Assembly (NCBI GenBank): GCA_033852175.1
Contig: JAWSUY010000001.1
Location: 463,408-527,407, forward strand
DNA length: 64,000 bases
Source: Agarilytica sp.
Lineage (GTDB): Bacteria > Pseudomonadota > Gammaproteobacteria > Pseudomonadales > Cellvibrionaceae
Direction: 5' to 3'
Below the pieces are notes generated by a model that had not been told where the DNA came from, made no database searches, and worked only from the letters and a program-made list of their open reading frames with translations. Positions 1 through 64,000 of the stretch are shown piece by piece. A program made the translations under genes and the position numbers. Every line of letters starts with the position of its first letter. Position 1 is the stretch's first letter.

Positions 1-1409
1 GTGTCCTTATAAGGGATAGCCGTCAACAACGCTTCAACGGGAAACGTATCGCCATTTTTACGTATATGCATCCATTCAAAACGGTTGCTGCCTTTCTTAA
101 ACGCCGCCTGTATGGCTTTGTTGGCCTTTTCCCGAGACAACTGACCATCCGGCTGTCGACGGGGCGAAAAATTCGATGGATGCGCCAAACACAACTCCTC
201 TTTAGAGCCATACCCCAACATATCCAATGCGGCTTGATTACAATCCACAAATGAATTTCCTTCGATTAATAAAATAGCATCCGCCGATTTATCAAACAGC
301 GTTTTATATCGGCGCTTACTCTCACCTAAACTTTCATCCCGCTCTTGCACCATCATCTCTAATTGCGCCTTGCTTTCGACCAAGCTTGCTTCAACAGCAC
401 GACGCTCTTTAATCTCCCCCTCTAAACGACCCAAAATATCACCCAAGTATCGACGTAAGATGCCACTGTAAAGCAAATAGAAAACACAGATAATGATGCC
501 CAAAACACACACAAAAAGGCCGAACTCCAAAACAACCCTTTTCTGCTGCCGAACCAATTCCGTTTCGTCGACGGCGTAAGCTAAACGCCCCACCAACTCT
601 CCTGAAAAATCCACGACAGGAACCTGCGAAACGAACAAACTTTTGTCCCGCTGGCGGACAAGTCGAGAACCTCGAAAAGTATAATCTTCAATAAATTTTC
701 GCAACTCAGGCAACACGGGTTTCATACTGCTGTAAACAATAAAAGGGCCGCCTTCGTTTACCTTATCCCGTTGAATCAAATTTGATTCAACGGAAAGTAC
801 AAGTCCGATATTGTTATTGTGCGCCAAGCGCTCAAGAATATGATCGATAGATTCGCCCACTTCAATGTAGCCAATAACCTCACCATTGACCCGCCATGGA
901 TACACCACCCTTAACATCACATCGCCATAAGAAGTAACCTCTATACCTGCCACGGTATCTTTGCTATTCAAAGCTTCTAGAAATGTTTTACGCCGAATCA
1001 AATCGCCATACTGACTGGGCTGATGCATACGCAAAATAACCCGACCTTCAACATCGGTAAAATAGAATAGTGTCGCATTGTGGTGCTCATTCAGCTCGGA
1101 AAACACCTCCCGCACCTGTTCTTGCAGAGCCTCACGATCACCCGCAAGAAAAGCCGGCGCCAGATCAATATTATGTTCAAAGGAATAAACTAAACCCTCT
1201 AAATACTTCGCTTCCACAGACAGCGCATTGATGAAGTTTTTGCTCACCCGAGCATCGTAAGATTGCCCCAGAGTCGCCATATCCTCCTCTTGCTGCCGAT
1301 CCATCGCCCAAACAATCGCCCAAACAATCGCCACCAGAATAATCCCAATTGAGAGTACAAAAGGCATTACCAGATATGTGCGAACGTTCTTTAAAGGCGC
1401 ACTATTCAT
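1..1409 (-). CDS. Sensor-domain signalling protein (periplasmic Cache-like region, TM, coiled coil, PAS); C-terminal output domain lies beyond window start (partial)
   Basis: Minus-strand ORF starting ATG at 1409 (MNSAPLKNVRTYLVMPFVLSIGIIL...) and open to position 1. N-terminal TM, ~270-aa extracytoplasmic region, second TM (LEFGLFVCVLGIIICVFYLL), then a PAS-like segment (YKTLFDKSADAILLIEGNSFVDCNQAALDMLGY). Not in the ORF track because it lacks an in-window stop. Confidence 0.6.
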   Translation of the reverse strand, partial: MNSAPLKNVRTYLVMPFVLSIGIILVAIVWAIVWAMDRQQEEDMATLGQSYDARVSKNFINALSVEAKYLEGLVYSFEHNIDLAPAFLAGDREALQEQVREVFSELNEHHNATLFYFTDVEGRVILRMHQPSQYGDLIRRKTFLEALNSKDTVAGIEVTSYGDVMLRVVYPWRVNGEVIGYIEVGESIDHILERLAHNNNIGLVLSVESNLIQRDKVNEGGPFIVYSSMKPVLPELRKFIEDYTFRGSRLVRQRDKSLFVSQVPVVDFSGELVGRLAYAVDETELVRQQKRVVLEFGLFVCVLGIIICVFYLLYSGILRRYLGDILGRLEGEIKERRAVEASLVESKAQLEMMVQERDESLGESKRRYKTLFDKSADAILLIEGNSFVDCNQAALDMLGYGSKEELCLAHPSNFSPRRQPDGQLSREKANKAIQAAFKKGSNRFEWMHIRKNGDTFPVEALLTAIPYKD

Positions 1410-1692
1410 AACCAACCTCAAATCAAAAGCGGTATCTTTCTACTCTCACGGTGCGCCCAATAATCGCAAAAAATTCGGCAGGCACACGCGAATGCCCCGG
1501 AGCATAGCGAGCCTGTTTAAGTATAGTTGTATATGAGTAAATTCTGACCGAAAATTGGCTTTGAACACCCGCCAGACCGCCTAGACAGTTGAATGTTGTG
1601 CCTGTATCATGGCCGCCTTCTCAGCTATGAGACAGATGTATTGGGTAAGTAAACCCCTTACAGATGCATGCTTAGCGAGTAAACCAGCCTAC

Positions 1693-1769
1693 GCACCCGT
1701 AGCTCAGCTGGATAGAGTAGGTGGCTTCGAACCACTTGGTCGGGGGTTCGAATCCCTCCGGGTGCGCCA
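1693..1769 (+). tRNA. tRNA-Arg, anticodon TCG (UCG)
   Basis: 77-nt cloverleaf: acceptor GCACCCG/CGGGTGC, D-arm GCTC-AGCTGGATA-GAGT, anticodon stem GGTGG/CCACT with loop CTTCGAA, T-arm GGGGG-TTCGAAT-CCCTC, discriminator G, encoded CCA. Near-identical to E. coli tRNA-Arg(ACG) apart from the anticodon. Confidence 0.85.
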
Positions 1770-1779
1770 ATACCGAAAA

Positions 1780-1805
1780 CCTCGCCGAACGGCGGGGTTT
1801 TTTTA
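1780..1805 (+). terminator. Rho-independent terminator of the tRNA gene
   Basis: CCTCGCCG-AA-CGGCGGGG hairpin followed by TTTTTTT. Confidence 0.6.
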
Positions 1806-1956
1806 TGCGTGGCGCGCCAGACTTCATTCTATATTTTCGCCATTTCACGACATGTACCCAAGCCAACAAACTGCTACCATCTAGCCCTGAAGGCTAATAA
1901 GTTCGAACACATCCATAACATCAGCACCTTCGGCAAACTCAAGGAATTAGACAACC

Positions 1957-2292
1957 ATGTACAGTTTCAAAGTGAGGCCCGGTTACAATTCATCCGCAAT
2001 GCTCATCGACTTTTCTTTAGATGAGGCCGATGACGTTTTTTTCGGTACATTATATGGAGCGCTTCAAGGGATAAATCCGTCGAAAGTTGATTTGAAAGAG
2101 CTGTGGGTAGAAGAGAATGTCACACTTCAATGCAACAGTGATTTGGGCGAATTTGAAATAGTCAGCGACATATATGACTTGGTTTTTATAACAGCAAATG
2201 ACAACCAAAACATCATTCAGAAAATCGAAGAATTGCTCTCCAACCATCACGCGTTTACAAAGCAAAAATATGACGCGAGAGTGTATAACTGA
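1957..2292 (+). CDS. Hypothetical protein (111 aa), possibly the first cassette-like ORF
   Basis: ORF with no recognisable motifs; followed by a weak attC-like imperfect palindrome (2297-2441). Confidence 0.35.
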   Translation: MYSFKVRPGYNSSAMLIDFSLDEADDVFFGTLYGALQGINPSKVDLKELWVEENVTLQCNSDLGEFEIVSDIYDLVFITANDNQNIIQKIEELLSNHHAFTKQKYDARVYN

Positions 2293-2296
2293 GGGG

Positions 2297-2441
2297 ATAT
2301 AACTAAGAGTAAAGCTCTATCTATTACTGACTTTATTTTACCTGGCCAATACAGCGAACAAAGATCACCGCTATAAAGAACATAAAGAAAATACTACCTG
2401 AATACTGAACGAGCTGAACGACATCCATATTCGTTAGTTGA
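2297..2441. repeat. Candidate attC-like site (weak)
   Basis: 5' arm ATAACTAAG and 3' arm CGTTAGTTGAC are partially complementary (AACTAAG versus reverse complement AACTAACG). Confidence 0.3.
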
Positions 2442-2444
2442 CAA

Positions 2445-3067
2445 TGCAAGTGAAAATCGAATTGAAAATAATGTAAAGAAACAAGCTGTCATACCTCTGG
2501 TACCAAAAGTTGTATTCTCACGCTGAGACCTATGCAACAAAAAAAGGAAGCGAACAACACTGCAAACTTACGGTCCGCTCCCGGTCGCGGCCCCCTTTCA
2601 TGTTTGCTATTTTTATAGCTGTATTTTCTTATATTGCTTCTGGGCTATTTAGTCGAGAGCCTGAAATAAACCAATAGGGACCGCTGTGAGCTTAAAGGGG
2701 AAGTCCAAGTAAATGGCCTTGTGACTTCAAATCGTATACTTAACCCTTTCTAAGCTGCTCTCGCCAACAAGATTCACGTGCGGTCCTTCAGAAGAGCAAA
2801 CAAACGCGATCAAAAAACGAACTGGCCCGGCGCGTTATCCTGAGGGTTTGGCACAAATACGTAATCTATTGTTTAAAATCATAGAGTTAGGCCGCTCTCC
2901 ATATCTGGCGATAAGAGGCGCTAGGGCGGCATTTCCCAGACTGGGAATTTGCTTAAATGGTGTAAAGTCAGTTACTGTGGGGGTTACAGGGCGATGCTGT
3001 TTTTGAATTTAAAAAATAGCCGCGCCAGGGAAATCGCGCACTAGGGCGCGATATACAACTGTTAGCC
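2445..3067. other. ORF-less stretch with orphan integron core sites (GTTAGGC at 2886-2892, GTTAGCC at 3061-3067); degenerate/empty cassettes or attI remnant
   Basis: About 620 bp without an ORF over 30 aa on either strand. It contains a canonical R' core GTTAGGC and a second GTTAGCC 18 nt before the GTG start of the 3079 ORF. Confidence 0.3.
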
Positions 3068-3078
3068 GGGAGAATATA

Positions 3079-3516
3079 GTGAACGAAAAAAATGATTCAT
3101 TTCTTGATATAACCGAAGAGAAAACTTCTAAGTTTTGGAAGATTGTGGGGCTTGTTGTTATAGGGTTAATTATTTTATCAAGAATGGACGTATTCGACTC
3201 TGAGTTGAAAAAAGGGTTTGACTATACGATATCCGCTGAGCGTTTGAATGTTAGTTCTTCCGAAGACCTAGTTGCAATATTAAGTGAGTACGCAATAGAT
3301 AGGGAAGTCTTATCAAGCGAGCTAGGAAAAATAGATGTTTCAATGGAAGAGTTTGAAAATAATGTATCAATAGAAATGTTGGCTGATTCAGATCAAAATG
3401 GGTTTAAGGGGCTTTATGTAGAGCTTAGATCGAGCTACGACCCAAATATGATGAAGTCCGTATATGACTTTATTCTCTCAGATATTGAAGTTTTCGTATT
3501 GTCTAAGTCTAGCTAA
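3079..3516 (+). CDS. Hypothetical cassette protein with N-terminal TM helix
   Basis: GTG start 12 nt after GTTAGCC; hydrophobic segment WKIVGLVVIGLIILS; stop TAA embedded in AGCTAAC (attC R''). Confidence 0.5.
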   Translation: MNEKNDSFLDITEEKTSKFWKIVGLVVIGLIILSRMDVFDSELKKGFDYTISAERLNVSSSEDLVAILSEYAIDREVLSSELGKIDVSMEEFENNVSIEMLADSDQNGFKGLYVELRSSYDPNMMKSVYDFILSDIEVFVLSKSS

Positions 3517-3613
3517 CAAAGCTATTTTGCCTCGTTCGCTTTGCTCACTGGACAAATTTTCCGTGGCTGCGCCACTAAAAGAAAAAATTTGCCGCAAATA
3601 AGCGGCGTTAGAA
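3511..3613. repeat. attC site (cassette recombination site)
   Basis: 5' AGCTAACAAAGCTATTTTGCC pairs imperfectly with 3' GGCAAATAAGCGGCGTTAGAA, with bulged bases; internal GTGGCTGCGCCAC hairpin; R' GTTAGAA at 3607-3613, 20 nt before ATG 3634. Confidence 0.55.
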
Positions 3614-3633
3614 TTTAAACTAAAGGAGTAACG

Positions 3634-4104
3634 ATGGATCAGTTTAAAACTCTAGAAAACCTAAGAGATTACATAAAAGAAATAAAAGGTTTTTATTCTC
3701 GACCAACAACGAGAGGAGAGCATTCTACTCTGTACCTTGATCAAAACGACGGAGAGACAATACACGGAATTAGACGGCGAGACTATCTGTTTTCACCTTG
3801 CGGAAAGTTCGTTTTGCCAAGCGAAAATATGGGACTGTCATTTTCCGCTCATTGGCAACACCTTAAAAACATCTATCGCCTAAAATCGTCAAGAAATGGG
3901 GGAAAGCCTGTTGATGTTTGCTGGGCTCTAGAAGATGCAAATTTGCCTCAGGGGTTAAAATTTGTTGTAGATAAGGCTGACAAAAAAAATAGGCATTTCT
4001 TTCTAGCGGTTACCGAAAAAATGCATGTATCTCAGTTGGTTAGCAAACTTAAGTGGGTTGCTGATAGAATGGCTGTAATAAAGGATGCGACTAAAGCCTT
4101 ATGA
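3634..4104 (+). CDS. Hypothetical protein (156 aa, basic); first gene of a two-gene cassette
   Basis: RBS AAGGAG 8 nt upstream; overlaps next ORF by ATGA; no recognised domain. Confidence 0.5.
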   Translation: MDQFKTLENLRDYIKEIKGFYSRPTTRGEHSTLYLDQNDGETIHGIRRRDYLFSPCGKFVLPSENMGLSFSAHWQHLKNIYRLKSSRNGGKPVDVCWALEDANLPQGLKFVVDKADKKNRHFFLAVTEKMHVSQLVSKLKWVADRMAVIKDATKAL

Positions 4105-4391
4105 TTAAATTTAGACAAAAAGAAGAAAAAGATATCTCTCTTTTCTATGCCAGAAAACTTGGCAATGAGGTGGCCGCGTCAATCATTGAGAGTGGTGAGG
4201 TAGCTAATTCAAGCGAGGCTGTTACTTTGGCCCGATTTTACTGGTCTATGGTGGCAGAAACCGTCAAGGAGAAAAATGCCGGTATAGATCATGGTTTCGG
4301 AGATATGGATATGTGGCTCGAATATATTTGTAATGCATTTTTCTTCTATTTATCAAATAATGGGTATGAAGAAGAATGGGAATCCCAATAA
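4101..4391 (+). CDS. Hypothetical acidic protein (96 aa); second gene of the two-gene cassette
   Basis: Start overlaps stop of upstream ORF (ATGA); acidic C-terminus (YEEEWESQ); followed by attC-like repeat. Confidence 0.45.
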   Translation: MIKFRQKEEKDISLFYARKLGNEVAASIIESGEVANSSEAVTLARFYWSMVAETVKEKNAGIDHGFGDMDMWLEYICNAFFFYLSNNGYEEEWESQ

Positions 4392-4466
4392 TTCTGACCA
4401 TGCCATCATTGTTCGCCCTTCGGGCTGGACCGCTCTTCGTTCGGCCCAACATGGCGGGCGTTAGCA
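4392..4466. repeat. attC-like site
   Basis: Ends ...CATGGCGGGCGTTAGCA with R' GTTAGCA at 4460-4466, followed by ACAAGGAG RBS and TTG/ATG start; internal GCCCTTCGGGC hairpin. Confidence 0.45.
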
Positions 4467-4484
4467 CAACAAGGAGAATGAACT

Positions 4485-5120
4485 TTGAACCAGGCAGCTT
4501 CAAGATATCTATATTTTTCAGGATTACTTATTCCTTTCTGGCTTGCTATAGGTGTAATTATTGCTGGGAATCTTTATCCAGGTTACAGCCACCTTAATTA
4601 TGCAATGAGTCAGCTCGGGGCCGTCGGGTCACCAACACAGTTCATATCACCTGCTATCAATAATTATCCGCTTGGGATACTCTTCATTGTATTTGGTGTA
4701 TCCGTATATCGATCATTTTCGGATGCCAAGCTTGCAAAATTAACGGGCATATTGCTAGTGTTTCACGGAATAGGAAGTATTAGTGCGGGCTACTTTCCGT
4801 GTGACGCTGGGTGCAACCCGGAAGTACCATCTCTTAGTCAAAATCTTCACAACTTATCCGGTTTGGTAATGGCGCTTACCCTTTTAACCGCGAGCGCTCT
4901 CTGGGTGTACTTGTCAATTAACTTGGTGAATTTGAAATGGTTTTCCATGTTTTCCTTAATCTGCACTTTAGTTGCGCTAGTGGTAATTCCTTCTATGGCT
5001 TCAGCAATGGACGGTGGCGGAGGGTTTGGTCTATATCAACGCATTAATTATGGAGCTTCTGTAATTTGGGTAGCTACTTTAGCGGTGGTTCTTTATCATT
5101 ACGCTAGTAAAAAGTGCTAA
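4485..5120 (+). CDS. Polytopic membrane protein (about 6 TM), hypothetical
   Basis: Several hydrophobic helices (LLIPFWLAIGVIIAG, GILFIVFGVSVY, LVMALTLLTASALWVYL, LICTLVALVVIPSM...); stop TAA inside GTGCTAAC. Confidence 0.55.
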   Translation: MNQAASRYLYFSGLLIPFWLAIGVIIAGNLYPGYSHLNYAMSQLGAVGSPTQFISPAINNYPLGILFIVFGVSVYRSFSDAKLAKLTGILLVFHGIGSISAGYFPCDAGCNPEVPSLSQNLHNLSGLVMALTLLTASALWVYLSINLVNLKWFSMFSLICTLVALVVIPSMASAMDGGGGFGLYQRINYGASVIWVATLAVVLYHYASKKC

Positions 5121-5231
5121 CAAATTTCTCCTGCTGAAACCAAAAGCTACGAGATTTTTGTACTTTTCGTTCCGCTCAAACATAGCACAAAAACCGCTCC
5201 GCTTTCGTTTCAGAAGCGCAGGGCGTTAGCG
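5114..5231. repeat. attC site
   Basis: 5' GCTAAC...CCTGC-TGAAAC pairs with 3' GTTTCAGAAGCGCAGG-GCGTTAGC, with a 4-nt extrahelical bulge; R' GTTAGCG at 5225-5231; then ACAAGGAG RBS and TTG 5248. Confidence 0.55.
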
Positions 5232-5247
5232 TCACAAGGAGTTTAAG

Positions 5248-5736
5248 TTGGAATTTTTTTATAGTAGTTGGATTGGTGGAATACACTCATTTACAGCAGT
5301 CCTAGCTCTCTTGTTTGGAGCTGTAGTTGTTACATCTAAAAAGGGCACGGGAAAGCATAAAAAAATCGGGTACGCCTATGTAGTTGCCATGGTAGTCCTA
5401 AATATTTCTGCGATTCCTCTGAATGGCTTATTTGGAGGTGCTGGTTGGTTTCACCTATTCATACTCATGAGCTTGCCATACATTTTAATTGGGCTGTACT
5501 TTCCCATATTTAGACGGAGTGATCCAAATTGGAAAATTCGACATCTAGAAATGATGTCTTATAGTTATGTAGGTCTTCTTGCAGCTTTTGTTGCCGAGCT
5601 ATTTATTCGAGTTCCGCTATATTCAGGGGTGAACAATCTTAGTATTTATATCATGGGTATTTTTGTCGTGTCAGGAGTTATGGGTGGAATTGGATTCGCT
5701 ATAATACAAAAAACAAAACGTAGTGTTCAGCGCTAA
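5248..5736 (+). CDS. Membrane protein (4-5 TM), hypothetical
   Basis: Hydrophobic segments throughout; stop region CGCTAACAAG resembles R''. Confidence 0.5.
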   Translation: MEFFYSSWIGGIHSFTAVLALLFGAVVVTSKKGTGKHKKIGYAYVVAMVVLNISAIPLNGLFGGAGWFHLFILMSLPYILIGLYFPIFRRSDPNWKIRHLEMMSYSYVGLLAAFVAELFIRVPLYSGVNNLSIYIMGIFVVSGVMGGIGFAIIQKTKRSVQR

Positions 5737-5774
5737 CAAGTACAGTTGCCACGTAGCAAGAGAATCGATTTAGA

Positions 5775-6500
5775 ATGTACACATTTTCTGGTTTTTTTGT
5801 AAAGGGTAAAGTTGTCGAAGTTGAGAAAGACCATTGCATTGTCCGAAGAATTTCAGACCCATTTGTCGGTAGTGGAGTAAATGCACCCGAGCTGGTTTCA
5901 TCCCATTTAAGTGAGAAAGAAATACGGTGTCTGGCCGCAGATGTCGGAATTGATAAAACAGATCACTGGATGTGTATTGTCTATACATGCTGGGCAGGCC
6001 GAGTCGACTTAGTATTTGGCTATGTTAATAAACCATCTGAATCATATGGGCCTGTGTCAGGAGAGGAAGAAGATGGGGAGCAGGTTTTGGCTAATCTATT
6101 TCGAGAATTTGGCTTATCTGAAAAGCACACGGAATCATTTACACCATTTGAACGAGATTTTTGGGGTGAGTACAAGCTTGGCAAGCGGGACAGCTTCAGA
6201 CACGGCTCCTCCGCAAAGCCACCCCTTCCAAAGGCGCTAGCCTTCAAAAATAGTAACCCTATGGAAGGCGAAGAAGTAAGTGTGAATAAAATACCAGGGC
6301 GCATCATTGTCTTGGGTGTAGCATTGTTTATATTTGCATTGCTATTTGGATTTTTGTCTATGATTCCGGAGGTACAGGATTATGAAAAAGCGCTAATGCA
6401 GATCGCCAAATTTTGTTCAATTGGCTCTGGGATTGGATTTGTACTGGGCATTATTACAAATCTTACGGCGAAAAATACACCAGGAGAACGAAGGAAATGA
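5775..6500 (+). CDS. Hypothetical protein with C-terminal TM helices (start uncertain)
   Basis: ORF start sits only 1 nt after a TTTAGAA R'-like core, so the true start may lie downstream; C-terminal hydrophobic region RIIVLGVALFIFALLFGFLSMIP. Confidence 0.4.
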   Translation: MYTFSGFFVKGKVVEVEKDHCIVRRISDPFVGSGVNAPELVSSHLSEKEIRCLAADVGIDKTDHWMCIVYTCWAGRVDLVFGYVNKPSESYGPVSGEEEDGEQVLANLFREFGLSEKHTESFTPFERDFWGEYKLGKRDSFRHGSSAKPPLPKALAFKNSNPMEGEEVSVNKIPGRIIVLGVALFIFALLFGFLSMIPEVQDYEKALMQIAKFCSIGSGIGFVLGIITNLTAKNTPGERRK

Positions 6501-6614
6501 ATTTAAAAATCAAGAGGTCAAGGCAATTGAAGTTGGTGTTTGATATCGTTCAAAAAACTAAAATCGATTACTCTGACCCTTTGATTCGCGGCCTTACAAA
6601 TCGTAGGAGAGAAG

Positions 6615-7058
6615 ATGTCTATTGAGAAAATGAATGGCCTGGAAGTGATGCAGGGAATTGTGAATGGTGACATTCCTCACCCTAAAATGGCAGAAACGAT
6701 CCCAATGAAAGTTCTTTCAGCAAGCGAAGGCCGTGTTATGTTTGAAGTAATTGCAGATGACAGGCATACAAATCCTCTCGGGGGTATTCATGGAGGATTC
6801 GCTGCTACCGTTATGGATTCAGTTACGGGGTGTGCCGTTCATACCATGCTTAGTGCCGGTCAAGGATATGGAACAATAGAGCTCAATGTAAAGATGCTAA
6901 AGCCTGTTCCTAAGGATACAATCTTGAAAGCCGAAGGCTCTGTAATCAGCATGTCAAAATCACTTGGCGTTTCTGAGGGGAGGCTAACTGACGATAATGG
7001 TAAGGTATTGGCATATGCCTCCGCAACCTGCATGTTAATGGGGCCGCGAAATTTATAA
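6615..7058 (+). CDS. PaaI/4HBT-family hotdog-fold thioesterase
   Basis: Motif NPLGGIHGGFAATVMDSVTGCAVHT, typical of PaaI-family thioesterases; 147 aa. Confidence 0.75.
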   Translation: MSIEKMNGLEVMQGIVNGDIPHPKMAETIPMKVLSASEGRVMFEVIADDRHTNPLGGIHGGFAATVMDSVTGCAVHTMLSAGQGYGTIELNVKMLKPVPKDTILKAEGSVISMSKSLGVSEGRLTDDNGKVLAYASATCMLMGPRNL

Positions 7059-7103
7059 AAAGACAGTGCAATTTATCACGTAGTTGATGACGGCGTTAAT
7101 AAC

Positions 7104-7481
7104 ATGAAAGAAATCATGAAATATTTAATTACTATTGCTATCTTGCTTATTATTTTTTCGTGTTCAAATCAAGATACCAAAAAGAATATTAGCAAGAACA
7201 AGAATGACTCACTGCTGGCTGGCGAAATCGTCGATATAGATGAGAAAAAGGTGGTGCTATCTGAAAAAAATGAACAGTACTGTATTGTTGGCTACACCGT
7301 AACGAAAGAGGGCTTTACCAAAGATGTTAAAACGGTAGATTGTCCGAGTGATATTTTTATATCAGCATCTATCAATGCTGCTAAAAAATTCAAATTCAAA
7401 CCAAAAAAAGTTGACGGCGAAGCAGTTGAAGTAAAAGGTGTAACTAATAGGTTTACTTTTACCGTACAAGAAGACAACTAA
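7104..7481 (+). CDS. Lipoprotein with TonB C-terminal-like domain (alternative start 7116)
   Basis: Signal peptide plus lipobox (IFSCSN); C-terminal segment INAAKKFKFKPKKVDGEAVEV resembles the TonB_C fold consensus; R'-like GTTAATA at 7094-7100. Confidence 0.5.
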   Translation: MKEIMKYLITIAILLIIFSCSNQDTKKNISKNKNDSLLAGEIVDIDEKKVVLSEKNEQYCIVGYTVTKEGFTKDVKTVDCPSDIFISASINAAKKFKFKPKKVDGEAVEVKGVTNRFTFTVQEDN

Positions 7482-7570
7482 CCAGTATGTTTTTCGGACA
7501 CTTTTAAGTTGCTTAAAGAAAAACAACTTAAAGACCGCTGTAAATACAGACGCTAAATCCAAGGAACCTC

Positions 7571-8077
7571 ATGAAAGCACATCACTACCTAAGTATTATT
7601 GTAAGACTATTTTCAGTTTTTTTATTTCTATACGCGCTGGGTCAAACTGGTTTAATTGTCGAAGCCGCGTTACACGGGACTATCAAGGGCATTGTTGTTT
7701 CAGCTTGGCTACCTGCTTTTTTAAGTATTCCTTGGTTGGTGGTCTCTGCGATACTCTGGTTTTTTCCTATGTCGATCGCAAAAAAAATAGTGCCTCTAGA
7801 AAGCGACACAACGCCATCAAACTTGTCTCCAATATCAATTTTGGCTGTTCTTCTGACGGCCATGAGCGTGTACTTTTTATACTACGCAGTAGTTGATACG
7901 TTATATTGGATTACGTTCTGGAATATGCTGCAACATTCCAGTAATGGAGGGTATCCCATTGAGCTGAACCCTGAGAACAAGGCAACTATGTACTCTAACG
8001 CTCTGGAACTTTTCTCTGCGTTGGTTATATTGTTCAATTCAAAAAGGATTGCGGCGAGGCTTCATTCTGTTGGATGA
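7571..8077 (+). CDS. Membrane protein (4 TM), hypothetical
   Basis: Hydrophobic helices (IIVRLFSVFLFLYALG, VVSAWLPAFLSIPWLVVSAILWFF, ISILAVLLTAMSVYFLYYAV). Confidence 0.5.
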   Translation: MKAHHYLSIIVRLFSVFLFLYALGQTGLIVEAALHGTIKGIVVSAWLPAFLSIPWLVVSAILWFFPMSIAKKIVPLESDTTPSNLSPISILAVLLTAMSVYFLYYAVVDTLYWITFWNMLQHSSNGGYPIELNPENKATMYSNALELFSALVILFNSKRIAARLHSVG

Positions 8078-8187
8078 TGAGTCTTTGATAATGCGCGAAA
8101 GCACCATACAACAACCTGCATTTGACTCGCTGCCGCTCAGCGTTATGTTCTCCTTAGACTTTACGTTGTTGAGAGGGAAATCTACCT

Positions 8188-8577
8188 TTGATTTGGTCTA
8201 GTAGCTTTAAGCAGTTTTTTATGGGGCTTGGCGTAGCTTGTCTGATGATATCCTTTGGTATCTATTTACTAGACCCAAACGATCGTGGAATTACGCCAAG
8301 CTCCGGGGAATTTTCTCAAAGTGAAGCAGCACTTATAATGGCTGTAATGGGGCTGCTCCTAATTTTTATTTACTACATTGGAGCGTGGGTGCTTAAGTCT
8401 AACTACCGTGAAGAAAATTCGAGAGACAGGTCTGGCGACAACTGGTGTGTCAAAACACTACACGTGCGTCTTAGATCAGCCACTGCGTGGCTTGAAGGTT
8501 TTTCACGGCGCGTGCTTTGCGCTGAACCACAGCCCCTTAACACTGCTTTTAACATGCATATAACACCCAGTCTTTGA
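8188..8577 (+). CDS. Hypothetical protein with 2 N-terminal TM helices (TTG start; ATG 8221 alternative)
   Basis: ORF follows a GTTATGT R'-like core (8141-8147); in-frame stop at 8170 bounds the start. Confidence 0.35.
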   Translation: MIWSSSFKQFFMGLGVACLMISFGIYLLDPNDRGITPSSGEFSQSEAALIMAVMGLLLIFIYYIGAWVLKSNYREENSRDRSGDNWCVKTLHVRLRSATAWLEGFSRRVLCAEPQPLNTAFNMHITPSL

Positions 8578-8818
8578 AAATTTTTGAGTAATGAATTACA
8601 GATCCAACACTTTTACGAAATTTTCTACTTTTAATTCGAAGGTGTACTATTTTGAGACATAATCAAGAAAATAATAGCGATAAATCCGGTATGATTAGCT
8701 TGGATTGTTACAAATACTACTTGCTATAGGGATATTTCTTTGTAGATATCAACGTCTGTAGGCCGCAAAGGAAAACCGCCTGACAATATACTGAGCTAGT
8801 AGTGTTTGAACAAATTTA

Positions 8819-9181
8819 ATGGGAAATTTAAGGAAGATCAGTATGTATTATAATTGCCAGATAAACAGTAGTAAGCCCGTCGACGTAGAATCTGTTATGT
8901 CTTTTTTTGAATCAAAATTTCAGGGTAAATACGAAGTCGAAAAAGCTTTGGCTCCGGGGCGCGACTTTGTACTTAAAAAAAGCGGTCTCATTGGTATATT
9001 CCTATCGGTTAAGCCTAATGATAAAGGCGCGGTGCTAAAGTTCAATGCTTGCCCACCCTCGATGTTATGGCGATTACTTGGCTTTGTTACTATGTTGATA
9101 TGCCTAATGAAAAGCGGGCCTATTGTGGATGACATTAAGGCGCTAGCGGCATATACGAAGGACATGTCTGCGGAGTCCTAA
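8819..9181 (+). CDS. Hypothetical protein (likely start 8843)
   Basis: AGGAAG RBS before ATG 8843 (MYYNCQ...); no recognised domain. Confidence 0.4.
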   Translation: MGNLRKISMYYNCQINSSKPVDVESVMSFFESKFQGKYEVEKALAPGRDFVLKKSGLIGIFLSVKPNDKGAVLKFNACPPSMLWRLLGFVTMLICLMKSGPIVDDIKALAAYTKDMSAES

Positions 9182-9352
9182 GAATTAATTTACCCCGTAT
9201 ATATGATGGTTGCAGGTCTTGCGTTTTCTCCCGAGCATAAAATGATGCCATTACGCCAAGTTTAGGTCGACGAATATGTTGTTGTGTCTTACTGAGGGGG
9301 TCAACCTATTGCAAAGGAAAATTTCAAAGTCCTAGCCACTGCCTTCCACATT

Positions 9353-9379
9353 GCAATCCCTTGATTCTCAAGGGATTGC
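9353..9379. repeat. Perfect inverted repeat, 10-bp arms with 7-nt loop (GCAATCCCTT-GATTCTC-AAGGGATTGC)
   Basis: Read directly in the sequence; overlaps the annotated TTG of the 9361 ORF. Confidence 0.6.
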
Positions 9380-9870
9380 TCTCGGATGAAAACCACTTGA
9401 TCAAAATAATTAGCGTATTAATTCTCTCCACGCTCTTGGTGGGCTGCCCAAATACAGACGCCAGGGTCAAGAACCCTACACCGAAAGATATTGAAGGTGT
9501 TTGGGAGGCTTTATATGACAATAGTACAATTCCATACCTGTTATTGCGGATGGACGACAAAGGAATAGGAAAGGTGATTGGCGCAGGCGACGAAGGTGCC
9601 GGAAAGATATTTGACTTACACTCGTTTGAGACTCTTCAGAAGTCCTTCTTCATTATCGCTGAGCTAGCTACTGACGAAGAGGACGCTGATGATGAGGTAA
9701 TGAAATTCGAGGGTACACTATCCGATGGGTTGCTATGCTTTGCATCAATAAACCCAGACGAAGAAGCAGAAACGCCGGATGCGGAACTTAATATCTGTTT
9801 TGCCCGATTTAAAAAACTGGCAGAATACAGGAAGTCGGCACTGGCGATAGGGGATGAGCTATTGCTCTAA
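9361..9870 (+). CDS. Lipoprotein, hypothetical (probable start TTG 9397)
   Basis: Signal peptide with lipobox LLVGC (from TTG 9397: MIKIISVLILSTLLVGC); acidic C-terminal half. Confidence 0.45.
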   Translation: MILKGLLSDENHLIKIISVLILSTLLVGCPNTDARVKNPTPKDIEGVWEALYDNSTIPYLLLRMDDKGIGKVIGAGDEGAGKIFDLHSFETLQKSFFIIAELATDEEDADDEVMKFEGTLSDGLLCFASINPDEEAETPDAELNICFARFKKLAEYRKSALAIGDELLL

Positions 9871-9901
9871 ATTTTCAATCAAGCGCAGCAATCATTGAAA
9901 A

Positions 9902-10489
9902 ATGGAATATACGATGAACGACGATATTATTGATTACCCTGCAGCATTTCATGACATCTCCACAGAAACTAAGACTATGGATTTCCATCAAGTTTCGGAT
10001 GGAAAGCTAGGCTCGCTGCTGTCGACGCTTTGCGCGAGCAAACAAAAAGGGACTTTCCTAGAGTTGGGAACTGGGAGTGGGCTATCAACATCTTGGATGT
10101 TGTCAGGGATGTGCCAGTCATCATCTCTTGTAACCGTGGATGACGACGTGTCACTTGTGGCTATTGCCAAGAATTTTCTGGGGCATGACAAGCGAGTGCG
10201 ATTTGTTGTTGATCAGGGCGAAGCGCTTATTGATACACTGGAGCCTGAGTCATTTGATCTAATATTCGCCGACACATGGCCCGGAAAGTACTTTCATCTA
10301 GAAGAAACTTTAGATCTACTCAAAACTGGGGGAATGTACATTATCGATGATATGCTACCCCAAGAAAACTGGCCGGAAGGGCATGAAAATAAAGCCGCTA
10401 CGTTAGTGAGTGCTCTATCGCGGAAAGAGAACTTTACGATGACCAAATTGAATTGGTCTACCGGCATTGTTATTTGCACGAAAAAATAA
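9902..10489 (+). CDS. Class I SAM-dependent O-methyltransferase (family 3, caffeoyl-CoA OMT-like)
   Basis: Motif I LELGTGSGLSTSWM, acidic loop VTVDDD and post-I DLIFADTW, typical of O-MTase family 3. Confidence 0.7.
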   Translation: MEYTMNDDIIDYPAAFHDISTETKTMDFHQVSDGKLGSLLSTLCASKQKGTFLELGTGSGLSTSWMLSGMCQSSSLVTVDDDVSLVAIAKNFLGHDKRVRFVVDQGEALIDTLEPESFDLIFADTWPGKYFHLEETLDLLKTGGMYIIDDMLPQENWPEGHENKAATLVSALSRKENFTMTKLNWSTGIVICTKK

Positions 10490-10577
10490 TGTGTATTTGA
10501 TGAAGATGAATGAATCAGATCGCGCTTTCGGTAAAATCATTACCGATTCTAGCGTGATGCATTTTTAGTTTTGGAGG

Positions 10578-10997
10578 TTGTACAACGTGGAAAGAAAAGC
10601 TAGATGTTCATGTGGCCAGTTACGCATTACCGTGAAGGGCGATCCACAAGTAGTCGTCGTATGTCATTGCACTAGATGCCAAATACGAACGGGGTCGGTG
10701 TTTGGCGTTTCTTCGTATTTTGGAGATGACACTGTAGTTTCGATTGAAGGTAACTCTAAGACGCTTGAACGTACGAATGATGCCGGCCGAAAATCGAAAC
10801 GAGATTTTTGCCCTGATTGCGGCACTACTGTTTTTTGGAAGACGTATTCGTTTCCAGAAAGTACGGGTATTGCTGTCGGTTGTTTTGCAGATCCTACGTT
10901 TCCGGCGCCGAAAGCTTCGGTGTGGAATTCATCAAAGCATGATTGGGTTAATTTACCTGAAGATATGCCGTGCTCTGATACGCAAGAATTTGGTTAG
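10578..10997 (+). CDS. GFA (glutathione-dependent formaldehyde-activating / CENP-V-like) family protein; likely GTG start 10587
   Basis: Cysteine pattern CSCGQ...CHCTRCQ...CPDCG characteristic of the GFA family; GGAGG RBS 9 nt upstream of GTG 10587. Confidence 0.7.
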   Translation: MYNVERKARCSCGQLRITVKGDPQVVVVCHCTRCQIRTGSVFGVSSYFGDDTVVSIEGNSKTLERTNDAGRKSKRDFCPDCGTTVFWKTYSFPESTGIAVGCFADPTFPAPKASVWNSSKHDWVNLPEDMPCSDTQEFG

Positions 10998-11062
10998 TTA
11001 CATTCTCGGCTTGGTAAGGGCGTTCACCCTCTTAAAGATGGTTATTACAACAAGGAAAAATT

Positions 11063-11518
11063 ATGGCCAGACAAAATGATAGCGTTGTTTGGATTCTATT
11101 CGCTTATTTATTTAGCTTCTCGTCTTTAGCCGCAGCATATTTTGTTGCGAATGAGATGATCGACCCTAGCAACCTCAATGCGGGCCTTGGCGATAATAAA
11201 CTTGAGCGAATTACTGAGTCAGTAAGGAAGTATAGAGCGGTCATAACAATCGGCACTATTTTCACTGTCCTTTCTTGGTTTGTCATCGCCATTCAGACAT
11301 TTCGTCTAGCCGCGCACGGAAAAGTGTACTTTATTTCCTCTTATATTTGGGGCGGTATTTATGTCTTACTGTCACCGAGCATAATCATTTTCGTTGGTCC
11401 AGTCTTAATCATGATAAGTTTAAACCGCCAGAAGATTTTACACCCTGAACAGTTTGAAGAGCCGGATATATCACCGGCTGATCGAGTCAAAGCATCAAGC
11501 AGTGAAAATAGTGTATGA
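11063..11518 (+). CDS. Membrane protein (3-4 TM), hypothetical
   Basis: Hydrophobic helices (VVWILFAYLFSFSSLAAAYFV, AVITIGTIFTVLSWFVIAI, GGIYVLLSPSIIIFVGPVLIMI). Confidence 0.45.
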   Translation: MARQNDSVVWILFAYLFSFSSLAAAYFVANEMIDPSNLNAGLGDNKLERITESVRKYRAVITIGTIFTVLSWFVIAIQTFRLAAHGKVYFISSYIWGGIYVLLSPSIIIFVGPVLIMISLNRQKILHPEQFEEPDISPADRVKASSSENSV

Positions 11519-11593
11519 ATATATCGGCTCTAGTAATCCATCGAATTAAAACTTAATCTGAACAAATAATTAATTCCACTCAAAGAGAATCAT

Positions 11594-11866
11594 ATGAATA
11601 TAAAAACAATAGCCATCCCAGCCATTAGTACGTTGATGCTCTCTCTTTCTTGTGTCGTATTTTCACACGAGCATGAACACGAAAAGTCCGAGAAACCAGA
11701 CGGAAAACAGAATTACACGATGTGTGCAGCCATTAGGATGAAAGAAGTCAACCTTGGTCATATTATTAAGAACCCAGACAAGTATTCAACTCACATCCCT
11801 GAAGGTTGGTCGGTAGTAAGTGGGACTGGGGGAGACGGTCACCCTAAGTTATTGATTTGTCGATAA
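11594..11866 (+). CDS. Small secreted protein, hypothetical
   Basis: N-terminal signal peptide (MNIKTIAIPAISTLMLSLSCVVFS); His/Glu-rich stretch. Confidence 0.4.
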   Translation: MNIKTIAIPAISTLMLSLSCVVFSHEHEHEKSEKPDGKQNYTMCAAIRMKEVNLGHIIKNPDKYSTHIPEGWSVVSGTGGDGHPKLLICR

Positions 11867-12136
11867 GACTCATGCCTATACCCAACATTTAGTCTCTGGC
11901 GGTGAAAGTGGGCGTAATTTGTCCACTACATAGCTTCCTTTTTTGTTCATTCCATCGATTAGTCCACAGACTGCCCAGCGCCTACGCTTAGTATTGAACA
12001 ACCTGCTTATGCCAGATACCCAATAGTAACGTGGCTTTCTTTTTGCGCTTGTGCTTTTGATGTAGTATCGGCGCTTCAGTTTGAGTCCTTTCTGTTTTTA
12101 CGAAGCAAATCTATTTTTGAATATGAGTTCAGTTGC

Positions 12137-13243
12137 ATGAATGTCGACGGTAACCCTTTTAGAACTATTTCCCTGGCCGAAGATAATTGGCGAGTGGTGA
12201 TTATTGATCAAACACTGCTTCCACATAAATTTGAGACCATAGCCCTTGAATCCCTTGAGGATACGGCGCAAGCCATTAACGATATGCAGGTACGCGGCGC
12301 CCCATTAATTGGCGCTACCGCAGCTTACGGTGTGGCACTTGCCATGCGGAACGATCCATCAAATGCGATGCTTTCCCATGCTTACCAAAACCTATTGGAT
12401 ACGCGACCGACTGCCGTGAATCTTCGCTGGGCCTTAGATGAGATGACAAGTACGCTAACGAATCTACCACCGGAAGAACGGCAATCAGCAGCCTATGAAC
12501 GCGCCGCTGCTTTATGCAATGAAGATGTGGAAATCTGTTCAAGCATTGGTGATCACGGGGTTAAGCTAATCGAAACCCTTTGGGAGCAGAAGGGGAAGAG
12601 CGGGGTTGTTAATGTACTCACTCATTGCAACGCCGGCTGGCTGGCCACGGTTGATTGGGGTACGGCCTTAGCGCCCATTTATAAAGCTCACAATAAGGGT
12701 ATACCCATTCATGTATGGGTAGATGAAACCCGGCCTCGCAACCAGGGCTTTAATCTCACAGCTTGGGAGCTGGGCAAACACGGTGTGCCCCATACGATTA
12801 TTGTGGATAACGTTGGCGGTCATTTGATGCAACACGGTCAGGTGGACATGTGTATCGTGGGTACAGATCGAACGACACGCACGGGGGATGTGTGTAATAA
12901 AATTGGGACATATTTAAAGGCATTGGCGGCTAAGGATAGTCACATTCCCTTTTATGTCGCGCTTCCCAGCCCCACTATTGATTGGACGACGCGAGATGGA
13001 TTAAGTGAAATACCCATTGAACAACGGAGCGGCTCTGAAGTAACGCATATTTCCGGCCGTGCTGACGACGGCAGTGTTCAAACGATTTGTATTTCCCCTG
13101 AAGGCAGTGTCGCTGCCAACTATGGTTTTGATGTGACGCCCGCGAGATTGATCACGGGTTTGATCACAGAACGCGGTGTCACTGATGCGACAGAGGAGGG
13201 GCTTACGAAACTGTTCCCAGATGAGGCTGGCATTACAAAATGA
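12137..13243 (+). CDS. mtnA: S-methyl-5-thioribose-1-phosphate isomerase
   Basis: Collinear similarity to MtnA/eIF-2B family throughout ([59 protein letters not shown]). Confidence 0.85.
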
Positions 13244-13950
13244 ATGATTTAGAGTTACGTAATAACCTTATTGCTACCGCCATCGCGTTAAACACCAGCG
13301 GTATCAATCAAGGGACTTCTGGCAATGTTTCTGTTCGCACTGAAACTGGTTTTTTAATCACTCCGTCCGGAATGCAATACGCGGAGCTGGAGCCAAGTGA
13401 TGTGGTGTTAATGGATTTTAATGGGGGCTTTGATTCTGACCGAAAGCCTTCTAGTGAATGGCGTTTTCATCTCGAAATTTATCGGCATAGCGACGATGAA
13501 GAGAAAAACAACGGCGAAGGTAAAGATGGGAACAGTGAGTATAAAGTTGGCGCTATCGTCCATACGCATTCCACTTACGCCACGGCCATCGCTTGCTTAA
13601 AACGATGCATTCCCGCGTTTCATTATATGGTCGCTGTGGCAGGAGGTCACGATATCCGCTGCGCGCCTTACGCAACTTTTGGCTCACAAGAACTTTCTGA
13701 TTATGCCATTGAAGCCTTGGTCGATAGAAAAGCCTGCTTACTTGCCCACCATGGCGTTATTGCCACGGGGGCAAACCTTGCCAAGGCTTTTGCTTTGGCC
13801 GGTGAGGTGGAAACCCTCGCGCATCAGTATCTTGAAGCGCTTAAGGTTGGCCAACCCGAAACGCTTTCTCGTGATGAGATGGACAGGGTTGTTGAGAAGT
13901 TCAAAACTTATGGTGCGCAGGCTCAGCAAAAAAGGGGGGCAGGGCAGTAA
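13240..13950 (+). CDS. mtnB: Class II aldolase/adducin-family protein, probable methylthioribulose-1-phosphate dehydratase
   Basis: GNVSVR and [11 protein letters not shown] motifs of class II aldolases; start overlaps mtnA stop (ATGA), giving the methionine-salvage context. Confidence 0.6.
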
Positions 13951-14164
13951 AGTAACATTCTGGCGGCTGAATATTTATTCTCATTTCTGTATCCGTCATT
14001 AGAAGGAACTCCCTCAACAATTCTTCCTTATTAATATCTGAAACCCCGCATTTACTTACCCCGTTATCTAACACTCGTAAAAGTAGCCAGTAGCGTAGGA
14101 GGTTGTTAGAGTAACTCCGCTTTTAGAGCAAAATAATTTAGCGAACACTTAAAGGGTTAAGTAA

Positions 14165-14464
14165 ATGACTGATATGAAGAAAATCTATATCAAACAAGAC
14201 GCGGAGAGCAGCGCACTCACCATCGCGTGTAGACTCATATCTGACGATGACCCTCAAATACAGTTAGTGCCTGGTGAATGGGTAAAAGTGGCCACCTGCC
14301 CCCCCGGCAATCACCAATTGCGAGTCGGCTCTATCCTCGCTTCAGGGAAACAAGCTGTGACTCTTCATTTGAACGGTCTTACACATAATTCAAACGATAA
14401 GATTGAGGAGCTGTTCTTTTCCCCTACCGATGGATCTCTCTATGATCTAGAGATTCAAGAATGA
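14165..14464 (+). CDS. Hypothetical protein (99 aa)
   Basis: ORF with start overlapping the next gene (ATGA); no recognised domain. Confidence 0.4.
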   Translation: MTDMKKIYIKQDAESSALTIACRLISDDDPQIQLVPGEWVKVATCPPGNHQLRVGSILASGKQAVTLHLNGLTHNSNDKIEELFFSPTDGSLYDLEIQE

Positions 14465-15549
14465 AAATACAATTTTCTTTAGTGGGGTTGCTCTTCGCAT
14501 CCAGTTTCGCATTTTCTGATATTGAAAGCCTGACGGCGTCAGATTTATCTTCGCCTTTTTCTGGACCTACCAGTATTTTGAGTTTGGATATCGCAAAAGA
14601 TAAAAAGACGGCGGAATTGAAGTTTAAGGCTTGGGACTTGGGAAAAAAAACGACCACCAGCATTTCTGTAAAATCCCCATTTGATAAGGACAGTGGAGAA
14701 TCGTCTTTTGCCAATTTCGATGGCCTTGGCGACTCAGCGACCATCACTTTTGGATTGGACTCTAAGATAATCGGAAATTTAGGCGCTAACAACACAGCCG
14801 AAAGTAATAACAAAGAACTGTGTCAAAAATACATGCTGAAAGACAAAAAGAGTTCTTGCTCGTATGGCACTGTAAAGACTGCTGCTGAGAAGTTTTTTTC
14901 CGACAACAGTAAAGATGCCAATCTGGTCATCTGCAACGCTTTTGGTTTTAATCAACTCCAGTGTAATAAGGATGATTTCCCGGCCTTACTCGCGGAACAG
15001 TATGCCAAACAACGTTCAGCTGTTTTTGCACCGCTTACAAGCGCGCACCTTATTCCAGTCAAGCTCACGTATGGTAAGGCTAGCTATAAATATTTGGATG
15101 TTGATAGCTTAGCAACGGAAAAAAACAGCTTAGGTGCTCTTGCGGCATCTATCGGTTATGGCTTTCTCACGCATAAGTGGTTTGCTGGGACGACTTTGGC
15201 TTATCAAAAATACCATAAGGCTGGGGATACAAAATCGTATTGCACTTCTATCAATGAATCTTCTTCTGCTACACAATGTGAGAACATTGCTTTTGGCGAC
15301 CCTACTAAGAAGGTCCGCCATAATCTCTCTTTTGAATTCAGATACCGGGCTGTAAATGAAAAATTTGCGATTGGTATTAAAGTCACCAGTGATGTCAAAA
15401 ATTCTGAAGAAGCAGTGGAAATTCCTATCTACTTTTTACAGCCCAATAAATACGGCCTGAGTACTGGCGTGAAAATAGGGTGGGACTCAATAGGAAAAGA
15501 TGTGGGTGTTACGCTTTTCTTTGGGACTTCATTTGCGTTTTTTAAATAG
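14461..15549 (+). CDS. Putative outer-membrane beta-barrel protein
   Basis: Signal peptide (MKIQFSLVGLLFASSFAFS), alternating amphipathic strands, C-terminal aromatic ending ...TSFAFFK. Confidence 0.4.
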   Translation: MKIQFSLVGLLFASSFAFSDIESLTASDLSSPFSGPTSILSLDIAKDKKTAELKFKAWDLGKKTTTSISVKSPFDKDSGESSFANFDGLGDSATITFGLDSKIIGNLGANNTAESNNKELCQKYMLKDKKSSCSYGTVKTAAEKFFSDNSKDANLVICNAFGFNQLQCNKDDFPALLAEQYAKQRSAVFAPLTSAHLIPVKLTYGKASYKYLDVDSLATEKNSLGALAASIGYGFLTHKWFAGTTLAYQKYHKAGDTKSYCTSINESSSATQCENIAFGDPTKKVRHNLSFEFRYRAVNEKFAIGIKVTSDVKNSEEAVEIPIYFLQPNKYGLSTGVKIGWDSIGKDVGVTLFFGTSFAFFK

Positions 15550-15613
15550 GGATGTGGATATAATTCTTCCGAGCATATCACTGCTCGGAAGAAATTTATT
15601 ATCTAGTCTAAAT

Positions 15614-16126
15614 TTACTCAGATAGGTAGGCAACAACCTTCGGGTCGTTAAGAAACTCCATTACAGACTCAGCTATACAACCATCAAGATCTTGTTGAAC
15701 AACTCCACTTCCGTGATTGACTGTTTTTTCAATTATAACTCCGTTTCCTAAGGTCGCGGTGAATCGAAGCTCACTCTTCCAGTAAAACGCGATATACGTA
15801 CTTTTGAGATAAGTAATAGTAAGGTCTATCGTTTTTGAATGGTTTTCAGAAACTGAGTTAGAATTTTTGATTATCTCTTTTGTCGTTTGATCAACCATAA
15901 CCTGGGTAATAGCTTTGTAATCCGAAGCCAGTTTCGTACCCATATAAGAATAGACGATCGCCTCATCTGTTGAACCTTGAACGTTAGATACCGTCACATC
16001 ACCATTAACCGTAAACGGCTGAATTAACCCGGTCCTCAATTCGTATTCTGCCGGAACATAGGGAATAACACCGCATCCTGCTAAAAAGAACATAACGAAT
16101 GTATATACTGTTAACCTTAATTTCAT
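15614..16126 (-). CDS. Lipoprotein, hypothetical
   Basis: Start MKLRLTVYTFVMFFLAGC with lipobox LAGC. Confidence 0.5.
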   Translation of the reverse strand: MKLRLTVYTFVMFFLAGCGVIPYVPAEYELRTGLIQPFTVNGDVTVSNVQGSTDEAIVYSYMGTKLASDYKAITQVMVDQTTKEIIKNSNSVSENHSKTIDLTITYLKSTYIAFYWKSELRFTATLGNGVIIEKTVNHGSGVVQQDLDGCIAESVMEFLNDPKVVAYLSE

Positions 16127-16449
16127 TTCCCACCTCAATATAGATTTTTGTTTATCGTTCCCATACCGAAATAGGTAGGTTCAACAACGAAAATTAGTGT
16201 TTTGTTTCTATTGCACCACTACCTCAAACCTAGGCACATACAACCGTGTGAACTTAAACGATATGGCACGCGATTGCTAGCATTATCAGCCTAGACCAAT
16301 GGCGATCAATACAGGTTCTAAGACAAGAATCGAACCGAGTATTCGCGCTCGATATTGTGTGGTGCTTTGATTTCATGCGTGGTAATTTTACGCTCGCTAA
16401 TCATTTTTCACATAACCCCCCTCTCAACATATGCCTGCCACGAAATAAT

Positions 16450-16821
16450 ATGAACCTAAATCAAGTTACCGTTCAATCCACTAACATTGTCGATTCTATT
16501 TTCTTTTACCAGAAATTAGGACTAAAGCTAATCGTCGAAAGTGACCACTATGCACGTTTTGAGTGTCCAAACGGAAACGCTACGTTTTCGGTGCATGCCA
16601 CTGGTACACCACAAACCGGCAATACGGTCGTTTATTTTGAGATAGCAGATCTAGACTCTAAAGTAAGGAACTTGGAATCGAACGGCATCCTTTTTAGCAA
16701 GCCGCCAACTAAGGAACCCTGGCTATGGTACGAAGCTAGGATGATTGACCCTTCAGGAAACGAGGTCTGCATATATTCAGCTGGTGATAATAGAAAAAAC
16801 CCACCTTGGCGAGTGGGTTAG
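16450..16821 (+). CDS. VOC/glyoxalase-family protein
   Basis: About 124 aa beta-alpha-beta-beta-beta module (LGLKLIVESDHYARFECPNGNATFSVH...VYFEI..LD); the track ORF is N-terminally extended. Confidence 0.55.
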   Translation: MNLNQVTVQSTNIVDSIFFYQKLGLKLIVESDHYARFECPNGNATFSVHATGTPQTGNTVVYFEIADLDSKVRNLESNGILFSKPPTKEPWLWYEARMIDPSGNEVCIYSAGDNRKNPPWRVG

Positions 16822-16869
16822 AATACTGACCGGCCATACTCTCTTTCTCGTTACGACATTGGTATTAAA

Positions 16870-17484
16870 ATGACACTCTCAATTGTATTAGCCTTGTTTT
16901 TCGCTTTAGTTTTACTCGCTGTGATTCCTGGCCCTGGCATTATGATTGTTGTGGCACGAACCCTCTCTCATGGTTTCAAGGGCGGTGCTGTAACAACCGC
17001 GGGGATTGTCATGGGCGATTTTATTTTTATCTGTCTCGCCATTTTCGGTCTTACCGCCTTATCTGAGCTTATGGGGAGTGTATTTTTAATCGTGAAATAT
17101 GCCGGAGCGGCTTATCTAATTTGGCTCGGCATTAAGATCTTCCGCGCTAAAAAACCGTACGATAATTCCACCTCGCCAAGTAACCGCAAGCATTCCGCTA
17201 ATTTTATCGCAGGCCTTCTGACGACTCTTGGTAACCCTAAGGCGATACTGTTTTATGCCAGTTTTTTTCCTGCATTTTTAGACCTATCATCCGTCACTCT
17301 ATCGGAGGTCGGAATCATTATGCTTGTAACAGCTTTTGCGGTTGGCGGTGTCATGCTGGCATATAGCTATGTGGCCACTAAATCTAGATCTTTGTTTAAG
17401 TCGTCCTCTGTCGCCACCTATTTACGATATGCTACGGGAAGTATTTTGATAGGTGGTGGTGCCTATATCGCTGTGCGTAGCTAG
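16870..17484 (+). CDS. LysE/RhtB-family amino-acid exporter
   Basis: 6-TM, 204 aa; N-terminal LAVIPGPG motif typical of LysE-type translocators. Confidence 0.8.
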   Translation: MTLSIVLALFFALVLLAVIPGPGIMIVVARTLSHGFKGGAVTTAGIVMGDFIFICLAIFGLTALSELMGSVFLIVKYAGAAYLIWLGIKIFRAKKPYDNSTSPSNRKHSANFIAGLLTTLGNPKAILFYASFFPAFLDLSSVTLSEVGIIMLVTAFAVGGVMLAYSYVATKSRSLFKSSSVATYLRYATGSILIGGGAYIAVRS

Positions 17485-17538
17485 CGCGGCCATTGAGTAA
17501 TCGCCCCATTACATTTCTGTAGCGCTACGGAGTTCTCG

Positions 17539-17952
17539 ATGAATCCAGATGTGAACGACAAGTTTAAATCTTATCCGAGTCATATCCGCCCTAAATTGGA
17601 GTTGCTGCGCTCGCTTATTTTTGAAGTCGCTGCGAACACGCCAGCTGTGGGAAAATTGGAGGAGACTCTAAAATGGGGGGAGCCTTCTTACCTCACTTCC
17701 GAATCGAAAAGTGGGACGACGATCCGCATTGATTGGAAAGCAAAAACACCTGATCAGTATGCGATGTATTTCAACTGCCAAACGACCTTAGTTGAGGACT
17801 GCCGTTCACTTTTTGGCGACACACTGTCCTTTGGCGGTAATCGTGCAATCTTGTTTAATGTAACCGAGCCGCTTCCTGAAAATGAAGTGCGGGCCTGTGT
17901 TGGTATGGCGCTTACTTATCATCTTGATAAAAAGCTACGACGTGCGCGCTGA
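17539..17952 (+). CDS. DUF1801 (YdhG-like) domain protein
   Basis: 137-aa protein with length and motif pattern (LKWGEPSY...NRAILFN) of DUF1801. Confidence 0.55.
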   Translation: MNPDVNDKFKSYPSHIRPKLELLRSLIFEVAANTPAVGKLEETLKWGEPSYLTSESKSGTTIRIDWKAKTPDQYAMYFNCQTTLVEDCRSLFGDTLSFGGNRAILFNVTEPLPENEVRACVGMALTYHLDKKLRRAR

Positions 17953-18037
17953 CATGCTAACTTACGCTCTATTCCAGAATTATTTCTATCTAAACAGTCG
18001 CGACAGACTACGGCATTACGATTAAAGGAACTATCCA

Positions 18038-18688
18038 TTGAAACTTATTATCGGCAACAAGAACTATTCGTCTTGGTCTCTGCGACCTTGGTTGTTACTT
18101 TCATTTCACGATATCGAGTTTGAAGAGTTACGCGTTCCTCTCGCCGTCGACGGCTTTAAAGACAGCTTACTTAAATACAGTAAAACGGGGCTTGTCCCTG
18201 TTTTACAAGATGCTGACCTCACGATTTGGGATTCTTTGGCAATATGCGAATACCTTTCTGAGCAATATTTATCGGGTAAGGGCTGGCCCTCTGATTCGGC
18301 GTCACGCGCAGAAGCTCGATCCGTATGCTCTGAAATGCATTCGGGATTTCCCCAGATTCGAAATTGCATGCCGATGAACGTTCGCGCTACGGAGCGAACA
18401 ATCAAAATTTCGCCTGCTCTTCAAAAGGAAATTGAACGCATTCAAGACCTTTGGTGCGGTTTGCGCCGAAAGAATACAGTGCACGGGCCTTGGTTATTTG
18501 GTAAATTTTCTATAGCCGACTGTATGTTCGCGCCTGTGGTGTTTCGATTTTCTACCTACGGTGTTGCACAAAGCGACGCATCCAAGAGCTATATGGATTT
18601 TGTATTATCTCATCCGATTATGAAAAAATGGTTTTCTGATTCGGTAAACGAAATTGAGACTATCGGGCAATCAGAAGTCGGCGCTTAA
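18038..18688 (+). CDS. Glutathione S-transferase family protein
   Basis: N-terminal thioredoxin-like GST fold (LIIGNKNYSSWSLRPWLLL, VPVL, IWDSLAICEYL) and helical C-domain. Confidence 0.8.
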   Translation: MKLIIGNKNYSSWSLRPWLLLSFHDIEFEELRVPLAVDGFKDSLLKYSKTGLVPVLQDADLTIWDSLAICEYLSEQYLSGKGWPSDSASRAEARSVCSEMHSGFPQIRNCMPMNVRATERTIKISPALQKEIERIQDLWCGLRRKNTVHGPWLFGKFSIADCMFAPVVFRFSTYGVAQSDASKSYMDFVLSHPIMKKWFSDSVNEIETIGQSEVGA

Positions 18689-18747
18689 ATTGACTCATGC
18701 TGTGGGACAACCAACTTCGCCACACTTAACATTAAGGTCTCTGGACT

Positions 18748-19374
18748 ATGAGCCAACCTGAAGACAACACCTTCGAAGGCACCGACGGTAAACCCCGCTG
18801 TAAGTGGTGCGACGCCGCGCCTGACTATATTGCCTACCACGATAAGGAATGGGGGTTTCCTGTAGACGACGACCAGCGTCTATTCGAAAAAATTAGCCTG
18901 GAGGCATTTCAGTCTGGCTTAAGCTGGCGAACGATTCTCACCAAACGTGAGAATTTTCGCGCTGCATTCTGTCATTTTGATTTTGATAAAATCGCCCGCT
19001 TTACACAACGTGACGTTAATCGCTTACTCAAAGATGCGGGAATTGTTCGGCACAGGGGAAAGATTGAGGCGATTATTAATAACGCCAAACGCGCACAAGA
19101 ATTGATTAAAGAGAAGGGGTCTTTAGCGGCTTACTTTTGGTCTTATGAGCCGGACCCATCAACTTTGGGAGAACGACAGTCTCTGACCACATCAGCTGAG
19201 TCGGTAGCCATGTCTAAGGACCTTAAAAAACGCGGCTGGAAGTTTGTCGGGCCAACAACTGCCTATGCCTTCATTCAGGCAATGGGTCTTATTAATGATC
19301 ACGTTGAGGCCTGTATGGTGAGTGCTAAGGTAGACCGCGCTCGGAAGAAGTTTAAGCGGCCTACGTCGAAATAA
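18748..19374 (+). CDS. tag: DNA-3-methyladenine glycosylase I
   Basis: Conserved Tag motifs (CKWC, YHDKEWGFPV, EAFQSGLSWRTIL, FGPTTAYAFIQAMGLINDH). Confidence 0.85.
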   Translation: MSQPEDNTFEGTDGKPRCKWCDAAPDYIAYHDKEWGFPVDDDQRLFEKISLEAFQSGLSWRTILTKRENFRAAFCHFDFDKIARFTQRDVNRLLKDAGIVRHRGKIEAIINNAKRAQELIKEKGSLAAYFWSYEPDPSTLGERQSLTTSAESVAMSKDLKKRGWKFVGPTTAYAFIQAMGLINDHVEACMVSAKVDRARKKFKRPTSK

Positions 19375-19462
19375 ACGATGCTCTACTAACAATAGAGCTG
19401 ACTTTACTTTTCAAACCAGAGGCAGTTGAATGAGCATTCGCCCCATATGAGAACGACTTGAG

Positions 19463-20122
19463 ATGTTGGATGACGGATTTAAGTTGATCGATAATTTCAT
19501 ATCAGAAGATCAAATCAATAATATTGTTAACGAACTCAACAGTTTCCCTATAACAGGAAAGGTCGGTGGGTTACGAAATGCCAATGCAAAACTCTCTACT
19601 GTAGGGGCATATGCGAAAACGGAATACGTATTAGAACATGCCGCTCAGTTTCTCCCTTCTCGACCAATGCTCGTTCGCGCGATTATTTTCAATAAAACAC
19701 ACGAAAATAATTGGCTGGTCACATGGCACCAAGACAAAACCGTCGCTGTATCCGAGAAATTTGAGTTGGATGGATGGGGGCCGTGGAGCGTAAAAGATGG
19801 AACAATACACGTTCAACCGCCATTAAAAGTTTTGGACCAAATGGTGACTTTCCGTATTCATCTCGATGATAGCAATCTAGAAAATGGCTGTTTAAAGGTT
19901 ATACCTGGAAGCCACAACTTAGGCATTATCCCACAGGCCAGTATTGCAGAGCACACAAGTCCGTCTAAATCACACGAGTGCATTGCAACACGTGGGTCTG
20001 CCTTGGTTATGCGGCCGCACATATTGCACGCGTCCAGTAAAGGCTCTCAACCCAGTCAGCGCAGGGTTCTACATTTGGAATTTAGCTCTTATCAGTTGCC
20101 CCCTGGAATTACATGGGCATAA
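19463..20122 (+). CDS. Phytanoyl-CoA dioxygenase (PhyH) family protein
   Basis: WHQD...iron-binding region and IPGSH of the PhyH 2OG-Fe(II) oxygenase family. Confidence 0.7.
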   Translation: MLDDGFKLIDNFISEDQINNIVNELNSFPITGKVGGLRNANAKLSTVGAYAKTEYVLEHAAQFLPSRPMLVRAIIFNKTHENNWLVTWHQDKTVAVSEKFELDGWGPWSVKDGTIHVQPPLKVLDQMVTFRIHLDDSNLENGCLKVIPGSHNLGIIPQASIAEHTSPSKSHECIATRGSALVMRPHILHASSKGSQPSQRRVLHLEFSSYQLPPGITWA

Positions 20123-20178
20123 AGAATGCTCAATACAGCAATATCGATCATGCTTTATCATTTCAGCCAAATTAAGAT

Positions 20179-21081
20179 ATGTCAGCTGAGAAGGTTTTGA
20201 GAAATGCGTATATGACCAACAATCACGATCGGTATCACAAAGTATTTGAATATATCGACCAACACTTAGACGATGCGCTTAATGTTGAATTGTTAAGCCA
20301 GGTCGCCTGCCTTTCGAAATTTCACTTTCATCGACAATTTTCTGCGCTGTACGGTATAGGCGTTGGGGCCTACATAAAGTTGGTGCGGTTAAAACGGGCG
20401 TCCTATCAATTAGCGTTTAGGGATAACCAGAAAATAGTGGAAATTGCTTTTGCGGCTGGATACGAAAGCCCCGAAGCTTTTTCAAAAACGTTTACTCGTA
20501 TTATGGGGAAAAGCCCTTCTGCTTTTAGAAAACAATCGAATGATATTGCTTGGCACAACCAATACGAATCCATATCCAAGCTAAGGCAGAAAGTTATGGT
20601 TGAAAAAGCACAGTCACCTGAAGTCACCGTTGTCGATTTTCCTGAAACGCCGATTGCCGCATTAGAACATAGAGGGCCGGTTGGCTCTCTCGGCCATACT
20701 ATTCAACACTTTATTGCGTGGCGAAGGCAACATCACACTCCGCCCAGTAAAAGTAGAACCTTTAATATTATGTATGACGACCCTGCTACCACTGAGCCTG
20801 AACGGTATAGGTTCGATATCTGTGCGTCATATAAAGGTAAGGTCCCAAACAACAAACTTGGGGTCATCAATAAAGTCATCCCTGAGGGCCGCTGCGCCTT
20901 AGTACGGCACATTGGCCCCGATGATATTATCGAACAAGTGGTCTCTTATCTTTATGGTGAATGGCTAATCAAAAGTCATAAAGAACTTCGGGATTTCCCT
21001 CTATTCTTCGAGCGGGTCACACTTTTTCCAGACGTTCCTGAAAACGAGTCGATTACGGATATTTACCTGCCTTTGCTATGA
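20179..21081 (+). CDS. AraC-family transcriptional regulator with GyrI-like effector-binding domain
   Basis: N-terminal AraC HTH (LSKFHFHRQFSALYGIGVGAYIKLVRLKRA...YESPEAFSKTFTRIMGKSPSAFR) and C-terminal GyrI-like domain. Confidence 0.75.
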   Translation: MSAEKVLRNAYMTNNHDRYHKVFEYIDQHLDDALNVELLSQVACLSKFHFHRQFSALYGIGVGAYIKLVRLKRASYQLAFRDNQKIVEIAFAAGYESPEAFSKTFTRIMGKSPSAFRKQSNDIAWHNQYESISKLRQKVMVEKAQSPEVTVVDFPETPIAALEHRGPVGSLGHTIQHFIAWRRQHHTPPSKSRTFNIMYDDPATTEPERYRFDICASYKGKVPNNKLGVINKVIPEGRCALVRHIGPDDIIEQVVSYLYGEWLIKSHKELRDFPLFFERVTLFPDVPENESITDIYLPLL

Positions 21082-21125
21082 TTAATGCTCATCTGTCTCC
21101 AATTAACTCCACTCCTATTTGATGA

Positions 21126-21905
21126 CTAATTGCGGCCAGCCATCACGCCGCCATCTACATCCCAAACCGCTCCAGTTACCCAGGCACTTTCTTCGGATAA
21201 CAAAAATCCAATCACGCCAGCAACGTCACCCGGCTCACCAATTCGGCCAATCGGGTGAAGGCCATTAAATGACGCCAAAGTAGCGTCTACCTCGTCTTTG
21301 GGTATGAAGCTTTCGTATACCGGGGTGCGAACGACTGCTGGGGCCACGGCGTTCACGCGAATATTATCTTCGGCAAATTCCATCGCTAGGTGTTGTGTCA
21401 GTGCGTGTAAACCAGCCTTGGCCATGGAGTAAGCCGAAGACGGCGTCGCTTTGATGGCTTGCTTTGCCCACATGGAACCAATGTTAACAATGGCCCCAGT
21501 TTGATGACGTTGCATGTTACGAATAATGGCCTGGGTTATCGTAAACAGGGATTTATTGATGTTGTGGTAGGCATCAAAATCGTCACCCGTATGATCCAGG
21601 AAGGGCAAGGGAGTGAAGCAGCCTGCAGCATTCACCAGGTATTTGATCTGCCGCGGTTCCTGGTTAATTCGATCGATGAGGCTTTTCACATCTTCAGCTT
21701 TATATAAGTCTGTTCGAAACACCTCTACCTTACCAAGCTGGCTCAATAATTTTTGTGCCGATTCTAGGTGCTCCGGGCTCCTTCCGGTTATACACACTGA
21801 TATTCCATTTTTGAGTAGGCGTTTTGCGGATTCCAATCCGATACCACTACTTCCGCCCACGATGTATGCGACTGTATTGCTCTCTACATTACTCTCTACT
21901 GACAT
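21126..21905 (-). CDS. SDR-family oxidoreductase
   Basis: GGSSGIGLE cofactor motif, NAAG, and catalytic YSMAKAG (YxxxK). Confidence 0.8.
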
Positions 21906-22054
21906 GTATATTCTCCAAAATTAATGAATTATCGTGCGGGCTGATTAGCCCTTGTTTCGAATCTCCAAACACTTCATGCTTGGCCTTAGATCAATAATTT
22001 ACAGAGCAACTGCCACGCTGAAAAGTAAGCACTTTTTTGTAGGGTAGGCACTTT

Positions 22055-22396
22055 TTGGTAGCAATTGTGATGCAGCAAAGCCCTCAGACGACACGAAAAA
22101 TTGCCCCTGGAAAAACAGGCGGGCTGATCGAAACCATCTTTCGCTGTAAATGGTCTCTGACTGTCCTAGACCTCATTACTCAGGACATTAAACGTCCAGG
22201 GGAAATGGTACGAACGGTTGAAGGGCTGAGTACTAAGGTATTGAATGATTGCCTGCGGGCGAATGTGAAGTTTGGGGTTTTGGAAAAGCGCTCTTTTCCT
22301 GAGATCCCCCCGCGTGTGGAATATGAATTTACGGACTACGGCTTAAAGTTTGTTGAGATTATTAACCAGATCCAAAAACTCGAAGAGGAGATGTAG
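22055..22396 (+). CDS. HxlR-family winged-helix transcriptional regulator
   Basis: FRCKWSLTVLDLI...PPRVEYEFTDYG, typical of HxlR; divergent from the SDR gene. Confidence 0.7.
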   Translation: MVAIVMQQSPQTTRKIAPGKTGGLIETIFRCKWSLTVLDLITQDIKRPGEMVRTVEGLSTKVLNDCLRANVKFGVLEKRSFPEIPPRVEYEFTDYGLKFVEIINQIQKLEEEM

Positions 22397-22444
22397 CATG
22401 GGAATTAATGTTCATCTGACCCCAGTTTTGACGGCTATATCAGC

Positions 22445-22816
22445 GTGAATATCGACCACTTTAATATCAGCGCGCCTTTTGACCTCTTAGAGGAGGTTCG
22501 GGATTTTTACTGTGCAGTGTTTGGGCTTTGCGTAGGCTTTAAGCCGACGTCGATGCGGAGAGGGTTTTGGCTGTACGAAGGTGATGCGCCCATTATTCAT
22601 CTTTCTGAAAGCAATCAGCATTCTGCTAATGAGCGGCCTGGGTATTTAGATCATGTTGCCTTTAAGCTGACGGGACTAGTCGATCTACAAGAAAAACTGG
22701 GTGGGCTTGGCGTTACTTATACGTCTAATTATATTGATGAACTCGATATGACCCAGTTATTTTTTACGGACCCTGCAGGATTGAAGCTAGAGGCGAACTT
22801 TAGTGGGGAAAGGTAA
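22445..22816 (+). CDS. VOC/glyoxalase-family protein
   Basis: 123-aa VOC fold (HFNISAPF...HLS...HVAFKL...FFTDPAGLKLE). Confidence 0.55.
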   Translation: MNIDHFNISAPFDLLEEVRDFYCAVFGLCVGFKPTSMRRGFWLYEGDAPIIHLSESNQHSANERPGYLDHVAFKLTGLVDLQEKLGGLGVTYTSNYIDELDMTQLFFTDPAGLKLEANFSGER

Positions 22817-23244
22817 ATAGACCATGGTGCGCCTGCCGACTTGGACACCTGCATGGATGTATCGAGCTATGCAACCGATGCGTCGTTAACGGCAAACCCG
22901 TCATCAATGCCCCGCTGAACTCATCACCATTAAGTAATAGCATTGCCAACCAACAACCGCTCAGCCTAGATTGATTTTCATTTGCAGGCTACCTCATCGC
23001 TTTCCTAACCTTACCCCTCCCTCGACCTACGGGCAAAACGAACTGACTAATCCTGCATTTCCAGCATTCCCTGTGTGATAAAGCTTCGACCTCTCCCTAT
23101 GTATTCACCGAAACTCGGCAAAAAAGGCACAGGATCACCCAAAATCACCGGTATTTGTCCGAATTAGTGTTAACAAAAGCGGGGGGTTTATCGCTATAAT
23201 GCCCCCAACAAATTTATGGGCTTAATGGTAAAGGGTACGACTGA

Positions 23245-23646
23245 ATGAAAAGCGTAAAAATTTTAGTGTGTTTGATCTTAGCGATCTCAGCATTTCACGT
23301 AGCAGCAGAAACGGTTGAAGACCGTATTAAACCAGCAGGTACTGTGTGTATGGCTGGCGATGACTGTGCTTCTGCCGCAGGTAAAGTTGCTTCAGCAGAC
23401 GGCCCACGCTCAGGCAAAGACGTTTACGACGCAAAATGCGCAATGTGCCACGCGACTGGCGCTGCAGGTGCACCTAAGCTTGGCGATGTTGCTGGTTGGG
23501 CTGCTCGTATAGGCAAAGGGTCTGATGTTTTATACGCTAGCGCAATCAGCGGTTTCAAAGGCATGCCAGCGAAAGGATTGTGTTTTGATTGTTCTGACGT
23601 TGAGCTTAAAGCTACTGTTGACTACATGGTAGACAACTCTAAGTAA
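23245..23646 (+). CDS. Cytochrome c5 (c-type monohaem cytochrome)
   Basis: Signal peptide; haem-binding CAMCH; C-terminal CFDC disulfide pair as in cytochrome c5. Confidence 0.8.
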   Translation: MKSVKILVCLILAISAFHVAAETVEDRIKPAGTVCMAGDDCASAAGKVASADGPRSGKDVYDAKCAMCHATGAAGAPKLGDVAGWAARIGKGSDVLYASAISGFKGMPAKGLCFDCSDVELKATVDYMVDNSK

Positions 23647-23670
23647 GCTGTTAGACAATAAAGCGTTTTA

Positions 23671-23696
23671 CGAAAGCCGCCTTGAGCGGCTTTTTT
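23671..23696 (+). terminator. Rho-independent terminator
   Basis: AAGCCGC-CTTGA-GCGGCTT followed by TTTTGTG. Confidence 0.55.
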
Positions 23697-23811
23697 GTGC
23701 CTGTCCATAGGATAATCCACTAAGGCCGTGGATTATCGCCGCAAAAAGCTCTAGAATCCCGCCGCGCTCATGTGAGCCAATCTCTAATTTCATAATATAA
23801 TGAGGAAAGGT

Positions 23812-24018
23812 ATGAAAACCGTTAAAAAGACTGCTGAGTACACCATCTTCGTCCGTAACGACAAGCGTCATGCGATTCTTAGCTCTGCTAACAAGTGGAT
23901 CAACGGAGAAGATAAAGTGGCTATTCTTCAAAAAGAAGAGTTGTTGAAAGCTCCTGCTCCTAAAGCTGCAGAGCCTGCTGCTGAAGAAGCCGCTGCACCA
24001 GAAGCTGCTGCTGAGTAA
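23812..24018 (+). CDS. Small hypothetical protein with Ala/Glu/Pro-rich C-terminus
   Basis: GAGGAAAGG RBS then ATG 23812 (MKTVKKTAEY...); tail APAPKAAEPAAEEAAAPEAAAE. Confidence 0.4.
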   Translation: MKTVKKTAEYTIFVRNDKRHAILSSANKWINGEDKVAILQKEELLKAPAPKAAEPAAEEAAAPEAAAE

Positions 24019-24035
24019 GGCACGTTTCAATACGA

Positions 24036-24070
24036 AAAAGGGGCTACTCGATGAGTAGCCCCTTTTTTAT
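24036..24070 (+). terminator. Strong Rho-independent terminator
   Basis: AGGGGCTACTC-GATG-AGTAGCCCCT followed by TTTTTT. Confidence 0.75.
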
Positions 24071-24163
24071 GTCCTATTTCTTTATGCCCTACTCACACAT
24101 TTTGAGGTGATGACGGAGGCACTCCTTAGGGAAGCGCCAAAGGCCCAAAGAAAAGAAAGGCCC

Positions 24164-26992
24164 TTAAACCGTTATCGCACTCCAACTCGCGTAGAAACGC
24201 TCAAATAACGTTTTGTATTCGTCTTCGGATACTGGCCCTACACCACACCATTCTTTTGCGATGGTCAGGCTAGTGTTGCGATCATCTCGCTGAGAACCCA
24301 AGCCCTTCTGCAATAAGCTGACTTGGTATTCCATCCGCAGTTGCTTATCGGTTACTGGCGTTTCTTGATCAGAGAGAATCTCTGCCCGAATACATAAGAT
24401 TTTTAAGGCTTTTAAATTTTCAGCAGAGTCAGCACCAGGTTCAGAAGCCACTTGTAGCAGTTTTTGTTTAACAAAAGACTGAGCCCCTTCTGGCCACTGG
24501 TTTACGCCTTCAATAAACGCTTCTACTTCTTCACGCAAGCTGTTATCAGCTTCATCAGATTGTGCAACGTTATGGTAATTATTAATCTTTTCACAAGCGG
24601 CAAAAAAGTCCTGCCAAGCATGGGAGGCGCTTTCGCGTAAGAGTTTCGCCACTTTATTATCAAAAGCATCCAGCCCTTTATTAAAATCACGTTCAATTGC
24701 ACGCTGCACTTTTTCTGGAATTTCTTCTAGCTCAGCAAACTCGTTTTGTAAGCGGTCTCTATCGGCACGAGCAGCGAGTAATTCAACGGCTGGTTTTTCC
24801 GTTAACGTCTGAATGTTCGTAATGAAGGCACGAGCATTGTTGATAATTCCGTCCATTGCGCTGCGTTTTTCATTTTCTGCCAGTGTTTTGGCCTCGAAAA
24901 TTTGATCGCACGACGCACGAAACTCCTTCCAAAGGCTTTCATTATCGCGGTACTGACAACGACCTGTCATTTTCCATTGCGCTTGTAAACGCTTAACCCC
25001 TTCGATGCCTTGCTGAATATCTTTAAGTTCAGCCATTTTCTTCGCTTGATCGATTAAGACTTCTTTAGCCGATTTATTTTTCGCAAACTCTTCATTCAGC
25101 TTTTCTTGAAGCTTATCCATGGCGAGATCAAAACTGACGACGACCTCTTTGTTCGCAGCACGTTCAACTGGTGCGTACGAATGCAGCTCTTTACGCGCGC
25201 TACGTAATATTTGCTCAACGTGTTTCCAGTCGGCGTCTTCCCAATCGTAATCTGTACAAAAATCTTCGAGCTGTTTGACCAGTGATTTTCGTTTTTCTAA
25301 ATTGGCTTTTCGTAAGTCACCCAGCTCGTCATAATAGGCTTTACAGGGCACATACGCTTTGTCCGCAAGTTCTCTGAATTTTTCCCAGAGTTCTTCTTGA
25401 CGATCTTTTCCGCTTTGACTTAATGACTTCCATTCATCTTGCAATTTTTTAATTTTAATCGCTAAGGCTTCTGGAGGAACATCGAGCCCCACTAATTTTT
25501 CCATCGCTTCAACAAGTGAGTGTTTTTTAGGGACAACTGCGTAGGCTTGCCAATCCACGAGCTTTTGAATTTGCTCGTCTAGCACTTCTAATTTTTTGGG
25601 CAAAAATGAGGGTACGCTATCCAAGTGTGCTAATTTTTCATCAATAGAATGGCGAACGCCGATGGCTTGCTTCAAGCGCCCTTGATCAATCGCTTGGCTA
25701 GACTTACGAATAAGAGAAGTAATTGCACGAACAGTTTTTTCGTGGTTCTCCTTTTGTGTCGCAAAGTCAGCATCAACACTTTGCAAGAGTGTATTCGTTT
25801 CCGTAAGAGCTTCACAGGTAGAATATTGGTTAAGCGAAGAGGCTGGCTGAAGTAAACGACGTAGGGTTTTAATATCTAACTTTTTCTGATCGTCATCATC
25901 TTGATTACTGGCTAAGCGATTACGACAAACAATCAAGCTACCGTTTTTCTCGTATTCACCAAGCAACATTTCAACGCCATCACAGATAACCGTGTAATCA
26001 CGTAACTGCTTGGCAGCAGGTTTGTTAAATGCTTTTAATTCGTCCCATTGCGCTTTGGTTTCAGTCAGCGCTAAACGTAGCTCTGTTATAGCAAGTTCGT
26101 CTATATTTTCGAGTTCATAAAGCTTAGTCATTAATGCCCATAAGGCAGTGAGCACACCGCCACGTTTGTCGCCGGCTTCTAGAACTTTGATTTTCAGTTC
26201 TTCTTCTGCTTTCAAAGCATTTTGAACGGCGTCTAGTTTTTCCTGGCATACCGACACTTCTGCAGCAAACTGCGCGGCCACTTCACCTTCACTGATATCG
26301 CCCAATTCTGACCAACGACGTTCAAGACGATTAAGGCGAGGTTGCGTATCTTTGTCCACATCACGTTTGGCGAGGTAGATCATCTCATCGACCAAGATAC
26401 TAATCGCTTCCTCTTTTTCCTCTCTTTTGTGCTCTTCTTCACGCAGCACATCTAACTTCACCTTGAGAATTTTATAGGCTTTCTTATCTTTGGTTTTGAG
26501 TGCTATAGAAAGCTCTCGAAGTTCTAGCGGAGATTCAATTTTGGACGCTAGCAGCTGCCGAACCTTAGAGGAGGTTGCCGAACGGCATAATTTGCATATT
26601 AGCGCTTCGTCCTGAATTTCACTAAGGACTCGGGTTTGAAAGGCATCGTTGGTACATAAGGCGGCTATGGTGAGCCGTTGTTCGGTATCTTTAAAGGCGC
26701 TTGTCACTTCAGCATCGCTTACAGTGCCTGCATCCATGAGTATTGCGATACGTTTACGGGCTTGTTTGACGATATCGGCATTTTGGCTATCGGAGGAGCC
26801 CATGGCAAATAGCGTGGGAGAGCTGACTTTCTCGACCAATGCGGAACGAAGCTCAAAGTCGTCAGCCGTTCCGCTCTTACCGAGATAGAGCGACTCTAGC
26901 TCCGAAACCGGGCTATCTTTCAATTGAAGAAGTTTGTCTGCGAGGGTGAGTGGCTTTTTGTTACCACCGAAAATTTTGCCGAAAATACTCAT
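24164..26992 (-). CDS. DUF349-repeat coiled-coil protein (942 aa)
   Basis: Recurrent ~70-aa helical repeats carrying the W-x2-F/W-x3-A/C signature (ELWEKFRELADKAYVPCKAY, SLWKEFRASCDQIF, HAWQDFFAACEKI), characteristic of DUF349. Confidence 0.6.
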   Translation of the reverse strand: MSIFGKIFGGNKKPLTLADKLLQLKDSPVSELESLYLGKSGTADDFELRSALVEKVSSPTLFAMGSSDSQNADIVKQARKRIAILMDAGTVSDAEVTSAFKDTEQRLTIAALCTNDAFQTRVLSEIQDEALICKLCRSATSSKVRQLLASKIESPLELRELSIALKTKDKKAYKILKVKLDVLREEEHKREEKEEAISILVDEMIYLAKRDVDKDTQPRLNRLERRWSELGDISEGEVAAQFAAEVSVCQEKLDAVQNALKAEEELKIKVLEAGDKRGGVLTALWALMTKLYELENIDELAITELRLALTETKAQWDELKAFNKPAAKQLRDYTVICDGVEMLLGEYEKNGSLIVCRNRLASNQDDDDQKKLDIKTLRRLLQPASSLNQYSTCEALTETNTLLQSVDADFATQKENHEKTVRAITSLIRKSSQAIDQGRLKQAIGVRHSIDEKLAHLDSVPSFLPKKLEVLDEQIQKLVDWQAYAVVPKKHSLVEAMEKLVGLDVPPEALAIKIKKLQDEWKSLSQSGKDRQEELWEKFRELADKAYVPCKAYYDELGDLRKANLEKRKSLVKQLEDFCTDYDWEDADWKHVEQILRSARKELHSYAPVERAANKEVVVSFDLAMDKLQEKLNEEFAKNKSAKEVLIDQAKKMAELKDIQQGIEGVKRLQAQWKMTGRCQYRDNESLWKEFRASCDQIFEAKTLAENEKRSAMDGIINNARAFITNIQTLTEKPAVELLAARADRDRLQNEFAELEEIPEKVQRAIERDFNKGLDAFDNKVAKLLRESASHAWQDFFAACEKINNYHNVAQSDEADNSLREEVEAFIEGVNQWPEGAQSFVKQKLLQVASEPGADSAENLKALKILCIRAEILSDQETPVTDKQLRMEYQVSLLQKGLGSQRDDRNTSLTIAKEWCGVGPVSEDEYKTLFERFYASWSAITV

Positions 26993-27501
26993 AGTTATTA
27001 CCTTATGCTTACCGAGGCCTTAGACCTGGAATGACTCACATTCGCTCTTTGCGAATAGGGTCCACGATCATACAAAGACTCGGTCGTCTTTTGAACCACT
27101 TAAACCAAAATCTGACGCCTAAAACGCCTTGATAGCTATTCTGTATGATCAGATTCTCTTTTGTTAATCTATACCTAGATATATGACGACATTAATAAGG
27201 ATACCTAAGCCATTTCACTGTATGTAAGGAAGTATTCACACCCGATTTGTAAATTAGTGGCGAAGTGCAGGCCGCTCTGGCCCAATCTCGGCCTTTACAC
27301 GGTACCTCGCAAGCGCAGGCGCTTAAGTTCTCAGGTTTTTTACCGGAGATTAGGCGACCTGAGCAAGCGCGAGAGCTCAAGGCAGACACGTACTTATAAG
27401 CATAAAACTCATCAAATGGTTTGGCCTCTTAAACGCACTACCCGCCCCATAATGGAGCCCTCACAAAGACCTATCGATAGACATATAGTGAATCACGCCT
27501 A

Positions 27502-28872
27502 ATGGAACAGCGGATACGATTTACACGTGCCAACCTGCGTCAAGAAGCAAAAAAGCTCGGCTCCCTTGCAGGGCCAGTGCTGATAGCCCAATGGCTGCAA
27601 ACCTTCATCGTCGTGATTGATACGATGATGTCAGGGCATTACAGCGCAACAGACCTGTCGGCAGTCGCTATTGGGGGCAGCATTTGGTTTCCGATTTATC
27701 TAATGGCCATGGGTGTCATATCGGCCCTTACTCCTGTTGTTGCGCATTTTCACGGCGCAAATAAGCCCAAAGAGATCGTCAATGCGACTTACCAGTGTTT
27801 CTTTTTGGTATTGATTCTCTGCCCAGTTCTGATGTGCTCAATGTTCTTTTTTGAACCCATACTCGCGTTTATTCAAGCTGACAGTGAAGTCCAGCCCATT
27901 GCGGTGGGTTACCTCAAGGGCATTTTCATTGGTCTTCCGCCACTGTTGTTCGCCAGCTTACTGCGCTGCTATAGCGATGGCGTATCGATGACACGACCTG
28001 CCGTTATCGGCAGTCTTATAGGACTTATCGTCAATGTGCCGCTTAATTATGTTCTGATTTACGGCAAATTTGGTTTCCCAGAAATGGGCGGGGAGGGCTG
28101 TGGCTGGGCCAGCGCCATTTCCTTTTATGTTACGTTTTTATATATGTTGTTTGTGGTTTTTCAAAAACAGTACCGAGAATTCTATTTGTTTGAACAATTT
28201 TATAAGTGGTACTGGCCCGAGTTTAAGCACTTGCTCATTGTTGGCCTTCCTATTGGTCTGACATTTTTTATTGAATACAGTATGTTCGGGGTCATCGCCT
28301 TATTTTTAGCGAAGCTCGGCTCGACTGTTGTTGCCGCCCATCAAGTGGTTCTCAACATTACGGCTGTTGTTTTTATGATTCCTTTGAGTTTGGGAATGGC
28401 GTTAACGATTCGAGTTGGGTTTTTACTGGGATCCAACGATCCTCAACAGGCCCGATTTTCGGTTATTTTCGGTGTCGGGGTGGCTGCTTTATATTCTGTG
28501 TTTGCCGCCGTCATGCTATATAGCCTTCGTTTTTATGTTCCGCTTTTGTATACGGATGAAGCTGAGGTTATTGCACTGTGTGCCATTTTGTTAGGCTACG
28601 CCGCTGCGTTTCAAATTGCGGACCCACTTCAGGCAATTGCTGCAGGGGCTCTTCGAGGTTATAAAGATACAAAGTCGGTTTTGGTAATTGTGATGATTGC
28701 GTTTTGGTGTGTTGGGCTTCCGCTGGGGTATGTGTTGGGGCTGACGGATATATTGGGCGCGGCGCGAAGTGCTGAAGGGTTTTGGATGGGACTGGCTGTT
28801 GGTTTGTTTTTCGCTGCGGTTTTGTTGGGGGGGAGATTGAGGTTTGTTGTTCGGAGGTTTTGTAAGGTTTAG
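27502..28872 (+). CDS. norM: MATE-family multidrug efflux transporter (NorM-like)
   Basis: 456 aa, 12 TM; N-terminal KKLGSLAGPVLIAQWLQTFIVVIDTMMSGH, matching the NorM/MATE family. Confidence 0.8.
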   Translation: MEQRIRFTRANLRQEAKKLGSLAGPVLIAQWLQTFIVVIDTMMSGHYSATDLSAVAIGGSIWFPIYLMAMGVISALTPVVAHFHGANKPKEIVNATYQCFFLVLILCPVLMCSMFFFEPILAFIQADSEVQPIAVGYLKGIFIGLPPLLFASLLRCYSDGVSMTRPAVIGSLIGLIVNVPLNYVLIYGKFGFPEMGGEGCGWASAISFYVTFLYMLFVVFQKQYREFYLFEQFYKWYWPEFKHLLIVGLPIGLTFFIEYSMFGVIALFLAKLGSTVVAAHQVVLNITAVVFMIPLSLGMALTIRVGFLLGSNDPQQARFSVIFGVGVAALYSVFAAVMLYSLRFYVPLLYTDEAEVIALCAILLGYAAAFQIADPLQAIAAGALRGYKDTKSVLVIVMIAFWCVGLPLGYVLGLTDILGAARSAEGFWMGLAVGLFFAAVLLGGRLRFVVRRFCKV

Positions 28873-28887
28873 GTTGGCGTTAAAATT

Positions 28888-28914
28888 AACCACTACGAAA
28901 TATTCGTAGTGGTT
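28888..28914. terminator. Bidirectional hairpin terminator between convergent genes
   Basis: Perfect 12-bp stem AACCACTACGAA-ATAT-TTCGTAGTGGTT flanked by T/A runs. Confidence 0.6.
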
Positions 28915-28952
28915 ATTGTCAACCTAAGAAATACACGATTGATTCAATCACT

Positions 28953-29294
28953 CTAATCTGCGTAAACTCGATACGACCCAACGACACAGTCATCACCACT
29001 TCTACTCATATAAACCGTAGATTCATTCTTTATTGAATATATAAACTCTTTCAACTCATCGTAATTATTAGAATCAGAATATGCATGGCAATTGAATATG
29101 TCGTCATTCGCATCACGGGCGAATATACGCACATAATTTGGCTGCACTCTGAAGTAAAAATCTTCATCATGTGCGAGTTCAGCGCCTATTGTCGCAGTGA
29201 ACGACCGCCCTGAATTGTACACATTAACATCAGCATTTGAAAACGAACTTACAGTTAACAATGTAGCAGCAACTAGTGAAATAATTTTTTTCAT
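28953..29294 (-). CDS. Small secreted protein, hypothetical
   Basis: Signal peptide MKKIISLVAATLLTVSSFSNA; Cys pair; AT-rich islet. Confidence 0.45.
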   Translation of the reverse strand: MKKIISLVAATLLTVSSFSNADVNVYNSGRSFTATIGAELAHDEDFYFRVQPNYVRIFARDANDDIFNCHAYSDSNNYDELKEFIYSIKNESTVYMSRSGDDCVVGSYRVYAD

Positions 29295-29384
29295 ATTTTT
29301 AATTCCATTTTTAATTTTAAATATTTTTAAGTGTTGACACTATTTTTTCAGACCATATGAACCTCCTTGCTACCCGAGATGTAT

Positions 29385-29933
29385 TTAGAATAATTTCTTA
29401 TGAAACTCAGATCGCCTAGACACGGGAATGGTCGACAATAAATCCATCACTTCCCCCTCCTTATCAAACCTGTCCTTCGAATTACTATCCGAGGAAATAC
29501 CCTCCATAATGGAAAGAGCCTCCTGATAAACTGAATCAATTTCAGCTTCACCTAATTCCGATTTTTTCAGCGCGCCATTTGAATTAATGTTAGTTCCATC
29601 ATTAGATTCAGACAGATCATCGATCCTGTCCGAGAAGGACTCTAACTGGTATGCAATTTCGTTAATTTTATCCGCCAAATAATCTACCCCTCCTCCTTCA
29701 CATTGGTCAGACCTTCCAGAATCAGCCTGAACTTTGTTAGCAATGGATACAGAAATTATTTCCCTCTCATCCTTTTTATCGCTATGCATATCACGCGACA
29801 AAGAAACCTCATCACGGGGAAAATCATGGCCATGAGGCAAAAAATATTGAGCAGCCACTTGAACGCCAACCAGCGTAATAATTAGGGTTATAAACTGAAC
29901 TTTCGACACAGAAAAACTCCTTTTGATTTTCAT
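29385..29933 (-). CDS. Secreted acidic protein, hypothetical
   Basis: N-terminal hydrophobic signal/anchor; Asp/Glu/Ser-rich remainder. Confidence 0.45.
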   Translation of the reverse strand: MKIKRSFSVSKVQFITLIITLVGVQVAAQYFLPHGHDFPRDEVSLSRDMHSDKKDEREIISVSIANKVQADSGRSDQCEGGGVDYLADKINEIAYQLESFSDRIDDLSESNDGTNINSNGALKKSELGEAEIDSVYQEALSIMEGISSDSNSKDRFDKEGEVMDLLSTIPVSRRSEFHKKLF

Positions 29934-30540
29934 ATGAAACTATTTTTTCATTACCCGACGCACACGTGTAACGTACATACACACCAAACTTCCGTAAGCC
30001 CACAAATTACAGACGTCAAAATCTGTAATCTCAGAACAGAAACATTACAAGCTGTGTTAAAGATTAATTTATCGAGTTAATATTTTTAAGGATTATGCGT
30101 TGCAATAAAACGCATAAGCGAGAGGGGGTAGACCTGCATGTTTTTAAATGTTTTTTTACGGGAAACGGTAACTGTGCGTATAAAGTAGAGCCAATTGAAT
30201 TCAATCATTACTGGTCATTCCGTGATTAGTAGTCCATGTCAAAATATATTATTAGCAAACATGTTAACCATCAATATATTTATTGAACACTGCAACAAAA
30301 CGTGACCCAGCTCACGCTACGAACGCCCGAAAAACAATTGAGGCGTCAGACCTAGAGATTTTGATGACGACAATAACACTTACTATTTTTCGAACACTGC
30401 GAATAGAACATCAAAACCCAGTAAACGAGTAAGAGCCTAGATATAGGATAGTAATACTGAGAAATTAAATATGCGTGTAATTATTAGACAGCCCACAGAA
30501 AGTGGAACAACAACCGAAAGGAGATATTCGGAAAACATTA

Positions 30541-30577
30541 AAAAAGCGCGAACATTTTCGCGCTTGCTTAGTTTTTG
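30541..30577 (-). terminator. Rho-independent terminator ending the minus-strand cluster
   Basis: On minus strand GCGCGAA-AATG-TTCGCGC followed by TTTTTT. Confidence 0.65.
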
Positions 30578-30580
30578 ACC

Positions 30581-30835
30581 TTAAGAAATCAGCTCTTCAA
30601 GCTCTTGCATTTTCTCGGCTAAAGCGGTGTCTATTTCACTAGACCTGATTCGTGAAACGATATTCTTCAATACTCGCTTTTCGTTGTCGTCGATAACACC
30701 GTCTCGCTTGGCGATGTACATCAGGTCATTAAGTTCTTTCGCATCTAACTTACCATCTGCGAAACAATCTATTGAACGAAACGTAAGTTCTAAATAATCA
30801 CGACTTTCCATACTGTCTTCCTTTTTATTTATCAA
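30581..30835 (-). CDS. Small helical protein with TerB-like ADG...E motif, hypothetical
   Basis: 84 aa; FADGKLDAKELNDLMYIAKRDGVIDDNEKRVL resembles TerB/DjlA-N family motifs; start overlaps upstream gene by 11 nt. Confidence 0.35.
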   Translation of the reverse strand: MINKKEDSMESRDYLELTFRSIDCFADGKLDAKELNDLMYIAKRDGVIDDNEKRVLKNIVSRIRSSEIDTALAEKMQELEELIS

Positions 30836-31367
30836 AGTTTGTTGTTAAATAGTGTTTTATGTCTGGCATACTTTTATGCGAGTCCAGCCATTCCTTGAAT
30901 ATTTTCACTTTAGCAAAGTCATCTTCGCCAATTAATCGGCTAAAATGCTCATCCCATTTTTTTTGCTCGCGATCCTTGCGGATTTTCCGCTGCCAACTAT
31001 CGGTGAAAATGTTGGCCAGGTCGCCGTGTAGCTCCAAGCTTTTAAGTAATGTCCATTCACCTGAGTCTAGCCATGCTTCGTCGCAATGAGCACACAGATC
31101 GACGCGATTGTCCTGCTCCAGGCCTATTCGGTATTTGGTCATTAACTTACTGCATTTGGGGCATATTTTGGCGCTCTTACTATCTTCGGCTTCGACTGCA
31201 TCAACATCATGGCCACAAACCTCTGGGCCTCTTTGATTCTCAGCCCAATAGCGGTACTGAAATAGGGATAGCAATACGCCGGTACAAGATTCACAGCCAG
31301 CACCGACTAGGCCGTGCTCAACTTCCGTTGGTAATAGGGCTGCTGTTTTACAACTAGGGCATTTCAT
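30825..31367 (-). CDS. Double zinc-ribbon protein
   Basis: Two Cys4 ribbons (CPSCKT...CESCTG and CPKCSK...CAHCDE) followed by a basic helical tail. Confidence 0.5.
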   Translation of the reverse strand: MKCPSCKTAALLPTEVEHGLVGAGCESCTGVLLSLFQYRYWAENQRGPEVCGHDVDAVEAEDSKSAKICPKCSKLMTKYRIGLEQDNRVDLCAHCDEAWLDSGEWTLLKSLELHGDLANIFTDSWQRKIRKDREQKKWDEHFSRLIGEDDFAKVKIFKEWLDSHKSMPDIKHYLTTNFDK

Positions 31368-31438
31368 ATTCTTACCTCTTCTCTTTCCGCTTATGTGTCA
31401 GCGTTTTGTACTTATTCTTAATTTTGACTTCTTATGGC

Positions 31439-31996
31439 TTATTTCTTTCGAGAGGCTTTAGGGCGAGTTAGCACATAGGCCGCAAACACGCCCGCCAAAG
31501 CACCGAATAGATGCGATTCGAAAGAGACGTGAGGGTTTGACGGTAATACCCCCCAAATCATACCGCCATAAAATACGGCCACAAATACTGCGATCACGAT
31601 ATTGAGAAAACTACGCTGGAACCAAGCCACCGCTATCGAAAGGCTCCATAAACCAAAGATCCATCCACTGGCCCCGATATGTGTAGCCCCTGAGCGAGCG
31701 AATAACCATACCAAAATACCCGTTAAACAAATAATAATCGCACTGGCTTTGATAAAAAAGTTAGTGCCTCGAATGAGGCTCAAGGCACTAAACACAGCCA
31801 TCCCGACTAGGTTATTCATTAAATGCGACCAACTGCCGTGTAACCAAGGTGCCGTTATGATGTAGGGCAGGGTACTAATATCACCGGGACGAATACCGAA
31901 AACCGATAGTTGGTTGCTCAATACGACGTTTGCGATATGAATCACAATCATCGCTAAGCACGGGTAAACAATCAGTTTTACTTTTCTATCTAACAT
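31439..31996 (-). CDS. Rhomboid-family intramembrane serine protease
   Basis: 6-TM; catalytic GASGWIFG (GxSG) and downstream HLFGALAG histidine helix. Confidence 0.8.
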   Translation of the reverse strand: MLDRKVKLIVYPCLAMIVIHIANVVLSNQLSVFGIRPGDISTLPYIITAPWLHGSWSHLMNNLVGMAVFSALSLIRGTNFFIKASAIIICLTGILVWLFARSGATHIGASGWIFGLWSLSIAVAWFQRSFLNIVIAVFVAVFYGGMIWGVLPSNPHVSFESHLFGALAGVFAAYVLTRPKASRKK

Positions 31997-32006
31997 CTTT
32001 TACGTT

Positions 32007-35000
32007 TTAGGGATTGGGCTTTGGTTTAGGCTCTGATTTGGGTCTGGACTTGGTTTTGGCCTTTTCCAGATTTCCGGATTTTTGTTGCCTTTCCAAAGAG
32101 CGCAGCTGCTGTAAGACTTCTGTCATTTTTTCATGGGTACCTAAATCGATATCCAACTTTTTATCCATGCTGCGCACCAACGGGAAGATACTGCTTTCTA
32201 TGGTCGTCGCCAGTACACGTAGAAGCTTATCAATACCGGGCACCGGTTCGTTAACGACTTCAACGTTGGGCTCACTATCAATAATTGCCTGCTTAATTTC
32301 TCCTAGCGCCGAAAGAAAGACTTTTTCTTTTCCTTCATCACTTTGAAATTCTTTCTTAGCGATTTGCTTATTCAGACGATTCTGAAGCTTCGCTTCTCGC
32401 GAGATATGTGCGGTTGCATCTGCAATCGTTTGCACACTGCCGGCCAAATCCAATAATTGGCCAACCACTTTTTGACCTGTATCTGTCGAACCACCACCCA
32501 TAGCTTTATTGCGAATAAAATCTTCTTTTATTTTCGTCCAGCGTGCTTGCTCTACATCTGTCATGTTGCCGCGCAATTCAGCAAGCTTGAGTAGGTTTTC
32601 TTCTGCACCAGCTGTGAGTAGTTGTGCTTCACCAAGATAATGATCATGGATCAGCTGCATCATTTCTTCGTGGTTCATCACTGCCGAAATTTTCTCACCC
32701 ATTTTATTCATATTGCGATAGCTGCCTTGCAATTTGAATGAGGGTTCGGTTCGATATTCCTCTGCCTGAGCAGCCGATGCAATGTATTGTTTGTTGACTT
32801 TCAATACCACATCGCGAATCACGAACATCTTTTTCAGGATGTCGACAATTTCATTAACTTCAGCGCCGCTGTATTGGTGGCCGAAATCAGTGGTGGTAAC
32901 TTCTTTACCATTAGCCATATCGACAAATAGATAGACGTCTTTCATTTCCCGTGTTGCCAAGGGAGCCAGAACAGCGTTGGAGGTTAAACTGTTTTCTATA
33001 TAGCTAAGCTCGAACTGTTCATCCATTCCACCTAAAATATCGCCGAGGTTATAAATGTCCGCACGGTTTGCCAGCATGTCCGGAATTTTGAACATTTCGC
33101 CAGATTCGGTATAGGGGTTACCCGCCATTACCACACAGAATTTTTTGCCGCGCATATCATAGGTTTTGGTATCACCTCGCCATACACCTTCAATCCGGCG
33201 CGTACCATCACAAAGGGATATAAACTTCTGTAGAAATTCGGGGTGAGTGTGCTGGATATCATCGAGATACAACATGACGTTGTTACCCATTTCCAACGCG
33301 AGGTTTATTTTTTCAAGCTCTTGCTTCGATGTCGCATTTGAGGCCTGGGAAGGATCAAGCGAAAGAACATCGTGACCCAACGACGGGCAGTTGATCTTCA
33401 TAAAGATCAAACCCAAGCGGCTCGCGACATATTCCATCAATGTCGTTTTACCGTAGCCAGGAGGTGAAATCATCATCAACAAGCCCATCAAATCTGTACG
33501 CTTGGTATCACCAATCGTGCCCATTTGTTTAGCCAAGTTATCGCCAATAATGGGTAAGTAGGAATCGTTAATTAGCTTGTTGCGAACGAAAGAACTTAAC
33601 GGACGCGGCTTGAATTCCTCTAGCCTTAGAGATTTCCGTTCACGCGTCGACACTTCCTGCCGAATTTTGAGGTAGCTTTGGTAATTGGGAATGTGTGTAG
33701 CGACGTGATCATTTAAACGCATGATAAAATCGTCTAATGAGAATTGTAAGCATCGATTCTTGATGATCGCATGCTCTCCCATCAATCCTTCAACCGAGAT
33801 TTCCAATTCCGCTTCTGTCAGACGACGGTCAATGCGCTCATCTGCGTTGATCAGGCCAGCGGCTTCTGGGATATAGCGCGCTAATGATTCTAGCCCTTTT
33901 TCCGCGACCATTGCGCTCAACCATGCGCAGGATAGATTCCAACGTTCTGCTGGCCAACCCATCATTTTTTCTAATGCGGTTTGAAAACGACGCCAGCTTT
34001 CATCATCAAGAGAACGACGAAGCTCACTCGCCAATCGCTGAGCATATTTACTGCCGATAAATTCTGCTCGCTCTCGTCCAAGCTCTTGTACAAGGTAATC
34101 AGCTGCGCGAGCGATATCCAGCTCCGAAAGCTCCATTGGATGTATGGTGATAAATTCGTGCATTGCCGATCGAACTTCGATTGCCAATAATTTTTGTGCC
34201 TCATTACTCGAAAATACATTATGCATTTGCATCGCGGATTGAGCACGCTCAGTCCACGTTTCGAAAGTCAGACGTTTATTTTCGAGCTGTTCTGTAATTC
34301 GCTTTATATTGACCCAAAATACCTGAGCAAAGCCACGACAAAGCGGATCAAATCGAAGTAAGTCTGCCGACTGTAACGCAGGCATTAGTTTTTGGAGAAT
34401 TTTTACCGCATCGTAATCGTGAATGCCTTTCTCATAACCTTCTTTATAGCGAGGTCCAGCAAAGTCTTTTACGATTTTGCCGATTTCTTTATCGTCCAAA
34501 CACGCACTGTTCAGCACTTCGAGGTTTAAGCCATTCTGCTCTAACTCTGCTTGACGCAAAATACTATACGCAAGGTATTCAGCACGGTAAACAATGTCAC
34601 TTTCTGAGATAACACTAATATCCCAGTAGGGCTTTAATTCAAGTAATTCATCATCGATTATCGGCTCAAAGTAGTCAGTGCCGCTAAGGTGGAGATTCAG
34701 ATAACCCGCTCGTGGAATAATCGTAAGGTCGAGTTCTTGTCGGTTAACGCTAAATTTGTGACGTGGCCCAAGCCTAATCACCGCACCACCTTCTTCGTAT
34801 ATATCCGATTTATCACGAAGGATGCGAATGGCTTGCTCTTTTACACTTTTAAAACGCGCGTCAATATCATCTGCTTTAACCGAGGCGTTCAATTCGCCAA
34901 GGCTTGCAACAAATTCTCGAATCTTCATGACCAGAGGATCAGCGGCAAAGTAAGTGTTTAATTGATCGACTTCAGTGAACTTGGATGATCGCCTCTCAAT

Positions 35001-37355
35001 GCTCTTAATCGCTCGCTCGGCAGCATCTGTAATGGACTGTGCTTTGCGTTGTTGCTGATCGATTAATTGTTGTTTATGCGATTCAAATACTTCGTAAATC
35101 TCGTCACGTTTGCCAATGATATCTGTTAAAAACTGGTCAAAACCACTGAACTGAGATTCTAATTCTTCTAGCTGTGCCAGTAAGCGTGACATTTGCTCAT
35201 CGCAGCTGTCGGGTGTATTGGCAAGGCTCAAGGCATTGGTGATGCTCTGTGAAAATAATTTGAACTGGGCCGAAAACTCAGCAGTCGCTTCTTCGCTGCC
35301 AATGCCTTTTTGTTTATGCTTGGCATTCGCTTTGACTTGGTTCAGTTTTGAATAGACTTCTGATATCGAATCGACGATACGCGTACGCACCGTCGCATCA
35401 TTTACTTTTAGCGTCGATAACAATTCTGAAAGCAAGTCTAGACCTGAAGCTGTTGCTTCGATCACTTCAATCAAAGGCTTCAGCTCAGCTACTGTACTGG
35501 CTGCTTCTAAGTCTTGATTAATATTGGAAATTTTATCAAGGTAAGGCGATAGGGCGTCTTCATTCCCCAAAAACGTGACGGTTTTTTCACTAAGATCTTG
35601 CTGAAGAGAAAGAAGCTCTTCTTCCATTTTTTCAATACGCGATACATCGATGTAGCGAAATTCTTTTATCGTCGCAAGATGGCCACGGGCATGACGTATT
35701 TTATCCAACGATATTACGTAATCCTCTGCCGTTTCCCAGGATGCGGAGCGGACTTCTGTCTCCAAACTGTCCAGTTTTCCCTCAGCATCTTTCAATGCTT
35801 TTACTGATTGCTGCCGGATACTCTGAACTTTTTCAAATTCGTCAATAGCCAACTCTGCTGTATTAGAGATCTCCTTCAATACACCAGGAATATCACCAAG
35901 CTCACCTTCTGACACCCAATAGTGATCGTCGAATATTTTGAGTGACGCTTTACTGAGCTCTTCATAAAGTCTTACAGAGACCGATTGATTATCAATGGCT
36001 CGGCACACACTGTATAAGTCAGAAACACCTCGTACGAGTTGAGCATTACCGATACGGCCATAAAAGGTTTTGCTTTCTGGTTGGTTACTGGCGAACTCGT
36101 CACTTACGTAAGGCGTTACCCAGATTTGCATGGGGTGAACGCGGGTTGGCTCATCGTCTGCAGAAAACAAAACAAGCATGCCGTTTTCCGCTAAAGCATA
36201 ACCATGACCATATATAGGGTTTTGAATTTTTTTGTTAATGACGTTGTAACCGAGCAACGCTACCGTGCCTTTCACTTGCTCGTAGAAAATAAAGAATACA
36301 TCTTCACCATTGGGTGAACGAATCGATCTTTTAAATTTCAAACCTTCATGCTCGTCACCAAAGGTTTTGTACTCACCGGACTGCAAATAGTATCCACCGG
36401 GGAAAATAATCCCATGGTCCTCTGGTAGCTGTACGCAAGACGCACCGATGGCATCAATCCGTATGACACTTTCCGTTATGATATTAAACACAAAGAAACG
36501 CCATTGCTCTTCTTGATAAGGAAGAATTTTAATAAGAATGAGATCGCCAAGGCGTGCGTAGCTGTACTCACCATCGTCAAGCGATTGCGTTTTATTGTCT
36601 ACAGGTTCCCGATATATCCCTAGGCCATCTTGCGTATTATCTTCAATTTTTACGGTTAAATCACCGCCGAGACATTCAACAAACACGCTATCAAGAATAT
36701 TAAGATGTGCATGTTTACCATTAACGATATTTTCGCGTGTACATTCGATCCATTCGAAATCATATTCCGGCGGTAATTGTATGTCGCGCTCACCACGGTT
36801 ATCGATATACTCTAATGACCCATCGGGGGAAACAGCCCAGCGAAACACGCGAATATCTTCTATGCGCTCACCGATTTGAAAGCCCATCAAAAGCTTACCG
36901 TCTTTGATGGTTAGTTCTTGTAACTTAGTTTGCTTGTAGTAGTGATAGAGCTCTTGAAAATCCTTAACGAAACGAACGTCAGATAAAAATGTGGTCGTTT
37001 CGTCGACTTCTTGTAAGTCAAAATTATCGTCTTTCTCCGTCAGAGAAAAAATAGAGAAGACGTCTTCGACTTGGGTTTCTTTTTTTAGACCAATAAAAAC
37101 GTTGTAACCGAATAGAAGATAATTACCCACTTGAACAATATCACGTGCTACACAATTATTTTCTGTTCTAATACGCACGCGCGCAGCCACGTTCATATCG
37201 GCGCTGCCGAATTCCTCTAACCGCGATTGATTCAATTTTGCAACTTGGGTATTGAGTTCTCGTCCTCTTTCCAGAAGCCGTTTTTTTATAACTTCATAAG
37301 CCCCTCCTTCGGCTACTGCAGCATCCACTATATTTTCAGCAACGGCTTCTGACAT
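32007..37355 (-). CDS. Giant (1782 aa) multidomain protein with MoxR/AAA_5-like AAA+ ATPase core (residues about 1280-1480) and extensive coiled coils
   Basis: Walker A ISPPGYGKTTLM (DNA about 33437-33460), Walker B VMLYLDDIQH (about 33249-33280), then MAGNPYTESGEMFKIPDMLANRADIYNL, which parallels the MoxR ATQNP...LPEAQLDRF sensor/arginine region. About 1250 aa of N-terminal sequence has no recognised domain. Lys/Pro-rich C-terminal tail; 10 bp from rhomboid and 17 bp from the Gly-zipper gene. Confidence 0.7.
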   Translation of the reverse strand: MSEAVAENIVDAAVAEGGAYEVIKKRLLERGRELNTQVAKLNQSRLEEFGSADMNVAARVRIRTENNCVARDIVQVGNYLLFGYNVFIGLKKETQVEDVFSIFSLTEKDDNFDLQEVDETTTFLSDVRFVKDFQELYHYYKQTKLQELTIKDGKLLMGFQIGERIEDIRVFRWAVSPDGSLEYIDNRGERDIQLPPEYDFEWIECTRENIVNGKHAHLNILDSVFVECLGGDLTVKIEDNTQDGLGIYREPVDNKTQSLDDGEYSYARLGDLILIKILPYQEEQWRFFVFNIITESVIRIDAIGASCVQLPEDHGIIFPGGYYLQSGEYKTFGDEHEGLKFKRSIRSPNGEDVFFIFYEQVKGTVALLGYNVINKKIQNPIYGHGYALAENGMLVLFSADDEPTRVHPMQIWVTPYVSDEFASNQPESKTFYGRIGNAQLVRGVSDLYSVCRAIDNQSVSVRLYEELSKASLKIFDDHYWVSEGELGDIPGVLKEISNTAELAIDEFEKVQSIRQQSVKALKDAEGKLDSLETEVRSASWETAEDYVISLDKIRHARGHLATIKEFRYIDVSRIEKMEEELLSLQQDLSEKTVTFLGNEDALSPYLDKISNINQDLEAASTVAELKPLIEVIEATASGLDLLSELLSTLKVNDATVRTRIVDSISEVYSKLNQVKANAKHKQKGIGSEEATAEFSAQFKLFSQSITNALSLANTPDSCDEQMSRLLAQLEELESQFSGFDQFLTDIIGKRDEIYEVFESHKQQLIDQQQRKAQSITDAAERAIKSIERRSSKFTEVDQLNTYFAADPLVMKIREFVASLGELNASVKADDIDARFKSVKEQAIRILRDKSDIYEEGGAVIRLGPRHKFSVNRQELDLTIIPRAGYLNLHLSGTDYFEPIIDDELLELKPYWDISVISESDIVYRAEYLAYSILRQAELEQNGLNLEVLNSACLDDKEIGKIVKDFAGPRYKEGYEKGIHDYDAVKILQKLMPALQSADLLRFDPLCRGFAQVFWVNIKRITEQLENKRLTFETWTERAQSAMQMHNVFSSNEAQKLLAIEVRSAMHEFITIHPMELSELDIARAADYLVQELGRERAEFIGSKYAQRLASELRRSLDDESWRRFQTALEKMMGWPAERWNLSCAWLSAMVAEKGLESLARYIPEAAGLINADERIDRRLTEAELEISVEGLMGEHAIIKNRCLQFSLDDFIMRLNDHVATHIPNYQSYLKIRQEVSTRERKSLRLEEFKPRPLSSFVRNKLINDSYLPIIGDNLAKQMGTIGDTKRTDLMGLLMMISPPGYGKTTLMEYVASRLGLIFMKINCPSLGHDVLSLDPSQASNATSKQELEKINLALEMGNNVMLYLDDIQHTHPEFLQKFISLCDGTRRIEGVWRGDTKTYDMRGKKFCVVMAGNPYTESGEMFKIPDMLANRADIYNLGDILGGMDEQFELSYIENSLTSNAVLAPLATREMKDVYLFVDMANGKEVTTTDFGHQYSGAEVNEIVDILKKMFVIRDVVLKVNKQYIASAAQAEEYRTEPSFKLQGSYRNMNKMGEKISAVMNHEEMMQLIHDHYLGEAQLLTAGAEENLLKLAELRGNMTDVEQARWTKIKEDFIRNKAMGGGSTDTGQKVVGQLLDLAGSVQTIADATAHISREAKLQNRLNKQIAKKEFQSDEGKEKVFLSALGEIKQAIIDSEPNVEVVNEPVPGIDKLLRVLATTIESSIFPLVRSMDKKLDIDLGTHEKMTEVLQQLRSLERQQKSGNLEKAKTKSRPKSEPKPKPNP

Positions 37356-37372
37356 CGATCTATTCCTTAAAT

Positions 37373-37621
37373 TTATTCTGAGTCGGCAGAGTGAATCTGC
37401 ACCTCTTTTTCGGATCCTTTACTGGAGTCAGCAGGGCTAACTTCAGTGTATTGCTCAAGCGCCCAAGCGATGGTGGCGCCGAGACCGGCCCCGACCATCG
37501 TGTTTTTTACCATGTCGCCTTTGGTAGCGCCTAACAGCGCTCCAATGGCAGCGCCGATACCGGCACCTTTTTTGATATCGTCTTGGGAGATGCTTTCGAG
37601 CAGGTCAGTGATTTCTTTCAT
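37373..37621 (-). CDS. Small glycine-zipper protein
   Basis: GAGIGAAIGALLGATKG...VGAGLGATIAWA GxxxG-type zipper repeats; 82 aa. Confidence 0.5.
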   Translation of the reverse strand: MKEITDLLESISQDDIKKGAGIGAAIGALLGATKGDMVKNTMVGAGLGATIAWALEQYTEVSPADSSKGSEKEVQIHSADSE

Positions 37622-37651
37622 TAGAATTCCTCTGTCTGGTTTTATGCTCGA

Positions 37652-39625
37652 TTAGCTGACGTCTTTTTCTTTGCTAGAGGATTCCATCACTTTGCCTAAT
37701 ATCGCTTGTATGGTTCCGCTTTTCTCAGCTAAGCCGTCAATTGCTTTACCAATGGATAAGGATTTAGCAAAGTTGTTAAAGAAGTGATCTTCACCACCGA
37801 CAATATCAATTTTCGCTTTTTCCAGAGCTGTTGCGAGTACTTCTGCATTTTCTTTCGCAATTTCTTTACCTGCATCAAGAGTCGCAAGCGCTTCTTTAAG
37901 TGCAGTCTCTAATCCCATACGGAATTCTTCATGCTCACGTGCATCAGTACTCATGCTGTTCATCGCCTGGAACTTATCAACAAGGCCGTCGGCTTCCGCT
38001 TTAAACTTCTGACGAATAACTTCAGCTTCAGCAAAACCGGTTTCATTGGTCGCCTTCGCTTCAGATGTACCTTTAAGCGCAACAACATCTGCTTCTGCGG
38101 TACCTACGTTAGCAACAACACTTGCTTCCGATTCACCTTTAGCTGCAACAACGCGCGCTTCAGACTCACCTTTAGCAGCAACAACATGTGCTTCGGCTAG
38201 ACCTTCTTTTTCAAGCGCATCCGCTTTGGCTTCTTGTACTTTCGCATCCGCAAGGCCTGGGGCAGCTCGTTCTGCTTGTGTACCTTCTGCCAGTTTTTTC
38301 TTCGCATCGGCTTCTTTTGCAGAAGCTTCTAAGTTAGCTTGCGCTAGAACCGTGATTTCACCCGCTTTATGCTTCGCTGATAGCTCTTCAGATTCTGCGC
38401 GCTTAACTTCTTTGACTTTAGCTTCTTCTGCTTTTGCTTCGGCTTCTAATACTTGCACTTGCTTCAGTCGATCCGCTTCAGAAACTTCTCGAACTTCTTT
38501 GATTTTCTCTTCTTCGATTGCGACAGATTTGTCCACAACAATTCGTTCACGAATAACGTTAGCAATTTCTTTACGTTCGACTTCAACAGCTTTTTCAGCT
38601 TCGATACGTTGCAGCTCAACTTCACGTTCACGTGATACGATTTCGAGATCTCTTGCCCGTGTTACTTTTTCAATTTCAATAACAACAGCGCGCTGACGAT
38701 TTTGCTCAGCAACTTCAATTTCACGTTTTTGATTTTCGGTTTGAACTGCAAGTTCTTGATCAGAAGCAATCGTTGCGCTTTCAGACTTGAGACGCTCCTC
38801 TTCTTGCACTCGAATAGTTTCAGCATCTTCTCTAGCTTGAACAGTTGCAACTTCGCGCCCCTGCCTTGCTTCTGCATCCGCTTGTTGACGCTCTAGCTCC
38901 AACATAGACTCAATAGTTTCGACATTTTTCTTTTTGATAGCGAGTTCTTCATCACGCTCAAAGACATTAGTTTTTACATTTTGCGCTGCGGTTAGTTCGG
39001 TAATTTTCCGAATACCTTCAGCATCGAGAATATTATTGGGATCAAGCTGGCTTTTCGGCGTCTGCTCTAGGTAATCAATCGCAACATCTTCAAGGATATA
39101 GCCATTGAGATCATCACCAATGACTTCAATAATTTTGTCTCGGAATTTTTGTCGATCTTCAAACAAATTCACAAATTCAATTTGTTTTCCAACCGTTTTC
39201 AATGCTTCTGAAAATTTTGCGTTAAATAGGTCGTTAACCGCCTGTTTGTCTGACGCTCTTCTAGCACCTAATGACTTCGCCACTTTCAACACATCATCAG
39301 CCGTTTCGTTAACCCGTAGGTAAAACGCTACCGTGATATCAGCACGCATATTATCCAGGCAGATTAGGCCGTCTTGACCGCGTCTATCCACTTCCATGGT
39401 GATAAGCGATATACGCATAAGTTCTTTTTTATGAATAACGGGGTAAACAAAAGTCCCGGTGAAAAACACCTTCGGCTTGGACCCCATGTCATTTTTGATT
39501 AGTGCAACTCCTTGCTCTACCTTGACGTAAAAGAATTTGAACCACATGGGAATGGCCAAAACCATCAGCAAAATAACTCCACTGAAAACGAATAGACCAC
39601 CCATTTGTTCGATAAACTGAGACAT
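37652..39625 (-). CDS. yqiK: Flotillin-family SPFH/band-7 protein (YqiK-like)
   Basis: N-terminal TM, SPFH domain, and long Glu/Ala/Lys/Arg-rich coiled coil with 11-aa tandem repeats; architecture collinear with E. coli YqiK. Confidence 0.8.
   Translation of the reverse strand: MSQFIEQMGGLFVFSGVILLMVLAIPMWFKFFYVKVEQGVALIKNDMGSKPKVFFTGTFVYPVIHKKELMRISLITMEVDRRGQDGLICLDNMRADITVAFYLRVNETADDVLKVAKSLGARRASDKQAVNDLFNAKFSEALKTVGKQIEFVNLFEDRQKFRDKIIEVIGDDLNGYILEDVAIDYLEQTPKSQLDPNNILDAEGIRKITELTAAQNVKTNVFERDEELAIKKKNVETIESMLELERQQADAEARQGREVATVQAREDAETIRVQEEERLKSESATIASDQELAVQTENQKREIEVAEQNRQRAVVIEIEKVTRARDLEIVSREREVELQRIEAEKAVEVERKEIANVIRERIVVDKSVAIEEEKIKEVREVSEADRLKQVQVLEAEAKAEEAKVKEVKRAESEELSAKHKAGEITVLAQANLEASAKEADAKKKLAEGTQAERAAPGLADAKVQEAKADALEKEGLAEAHVVAAKGESEARVVAAKGESEASVVANVGTAEADVVALKGTSEAKATNETGFAEAEVIRQKFKAEADGLVDKFQAMNSMSTDAREHEEFRMGLETALKEALATLDAGKEIAKENAEVLATALEKAKIDIVGGEDHFFNNFAKSLSIGKAIDGLAEKSGTIQAILGKVMESSSKEKDVS
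38040..38210. repeat. About 33-bp tandem repeats inside the flotillin gene (encode AKGESEA(R/S)VVA repeats)
   Basis: Repeated ...CACCTTTAGCAGCAACAAC(A/G)... units visible on the plus strand. Confidence 0.6.
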
Positions 39626-39647
39626 TACTTACTCCTTAAAATTAGAC

Positions 39648-40301
39648 TTAATCACAAAAATCGGACTCTGAAACTACCTTATAAATATTTTTACTTTCTA
39701 CATATTCGAGAAGGACAATACGATCACCCCTCTCAAAAACTTCGTCCTTATAGGACCTAACCTTTACCAGCAATCCAGCTCCGCCATCTTCGACCCTAGC
39801 CTCACCAAATTTTTTATCAACACGGCCCGTTCGAACAATTCCCACTTGGCCAACTATTGTTTTTTCTATATGTTGATCCGCCAACTTAAAAAGTTTGCGT
39901 AAAGGCTTAATCACTTGAGCAGTCACAATAATGGCCGCATAAAGGGCCGCTATAAATACAGCAATCCCCACAAATGGTTCAAAAAAGTCGGGCACAAAAG
40001 GAAATCCAAAATAAACAATGTAATAACTGAATAACCAACCCGTTGTTGATATGAGTGAAACAATGATCGGCAAAGGAACGCCATTGAGGCCCAGCTTCAT
40101 AGCTAAACCGGCAACGCCATTAACCCCCACATCGCCATCAGAAATGTCAGTATCGAGCACATCAATATCGATCACGCCCAAAAATGATATTAGCCAGTAG
40201 AAAACGCTGACAATAAGGAAAACACTAAATATAACGGTCGGAAAAGATGTGACTATGGAATAGAAACCGTCCATTTTGTCAGTGAGTAATATTGTAAACA
40301 C
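39648..40301 (-). CDS. yqiJ: NfeD-like membrane protein (YqiJ-like) partner of flotillin
   Basis: N-terminal multi-TM region and C-terminal OB-fold-like soluble domain (QVGIVRTGRVDKKFGEARVEDGGAGLLVKV); sits immediately upstream of flotillin, as in yqiJK. Confidence 0.65.
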   Translation of the reverse strand: MFTILLTDKMDGFYSIVTSFPTVIFSVFLIVSVFYWLISFLGVIDIDVLDTDISDGDVGVNGVAGLAMKLGLNGVPLPIIVSLISTTGWLFSYYIVYFGFPFVPDFFEPFVGIAVFIAALYAAIIVTAQVIKPLRKLFKLADQHIEKTIVGQVGIVRTGRVDKKFGEARVEDGGAGLLVKVRSYKDEVFERGDRIVLLEYVESKNIYKVVSESDFCD

Positions 40302-40653
40302 CTTAGTCCTCCTTTTTCTTTTGATACGATTATTTTGAGGCTAGCTTTCTAGCTAGAGCTAAACGCTCCTCGAAGTAATCCGCGATTTATTGTGGGATCT
40401 AATCCCAATCTGTAGCTTCGAAACATGCCTATGAATGGCCGCTAGCAAAATTTCCTTTTTTATTCTGTCTATCCCTTCTCGCTTTTTCTATCTTATGCCT
40501 TCCTTACCCTGCATTTTGTTCACTCCCTCGCTCCCTATCCGCCCTCTCCAGCCTTAAGCCTCAAGGGACACTTCACGCCTGACCATGCAGAACCATCTGG
40601 AGAAAAAGAGCAACAGCATAGCCTACGACACCCACGAAGCATACCCTCTAATT

Positions 40654-40977
40654 TCAGTTACGCTTCGCTATTTTTACTGCTGTACCATAGGCAAGCAGCT
40701 CTGCCGCCCCCCTCATCATTGAGGCGGTGGTAAACTTCACGCCAACGATGGCATCTGCCCCCATTATCGTGGCATCGACTATCATTCGATCAACCGCCTG
40801 CTCGCGTGACTCCGCTATCATTTTTGTGTATTCGGTAATCTCTCCACCGATAATCATCCGCAGGCCCGCAATAATATCTTTACCAACATGCCTCGCACGG
40901 ATGGTATTACCCTTAACTAAGCCAAGGGTTTCCGAAATGTCCAAATCGGCAAAATTGTCCTGCGTAGTTATCAGCAT
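40654..40977 (-). CDS. ybjQ: YbjQ/UPF0145 (DUF74) family protein
   Basis: 107 aa, collinear with E. coli YbjQ (GNTIRARHVGKDIIAGLRMIIGGEI..Y......R..A..RM...A..MGADAIVGVKF......G..E..AYGTAVK). Confidence 0.8.
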   Translation of the reverse strand: MLITTQDNFADLDISETLGLVKGNTIRARHVGKDIIAGLRMIIGGEITEYTKMIAESREQAVDRMIVDATIMGADAIVGVKFTTASMMRGAAELLAYGTAVKIAKRN

Positions 40978-41189
40978 TATTTTTCCACCTTTTTTGAATA
41001 GTAATCATCTTCCTTGTTCGCCAATCGCTCTTTGACAACCTTGGTCATAAACACGCCAATACTCAGCAAGAGCAGCAAACCAACAAAACCGTAGGGTAGC
41101 AGTGCCAACAAACCCAAAAACATCGCCACCAGATAAGAACCCACAACCATGATCAAAAGTGCATATCCAACTTTTTCATATTTATCCAT
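40977..41189 (-). CDS. Small 2-TM membrane protein
   Basis: 70 aa, two hydrophobic helices, Lys/Glu-rich tail; stop overlaps the ybjQ start. Confidence 0.45.
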   Translation of the reverse strand: MDKYEKVGYALLIMVVGSYLVAMFLGLLALLPYGFVGLLLLLSIGVFMTKVVKERLANKEDDYYSKKVEK

Positions 41190-41412
41190 ATCGACCTCCC
41201 AGCTTTTCCAGTAAGTGATTCATCCATGAATCCTTCAACATCCTGTAACAGCTATCCTTACTAAACCGCTCCTTTGAGGATTTCTCCCTTAGCTTCCTTG
41301 CTACCAACACGGTAAATAGGCAGTCCATTTTCCTATTCACACCCGCAATGCCTCCTGACAAATACGGTTCCTCCTTGATGCCCTTGCATCCATTTCCTCA
41401 TTCCGCAATCCT

Positions 41413-42096
41413 TTACTTATTCTTCAAACGTTCAAGCACTTTTTCAGCACTCGATCCGTTAGGCGCTATCCCAGCGGCTTTTAGTTTTTCATCCAATGAA
41501 TCTTCAGTTCCGTCCTGGGAAATTTCACTTGCCGCATTAATTTTTGCTTGCTTTAGATCCTGCTTTTCTTTGATCCGATCTAACGAGTCCATCGCTGTGC
41601 GCAATTTGGAATTGGTGCCGCTGTGGCGCTCAGCTACGGCCGACTGTGCCCGCAGCACATTCTCTGTCGCTTTGACCGTATCCACTTGCTGCTTCAATCG
41701 CCGAATATTTTGTTCCGCATTTTTTATTGCCGTGCGCAGGTCATTTGCATTTGATGCAAAACTTTTTCCTGCTTCACTTTCTGTTGCAAATTGATTTTCA
41801 AGATCAGCAACCTTTTGCGCCACCTCCATTGCCAACGTGTCATCTCCTTTTTTAAGCGCCTGACCCGCATAGCCCTCATACTCATCAATATTCGCCTTCA
41901 GCTGGTCGGCCTTTTCTTCAGCCAACTTTTGCCGCGCAATAATCGACGCAAGCCCATCTTTAGACTGCCTTAACTCTTCAGTTGCATCTCGGACCTCTTG
42001 ATCCAAAATTCGTAATGCCTGCGAATCTATCGCGGCTTCTCCGGCTTCGTTCAATCCGCCGCGTAATGCTGTTACCAGTTTTGACCACATGTTCAT
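41413..42096 (-). CDS. yjfJ: PspA/IM30-family (ESCRT-III superfamily) protein, YjfJ-like
   Basis: Helical coiled-coil protein collinear with E. coli YjfJ/PspA, including C-terminal LDEKLKAAGI...SAEKVLERLK. Start ATG 42096 has an AGGA RBS; the track ORF is 5'-extended. Confidence 0.8.
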   Translation of the reverse strand: MNMWSKLVTALRGGLNEAGEAAIDSQALRILDQEVRDATEELRQSKDGLASIIARQKLAEEKADQLKANIDEYEGYAGQALKKGDDTLAMEVAQKVADLENQFATESEAGKSFASNANDLRTAIKNAEQNIRRLKQQVDTVKATENVLRAQSAVAERHSGTNSKLRTAMDSLDRIKEKQDLKQAKINAASEISQDGTEDSLDEKLKAAGIAPNGSSAEKVLERLKNK

Positions 42097-42106
42097 TTCC
42101 TTTTTC

Positions 42107-42739
42107 TCATTTCGTCGCTTGTTTTTGCAGGAGCAAATATTCGCTATAGGCTTCTGCGGCTTGAATAACATTTGAAGCCAAGACTTCAATTTCAAAAATT
42201 ACGTTCGATAGAATCGAGGTTGCGCTCAACGCACCGAACATTTGGTAATAGGCTTTGCCGTCTCCCAGCACGTCTAAGCTGATTGTCGATAACGGAAAGA
42301 ATTTATGGGTTCGCAATACGGCATCATTAAAGCCCTGCGTATCTGCCACCTCATCTTCAGACCAAAGCACGGCTTCCACCAATATCTGCTCACCCGATAC
42401 GGTTAAGAACAGGGGAAGATCACCTTGATCATGCATCACAAAATGCACCGCTGGGGCCACACCATCGATCAATTCAATGGTTGCCTTATCCCCGTCAAAG
42501 AGGGGATCTACCGCTAACGCATCGAACAAACTTTGTGTCGTCCACTTTTTCATTTCTGTCATTTCCAGTACTCCATTTTCCAATAAGGTTTCATCAAATT
42601 CTGCACGCAGAAGCTTTTCAAATTTCGCTAACCACTTTGCATTCTCTGGCAGAATCCACGCTTCTTTCTTTACGAGGCCCAACTCTCTGAGCCGCCGCCG
42701 GTATTCACGCTGATAATGTGCTGATGTCTTCTCTTTCAT
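42107..42739 (-). CDS. Hypothetical protein co-operonic with the PspA-family gene (position analogous to E. coli yjfI)
   Basis: 210-aa ORF ending 10 nt before the PspA start; no motif recognised by eye. Confidence 0.4.
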   Translation of the reverse strand: MKEKTSAHYQREYRRRLRELGLVKKEAWILPENAKWLAKFEKLLRAEFDETLLENGVLEMTEMKKWTTQSLFDALAVDPLFDGDKATIELIDGVAPAVHFVMHDQGDLPLFLTVSGEQILVEAVLWSEDEVADTQGFNDAVLRTHKFFPLSTISLDVLGDGKAYYQMFGALSATSILSNVIFEIEVLASNVIQAAEAYSEYLLLQKQATK

Positions 42740-42757
42740 GTGACCTACCTTATAGCC

Positions 42758-42815
42758 TTACATGTAATGCGTCAATAATAATTACATGTAACGCGCAAAC
42801 ATTATTACATGTAAC
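42758..42815. promoter_or_regulatory. Three copies of the perfect 10-bp palindrome TTACATGTAA (42758-42767, 42783-42792, 42806-42815); putative operator/UAS of the psp-like cluster (and/or divergent hemH)
   Basis: Read directly in the sequence; spacing 25 and 23 bp; located 19-76 bp upstream of the minus-strand start at 42739. Confidence 0.5.
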
Positions 42816-43071
42816 ATTTGATATTACGAAATCGCCCATCGCTAACATCTATATATCCGCTATCTTGTACATTTTTAGGGCTATACAGAGCCATCTGAAC
42901 ATTGATTTGGCAAAAATCCCTAAAGCACTCCCCCGTACCCGTAATTTCACATAGACTTCAGCTGCTTTAACACTGCAACGTAATAAACTAGCCCCACCCA
43001 GAAAGGTATGCCTGCTGAGGCTCGACTTCTGGACGGTGCTAACTCTGTGATTTGGAAAGGGCAGGTACTCT

Positions 43072-44196
43072 GTGGCTTATAAAGATTCTTCATATTTCAC
43101 CCACACACAGCAAGATAAAGTCGGCCTGTTGATCACCAACCTCGGCACTCCCGATGCGCCGACGACAAAGGCTGTGCGACGGTACCTGAAAGAATTTTTG
43201 TCTGACCCTCGCGTGGTGGAGATTCCCCGCTTGATCTGGTGGTTCATGCTCAACGTTGTCATTTTGAACATCAGACCCAGCCGCTCTGCCAAGGCCTACC
43301 AAAAGGTCTGGAAGGAGGAGGGTTCTCCACTCGCTGTGCATACCGAAAAGCAGGCCCGCTTATTACATGACAAGCTAAAGCAAAGTTGGGGCGACGACAT
43401 TTTAGTGGAGCATGGGATGCGCTACGGATCTCCATCTATAGAGAGTGCTCTGCAAAAACTGATAGAGCAGGGAGCACGCAAGTTATTGGTCATGCCCATG
43501 TACCCTCAGTATTCCGGCTCGACCACCGCTTCAACATTCGATGCCATCGCTAAGGATTTTGGTTCGCGTCGATTGCTGCCCGAATTCAGGTTTATCAATA
43601 ACTATCACGATTTTGGCCCTTACATTGAAGCGCTTGCGACTTCGGTTCGACAATATTGGGAAGACAATGGCCGCGCGCAGATGCTGTTGTTTTCGTATCA
43701 CGGCCTACCTATGAATTTTCTGCATAACGGCGACCCTTATCATTGCCATTGCCATAAGACCTCTCGGTTACTGGCTGCGGCGCTAGACCTCAAAGATGAC
43801 GAGTGGACTACTGCATTTCAATCTCGTATGGGTCGCGAACCTTGGTTGCAGCCGTATGCTAATGAGACGTTGAAGTCCTTCCCCGGAAAAGGCATTAAGT
43901 CAGTGCAGGTTGTGTGCCCTGGATTTCCGGCAGACTGTCTCGAAACCATTGAAGAAATTGGAATGGAAAACCGTGAATATTTTATGGAAGCAGGCGGGGA
44001 GAAGTATCAATACATTCCCTCACTGAACGATCAAGACATCCACATTGATGCATTGGCTCAACTGGCCGAGAAACATTTGGGCGGATGGCGAGAAGACTTT
44101 GCGCCTAGCTCCAGCTCTACAACAGCCTCAGGCTGCCCAGCATCACGATCTGAATTATTTAAAGCTCACGGCTATAACCAGAAGAGTGAAACTTAA
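43072..44196 (+). CDS. hemH: Ferrochelatase
   Basis: Collinear with E. coli HemH (LGTPDAPT, RYLKEFLSD.RVV, MRYGSPS, PMYPQYS, GFPADCLETIEEI); about 50-aa C-terminal extension. Confidence 0.85.
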   Translation: MAYKDSSYFTHTQQDKVGLLITNLGTPDAPTTKAVRRYLKEFLSDPRVVEIPRLIWWFMLNVVILNIRPSRSAKAYQKVWKEEGSPLAVHTEKQARLLHDKLKQSWGDDILVEHGMRYGSPSIESALQKLIEQGARKLLVMPMYPQYSGSTTASTFDAIAKDFGSRRLLPEFRFINNYHDFGPYIEALATSVRQYWEDNGRAQMLLFSYHGLPMNFLHNGDPYHCHCHKTSRLLAAALDLKDDEWTTAFQSRMGREPWLQPYANETLKSFPGKGIKSVQVVCPGFPADCLETIEEIGMENREYFMEAGGEKYQYIPSLNDQDIHIDALAQLAEKHLGGWREDFAPSSSSTTASGCPASRSELFKAHGYNQKSET

Positions 44197-44310
44197 TTTC
44201 ATCTCAACGCTCTTTATACCGGAATCGCTACGCTGGAAACTAACTTCAGCATGGTTCACTGCTTATTGAAGTATCCGCACTAATTTTACTTTTTAGACTA
44301 GGACGCCACT

Positions 44311-46617
44311 TTGGCAAAACGCAAAACAAAACAAACCAAAAAAACCGGATTTCCTTGGCGAGTTTTGACCTTACTTATTATCGGATTTTCGATACCTCTC
44401 GCCGTCTATACTTTTTACTTAGATCGTCTGGTCGTTTCTCAGTTTGAAGGCAAAAAGTTTTCCCTGCCTGCAAAAGTATTCGCGCGACCACTAGAGCTAT
44501 ACAGCCAAAAAAATATCACAGCAAAGCAACTCGAACAAGAACTGGGTTTTCTAAACTACACGCGCGCAAACCGTGTAACGCACCCTGGGCAATACAAACA
44601 AACCGCCAATGCGATTGAAATTTATGTTCGGCCTTTTACCTATTGGGATGGTGCGCAGGTTTCTCAGCATGTTCGTATTTTTTTCAAGCGCGGCATTGTT
44701 AATACGATTGTTGATATTGATAGCAGCGAGTCAGTTGAGTTACTGCGGCTGGACCCAGTTACCATCGGCGGCATTTACCCCAACCAAGGTGAAGACCGCA
44801 CCTTGGTTCGGTTGCAGCAAGTCCCCAAAACACTGATCAATGCCTTGATCGCAATCGAAGACAAACGTTTTTATCACCATCATGGCGTCGATCCGAAAGC
44901 GATTCTGCGAGCGGTAACGACAATTATTTTTAGTAAGTCTCTCCAGGGCGGCAGCACACTCACTCAGCAACTGGTTAAAAACTTTTATTTAACGCCCGAG
45001 CGAACCATTCGCCGAAAAGTTAAAGAAATGATTATGGCCATACTGCTGGAACTGCATTACAGCAAGAACGAGATTTTAGAAACTTATATTAATGAAGTGT
45101 ATTTTGCACAGGATAGAAACCGAGCCATTCATGGTTTTGCATTGGCGAGTCAGTTTTACTTTTCCCGCAGCATAGAACACATAACACTCGACCAAGCCGC
45201 CTTACTGGTTGGCATGCTGAAAGGCCCTGCGCTGTATAACCCACGAAAACACCCGCAACGCGCAAAAAAACGCCGCAATACCGTTCTTATGGCAATGCTC
45301 GACCAAAGTTTTATTAAACGTTCAGTTTTTGATAGCGCCAGTAACGCAAAAATTCATGTCAGCAAGATTACAAACCGTGGACAGTCTCCGTACCCAGCCT
45401 TTATGGACTTGGTTATACGTCAGCTAAAGCGTGACTATAAAGAATCCGATTTGCGCACAGAGGGTTTGCGAATATTTACCAGCCTGAACCCTTTGACACA
45501 AAACGCTGCCGAAACATCGCTAAGCTCACGGTTAGTTCAACTTGAAAAGTCACGACAATTACCTCCTAAACATTTGCAAGGCAGCGTAGTGATTGTGAAT
45601 GTAGCCGACGGCGAAGTCAGTGCGATTGTCGGCGATCGAAATACTAGCTTCCCTGGATTTAACCGCGCGCTCGATGCTTCACGGCAAATCGGCTCATTAA
45701 TTAAACCGGCTATTTATTTAACAGCTTTAAGCCAACCCGAAAAATACCACCTTGCCAGCCCACTAGACGACAGCCCCTTTACTTGGAGCGAACCCGGGAT
45801 TGAGGATTGGAGCCCGTTAAATTATGACAAAAAATTTCATGACGAAGTACCACTTTGGTTAGCGTTGGCGAAATCGTATAACGTCGCAGCCGCGCGTTTA
45901 GGTACAGAGCTTGGCGTTGAATCGGTAATGAATATGGCAGGGCGCTTAGGCGTCGAAAAATCACTTCCCAATTATGCTTCTGGCTTACTGGGTACGGTTC
46001 ACCTCACGCCCTACCAAGTTGCCCAGATGTATCACACGATTGCTAACGGAGGGTTCCGTACATCATTTCGGGCTATTCGTAATGTAACCACTACAGATGG
46101 CGTTCCGCTTAACCGCTACAAACTCAGAGTAGCGCAAGCCATTCCCAGTACTCCAAATTATTTATTAGTAAGAGGTTTACAGGAAGTGGTGAGTAACGGA
46201 ACTGCCAGCGGCTTAAAACGTTATCTTTCAAAAAATATTCATGCGGCAGGGAAAACGGGAACCACGGATAATTTGCGCGATAGCTGGTTTGCAGGTTTTA
46301 CCGGGAACCATGTGGCCGTCGTGTGGGTTGGCAATGATAAAAACGAAAGTATTAAGCTCACTGGCGCAAGTGGGGCGCTAACTATTTGGGGGGATATTAT
46401 GAAACAAATTTCTCCAACGCCGATTAACATGATTGCACCTGAAGGAATCGAGCTCTTAGGCATCGATAAAACCACTGGATTTCTAAGTTCAAGGAATTGC
46501 CAAAGTAGTCGTGCGCTGCCCTTTGACCAGAACTCAATTGAAAACGAAGCCCAATACTGTGGCAGAATAAAACAGAATAAAATTAAATCATGGATTAAAG
46601 GAATATTTGGCCGATGA
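44311..46617 (+). CDS. mrcB: Penicillin-binding protein 1B (bifunctional glycosyltransferase/transpeptidase)
   Basis: N-terminal TM, UB2H-like region, GT51 motifs (EDKRFYHHHGVD, GGSTLTQQL), transpeptidase SLIKP (SxxK) and KTGTT. Confidence 0.85.
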   Translation: MAKRKTKQTKKTGFPWRVLTLLIIGFSIPLAVYTFYLDRLVVSQFEGKKFSLPAKVFARPLELYSQKNITAKQLEQELGFLNYTRANRVTHPGQYKQTANAIEIYVRPFTYWDGAQVSQHVRIFFKRGIVNTIVDIDSSESVELLRLDPVTIGGIYPNQGEDRTLVRLQQVPKTLINALIAIEDKRFYHHHGVDPKAILRAVTTIIFSKSLQGGSTLTQQLVKNFYLTPERTIRRKVKEMIMAILLELHYSKNEILETYINEVYFAQDRNRAIHGFALASQFYFSRSIEHITLDQAALLVGMLKGPALYNPRKHPQRAKKRRNTVLMAMLDQSFIKRSVFDSASNAKIHVSKITNRGQSPYPAFMDLVIRQLKRDYKESDLRTEGLRIFTSLNPLTQNAAETSLSSRLVQLEKSRQLPPKHLQGSVVIVNVADGEVSAIVGDRNTSFPGFNRALDASRQIGSLIKPAIYLTALSQPEKYHLASPLDDSPFTWSEPGIEDWSPLNYDKKFHDEVPLWLALAKSYNVAAARLGTELGVESVMNMAGRLGVEKSLPNYASGLLGTVHLTPYQVAQMYHTIANGGFRTSFRAIRNVTTTDGVPLNRYKLRVAQAIPSTPNYLLVRGLQEVVSNGTASGLKRYLSKNIHAAGKTGTTDNLRDSWFAGFTGNHVAVVWVGNDKNESIKLTGASGALTIWGDIMKQISPTPINMIAPEGIELLGIDKTTGFLSSRNCQSSRALPFDQNSIENEAQYCGRIKQNKIKSWIKGIFGR

Positions 46618-47000
46618 TTTCTCAGTACGTATCGCTGCAATTACTGACACAGCGATTACTCGCACCTCTGTTACTCACACTGCTTATTACTGCATGCGGC
46701 ACAATGCCCCTCATTCTTCGGCCGCCCATTTCAACCAATCCTGCGGTTGTCCAACTGATTGATGATGCCTTCTGGCATATTGACCATGAACAATACGAGC
46801 TTGCCACATCGAAACTGGAGCGCGCACTTCGTGTAGAACCCAGTAATGCAGCTCTTTGGTTCGAGTTGGCTGAAGTGCATTTATTGCAGAACGACGCCAT
46901 CAACGCACGTAATTTCGCCGTTCGTGCGAAAAGCCTCTCGCGAGATTCAGCACTTTCACGCGACATCGATCAATTTGTTTTACGGCTTGATGAAATGTAA
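46614..47000 (+). CDS. TPR-repeat lipoprotein immediately downstream of mrcB; LpoP-like PBP1B activator candidate
   Basis: Start overlaps mrcB stop (ATGA); lipobox LITAC; TPR-like helices (ALRVEPSNAALWFELAEVHLLQNDAINARNFAVRA). Confidence 0.5.
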   Translation: MISQYVSLQLLTQRLLAPLLLTLLITACGTMPLILRPPISTNPAVVQLIDDAFWHIDHEQYELATSKLERALRVEPSNAALWFELAEVHLLQNDAINARNFAVRAKSLSRDSALSRDIDQFVLRLDEM

Positions 47001-47176
47001 AAGGCCATAATTTTTATTGCACCAGAGCTCGAGATGAACTTGGAATTTTTAGTTATTAAACTCAGTCTCGACATTCAAGAAGATGCTAAGCACTATGACA
47101 TAGTTGACCTGGGCGCCCACAATCGATCATCTTTCCCGCCTAAATCTCGTCTATTTAGGTTAAGAAAGCCGATCAA

Positions 47177-47959
47177 ATGGCAAAGACTTTGAATAGCAGC
47201 TTAACTACTAAGATGAGCTTGTTTAGGATGCACAGTCCTCTGAAATTGATAAATCACGTTATACGGAGCCTGGGTTTTCTCACCTTTTTTATTTGCCTGC
47301 CTGCTCATAGCGTCCAACATCTGCGCATGGGCTATATCGAATTCCCGCCGCATTACTACACCGATGAAAACGGCGCCGCCGGAGGACTGTTGATCGACCT
47401 TATAAAGTCGCTGGCGAGACAGTCTGGTTACACCGTCGCCTTCCACTCATACCCTGCAAACCGCTTAGTTCAATATTTAGTGGAAGGGAAGCTGGATCTT
47501 TTTATTGGTTTAAGCTCGCTGCCCCAATTTGTGGAGGCCACCTTTATATCCGACGTGGTTGTCGGCAAACTTTTTATGCGGGTATATTCATTAACCCCAC
47601 TCCCAGACGAATCGCATAAAGAGGATTTAGCTGGATCACGTGTTTTGATCATTCGAGGTTACAGCTATGGGGACTGGCTTCGGTATATAAAAGATCCGAT
47701 CAATAACGTGGATATTCGAATAGCCGATACACACTTGCAAGCACTGAATATGATCAACCAGCGGCCCATCGATTACCTATTGGATTACAAGCTGCCGATT
47801 ATTCATGCCGCACAAAATACAGACGTACCGGACCTGTTTTTTAATGATATTGATTCATATCCATTGCATATTATTATTTCGAAAAAATCCCCGAACGGGG
47901 AGAAAGCCCTGAAGGCACTTCAAAACGCATATCGCGTACTTTTCCCAAAAGGAGAATAA
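47177..47959 (+). CDS. Periplasmic substrate-binding protein, family 3 (orphan SBP)
   Basis: SBP_bac_3-like two-lobe pattern; N-terminal signal-like hydrophobic region; start uncertain. Confidence 0.55.
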   Translation: MAKTLNSSLTTKMSLFRMHSPLKLINHVIRSLGFLTFFICLPAHSVQHLRMGYIEFPPHYYTDENGAAGGLLIDLIKSLARQSGYTVAFHSYPANRLVQYLVEGKLDLFIGLSSLPQFVEATFISDVVVGKLFMRVYSLTPLPDESHKEDLAGSRVLIIRGYSYGDWLRYIKDPINNVDIRIADTHLQALNMINQRPIDYLLDYKLPIIHAAQNTDVPDLFFNDIDSYPLHIIISKKSPNGEKALKALQNAYRVLFPKGE

Positions 47960-48166
47960 TAGCCCAACAACTGAAATCGAGAATTAACGCCCTATAAGCA
48001 GGACGCTCTGCAACGTACATAAAATATCCGGTTTGCATCACTCGACGTGAACACCCGGTCATTCCTCGCAACTCGCAACACTTATGCAAGAACCCGCAGT
48101 ACAAAGAAGGAGTTGCATTTATTCTCAGCAGATATCAAATTATGTATGGAGACAAATGCGTCGCCA

Positions 48167-48685
48167 TCATGCATTCACAATGGCGTTGAGCACATGGTCT
48201 TCCCATTGACCATTTATAAAAATATATCGCTTAGCAAGCCCTTCTCTAGTAAACCCCAGGCTCTTCAACAATACTTCTGAACGTGTATTACGTGGCATGT
48301 GGTTTGCCATAATACGATTGAGCTTTAGGTTGGAAAAAGCATATTGAATAGCGTGAAGGCAAAGCTTTTTCATGTAGCCTTTGCCTTCATGCTCTTTTCC
48401 AATCGCGTAGCCCATGTAGCAGGCCTGAAAATAGCCGTACATGATGCCGGTAAGATTACAAACGGAAACCACCTCCTTTGACGCGGGACTGAGCATAATA
48501 AAATATGCCGACAGGCCTTTCTCTTGGACCTGTACCCTGTCATTCACGCGGCTGACCCAGGACTCATAACTGTGGTAATTCGGATCGCGGTTGGGTTCCC
48601 ATGGGTTCAGGTGATCAGCATTATCGGTATAAAATTTTGATAACAGCTCAGCATCATCTCTGGAAACTAATTTGATCTCCATCAC
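48167..48685 (-). CDS. GNAT-family N-acetyltransferase (RimJ/RimL-like)
   Basis: Acetyl-CoA binding motif region (AIGKEHEGKGYMKKL) and GNAT fold length. Confidence 0.7.
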   Translation of the reverse strand: MMEIKLVSRDDAELLSKFYTDNADHLNPWEPNRDPNYHSYESWVSRVNDRVQVQEKGLSAYFIMLSPASKEVVSVCNLTGIMYGYFQACYMGYAIGKEHEGKGYMKKLCLHAIQYAFSNLKLNRIMANHMPRNTRSEVLLKSLGFTREGLAKRYIFINGQWEDHVLNAIVNA

Positions 48686-48686
48686 C

Positions 48687-50588
48687 TTAGCCCTCGCTCT
48701 TTACCCATTGCTTAATATTGCCATCCAACACGGAAAGCGGAACCGAGCCACTGCCCAGTACTCGATCATTAAACTCACGGATATCAAACGTATCACCAAG
48801 TTCTCTTCGTGCGAATTCACGCAGCTCAAGAATTTTTAGTTGCCCAAGCTTGTAAGAACAAGCCTGCCCCGGCCAAACAGAGTAACGTTCAACTTCCCGA
48901 GTAACGCTGTCTTTTACGCCGCCTGTATTTTCCAACAAGTATTCTATGGCCTTTTCCCTTGTCCATTTTTTATGATGTAAGCCGGTATCCACCACCAAGC
49001 GCGCCGCTCTGAACAACTCCATCTGTAATCGACCTAAGTCACCCAGCGGATCATTTTTATAAAGGCCCAGTTCTTTCGCCAGCACTTCAGCATACAGCGC
49101 CCAGCCTTCACCATAGGCACCGAACCACAGCATTTTCCGTATCATTGGCATGTTCTCAATTTGCTGAGAGATGGCAACTTGTAAATGATGACCGGGACTC
49201 GCTTCGTGGTAGGTTAACGAGGGCAATCTAAATTTGGCCCATGCGGCGGTATCTTTTAAATTGATCCAATAAATGCCAGGGCGGCTGCCGTCTAAAGAAG
49301 GGCTGGTGTAATAACCGCCAGCGGAGCCGTCTTGCTCATACTCCGCGATGCGCCTTACTTCTACTGCAGCCTTGGGCAATACATTGATGATCGCGGGGAG
49401 CAGGTCGGTTATCTCCTGCATTTTTATATTGAGGCCATCCAGCAAGGCTTTGCGGCCGTCACCTGTGTTGGGGTAAAGATATTGCTCATCAGTTGTCAGC
49501 GCGTTGTAACGCTCGATAACACTGCCCTTCATGTGACCTTGGCTGAGTAATATAGCATCCATCTCTTTTTTGATACGCGCCACTTCGACCAAACCAATCG
49601 TGTGAATCTCTTCTGCGGTTTTGCCGTTAGCGCCAAAGTTTTCTAAAGCCAACTGGTAGCGAATATCACCATTTTCCAGATCCCAAATACCCGCATGCTC
49701 AGAAGCTTGTGGCAAAACTTTTTGTAAGGATTGAAGCAACGCCTTGTAGCCAGCATAAACATTCTGTTCAACAAGTACGGTTGCACTACCAACCACTGCC
49801 GTTACTTTCTCATCTGGCAGGTTATCAGCCTCGGTTAAACGTTGCTTATACGTCGCCACCAAGGGATTGTCTGCGGCGGGCTTGGCGGTAAACTTTTGAA
49901 TAAAATTAATCGCGCCTTCGACGGCAAAGGTCGGCGGATGAATACCCTCGGCTGCTTCGTGCTCAACAGCCAAAGCAATTTCTTTTAACGTCAGTTCCAA
50001 CTGTTCAAGACGCTTGAGATAGGCGAGGGCATCCGCTTCTGATTTGAGCGGGTGCTGGGTTTGCAAAGAACGGGGAATGTTAATGTGAGGGCCGGAAAGC
50101 TGCGTCACAATAAACGGGGTAAAAACACTGAACTGAGAAAAACTGCCGTGCACATACGGCTTAAGTTTTTCGGCCATTGAAGCACTGGCGAGCAGCGTGT
50201 CGTATGTTGAAAGGGCAACACCACTCAAGGCCGAACGATCGATAGCCGCCAAAGAACTTAGGGTTTCACTGTTCAGACGCTTTTCTTCAGCTATATTGGC
50301 AGCACTGTAATCAAAGAGCTTATCGTTAAAGTAAGCGCCCACATACTCTTCGGACACACCCAAACTGGTGGCTTCCAATGGCATACGCTGCAGTGTGTGT
50401 TTCGCTTTTGTTTCTGCCCATTCAAACAGCACTTCATTTGCTGTGGACTGTGACATATGGGATTTTTTAGTGACGGCTGTGGATGCTTCCGCGTTTTTGT
50501 CTACGCCAGGGGTTTGATCGTTTTCCCCACAAGAAGCAAAACCTATCGATATAACGGCTACTGCCGCCGAAATGATTATTCTCTTCAC
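48687..50588 (-). CDS. DUF885-family protein (probable lipoprotein)
   Basis: Signal peptide plus lipobox (GFASCG); HEASPGHHLQ motif characteristic of DUF885. Confidence 0.7.
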   Translation of the reverse strand: MKRIIISAAVAVISIGFASCGENDQTPGVDKNAEASTAVTKKSHMSQSTANEVLFEWAETKAKHTLQRMPLEATSLGVSEEYVGAYFNDKLFDYSAANIAEEKRLNSETLSSLAAIDRSALSGVALSTYDTLLASASMAEKLKPYVHGSFSQFSVFTPFIVTQLSGPHINIPRSLQTQHPLKSEADALAYLKRLEQLELTLKEIALAVEHEAAEGIHPPTFAVEGAINFIQKFTAKPAADNPLVATYKQRLTEADNLPDEKVTAVVGSATVLVEQNVYAGYKALLQSLQKVLPQASEHAGIWDLENGDIRYQLALENFGANGKTAEEIHTIGLVEVARIKKEMDAILLSQGHMKGSVIERYNALTTDEQYLYPNTGDGRKALLDGLNIKMQEITDLLPAIINVLPKAAVEVRRIAEYEQDGSAGGYYTSPSLDGSRPGIYWINLKDTAAWAKFRLPSLTYHEASPGHHLQVAISQQIENMPMIRKMLWFGAYGEGWALYAEVLAKELGLYKNDPLGDLGRLQMELFRAARLVVDTGLHHKKWTREKAIEYLLENTGGVKDSVTREVERYSVWPGQACSYKLGQLKILELREFARRELGDTFDIREFNDRVLGSGSVPLSVLDGNIKQWVKSEG

Positions 50589-50844
50589 ATGTGTCCCTTT
50601 TATTTTAATTAGTGCCGTTAATGTCGTAATTTAACGATTCGCAGCATAATTGATCAAAAACTTTTTCGTTAACTAATGAGGTTTATCAATGAATAGAATG
50701 GTGATTCCTGTCAGCAATCACCATTCATAACACGTGTTAACACCGATAAAGCAAACGGGGCTTTTTCACATTACATAAAGTGCCGAATAAAATCAGGCAG
50801 CCAAACACCGCAAGATACTTTTAACGCCACCCGAAATTAAGCGA

Positions 50845-52017
50845 TTATTTTTTTGCCAACCATACCATAAGTTCAATATGGGACGTCTGCGGAAACATAT
50901 CCAAAGGTTGAATCTCTTTAATTTTATACTTTTGCTCCAGCATAAATTCGAGGTCGCGCGTTAGGGTTGCCAAATCGCAGGAGATATAAAATATATTTTT
51001 GATTTTAGATTTATAATTTCCCTTAGCATCAAGCAGGGTGCCTTTAATTTTAAGGCCATCGCGGGGCGGATCGAGTATAAGTGCCGTCGCATCTTTCGCT
51101 CGGAACTTAACAATGTCAATGCCTTTTTCGCTTAAAAGGTCGGCCTTTAATGGCTCGACGTTTTCTAAGGCTAAAGCACCTAAACTGTCGACGGCTTCTT
51201 GCACACCTTCAACAGCGGTCACTTTGTCAAAACCTGCTTCGCTGATGACGCGGGTAAGGTTACCCGAACCACAAAACAACTCTAAAGCATGGGCCATTAC
51301 GCTCGGTTTCTGCGGCAGCTTTTGAAGGCGCTCGGCTAACCATGCGCGCATCTTATCGTTTTGGTCACTGTTGGCCTGAATAAACGGCAGACGCTGGTTA
51401 ACACTCACATCGCCTGCATCGATCGACTCATCAATATCTAAAGTCGTGAGGCCGTTACGTTTTTTGGGTTTCCATTCTGTATTCGGCAGTTTTTCGATTA
51501 AGCCTTTTAACGTTTCGGCATTTTTTTCAGTCAACACTTCACAGCTTTGAATCGGCGCGAGGGTGTTTGATTGCGGCGACATATAACCAATACTTTTACC
51601 GTCAGTTTTTAGCTGCGCGCGATTACGGTATTGAAGAGGAGATGCCGAGGGCCAAATAGGCTGCACCTTATCCGATGCGTCTAAACGGTCAAAGGCCATT
51701 AGCACTCGCTGCTGCTTCGCCTCAAGTTGCGCTTCGTACTCCATAAACTGCCAAGGGCAACCGCCGCATTTACCGTCTTCAAAACCATGGTGCGGGCAGG
51801 AAGCGGATATGCGCTCTTTGCTCGCCTCGATCACTTCAACACAATCCGCAAAGCCTACTCGGCTTTTAAGCTCGGTAATTTTGACCAAGACCAATTCGCC
51901 CGGCCATACGCCCGGAATAAAAAACGTTCGCCCACTCGGGTGGTTGGTGATACCACGTCCATCGCTCGCTAAACTGCGAATCCGCGCTTCAAAGCTCTGA
52001 CCAATATTCTCTTTCAT
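50845..52017 (-). CDS. TrmA-family 23S rRNA (uracil-C5)-methyltransferase (RlmD/RlmC-like)
   Basis: N-terminal TRAM-like region, Fe-S cysteines (CPHHGF..CGGCPWQ), SAM motif LELFCGSGNLT, C-terminal DMFPQTSHIE. Confidence 0.75.
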   Translation of the reverse strand: MKENIGQSFEARIRSLASDGRGITNHPSGRTFFIPGVWPGELVLVKITELKSRVGFADCVEVIEASKERISASCPHHGFEDGKCGGCPWQFMEYEAQLEAKQQRVLMAFDRLDASDKVQPIWPSASPLQYRNRAQLKTDGKSIGYMSPQSNTLAPIQSCEVLTEKNAETLKGLIEKLPNTEWKPKKRNGLTTLDIDESIDAGDVSVNQRLPFIQANSDQNDKMRAWLAERLQKLPQKPSVMAHALELFCGSGNLTRVISEAGFDKVTAVEGVQEAVDSLGALALENVEPLKADLLSEKGIDIVKFRAKDATALILDPPRDGLKIKGTLLDAKGNYKSKIKNIFYISCDLATLTRDLEFMLEQKYKIKEIQPLDMFPQTSHIELMVWLAKK

Positions 52018-52105
52018 CTGTTTAATTTCTTCTTTTTACTTTCGTCTTTGTGCTGGCACCTTTTGTTTCGTGCCTATCGGTTAACATCCTGCCTGGCTCT
52101 GGGCT

Positions 52106-52369
52106 TCAATCCCCAGGAGCCGCGCCTTGGGCAACCAACTCATTTTTTTGTTTACGGCTGAGTTTTTTGATCGCCATTTCTAGCCTAGTGGCTCGGGAAC
52201 GATCTTCTGCCGGTTGGGAATAGACCAAGTGCACTGGTCGCTTGCCTCGGGTATAGCGTGCGCCTTGTTTCTCATGATTATGCTCGTGAACACGTCGCTC
52301 GATATCGGTGGTGATACCGGTATATAAGCTGCCGTCCGCGCATTCGAGCATGTAAACAAACCACGTCAT
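52106..52369 (-). CDS. GIY-YIG nuclease-domain protein (UPF0213/YhbQ-like)
   Basis: WFVYMLECADGSLYTGITTDIERRVHEHN, the GIY-YIG motif. Confidence 0.75.
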   Translation of the reverse strand: MTWFVYMLECADGSLYTGITTDIERRVHEHNHEKQGARYTRGKRPVHLVYSQPAEDRSRATRLEMAIKKLSRKQKNELVAQGAAPGD

Positions 52370-52635
52370 ATTGCTAACACTGTCAATTTTGGGGGGATTC
52401 TACTCTTTTACAGCGTTTTAGCCGAGGTTTTGTCATTATCGGCGCAAAGTTAGTGGTATTAATCGTAATAACATAGTCCCCAGGCATACAGGCTATGTAC
52501 CTCTGCTCGCGTCATTGTGAGCCAAAACCACTAACGATAGTGACCACTTACACACGTTCTCAGCGAAGCCACTCATTATCGACTAAAATTAAATTGATAC
52601 CCGCCATTTTACGCCAACTCAATTGCGAAGACTGA

Positions 52636-55600
52636 ATGCAGATTGCGAAGCCACTGAACCGATTACTTTGTTCCTCTGCGATAGGACTAAGCGGGTTGTT
52701 TGCGCTAGTTTTCCAACCTGTAATCGCCGCACCCGGTGACATACTGTTTCAAGAAGAATTCGATAGTACCGGAGATTACATAAGCGATTGGACATCGTTC
52801 GGCTTTGGTACAGCCGCCGTGACTACCGCAACATTCAGCTCCAGCCCAAGAGCCCTGCAGACGGGTGGTTTCGCCGTTACCGTTACCTCCCGCTCTGGCC
52901 GTATCGATACTTCCGGGATCGACGGCGCCGACGTTACCGCCTGGATTCGGCGTGGCGACGATAGCTTTAGTGAAAACCCCGACGCTGGCGAAGATCTTAC
53001 ATTCCAGTATTTAAATTCATCGGGCACTTGGATCGATATTGCCAGCTACATCGGTGAAGGCACTCCCGGTGAAATTTATACGCCAACTTTTAGCCTACCC
53101 GCAGACGGCTTGTATTCAACCCTACAAATCCGCTTTGTACAGGCATCCGGGTCGCTTTATGGCTTCGACTATTGGCACATGGATGATGTCATCGTCACAG
53201 AAACAGGGCCTGGTGGAGACTGTTTGACCACTTATTCAGACCTTTTTGACTCATCAAATTACAACAACAGCGACGGAACACTCGATTGGACAGGCGAAAC
53301 CTGGAGCGAAACAAATGATGACGGCAGTGCAAGCGGCGGACTCATCTCTATTTCTAGCGGACAATTAGAATTGTCCGGCAATGGGACATCCACCAACACG
53401 GCTATCACACGGCAAGTGGATACCGACTCGGCCACATCCATCGCCCTAAGCTTCGACTTTCAAATGGTCGGCGGCGTTGATACCGGCGACTCCTCCTTAG
53501 TGGAAATTTCTGACGATGGCGGCAGTTCATGGACAACGCTGGAAACCTTCACTGGTTTTGCCAACAACTCGAGCGGCTCTCGGAGCTACACCGTCACCAC
53601 GTATGCCGCCAGTAATATGCAGGTACGCTTTGCCATATCGCCCGATAGCGGCGGCGATTGTTGCTACGACAGCGGTGGCGAGCGCTGGGAAATCGACAAC
53701 CTGGTTATCGAGTACTGCGTCATCACGCTCCCAGACCCAATCGCGGAATATCGGCTCGATGAAGACAGCTGGGACGGCAGCGCCGGAGAAGTTATTGATA
53801 GCAGTGGCAATGGGCTTAATGGCCGCGCAGTTAATCTCAATGATTTACCCACCACTGACGACAGCAACCCAGCAGCGAGTGGAGACCCCGGTACCTGCGG
53901 CTATGGAGAATTCGACGGCACCTCCGATGGCTATGTGCAAATCGATGATCCTGGGACCGGCTCCATTCTCGATTTATCGCCAGATTTATCCGTCGCGGTA
54001 TGGATCTATCCCACCACTCTCCCTTCGAGTGGGCTCGCCACTATCGTTTCCAAAGATGAAAACTTTGAATTTCATTTAGACACGTCGGGCCGGATCAACT
54101 GGTGGTGGGGCGGTGGCAGCCGCTCGATGACTAGCACCGGCACAGTTACGCTCAATACCTGGAACCATATAACGATTACCCACGAACTCGGTTCGCAGGT
54201 GATTTATATTAACGGCGTGAGTCAGGGCACCAATAACTCTTCAGCGGCCATCACCCTCAATAACGACGCCTTGTTTATCGGCACCGATCTCGCGTATCAC
54301 TCACGCCGTTTTACCGGCTTTATTGACGAGGTAAAAGTTTACGATGAAGCCTTAAGCATTGCACAGGTGGGCGTGGTCATGGCCCAGACACATGCCTGCG
54401 CAGTGTCAACGACTGACCACTTCGCTATATTTCACAGCGGGACCGGCGTCACCTGCGAGGCTGAAGTCATCACCGTAACCGGACATGACTCATCCGACAC
54501 CGGTGTCGATGTCGGTGCCAGCACGATACAAATAACCGCAACATCCGCTACTGCAGGGTGGACGACGGCCGACACAACTTGGCTGCTCGGTAGCGGAACG
54601 GGTTCGTTTTCAACACCCAGTGCTGGCGTCGCCCAGTATCAATTCGGCACGGGTGAGACCTCCGTCGTATTGAGCTTTAGTAACAGCTCCGAAGCGGTAA
54701 TCGATTTTGATGTGGAGGATACTAGCGACCCATCTCTCACCGATGCAGACGGCGGAGTAGAAGACCCGACCTTGAGCTTTTCGGATACTGGGTTTCGTTT
54801 TTACAACGACGCTAATGGGGATGGTGACCGTGATGGCACCGACGGCATTGCGTCGCCCCTAACCGCAGGCATAACCAGCGGGCAATTAATACTGCGGGCA
54901 GTAGAAACCGATAGCTATACCGGGGCCTGTATCGCCAGAGTGACCGGCGCTCAAACAGTGAATATGGGCTATCAATGTGAAAACCCCACCACCTGTATCC
55001 GTTTAGACGACGCCGATATCAGTGGCACCGCCATTGGCGAAAATGACTTTGGCGTAAGCAGTAACGTAAACGCCGTTAACCTGACGTTTGATGCCGATGG
55101 CGAGGCACCATTTACCTTCGAATATTACGATGCTGGCTCAGTTCGTTTAGTCGCATCCTTACCACTTGCCGCGAGTGGCAACGAACCTGCGTTTACCCTT
55201 TTCGGCACCAGCGATGCCACCATCGTTAAGCCCGCCGATTTAGTGATTACTCAGGTGACCGGCAACCCTAGTACCACAATTTCAGGCTCCGGCTTTGTAA
55301 CCAGCGGATCATTATTCACCACCATCGTCCAAGCACGAAACGACGATGGCGGCACGACACCCAATTTCGGCAATGAAACATCGAGCGAAGGCATCATCTT
55401 AATTGAGCAGGTACTTATTATGCCCGCTGGTGGCACGCTAACAGCCCTCACGTCCCCTTCCACATTTGACCCAACTGGGACAGCAGGGGAGTTTGAAAAT
55501 ACAGATTTACGCTGGAATCAAGCCGGAACATTCACCATGCGTGCTCAAATAGCGGATTTGGACTATTTGGGAGAGGGTGATGTTACTGGCACCACCAGTG

Positions 55601-56598
55601 GCAATATTGGCCGCTTTTACCCCGACCACTTTGATTTAACGTCTTCCACACTGATCCAGGGCTGTGCCGCCGGCGGCTTTACCTTTATGTCCGATCAGTC
55701 TTACGTACACCGGCCAATGGATGCCCTCTTTTCGATTAGCGCGCTCAGCGTTTTATCATCCGTACTCACCAATTACGATGCTGCACTTGGCTACCCTGTA
55801 CGCGGTTTTACCGCCGTTGCTGAAAACGCCAATAACGGCAGCGACCTTAGCGGTCGGGCGTTTATTGCAGCCAGCACGTGGGGCAGTGGCATTTATGCCT
55901 TTTCCAGTACAAACAATGCCGGGTTCTCGCGTGACCTTTCTGGCCTCAACGAAATCGTCAATGGACCATATAGCAGTATTCAGCTCGGCTTAGTCGTCGA
56001 CGCTAGCGGACCCGATCCCATCGATTTTATGAGTGCCGACCTCACCATGCACCCCGGTCAGCCAAATAACTGTGTCAGCGATGGGGATTGCATAGCAGCA
56101 GCAATAAGCTCTACCGCAAACTTAGTCTTTGGTCGCCTTTACGGCAGAAGCTCACACGGCCCAGAAAGTGCGGCACTCGCGGTTCCATTGGAAACACAAT
56201 TTTGGGATGGCAGTGAATACCAGACAGCAGCAGGCGATACCTGCACCGCCATTGCCGCGACGGCGACCTTATTCGACGGCAGCAGTATTAGCACAGACGC
56301 CAACCGTACCGTGGTAATCGGAGGCAGCAACTCGACCGGCAGTTTCGATAACCTAGCTGCGACCGTAGAATTTACGATGGTCGCAGGCGAGGCTGGCTTG
56401 GAATTTTCGGCACCAGGAGCAGGCAATACCGACTCATTTATTGTGAGCATTAATCTCAACAATTACCCCTGGTTACGCAGTGACTGGGATAACGATGCCG
56501 ACAATGCTGACGATACATTCTTGCCCAGTTTGGTGATTCAGTTTGGCAGTTACCGGGGGCATGATCGGGTTATTTTTTGGAAAGAGGTTTTGAATTAA
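52636..56598 (+). CDS. Large secreted LamG/ConA-like domain protein, MshQ-like (1320 aa)
   Basis: Signal peptide; central LamG-like jelly-roll region (LSVAVWIYPTT...NTWNHITITHELGSQVIYINGVSQG...FIGTD); Thr/Ser/Gly/Asp-rich beta-rich composition resembling MSHA MshQ proteins. Confidence 0.55.
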   Translation: MQIAKPLNRLLCSSAIGLSGLFALVFQPVIAAPGDILFQEEFDSTGDYISDWTSFGFGTAAVTTATFSSSPRALQTGGFAVTVTSRSGRIDTSGIDGADVTAWIRRGDDSFSENPDAGEDLTFQYLNSSGTWIDIASYIGEGTPGEIYTPTFSLPADGLYSTLQIRFVQASGSLYGFDYWHMDDVIVTETGPGGDCLTTYSDLFDSSNYNNSDGTLDWTGETWSETNDDGSASGGLISISSGQLELSGNGTSTNTAITRQVDTDSATSIALSFDFQMVGGVDTGDSSLVEISDDGGSSWTTLETFTGFANNSSGSRSYTVTTYAASNMQVRFAISPDSGGDCCYDSGGERWEIDNLVIEYCVITLPDPIAEYRLDEDSWDGSAGEVIDSSGNGLNGRAVNLNDLPTTDDSNPAASGDPGTCGYGEFDGTSDGYVQIDDPGTGSILDLSPDLSVAVWIYPTTLPSSGLATIVSKDENFEFHLDTSGRINWWWGGGSRSMTSTGTVTLNTWNHITITHELGSQVIYINGVSQGTNNSSAAITLNNDALFIGTDLAYHSRRFTGFIDEVKVYDEALSIAQVGVVMAQTHACAVSTTDHFAIFHSGTGVTCEAEVITVTGHDSSDTGVDVGASTIQITATSATAGWTTADTTWLLGSGTGSFSTPSAGVAQYQFGTGETSVVLSFSNSSEAVIDFDVEDTSDPSLTDADGGVEDPTLSFSDTGFRFYNDANGDGDRDGTDGIASPLTAGITSGQLILRAVETDSYTGACIARVTGAQTVNMGYQCENPTTCIRLDDADISGTAIGENDFGVSSNVNAVNLTFDADGEAPFTFEYYDAGSVRLVASLPLAASGNEPAFTLFGTSDATIVKPADLVITQVTGNPSTTISGSGFVTSGSLFTTIVQARNDDGGTTPNFGNETSSEGIILIEQVLIMPAGGTLTALTSPSTFDPTGTAGEFENTDLRWNQAGTFTMRAQIADLDYLGEGDVTGTTSGNIGRFYPDHFDLTSSTLIQGCAAGGFTFMSDQSYVHRPMDALFSISALSVLSSVLTNYDAALGYPVRGFTAVAENANNGSDLSGRAFIAASTWGSGIYAFSSTNNAGFSRDLSGLNEIVNGPYSSIQLGLVVDASGPDPIDFMSADLTMHPGQPNNCVSDGDCIAAAISSTANLVFGRLYGRSSHGPESAALAVPLETQFWDGSEYQTAAGDTCTAIAATATLFDGSSISTDANRTVVIGGSNSTGSFDNLAATVEFTMVAGEAGLEFSAPGAGNTDSFIVSINLNNYPWLRSDWDNDADNADDTFLPSLVIQFGSYRGHDRVIFWKEVLN

Positions 56599-56904
56599 GG
56601 AGTTGCCACCACCCTTCAAAGTTAAGTAAATCAAACTCTCAAACACAGACATGCAATCGCACAAGCTAAGTCTGTATCAATGAAGCATGTTAATTACGTC
56701 AGGAAATCGTTTTGTGTCATGGCGAATTAGATGGCTAAAAATGCACCACTTCAGCGCAATTGCCGGAGTTCAACTACAATAATATGAAGCGCTTAAATAT
56801 CTATAATGTCGTTAAATATCAACTTTTCCTAAGGCTTGTTATGAATATAGCTGGTGGAAACTCACAGCCAACCATGTATTGAATACCATTATCGGAACGT
56901 TTCT

Positions 56905-57411
56905 ATGACAACAACTGAATCGCCAAGTAAATCAGCGATTAGTATGATTTTTATTTCAGCTTTCTTGGAAGCGACGACAAATGTCATTTCCACGATGGCA
57001 GAGCTGGGCGTGCAAGCTCAAGCACCTCAAATAAAGAAGACCCCTGCACCTTTCGGTGACATCGCCGGCATTATGCCCATGAGCTCTCCGGATGTACGTG
57101 GCCAGCTGGTGATATCTTTCACCAAAGAATCGATTCTGGGTGTTAGTAGTAAAATGCTCAGAGAGGAGTTTCTCGAACTCAATGAGGAGATAATGGACGT
57201 TGTCGGTGAAATTACCAACATGGCAACGGGCGGAGCAAAAGCAAAATTAGACCTTGAAGGTTTTGACTTTGATATGGCACGCCCATATGTGGTGTTGAAA
57301 AAAGATTACGATACCTTGGACCTTCCTTCCGAAAAATCACAAATAGTCATTCCCTATAAAACAGATGTAGGGCCAATATTCATCGAAATTGGTTTTGAAC
57401 ATATTGGCTAG
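56905..57411 (+). CDS. CheX-like chemotaxis phosphatase family protein
   Basis: VVGEITNMATGGAKAKL matches the CheX GE-I-xN-G-A signature; about 168 aa. Confidence 0.5.
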   Translation: MTTTESPSKSAISMIFISAFLEATTNVISTMAELGVQAQAPQIKKTPAPFGDIAGIMPMSSPDVRGQLVISFTKESILGVSSKMLREEFLELNEEIMDVVGEITNMATGGAKAKLDLEGFDFDMARPYVVLKKDYDTLDLPSEKSQIVIPYKTDVGPIFIEIGFEHIG

Positions 57412-57646
57412 AAGAGACTTGACGAGTATTGTTGCCCCAATGAAAACCGTTGAACAATTCAGGACAGACCCGCCTTAAAACAATTTATAACCTCATCCAT
57501 AAAAATAAACTCGCGCATATTTTTATAGACCCTCCTCAGTAGTAAAGGAGATGCATCATTGTGATTAAGAATGAGGGAGTGATTAGCCCAGCTTACAATT
57601 AAATAATGACATCGGAAGCCGGAACGCGCATAGCGATACAATCGAA

Positions 57647-57934
57647 TTAACGATCGTCGATTTTAATCGCTTGACGGTTATAAATGAAGGCAATTGAAAA
57701 AGCAGACAAGAAAGATAAACCGATGATGACACCGATAGTAGAGAGATAAGTACCGGCCTGCTGGCTAGAAATAGACTCCGCAGAGAACGACGCTAAAACA
57801 GGTAAAACCGCATAATACGCGCCCATCACGATAGCAAAAGCAGCGCAAACCATTCCAATAAATGAACCTATTCTCATAAAGAACTTTCCGTTTGTTGACG
57901 AAGATACACTACCCCATCTTTGCCATGACTGCAA
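57647..57934 (-). CDS. Small 3-TM membrane protein
   Basis: 95-aa hydrophobic ORF downstream of mepA. Confidence 0.4.
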   Translation of the reverse strand: MQSWQRWGSVSSSTNGKFFMRIGSFIGMVCAAFAIVMGAYYAVLPVLASFSAESISSQQAGTYLSTIGVIIGLSFLSAFSIAFIYNRQAIKIDDR

Positions 57935-57952
57935 AGCGTTATCAGCAATTTA

Positions 57953-58630
57953 TTATTGCTGACACGGAATCGAAAAATCCACATGATAATGTTCATCGTG
58001 CCGGACCCAAGAACTCTTTTTGGAAAACTGTATATTATCTTTAAGATAGACGGCATATGCCGTCTTGTATAAGTTTGGCTGCAACTGCGGATCAAAAATA
58101 ACTCGCCATAAATCATAGCCCTGTTTTTTAGCTTGCTTGTGCAGTGCAACAATATGCGCAGCGATGGCATCGTAATCAATTCGAAGGCCGTCAAAATTAT
58201 CATTTTTATCGAATTCGATTGTGTAGCCCACTTTATTAAAGAGGTGAGTCGGTAAATGCACCGACTTTCCTTTTTTGTTCAAAACCGGCGTCATAAAATC
58301 AACCGATAAACCATTGCGATGGGTTTTATGGGGCCGAAATTTCCCTCCTTCCTTAAAACCTGTTTCTGCGTATTTGTAAACTTTTGCGGGCTGCTCCAAT
58401 TCAAGATCACGATAGGCCGACACAACAATTTCTTTCACCGATGAATGAACATACGTTCTTCCCAGTAAGCGTGCTAAATAACTGTAACCAACAAAGTTTT
58501 TTCCAGAAGAGGGAAGTTGAACACCGTGATCTAAAGACCCATTAGACGTTGTTCCGTAACAGGTGCTGGTTTCCGCAATGGCGAAAAGAGGGATACATAA
58601 TATAAGTGGGAGGAGGTACTTCAAGTTCAT
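57953..58630 (-). CDS. mepA: Penicillin-insensitive murein endopeptidase
   Basis: Signal peptide; conserved MepA motifs (HRNGLSVDFM, HYHVDFS) and Cys pairs. Confidence 0.85.
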   Translation of the reverse strand: MNLKYLLPLILCIPLFAIAETSTCYGTTSNGSLDHGVQLPSSGKNFVGYSYLARLLGRTYVHSSVKEIVVSAYRDLELEQPAKVYKYAETGFKEGGKFRPHKTHRNGLSVDFMTPVLNKKGKSVHLPTHLFNKVGYTIEFDKNDNFDGLRIDYDAIAAHIVALHKQAKKQGYDLWRVIFDPQLQPNLYKTAYAVYLKDNIQFSKKSSWVRHDEHYHVDFSIPCQQ

Positions 58631-58839
58631 AATATCGTCGCATCTCTTTCAAAAATAAGAATAAGTCAATTCAAGCCCCTTATAAGAGAGCCTTACCACT
58701 ATCTACTCCAGAGTAATGTGAAGTAGGTCTATATTCATAAGTTTTCCGGTTTACGCGCAACACTTACAAGGCTATGGTTTCCATTGTCAGAAAATCTAAC
58801 CCCCAAAGATGTCAATTCAGACAAGGAAATGGAGAAATC

Positions 58840-59631
58840 ATGAGCATACCAATGCGAATCGTAGGGACCTTCAAATATGAAGATGGAAAATTTGTCTCAG
58901 CCGAATCGATAGACAAAAACCGAAACGACTTCAATCATCATAAAACCGTTTCAATTCCTACCAAAGACATTGCACAATATTACCCTATGAACCTTAGATC
59001 ACGAGTCAAGGTTGGTTCAGCACTCAATCAAATGACACTTGTGGCCGGTGAGACTTACTTTGTCCCCGGCGGTCGTAGAATTATCTTAGAAGCTAAGAAT
59101 CAACACATACTGTTCATATTCAATAGTAATAACAAAATCGAACCGCCTGGGTTTTATATTCAAAGCCCTCAGGGTTTTCATCAAGAATGGCTAGACCTGG
59201 TCCGAATTAGTGCCTCTAAAAATCTTCAAGGCGCTCGTATATTGGCCGAATGGGAAATACAATTTTTAGTAGGCGTTGTAGCCGGCGCCAGCTGGACAGG
59301 GTTTGCCATCGTCATCGGAATGTCCTTCTTAGAAGAAGCCATTACAGGTAAAAATAGAAAGGCTGTAACCGATTTAATTACGATGATTGATGTTTTAACA
59401 AAACATCAAGAACGCCTTAAAAAAGTAGCACCAACGCTAGAATCCGTACTAGTCGGTATGTTTTGGCTAACCTTACTCAAAGGCCAACAAGAGCACCTTA
59501 TTCCAACGATGGCTAAGGACCCAAAAATGGCTGCACGAGCCGCAGGGACAATTGCAGCTAAACTTGGTAATCAAGCGCTTGACGGACGACTTACTGCAGC
59601 CTCGGTTATTATCAACACACCCTTCAGTTAG
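58840..59631 (+). CDS. Hypothetical protein (264 aa)
   Basis: GGAGAAATC RBS then ATG 58840; one hydrophobic helix (FLVGVVAGASWTGFAIVIGM); low-GC islet. Confidence 0.4.
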   Translation: MSIPMRIVGTFKYEDGKFVSAESIDKNRNDFNHHKTVSIPTKDIAQYYPMNLRSRVKVGSALNQMTLVAGETYFVPGGRRIILEAKNQHILFIFNSNNKIEPPGFYIQSPQGFHQEWLDLVRISASKNLQGARILAEWEIQFLVGVVAGASWTGFAIVIGMSFLEEAITGKNRKAVTDLITMIDVLTKHQERLKKVAPTLESVLVGMFWLTLLKGQQEHLIPTMAKDPKMAARAAGTIAAKLGNQALDGRLTAASVIINTPFS

Positions 59632-59633
59632 TA

Positions 59634-59870
59634 TTGAAGCTTGCCCTAACAGTCCCTAATGCAGCCAAGAAAACAGTCGACCAACTCACGACAATGGACG
59701 ATATTGAAGACTATCGGAAAAACTTGGACAATCTTCTAACCACAGCTCACGTTGTAGTTAGTAAATCCGAAAAAGACAAAATCATTGAAGAACTCAAAGC
59801 CCACCCGATAGAGATTTCTGTAATATTTAAAGACCTAAAATCTGATATTATGACCACCGTCCCCAAATAA
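59634..59870 (+). CDS. Hypothetical small protein
   Basis: 78-aa ORF starting 2 nt after the previous stop. Confidence 0.35.
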   Translation: MKLALTVPNAAKKTVDQLTTMDDIEDYRKNLDNLLTTAHVVVSKSEKDKIIEELKAHPIEISVIFKDLKSDIMTTVPK

Positions 59871-59888
59871 ATTCATTGAGACCATCAC

Positions 59889-60269
59889 ATGCATATCCGG
59901 TGCTTTATCGTTTTTTTCATAGCTCTATTAGGAAGTGCTGCTAGCTGCTCACGCGAGCAGCACTCAAAAACGAGTACTCATCAGAGAGAAGCAAATGAAT
60001 TTTGTTATGCCCATTCGATTGATTACTGGGAAGAAACTGGAAAAATAGCACTCATAGAAGCAGCCAGAGCGACGGAGAAGCAGAATATTTTTATTTCCGA
60101 ATTTCGGTCAAAAATCACAAGTAAAGACATGAAAGCCATAGTGTATGATCAGACTAAAGATATGCCAGCGGCCGATTTCTACCAATATCTGAAAGAACAT
60201 ATTCCGTCACTAACAAAACAACCATTTGAATGCGAGGCAATTGCAGAATTCTATATTGCATACCCATAG
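59889..60269 (+). CDS. Secreted hypothetical protein
   Basis: Signal peptide MHIRCFIVFFIALLGSAASCS. Confidence 0.4.
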   Translation: MHIRCFIVFFIALLGSAASCSREQHSKTSTHQREANEFCYAHSIDYWEETGKIALIEAARATEKQNIFISEFRSKITSKDMKAIVYDQTKDMPAADFYQYLKEHIPSLTKQPFECEAIAEFYIAYP

Positions 60270-60464
60270 TCAGACTGAGCAAATAAAATAAGTCGGTGAA
60301 AACTAGCCAGTGCCCATACATAAACTTGTAAATCATTGATATACAGGCTTGTGAATGAGCACTAGCTATACCAGTCTCTCAACCTAAAAGCGTCAAATAA
60401 CCCTACAGCATATAAACACTTTACCAGCGTAAATACTGAAAATCAGCTGTGTCCTTTACCGCCG

Positions 60465-61397
60465 TCAATCCTCTACCATATCAAACATCGTCTTTAACCA
60501 ACGAACATCCTCAGCACCAAGCTTTGCTTTTCCATGTAGAGACGCGTCTTCATAAGCTTCTTTATACACATGGCAAATTGCCTTCTCTGTTAATTCTCGC
60601 CATCGGTCATTTGATAGCTCTGGAATACTGCCTGTTGCTAGGTTTGGATCAGTCAAGGGGTCGTGCTGTTCTACCGTAGTATTGAGAGCAAAATCCAATT
60701 CCTGCAGTATTGGATTAATGACTCGCAAGGTTTCAGCGTCTTCAAATTGCTTCGCAACGTTTTCCTCCGCTATGCGAATGTCCTTTTTTAATTTAATTTC
60801 GCTAATTTTCTCGCCGCTAGGTCGCAAACCATACTTGCTCAACAACCCTGACACGCCAGGAACCACCGCCTTAATCGCAATGCCCGCGCCGAGTATGGGA
60901 TTAAATATGGCCGCCGCTCCTCCAACCAATAACATTCCGTATGTTAGCTTCCGATCTAACGAATCGATAGAATCCGCTAACGAGACCAGCGCGTTCGTTT
61001 TCGCCTTGTGATTCTCCTCGACAAGTTCTCTGGCGCTTTCTTGCATGTAGGATTTCAGTTCAAACTCAGCATGTTCGTTCGCAAAGTGAAAAATTCTTTT
61101 CTTAGGCAGATCATTGATTTCAGGAACTGATTTCGGCAGGCATCGCATCGTGTGCAATGCAAAGTTATATTCCGATAGATAAAAGGGAATAACGAAGTAA
61201 TGCTTTTCATCAAACTGTTGATCAACATAATTGTTTGATGCTTCTTGAGAAACAAAAACTGGCAACCCATTAACCATCTCCGTAACAAGAGAAACCTTTG
61301 AAGACACCTCACTTATCGCTTTCTCGGCTACGGAGTTCACCGAACGCATTCCCTTTTCTATTAATTTTTTCATATTCGAACTCGGATTGTTAAGCAT
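60465..61397 (-). CDS. Hypothetical protein with central Gly-rich TM hairpin
   Basis: 310-aa ORF; LTYGMLLVGGAAAIFNPILGAGIAIKAVVPGVSGLL hydrophobic segment; alternative start at 61373. Confidence 0.4.
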   Translation of the reverse strand: MLNNPSSNMKKLIEKGMRSVNSVAEKAISEVSSKVSLVTEMVNGLPVFVSQEASNNYVDQQFDEKHYFVIPFYLSEYNFALHTMRCLPKSVPEINDLPKKRIFHFANEHAEFELKSYMQESARELVEENHKAKTNALVSLADSIDSLDRKLTYGMLLVGGAAAIFNPILGAGIAIKAVVPGVSGLLSKYGLRPSGEKISEIKLKKDIRIAEENVAKQFEDAETLRVINPILQELDFALNTTVEQHDPLTDPNLATGSIPELSNDRWRELTEKAICHVYKEAYEDASLHGKAKLGAEDVRWLKTMFDMVED

Positions 61398-61481
61398 CTA
61401 TAGTCGTGTTTTTATTTCATGCATTGAGTTCATACATACACTTCCGTATGTCCACAAATGGATTAATCACTTCCCAAATAT

Positions 61482-62039
61482 TTAGCCTGGCGATGCATAA
61501 CTATTTTTAAAATCAAAGACTTCTTCTGAAGCCCCATTCTTGGCATATAAAAACATTTTCTCTGACGCTAATTTTTCAGTAATCGTTTCACCTGCTTTCA
61601 CCCAAAACATGACATATTTTGGGTGAGGGTGCTCGGTAAACCATTGCTTACGATCTTTCATTGCAGTCGCATGCATGCCCGTATAAACGAACTCTTTAAG
61701 ATCAGTAATGCCTTTCCAGCCAGAAGCATTTAAAACGTGCGGATTTGCAAAAACACTAAACCGATCCGGCATATCGATATTTCTGGTAAAACCCGAGTAG
61801 GTTCTCGCGAGTTCATTAATGGGGGCTTCAAGCGCCCAAAATGATTGCATTTCTTTGCTATCAAGTGGGTACTTTGCTAATGACAAGTTGATATGTATTA
61901 ATTCGTGCTTCATTGGGTAATCCGTTCCGAACATTTCGAACCCTGATCGTATAATAATTGAAGCGATAGATCGATAGTTTTGTACAGTAGCCGTCGAATG
62001 ACAATGAGCCCCAATAGTAATGAGACCCAGTAGTTTCAA
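61482..62039 (-). CDS. Hypothetical protein
   Basis: 185-aa ORF; no recognised domain; start uncertain. Confidence 0.35.
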   Translation of the reverse strand: MKLLGLITIGAHCHSTATVQNYRSIASIIIRSGFEMFGTDYPMKHELIHINLSLAKYPLDSKEMQSFWALEAPINELARTYSGFTRNIDMPDRFSVFANPHVLNASGWKGITDLKEFVYTGMHATAMKDRKQWFTEHPHPKYVMFWVKAGETITEKLASEKMFLYAKNGASEEVFDFKNSYASPG

Positions 62040-62198
62040 CGATACCCAACTTATCGGCCGGTGGCCCTACCTCTTAGTTTTTCACAATAATATTTCCCCT
62101 AGAAAGTACTCTTTTAACAAGTAGCAAGAATCGGGTCGAAGCCAGAATATTAGGTCTCTATAGTCGTTGGATCACACGAACTTAACAGAGATTTAACG

Positions 62199-62960
62199 AT
62201 GAAAAGACTCATGAATAAGACCGCCATTGTCACAGGCGCTAGTTCAGACATTGGCCGTGCTACAGCAAAGCTGTTTGCTGAAGAAGGTGCAAATATAGTC
62301 GTGGCAGCACGGCGACAAGAGGAGCTAGACACACTTATCCAAGAAATTACACAGGCAGGCGGAAAGGCCATTGCCTTAGCCGGGGATGTTACAGAAGAAG
62401 ACTATGCAAAGGCTCTAGTCGATCTCGCGCTATGCGAGTACGGCAACCTTGATATTGGCTTCAATAATGCCGGCACTTTAGGCGCTTCTGGCGCAACACC
62501 GGATATAACACTTAAAGCCTGGAACAGTACGCTTAACACCAACTTAACCGGTGCTTTCCTGGGCGCCAAATACCAGATACCCGCCATGCTGCAATCTGGG
62601 GGTTCTCTTATCTTCACCTCATCGTTTATTGGCTACACGGCTGGCATACCGCAAAAGGCTGCATATGCGGCAAGCAAAGCCGGGGTTATTGGTTTAGCGA
62701 AAGCCCTGGCCGGGGAATACGGCACAAATTCAATTCGCGTAAATGCCTTGCTGCCGGGCGGAACCGATACCCCGATGGCGGAAGAATTTGGTACATCGCC
62801 CGAAGTGATTGAATTCGTCAAACAGATGCATGCGTTAAAGCGTACAGCCGTACCCGAAGAAATTGCGAAATCTGCACTGTACCTTGCATCAGACGATTCT
62901 AGTTTTACTACCGGTACTGCTATGCTAGTTGATGGCGGCGTGTCCATTAGCAAAACCTGA
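62199..62960 (+). CDS. SDR-family oxidoreductase
   Basis: TGASSDIG cofactor motif, NNAG, catalytic YAASKAG (YxxxK). Confidence 0.8.
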   Translation: MKRLMNKTAIVTGASSDIGRATAKLFAEEGANIVVAARRQEELDTLIQEITQAGGKAIALAGDVTEEDYAKALVDLALCEYGNLDIGFNNAGTLGASGATPDITLKAWNSTLNTNLTGAFLGAKYQIPAMLQSGGSLIFTSSFIGYTAGIPQKAAYAASKAGVIGLAKALAGEYGTNSIRVNALLPGGTDTPMAEEFGTSPEVIEFVKQMHALKRTAVPEEIAKSALYLASDDSSFTTGTAMLVDGGVSISKT

Positions 62961-62996
62961 ATCTACGAAAGTTACTATTCACGACACCCAAACGAG

Positions 62997-63851
62997 TTGA
63001 AAATGGCTGAACAAGAACACATCAATTATGGGCGCATTGCCGCTGCAATCGACTATATAAAATTAAATTTCAAAGATCAGCCTTCTTTAGATGACATCGC
63101 TGGAGAAATTGGCATAAGCCCGTTTCACTTTCAGCGATTGTTCATACAATGGGCTGGTGTGAGCCCAAAAAAATTCATGCAATACCTGGGTATTGAGCAC
63201 GCCAAAATTTTACTCAAACAAAATCAATCAACATTGCTAGAGACGGCATATGAAACCGGCCTGTCTGGAACGAGTCGGCTGCACGATTTATTTATCAATA
63301 TAGAAGGCATGACCCCTGGCGAATTTAAAAATGGTGGTGAAAACCTCGTTATTAATTACGGGTTTTCGGAAAGCCCATTCGGCAAGCTGATCGTAGGCTC
63401 TACAGTCAAAGGCATATGCCATATGTTTTTTGAAGAAGATGAGTCACAAGCATTGAACGATCTCAAAACGCGTTTTCCAAATGCTGAATATTATTTTTCT
63501 GTTGATGCACACCAGAAAAATGCGCGCTTTATTTTTCAAAAAGATTGGCAGCAGCTAGACCAAATTAAATTACACTTAAACGGTACAGACTTTCAGTTAA
63601 AGGTATGGGAAACCCTGCTTAAAATTCCATTAGGTAACGTTTCCACTTACGGCACTATCGCTAAAAGTATCATGAAGCCCCAAGCCGCAAGAGCGGTGGG
63701 CACAGCTATTGGCAAAAACCCTGTCGCATTTCTTATTCCGTGTCATCGGGTTATTCAAGCAAGCGGTAATATTGGTGGCTATATGTGGGGGACAACACGT
63801 AAGTCGGCCATTGTGGGCTGGGAAGCGGCGAAAGTAAGCCGTCAACAATGA
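62997..63851 (+). CDS. Ada-like bifunctional protein: AraC-type HTH plus methylated-DNA-protein-cysteine methyltransferase
   Basis: N-terminal AraC HTH (LDDIAGEIGISPFHFQRLFIQWAGVSPKKFMQYL) and C-terminal MGMT domain with active-site IPCHRVI. Confidence 0.8.
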   Translation: MKMAEQEHINYGRIAAAIDYIKLNFKDQPSLDDIAGEIGISPFHFQRLFIQWAGVSPKKFMQYLGIEHAKILLKQNQSTLLETAYETGLSGTSRLHDLFINIEGMTPGEFKNGGENLVINYGFSESPFGKLIVGSTVKGICHMFFEEDESQALNDLKTRFPNAEYYFSVDAHQKNARFIFQKDWQQLDQIKLHLNGTDFQLKVWETLLKIPLGNVSTYGTIAKSIMKPQAARAVGTAIGKNPVAFLIPCHRVIQASGNIGGYMWGTTRKSAIVGWEAAKVSRQQ

Positions 63852-64000
63852 TAGGCCTTATTTAGAATTAACGAGAAGAAGGATGCCGGTAAGAAATATT
63901 CATAAGCCCAATGTATAAAAACGGTTATTAAATTGCTTTTATTACGATCGAACATTCACGACAACACTCAACGGAGTATAGCTAGTGCCCATCCAGAAAT

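What the first reader, a model, noticed from the sequence alone, without database searches (positions are those of the whole stretch)
42758..42815. Triple perfect palindrome TTACATGTAA immediately upstream of the cluster (divergent from hemH)
Three identical 10-bp palindromes spaced about 2.3 helical turns apart, 19-76 bp upstream of the first gene of the psp/flotillin cluster, make a strong candidate operator or UAS for a dimeric regulator. The motif does not match the LexA, CRP or Fur consensus as I recall them.
Basis: seen in the sequence. Interest (0 to 1): 0.6.

Follow-up and report, generated by a model that had tools for sequence, protein, structure and literature searches.

The report
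Operator boxes of the BacA repressor
The three TTACATGTAA palindromes are real, deeply conserved operator sites laid over the promoter of a PspA/flotillin membrane-stress operon, and they are most likely bound by a previously overlooked antitoxin-like DNA-binding domain at the start of the operon's own first protein, BacA.

Summary
Three exact TTACATGTAA boxes lie at 42758, 42782 and 42805, and they are the only copies in 64 kb (0.05 expected).

They are not a local curiosity. In 81 bacA loci from many gammaproteobacteria there are 137 exact boxes within 150 bp upstream of bacA and none in the other ~912 kb. The boxes sit at fixed positions in a sigma-70 promoter: box 1 fills the 17-nt spacer and box 2 abuts the -35. 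The ATG lies 6-7 nt after the -10, which implies a leaderless mRNA. Published dRNA-seq puts the P. aeruginosa TSS exactly on that A.

The likely binder is BacA itself. Its conserved 45-residue N-terminus is homologous to PF11455 MazE-like antitoxins (hhalign 95.6%). Those antitoxin genes carry the same box in their own promoters. BacA homologues that lack the N-terminus lack the boxes.

The published BacA work used a form starting at Met60. It therefore missed this domain, and it proposed a sigma-54 promoter that I could not find.

A conserved internal Shine-Dalgarno sequence before Met60 suggests a second, DNA-binding-deficient isoform.

No binding experiment exists, so the mechanism is inferred. 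I rate it a new variant of a known kind (autorepressor and operator).

The parts
42758..42767 (.). Box 1 (promoter-proximal operator, TTACATGTAA). It lies inside the -35/-10 spacer and starts 28 nt upstream of the ATG in gene orientation.
   Evidence: Exact match. The same position (-28/-27) is occupied in 60 of the 74 loci that could be anchored on a proximal box, out of 81.
42782..42791 (.). Box 2 (operator), immediately upstream of the -35 hexamer.
   Evidence: Exact match. A family-wide box starts at -47 to -52.
42805..42814 (.). Box 3 (distal operator).
   Evidence: Exact match. Thirty of the 81 loci have 3 or more boxes, and the distal boxes start mostly at -68 to -76.
42770..42775 (-). 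Predicted -35 hexamer, TTGACG.
   Evidence: Conserved TTGAC 8 nt upstream of box 1 in the anchored alignment of 74 loci. The simple scanner missed it because the -10 is weak.
42747..42752 (-). Predicted -10 hexamer, TAAGGT (17-nt spacer).
   Evidence: Conserved TA...T 15 nt after the start of box 1. The equivalent TAGTGT in P. aeruginosa lies 6 nt before the mapped TSS.
42737..42739 (-). ATG of long-form BacA and predicted transcription start (leaderless, or a 1-nt leader).
   Evidence: The ATG lies 6-7 nt after the -10 in most loci. There is no SD family-wide (-2.36 kcal/mol). The PA14 TSS at 1374599 is 177 nt (59 codons) before the annotated start.
42599..42739 (-). Coding region of the BacA N-terminal domain (residues 1-47), a MazE-like/DUF3018-type putative DNA-binding module.
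   Evidence: It is the most conserved part of the protein. hhalign against PF11455 gives 95.6%. Weak but recurrent hits to PF11455 and NCBIfam UrfF. AF2 predicts helix-extended-helix at pLDDT 83.
42107..42739 (-). bacA (210 aa): N-terminal domain, variable linker and DUF2170 domain.
   Evidence: PF09938 at 1.7e-48. NF050185 BacA scores 293.9 bits. PDB 8q8o aligns to residues 61-203.
42571..42574 (-). Internal Shine-Dalgarno core, GGAG (the Gly56 codon GGA plus G).
   Evidence: GGAG is present upstream of the internal Met in 55 of 59 dereplicated loci against a 7.9% background, usually with an 8-nt gap. The GGA codon is used in 93% of cases here against 12% elsewhere in bacA.
42560..42562 (-). 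Internal in-frame ATG (Met60), the candidate start of a DUF2170-only short isoform.
   Evidence: Met60 is nearly invariant. It corresponds to the annotated start of PA3732/PA14_16140 and to the start of the PDB chain.
41413..42096 (-). bacB, a PspA/IM30-family gene (probable start MNMWSK).
   Evidence: PF04012 at 3.8e-46. It lies downstream of bacA in 80 of 80 loci.
31439..41189 (-). Rest of the operon: a 70-aa membrane protein, YbjQ, an NfeD-like protein (39648-40301), a flotillin-like protein (37652-39625), a DUF3686/DUF7902/AAA protein (32007-37355) and a rhomboid (31439-31996).

Best explanation
The three palindromes are operator sites through which the long form of BacA represses its own operon (bacA, pspA-like bacB, NfeD-like, flotillin-like, DUF3686 ATPase and further genes).

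Shown in sequence:
- The boxes are built into a sigma-70 promoter (TTGACG, 17 nt, TAAGGT).
- Box 1 occupies the spacer, box 2 abuts the -35, and box 3 lies one more step upstream.
- The ATG follows the -10 by 7 nt, so the transcript is leaderless or nearly so.

Inferred:
- BacA is a dimer through its DUF2170 domain. The dimer brings two copies of its N-terminal MazE-like (PF11455-type) helix-strand-helix module together, and the pair reads one 10-bp palindrome.
- Two or three dimers on boxes about 2 turns apart occlude RNA polymerase.

More speculative:
- Repression is tuned through the DUF2170 (T3SS-chaperone-like) domain, either by the PspA-like BacB or by a short DUF2170-only isoform made from a conserved internal ribosome-binding site. 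This would resemble the way a toxin tunes an antitoxin repressor, or the way PspA tunes PspF.
For: 1. Phylogenetic footprint. In 81 loci with 55-95% protein identity, 190 boxes (up to 1 mismatch) fall in the 150 bp upstream of bacA, against 15 in the remaining ~912 kb. For exact boxes the counts are 137 against 0. Box positions are fixed, and the common variants (50 of the 53 inexact boxes) are the symmetric pair TCACATGTAA / TTACATGTGA.

2. Promoter geometry is conserved around the boxes and also holds in P. aeruginosa and Marilutibacter.

3. The experimentally mapped PA14 TSS (1374599) lies 177 nt before the annotated start, which is the A of the long-form ATG (PMC3460626). This confirms the sigma-70 leaderless promoter.

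4. The boxes travel with the operon, not with its neighbours: bacB, the NfeD-like gene and the flotillin-like gene are kept in 78-80 of 80 loci, hemH in only 3 of 80.

5. The N-terminal domain is the most conserved part of BacA and is basic. It is homologous to PF11455 MazE-like antitoxins (hhalign 95.6%, E 1.1e-8).

6. Independent association of the domain with the box. All 4 metagenome contigs with GC of 0.60 or more that carry the box pair have it 13-19 bp before the region encoding the PF11455 domain of an antitoxin gene followed by a MazF toxin gene. In addition, 12 of 16 sampled plasmid MazE-like loci from alpha- and gammaproteobacteria and Mycobacterium have the box 20-60 bp upstream of the antitoxin start.

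7. Homologues without the N-domain (E. coli yjfI; Pseudomonas sp. DG56-2) have no box.

8. A P. aeruginosa bacA mutant raises BacB-F 6- to 13-fold (PMC10948618). BacA is a dimer, and a BacA-BacB contact is predicted (PMC13092808).
Against: - There is no direct binding or reporter evidence anywhere.
- The fold of the N-domain is unsolved. The AF2 monomer gives only helix-extended-helix, and Foldseek and PDB searches find nothing.
- The window protein itself does not reach any Pfam threshold for PF11455, and it scores just under the NCBIfam BacA cut-off (293.9 against 300).
- The published mutant is not described in the sections I read, so polar effects cannot be excluded.
- The box pair as a bare word is not specific. 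Of the 80 metagenome hits, 67 had no gene for this domain; 55 of those were REP-like hairpins or tandem arrays in AT-rich contigs.
- In this window the -10 region (TAAGGTAGG) also looks like a Shine-Dalgarno sequence (-9.3 kcal/mol). Leaderlessness here therefore rests on homology.
Confidence: 0.8

Rival explanations
1. The boxes are bound by a different, unlinked transcription factor, for example a stand-alone PF11455 antitoxin or a global regulator. On this view BacA acts only through protein-protein contacts, as proposed in the 2024 paper.
For: Stand-alone PF11455 proteins use the same box, so cross-talk is conceivable. The published model invokes chaperone-like partner switching.
Against: The boxes co-occur in cis with the N-domain-encoding gene in every locus examined across orders. 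They disappear when the N-domain is absent. No other regulator gene is conserved nearby.
Confidence: 0.08
2. The boxes are an upstream activating sequence for an enhancer-binding protein that drives a sigma-54 promoter, as in the classical PspF/psp system and as proposed for P. aeruginosa bac.
For: The operon encodes a PspA homologue. Two papers report a putative RpoN site upstream of the annotated PA3732 start.
Against: No TGGCAC-N5-TTGC-like site lies on the coding strand near either promoter. A conserved TTGAC-17-TAnnnT promoter brackets box 1. The mapped PA14 TSS fits that promoter. Loss of bacA raises expression rather than lowering it. The 'upstream' region analysed in those papers is largely the coding sequence of the missed N-domain.
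Confidence: 0.03
3. The palindromes are structural or epigenetic DNA elements rather than sites for a dedicated repressor, for example REP-like hairpins or CATG/ACATGT methylation sites.
For: The same word pair forms REP-like hairpins and tandem arrays in many AT-rich metagenome contigs. The box contains CATG and ACATGT, which from my own knowledge are common methyltransferase and restriction targets.
Against: Here the spacers are not complementary, and the boxes keep fixed registers relative to the -35, the -10 and the ATG over large phylogenetic distances and GC contents. They are not transcribed, because the mRNA starts at the ATG. Rfam finds nothing.
Confidence: 0.03

Closest known systems
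BacA (PA3732/PA14_16140) of the Pseudomonas aeruginosa bac operon (Wallart et al. 2024, PMC10948618; PDB 8q8o)
   Same: It is an orthologous first gene of the same operon type (DUF2170, PspA-like, NfeD-like, flotillin-like, DUF3686 ATPase). P. aeruginosa has two TTACATGTGA boxes in the same promoter registers. Genetic evidence shows negative control of the operon.
   Different: The published protein, structure and annotation begin at Met60 (16 kDa, 146-147 aa). They lack the N-terminal domain, and neither a DNA-binding domain nor an operator was described; a sigma-54 site and regulation by protein-protein contact were proposed instead. The window operon carries an extra YbjQ and a 70-aa membrane protein. 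The window protein scores 293.9 bits against the NCBIfam cut-off of 300.
PF11455 (DUF3018) MazE-like antitoxins of plasmid mazE-like/pemK operons, e.g. on pRAS3.2 and on Xanthomonas, Xylella and Rhizobium plasmids
   Same: The N-terminal helix-strand segment is homologous (R..LR..GL....IW; hhalign 95.6%). The same TT(A/G/T)CATGTAA box, in one or two copies, overlaps the promoter of the gene that encodes the domain. The first gene of the operon is the presumed autorepressor.
   Different: In these antitoxins the C-terminal part neutralises a MazF/PemK toxin. BacA instead carries a DUF2170 T3SS-chaperone-like domain and controls a membrane-stress operon. The flanking bases differ: G/C in the antitoxin loci and mostly A/T at bacA. 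The window protein does not reach the Pfam threshold. To my knowledge, and in the library searched, the operator of PF11455 antitoxins has not been described either.
Ribbon-helix-helix repressors with tandem short palindromic boxes (MetJ met-boxes; Arc, Mnt, CopG)
   Same: It works like them: small dimeric modules, each reading a short palindrome, arrayed in 2-5 tandem copies over a promoter. This comparison rests on established knowledge of MetJ and Arc, not on a test made here.
   Different: The predicted order of elements is helix-strand-helix, not strand-helix-helix. There are no sequence or fold matches to solved RHH proteins. The boxes are 21-24 bp apart rather than abutting.
PspF/PspA sigma-54 control of the E. 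coli psp operon
   Same: A PspA-family effector is under stress-responsive, self-limiting control, and PspA-family proteins may feed back on the regulator.
   Different: Here the promoter is sigma-70 and leaderless and the control is repression, not activation by an enhancer-binding protein.

Membership tests
BacA / YjfI family (NCBIfam NF050185; Pfam PF09938 DUF2170) | DUF2170 domain above the Pfam gathering score | tested here: met
   PF09938 at 164.3 bits against a cut-off of 27, residues 65-202. PDB 8q8o aligns at E 1e-36.
BacA / YjfI family (NCBIfam NF050185; Pfam PF09938 DUF2170) | Full-length equivalog score at or above the NCBIfam cut-off (300 bits) | tested here: not met
   293.9 bits over positions 1-202 of 206. 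This is just under the Pseudomonas-tuned cut-off, so I treat the protein as an orthologue outside the curated equivalog range.
BacA / YjfI family (NCBIfam NF050185; Pfam PF09938 DUF2170) | First gene of an operon with PspA-like, NfeD-like, flotillin-like and DUF3686 ATPase genes | tested here: met
PF11455 MazE-like (DUF3018) DNA-binding antitoxin domain | Sequence match above the Pfam gathering score (22 bits) | tested here: not met
   The window N-terminus gives no PF11455 hit even at E up to 10. Among 20 relatives, 13 hit below threshold, with a best E of 4.7e-4.
PF11455 MazE-like (DUF3018) DNA-binding antitoxin domain | Profile-profile homology of the N-terminal helix-strand core | tested here: met
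   hhalign probability 95.6%, E 1.1e-8, 37 columns.
PF11455 MazE-like (DUF3018) DNA-binding antitoxin domain | Adjacent PemK/MazF toxin gene | tested here: not met
   The gene downstream of bacA is PspA-like, not PemK. BacA is therefore a domain relative, not a toxin-antitoxin antitoxin.
PF11455 MazE-like (DUF3018) DNA-binding antitoxin domain | TTNCATGTAA box in its own promoter | tested here: met
   The window has 3 boxes. Bona fide PF11455 loci carry the box in 4 of 4 high-GC metagenome contigs and 12 of 16 plasmid samples.
Autoregulatory operator overlapping a core promoter | Sites overlap the -35/-10/TSS of the regulated promoter | tested here: met
   Box 1 lies in the 17-nt spacer and box 2 abuts the -35. 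The TSS is confirmed in P. aeruginosa.
Autoregulatory operator overlapping a core promoter | The regulator binds the sites, and mutation of the sites derepresses | not testable with these tools
   This needs EMSA, footprinting and reporter assays. The only support is indirect: the bacA mutant raises BacB-F 6- to 13-fold.
Sigma-54 / enhancer-binding-protein UAS (Psp-type) | A -24 GG / -12 GC promoter downstream of the sites | tested here: not met
   No TGGCAC-N5-TTGC-like match lies on the coding strand in the window intergenic region (up to 2 mismatches) or around the P. aeruginosa promoter (up to 3 mismatches).
Leaderless mRNA | Transcription starts at, or within 1-2 nt of, the A of the start codon, with no Shine-Dalgarno sequence | tested here: met
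   PA14 dRNA-seq gives a TSS 177 nt (59 codons) upstream of the annotated start. The ATG lies 6-7 nt after the -10 in most loci. The mean anti-SD energy upstream of the ATG is -2.36, against a background of -2.69. For the window itself the feature is inferred by homology, and an SD-like AAGGTAGG is present.
Ribbon-helix-helix superfamily | Strand-helix-helix fold forming a dimeric beta-ribbon | tested here: inconclusive
   The AF2 monomer gives helix 6-19, an extended segment 20-30 and helix 31-49. Foldseek finds no match.

The most novel reading that the evidence does not exclude
bacA is a two-isoform, self-contained switch. The leaderless transcript yields a long repressor, an antitoxin-type DNA-binding domain fused to a DUF2170 chaperone-like domain, which sits on the TTACATGTAA boxes. 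A conserved internal Shine-Dalgarno sequence and ATG (Met60) yields a short DUF2170-only protein. The short form heterodimerises with the long form or competes with it for the PspA-like BacB. The ratio of leaderless to SD-led initiation, together with the membrane recruitment of BacB, would then set the derepression of a PspA/flotillin membrane-repair operon. In evolutionary terms this would be a toxin-antitoxin autoregulation module domesticated to control a stress operon, with BacB in the place of the toxin.
Probability: 0.3. Interest if true: 0.8.

Novelty: new variant of a known kind. Interest (0 to 1): 0.66.

Why it matters
The work has five consequences.

- It gives a concrete, testable mechanism for the reported but unexplained negative control of the P. 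aeruginosa biofilm-associated bac operon by BacA. That operon has been linked to rhamnolipid secretion, swarming, biofilm formation and virulence.
- It indicates that the annotated and crystallised BacA is an N-terminally truncated form, and that the proposed sigma-54 promoter is probably wrong.
- It provides what appears to be the first operator consensus for the widespread PF11455 (DUF3018) MazE-like antitoxins on plasmids of plant, fish and human pathogens.
- It shows a toxin-antitoxin DNA-binding module recruited to regulate a PspA/flotillin membrane-stress system.
- It points to a leaderless long form and an SD-led short form made from one gene, a layout that could link the mode of translation initiation to stress signalling.

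Tried and rejected
- **Sigma-70 consensus scan.** The simple scan of the intergenic region found nothing. The promoter became visible only in the 74-locus alignment, because the -10 is weak.
- **Sigma-54 search.** It found no credible site in the window or in P. aeruginosa, so I rejected the UAS reading.
- **Direct family scans of the window N-terminus.** Pfam gave only a spurious Ser_hydrolase hit. NCBIfam gave weak UrfF and RepC hits. The relationship to PF11455 needed member-by-member scans and hhalign.
- **Structure route.** In the full-length AF2 model the N-terminus is poorly predicted (block-mean pLDDT 45-67). The domain-only model gives helix-extended-helix. Foldseek against the PDB found nothing. 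Profile searches of PDB sequences found nothing for BacA-N or PF11455.
- **Reverse search in metagenomes.** The bare word is therefore not diagnostic. Only the 13 loci that encode the domain were informative.
- **Literature on TTACATGTAA.** Only unrelated eukaryotic, viral and primer contexts turned up. A search for UrfF returned irrelevant papers.
- **PasA of pTF-FC2.** I could not obtain the papers on PasA or on the pRAS3 toxin-antitoxin system. I therefore do not claim that PasA belongs to PF11455.
- **Rfam.** It found no RNA family in the region.
- **hemH co-regulation.** Rejected, because the neighbourhood is kept in only 3 of 80 loci.

Full report
**Observation.** The window contains exactly three copies of TTACATGTAA, at 42758-42767, 42782-42791 and 42805-42814. 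Dinucleotide-preserving shuffles give 0.05 copies per window, and none of 100 shuffles reached three. Near-matches elsewhere in the window are no more frequent than chance. The boxes lie 19-75 nt upstream of the ATG at 42739, which starts a minus-strand gene (42107-42739). That gene is followed by a PspA/IM30 gene, a 70-aa membrane protein, YbjQ, an NfeD-like protein, a flotillin-like protein, a 1782-aa DUF3686/DUF7902/AAA protein and a rhomboid. hemH lies divergently.

**What the first gene is.** The 210-aa product has a DUF2170 domain (residues 65-202). It matches NCBIfam NF050185 'biofilm formation regulator BacA' over its whole length, at 293.9 bits against a cut-off of 300. Its first ~47 residues (MKxKSSAHYQREYRRRLRExGLVKKEVWILPENAKxLAxxEKxLR) are the most conserved and most basic part of the protein. 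They have no Pfam assignment.

The only solved relative, PDB 8q8o (P. aeruginosa BacA), starts at the equivalent of residue 61. The P. aeruginosa papers treat PA3732 as a 16-kDa protein and describe it as a DUF2170 protein with a T3SS-chaperone-like fold. They report that a bacA mutant accumulates BacB-F 6- to 13-fold. They propose control through protein-protein contacts and a sigma-54 promoter. They describe neither a DNA-binding domain nor an operator.

**Comparative footprint.**
- I retrieved 80 loci encoding BacA homologues (55-95% identity) from Cellvibrionaceae, Oceanospirillales, Hahella, Methylococcales and other groups.
- Together with the window, these carry 190 boxes (up to 1 mismatch) in the 150 bp upstream of bacA, against 15 in the other ~912 kb. 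Exact boxes number 137 against 0.
- Every locus has at least one box, and 78 of 81 have two to four.
- Boxes start at -28/-27, at -47 to -52, and mostly at -68 to -76 relative to the ATG.
- Fifty of the 53 inexact boxes are the symmetric pair TCACATGTAA and TTACATGTGA.
- Anchoring on the proximal box gives the consensus TTGAc..tATTACATGTAATaa.tTA..gT, followed 6-7 nt later by ATG. This is a sigma-70 promoter whose 17-nt spacer is filled by box 1, with box 2 abutting the -35 and the start codon where transcription should begin.
- In the window these elements are TTGACG (42775-42770), TAAGGT (42752-42747) and ATG (42739).
- The operon downstream is kept in 78-80 of 80 loci. The hemH neighbour is kept in only 3.

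**Experimental anchor.** P. aeruginosa has the same layout: ttaTTACATGTGAgctgTTGAAAtcTTACATGTGAtctcgTAGTGTgagtccATG. It encodes a 206-aa long form. The PA14 dRNA-seq table of Wurtzel et al. lists the TSS of PA14_16140-16150 at 1374599, 177 nt upstream of the annotated start at 1374776. Met60 of the long form is 59 codons, or 177 nt, from Met1. The mapped TSS is therefore the A of the long-form ATG. This confirms both the promoter and the leaderless transcript. I found no sigma-54-like element near it or in the window.

**Who binds.** Four lines of evidence point to the BacA N-terminus.
1. *Cis-linkage.* Boxes are present wherever the N-domain is encoded. This includes high-GC Marilutibacter and a strongly diverged homologue. 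Boxes are absent from homologues that lack the domain: E. coli yjfI, and Pseudomonas sp. DG56-2 bacA, which has an ordinary SD.
2. *Homology.* Relatives of the N-domain hit PF11455 'antitoxin MazE-like' (DUF3018) in 13 of 20 cases, and NCBIfam UrfF 'plasmid repression protein F' in 17 of 20, all below threshold. A profile-profile comparison with bona fide PF11455 antitoxins gives 95.6% probability over the helix-strand core.
3. *An independent domain-box association in metagenomes.* A metagenome scan for the box pair returned 80 loci. Thirteen encode this domain, and in all 13 the region encoding the domain starts 13-120 bp downstream of the boxes. Nine are bacA. The four contigs with GC of 0.60 or more are PF11455 antitoxin plus PemK/MazF toxin operons.
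4. *The same association on plasmids.* Of 16 MazE-like loci sampled from 306 PLSDB plasmids, 12 have TT(A/G/T)CATGTAA 20-60 bp before the antitoxin start. One is degenerate, and three lack it (two orphan antitoxin genes and one pseudogene). The positive loci come from Alpha- and Gammaproteobacteria and Mycobacterium. In pRAS3.2 and the Xylella plasmid the distal box supplies the -35, and the proximal box follows the -10.

Type II antitoxins are classically autorepressors that bind palindromes in their own promoters. That is established knowledge; PMC4803016 reviews the example of PasA.

**Structure.** AlphaFold predicts helix 6-19, an extended segment 20-30 and helix 31-49 for the domain (pLDDT 83). 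This is compatible with a strand that pairs in a dimer. No solved structure resembles it, and I could not model a dimer. The mode of DNA recognition is therefore inferred, not shown.

**A second start.** Met60 is nearly invariant.
- Upstream of Met60, the otherwise variable linker carries GGAG in 55 of 59 dereplicated loci, against a 7.9% background, usually 8 nt before the ATG.
- The invariant Gly56 uses the codon GGA in 93% of cases, against 12% for glycines elsewhere in bacA.
- The mean anti-SD pairing energy there is -7.96 kcal/mol. It is -2.69 at control positions and -2.36 upstream of Met1.
- In P. aeruginosa the sequence is GAGAAGGAGGAAGACATG.

This explains why annotation and gene callers start at Met60. 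It also suggests that a DUF2170-only isoform is really made. Combined with the predicted BacA-BacB contact, it gives a plausible route for relief of repression. That step is speculative.

**Caveats.**
- No binding data exist.
- The box pair alone is not specific. Of the 80 metagenome loci, 67 had no gene for this domain, and 55 of those were REP-like hairpins (TTACATGTAAAG-N8-CTTTACATGTAA) or tandem arrays in AT-rich contigs.
- The window's -10 region doubles as an SD-like sequence.
- The scan for further targets covered only this window and about 0.9 Mb of related loci, not a whole genome.

**Verdict.** The boxes are best explained as the autoregulatory operator of a sigma-70, leaderless bacA promoter, read by an overlooked MazE-like domain of BacA (confidence about 0.8). 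This is a new variant of a known kind of system. It has direct consequences for the P. aeruginosa bac literature and for PF11455 antitoxins.

Noticed in passing
window 42560-42574 (minus strand): There is a conserved internal Shine-Dalgarno core (GGAG, formed by the Gly56 codon GGA plus G) 8 nt before the in-frame Met60 of bacA. Family-wide it occurs in 55 of 59 loci against a 7.9% background, and GGA is used in 93% of cases here against 12% elsewhere in bacA. This predicts a DUF2170-only short isoform.
   Followed up: partly
L083 6990-7180 (P. aeruginosa bacA); PDB 8q8o: The annotated PA3732/PA14_16140 (16 kDa) and the crystallised BacA start at Met60. The real long form is 206 aa, and the mapped TSS (PA14 1374599) coincides with its ATG. 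The published sigma-54 site could not be found.
   Followed up: yes
L207-L216, L219-L224 (plasmid MazE-like loci); L087, L088, L122, L154: PF11455 (DUF3018) MazE-like antitoxin and PemK toxin operons carry gTTACATGTAAc, or TTGCATGTAA / TTTCATGTAA variants, over their promoters. This is an apparently undescribed operator consensus for that antitoxin family. Orphan and pseudogene copies have lost it.
   Followed up: partly
L211 (Xanthomonas hortorum plasmid) 598-816: The annotated antitoxin start (646) appears to be 48 nt too far downstream. An in-frame ATG at 598 restores the conserved MAHVNSRVQKHRDALR N-terminus and places the boxes at the usual distance.
   Followed up: no
L094-L165 (many metagenome contigs, GC 0.23-0.47): The same 10-mer pair occurs as REP-like intergenic hairpins (TTACATGTAAAG-N8-CTTTACATGTAA), often just after stop codons and in several copies per contig, and as tandem arrays (L117, L130, L146, L149, L164). 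No BacA or MazE-like gene is nearby. The source organisms and the function are unknown.
   Followed up: no
window 40654-41189 (minus strand): A 70-aa membrane protein and a YbjQ (PF01906) gene are inserted between the pspA-like and NfeD-like genes. Equivalents were found in only 1-2 of 80 related loci.
   Followed up: no
L015, L038, L050 (Hahella); L006; L086: These loci show variant operator layouts. Hahella loci lack the spacer box but keep two boxes upstream of the -35. L006 has two boxes 15 bp apart. The diverged homologue in L086 has boxes 13-14 bp apart, placed at or after a putative -10.
   Followed up: no
L084 3700-5250 (Pseudomonas sp. DG56-2): This bac-type operon has a first gene that lacks the N-domain, has a normal SD and has no boxes. 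Its pspA-like gene is split into two ORFs (133 and 142 aa), and a 64-aa ORF lies divergently upstream. The lineage may have changed how the operon is regulated.
   Followed up: no
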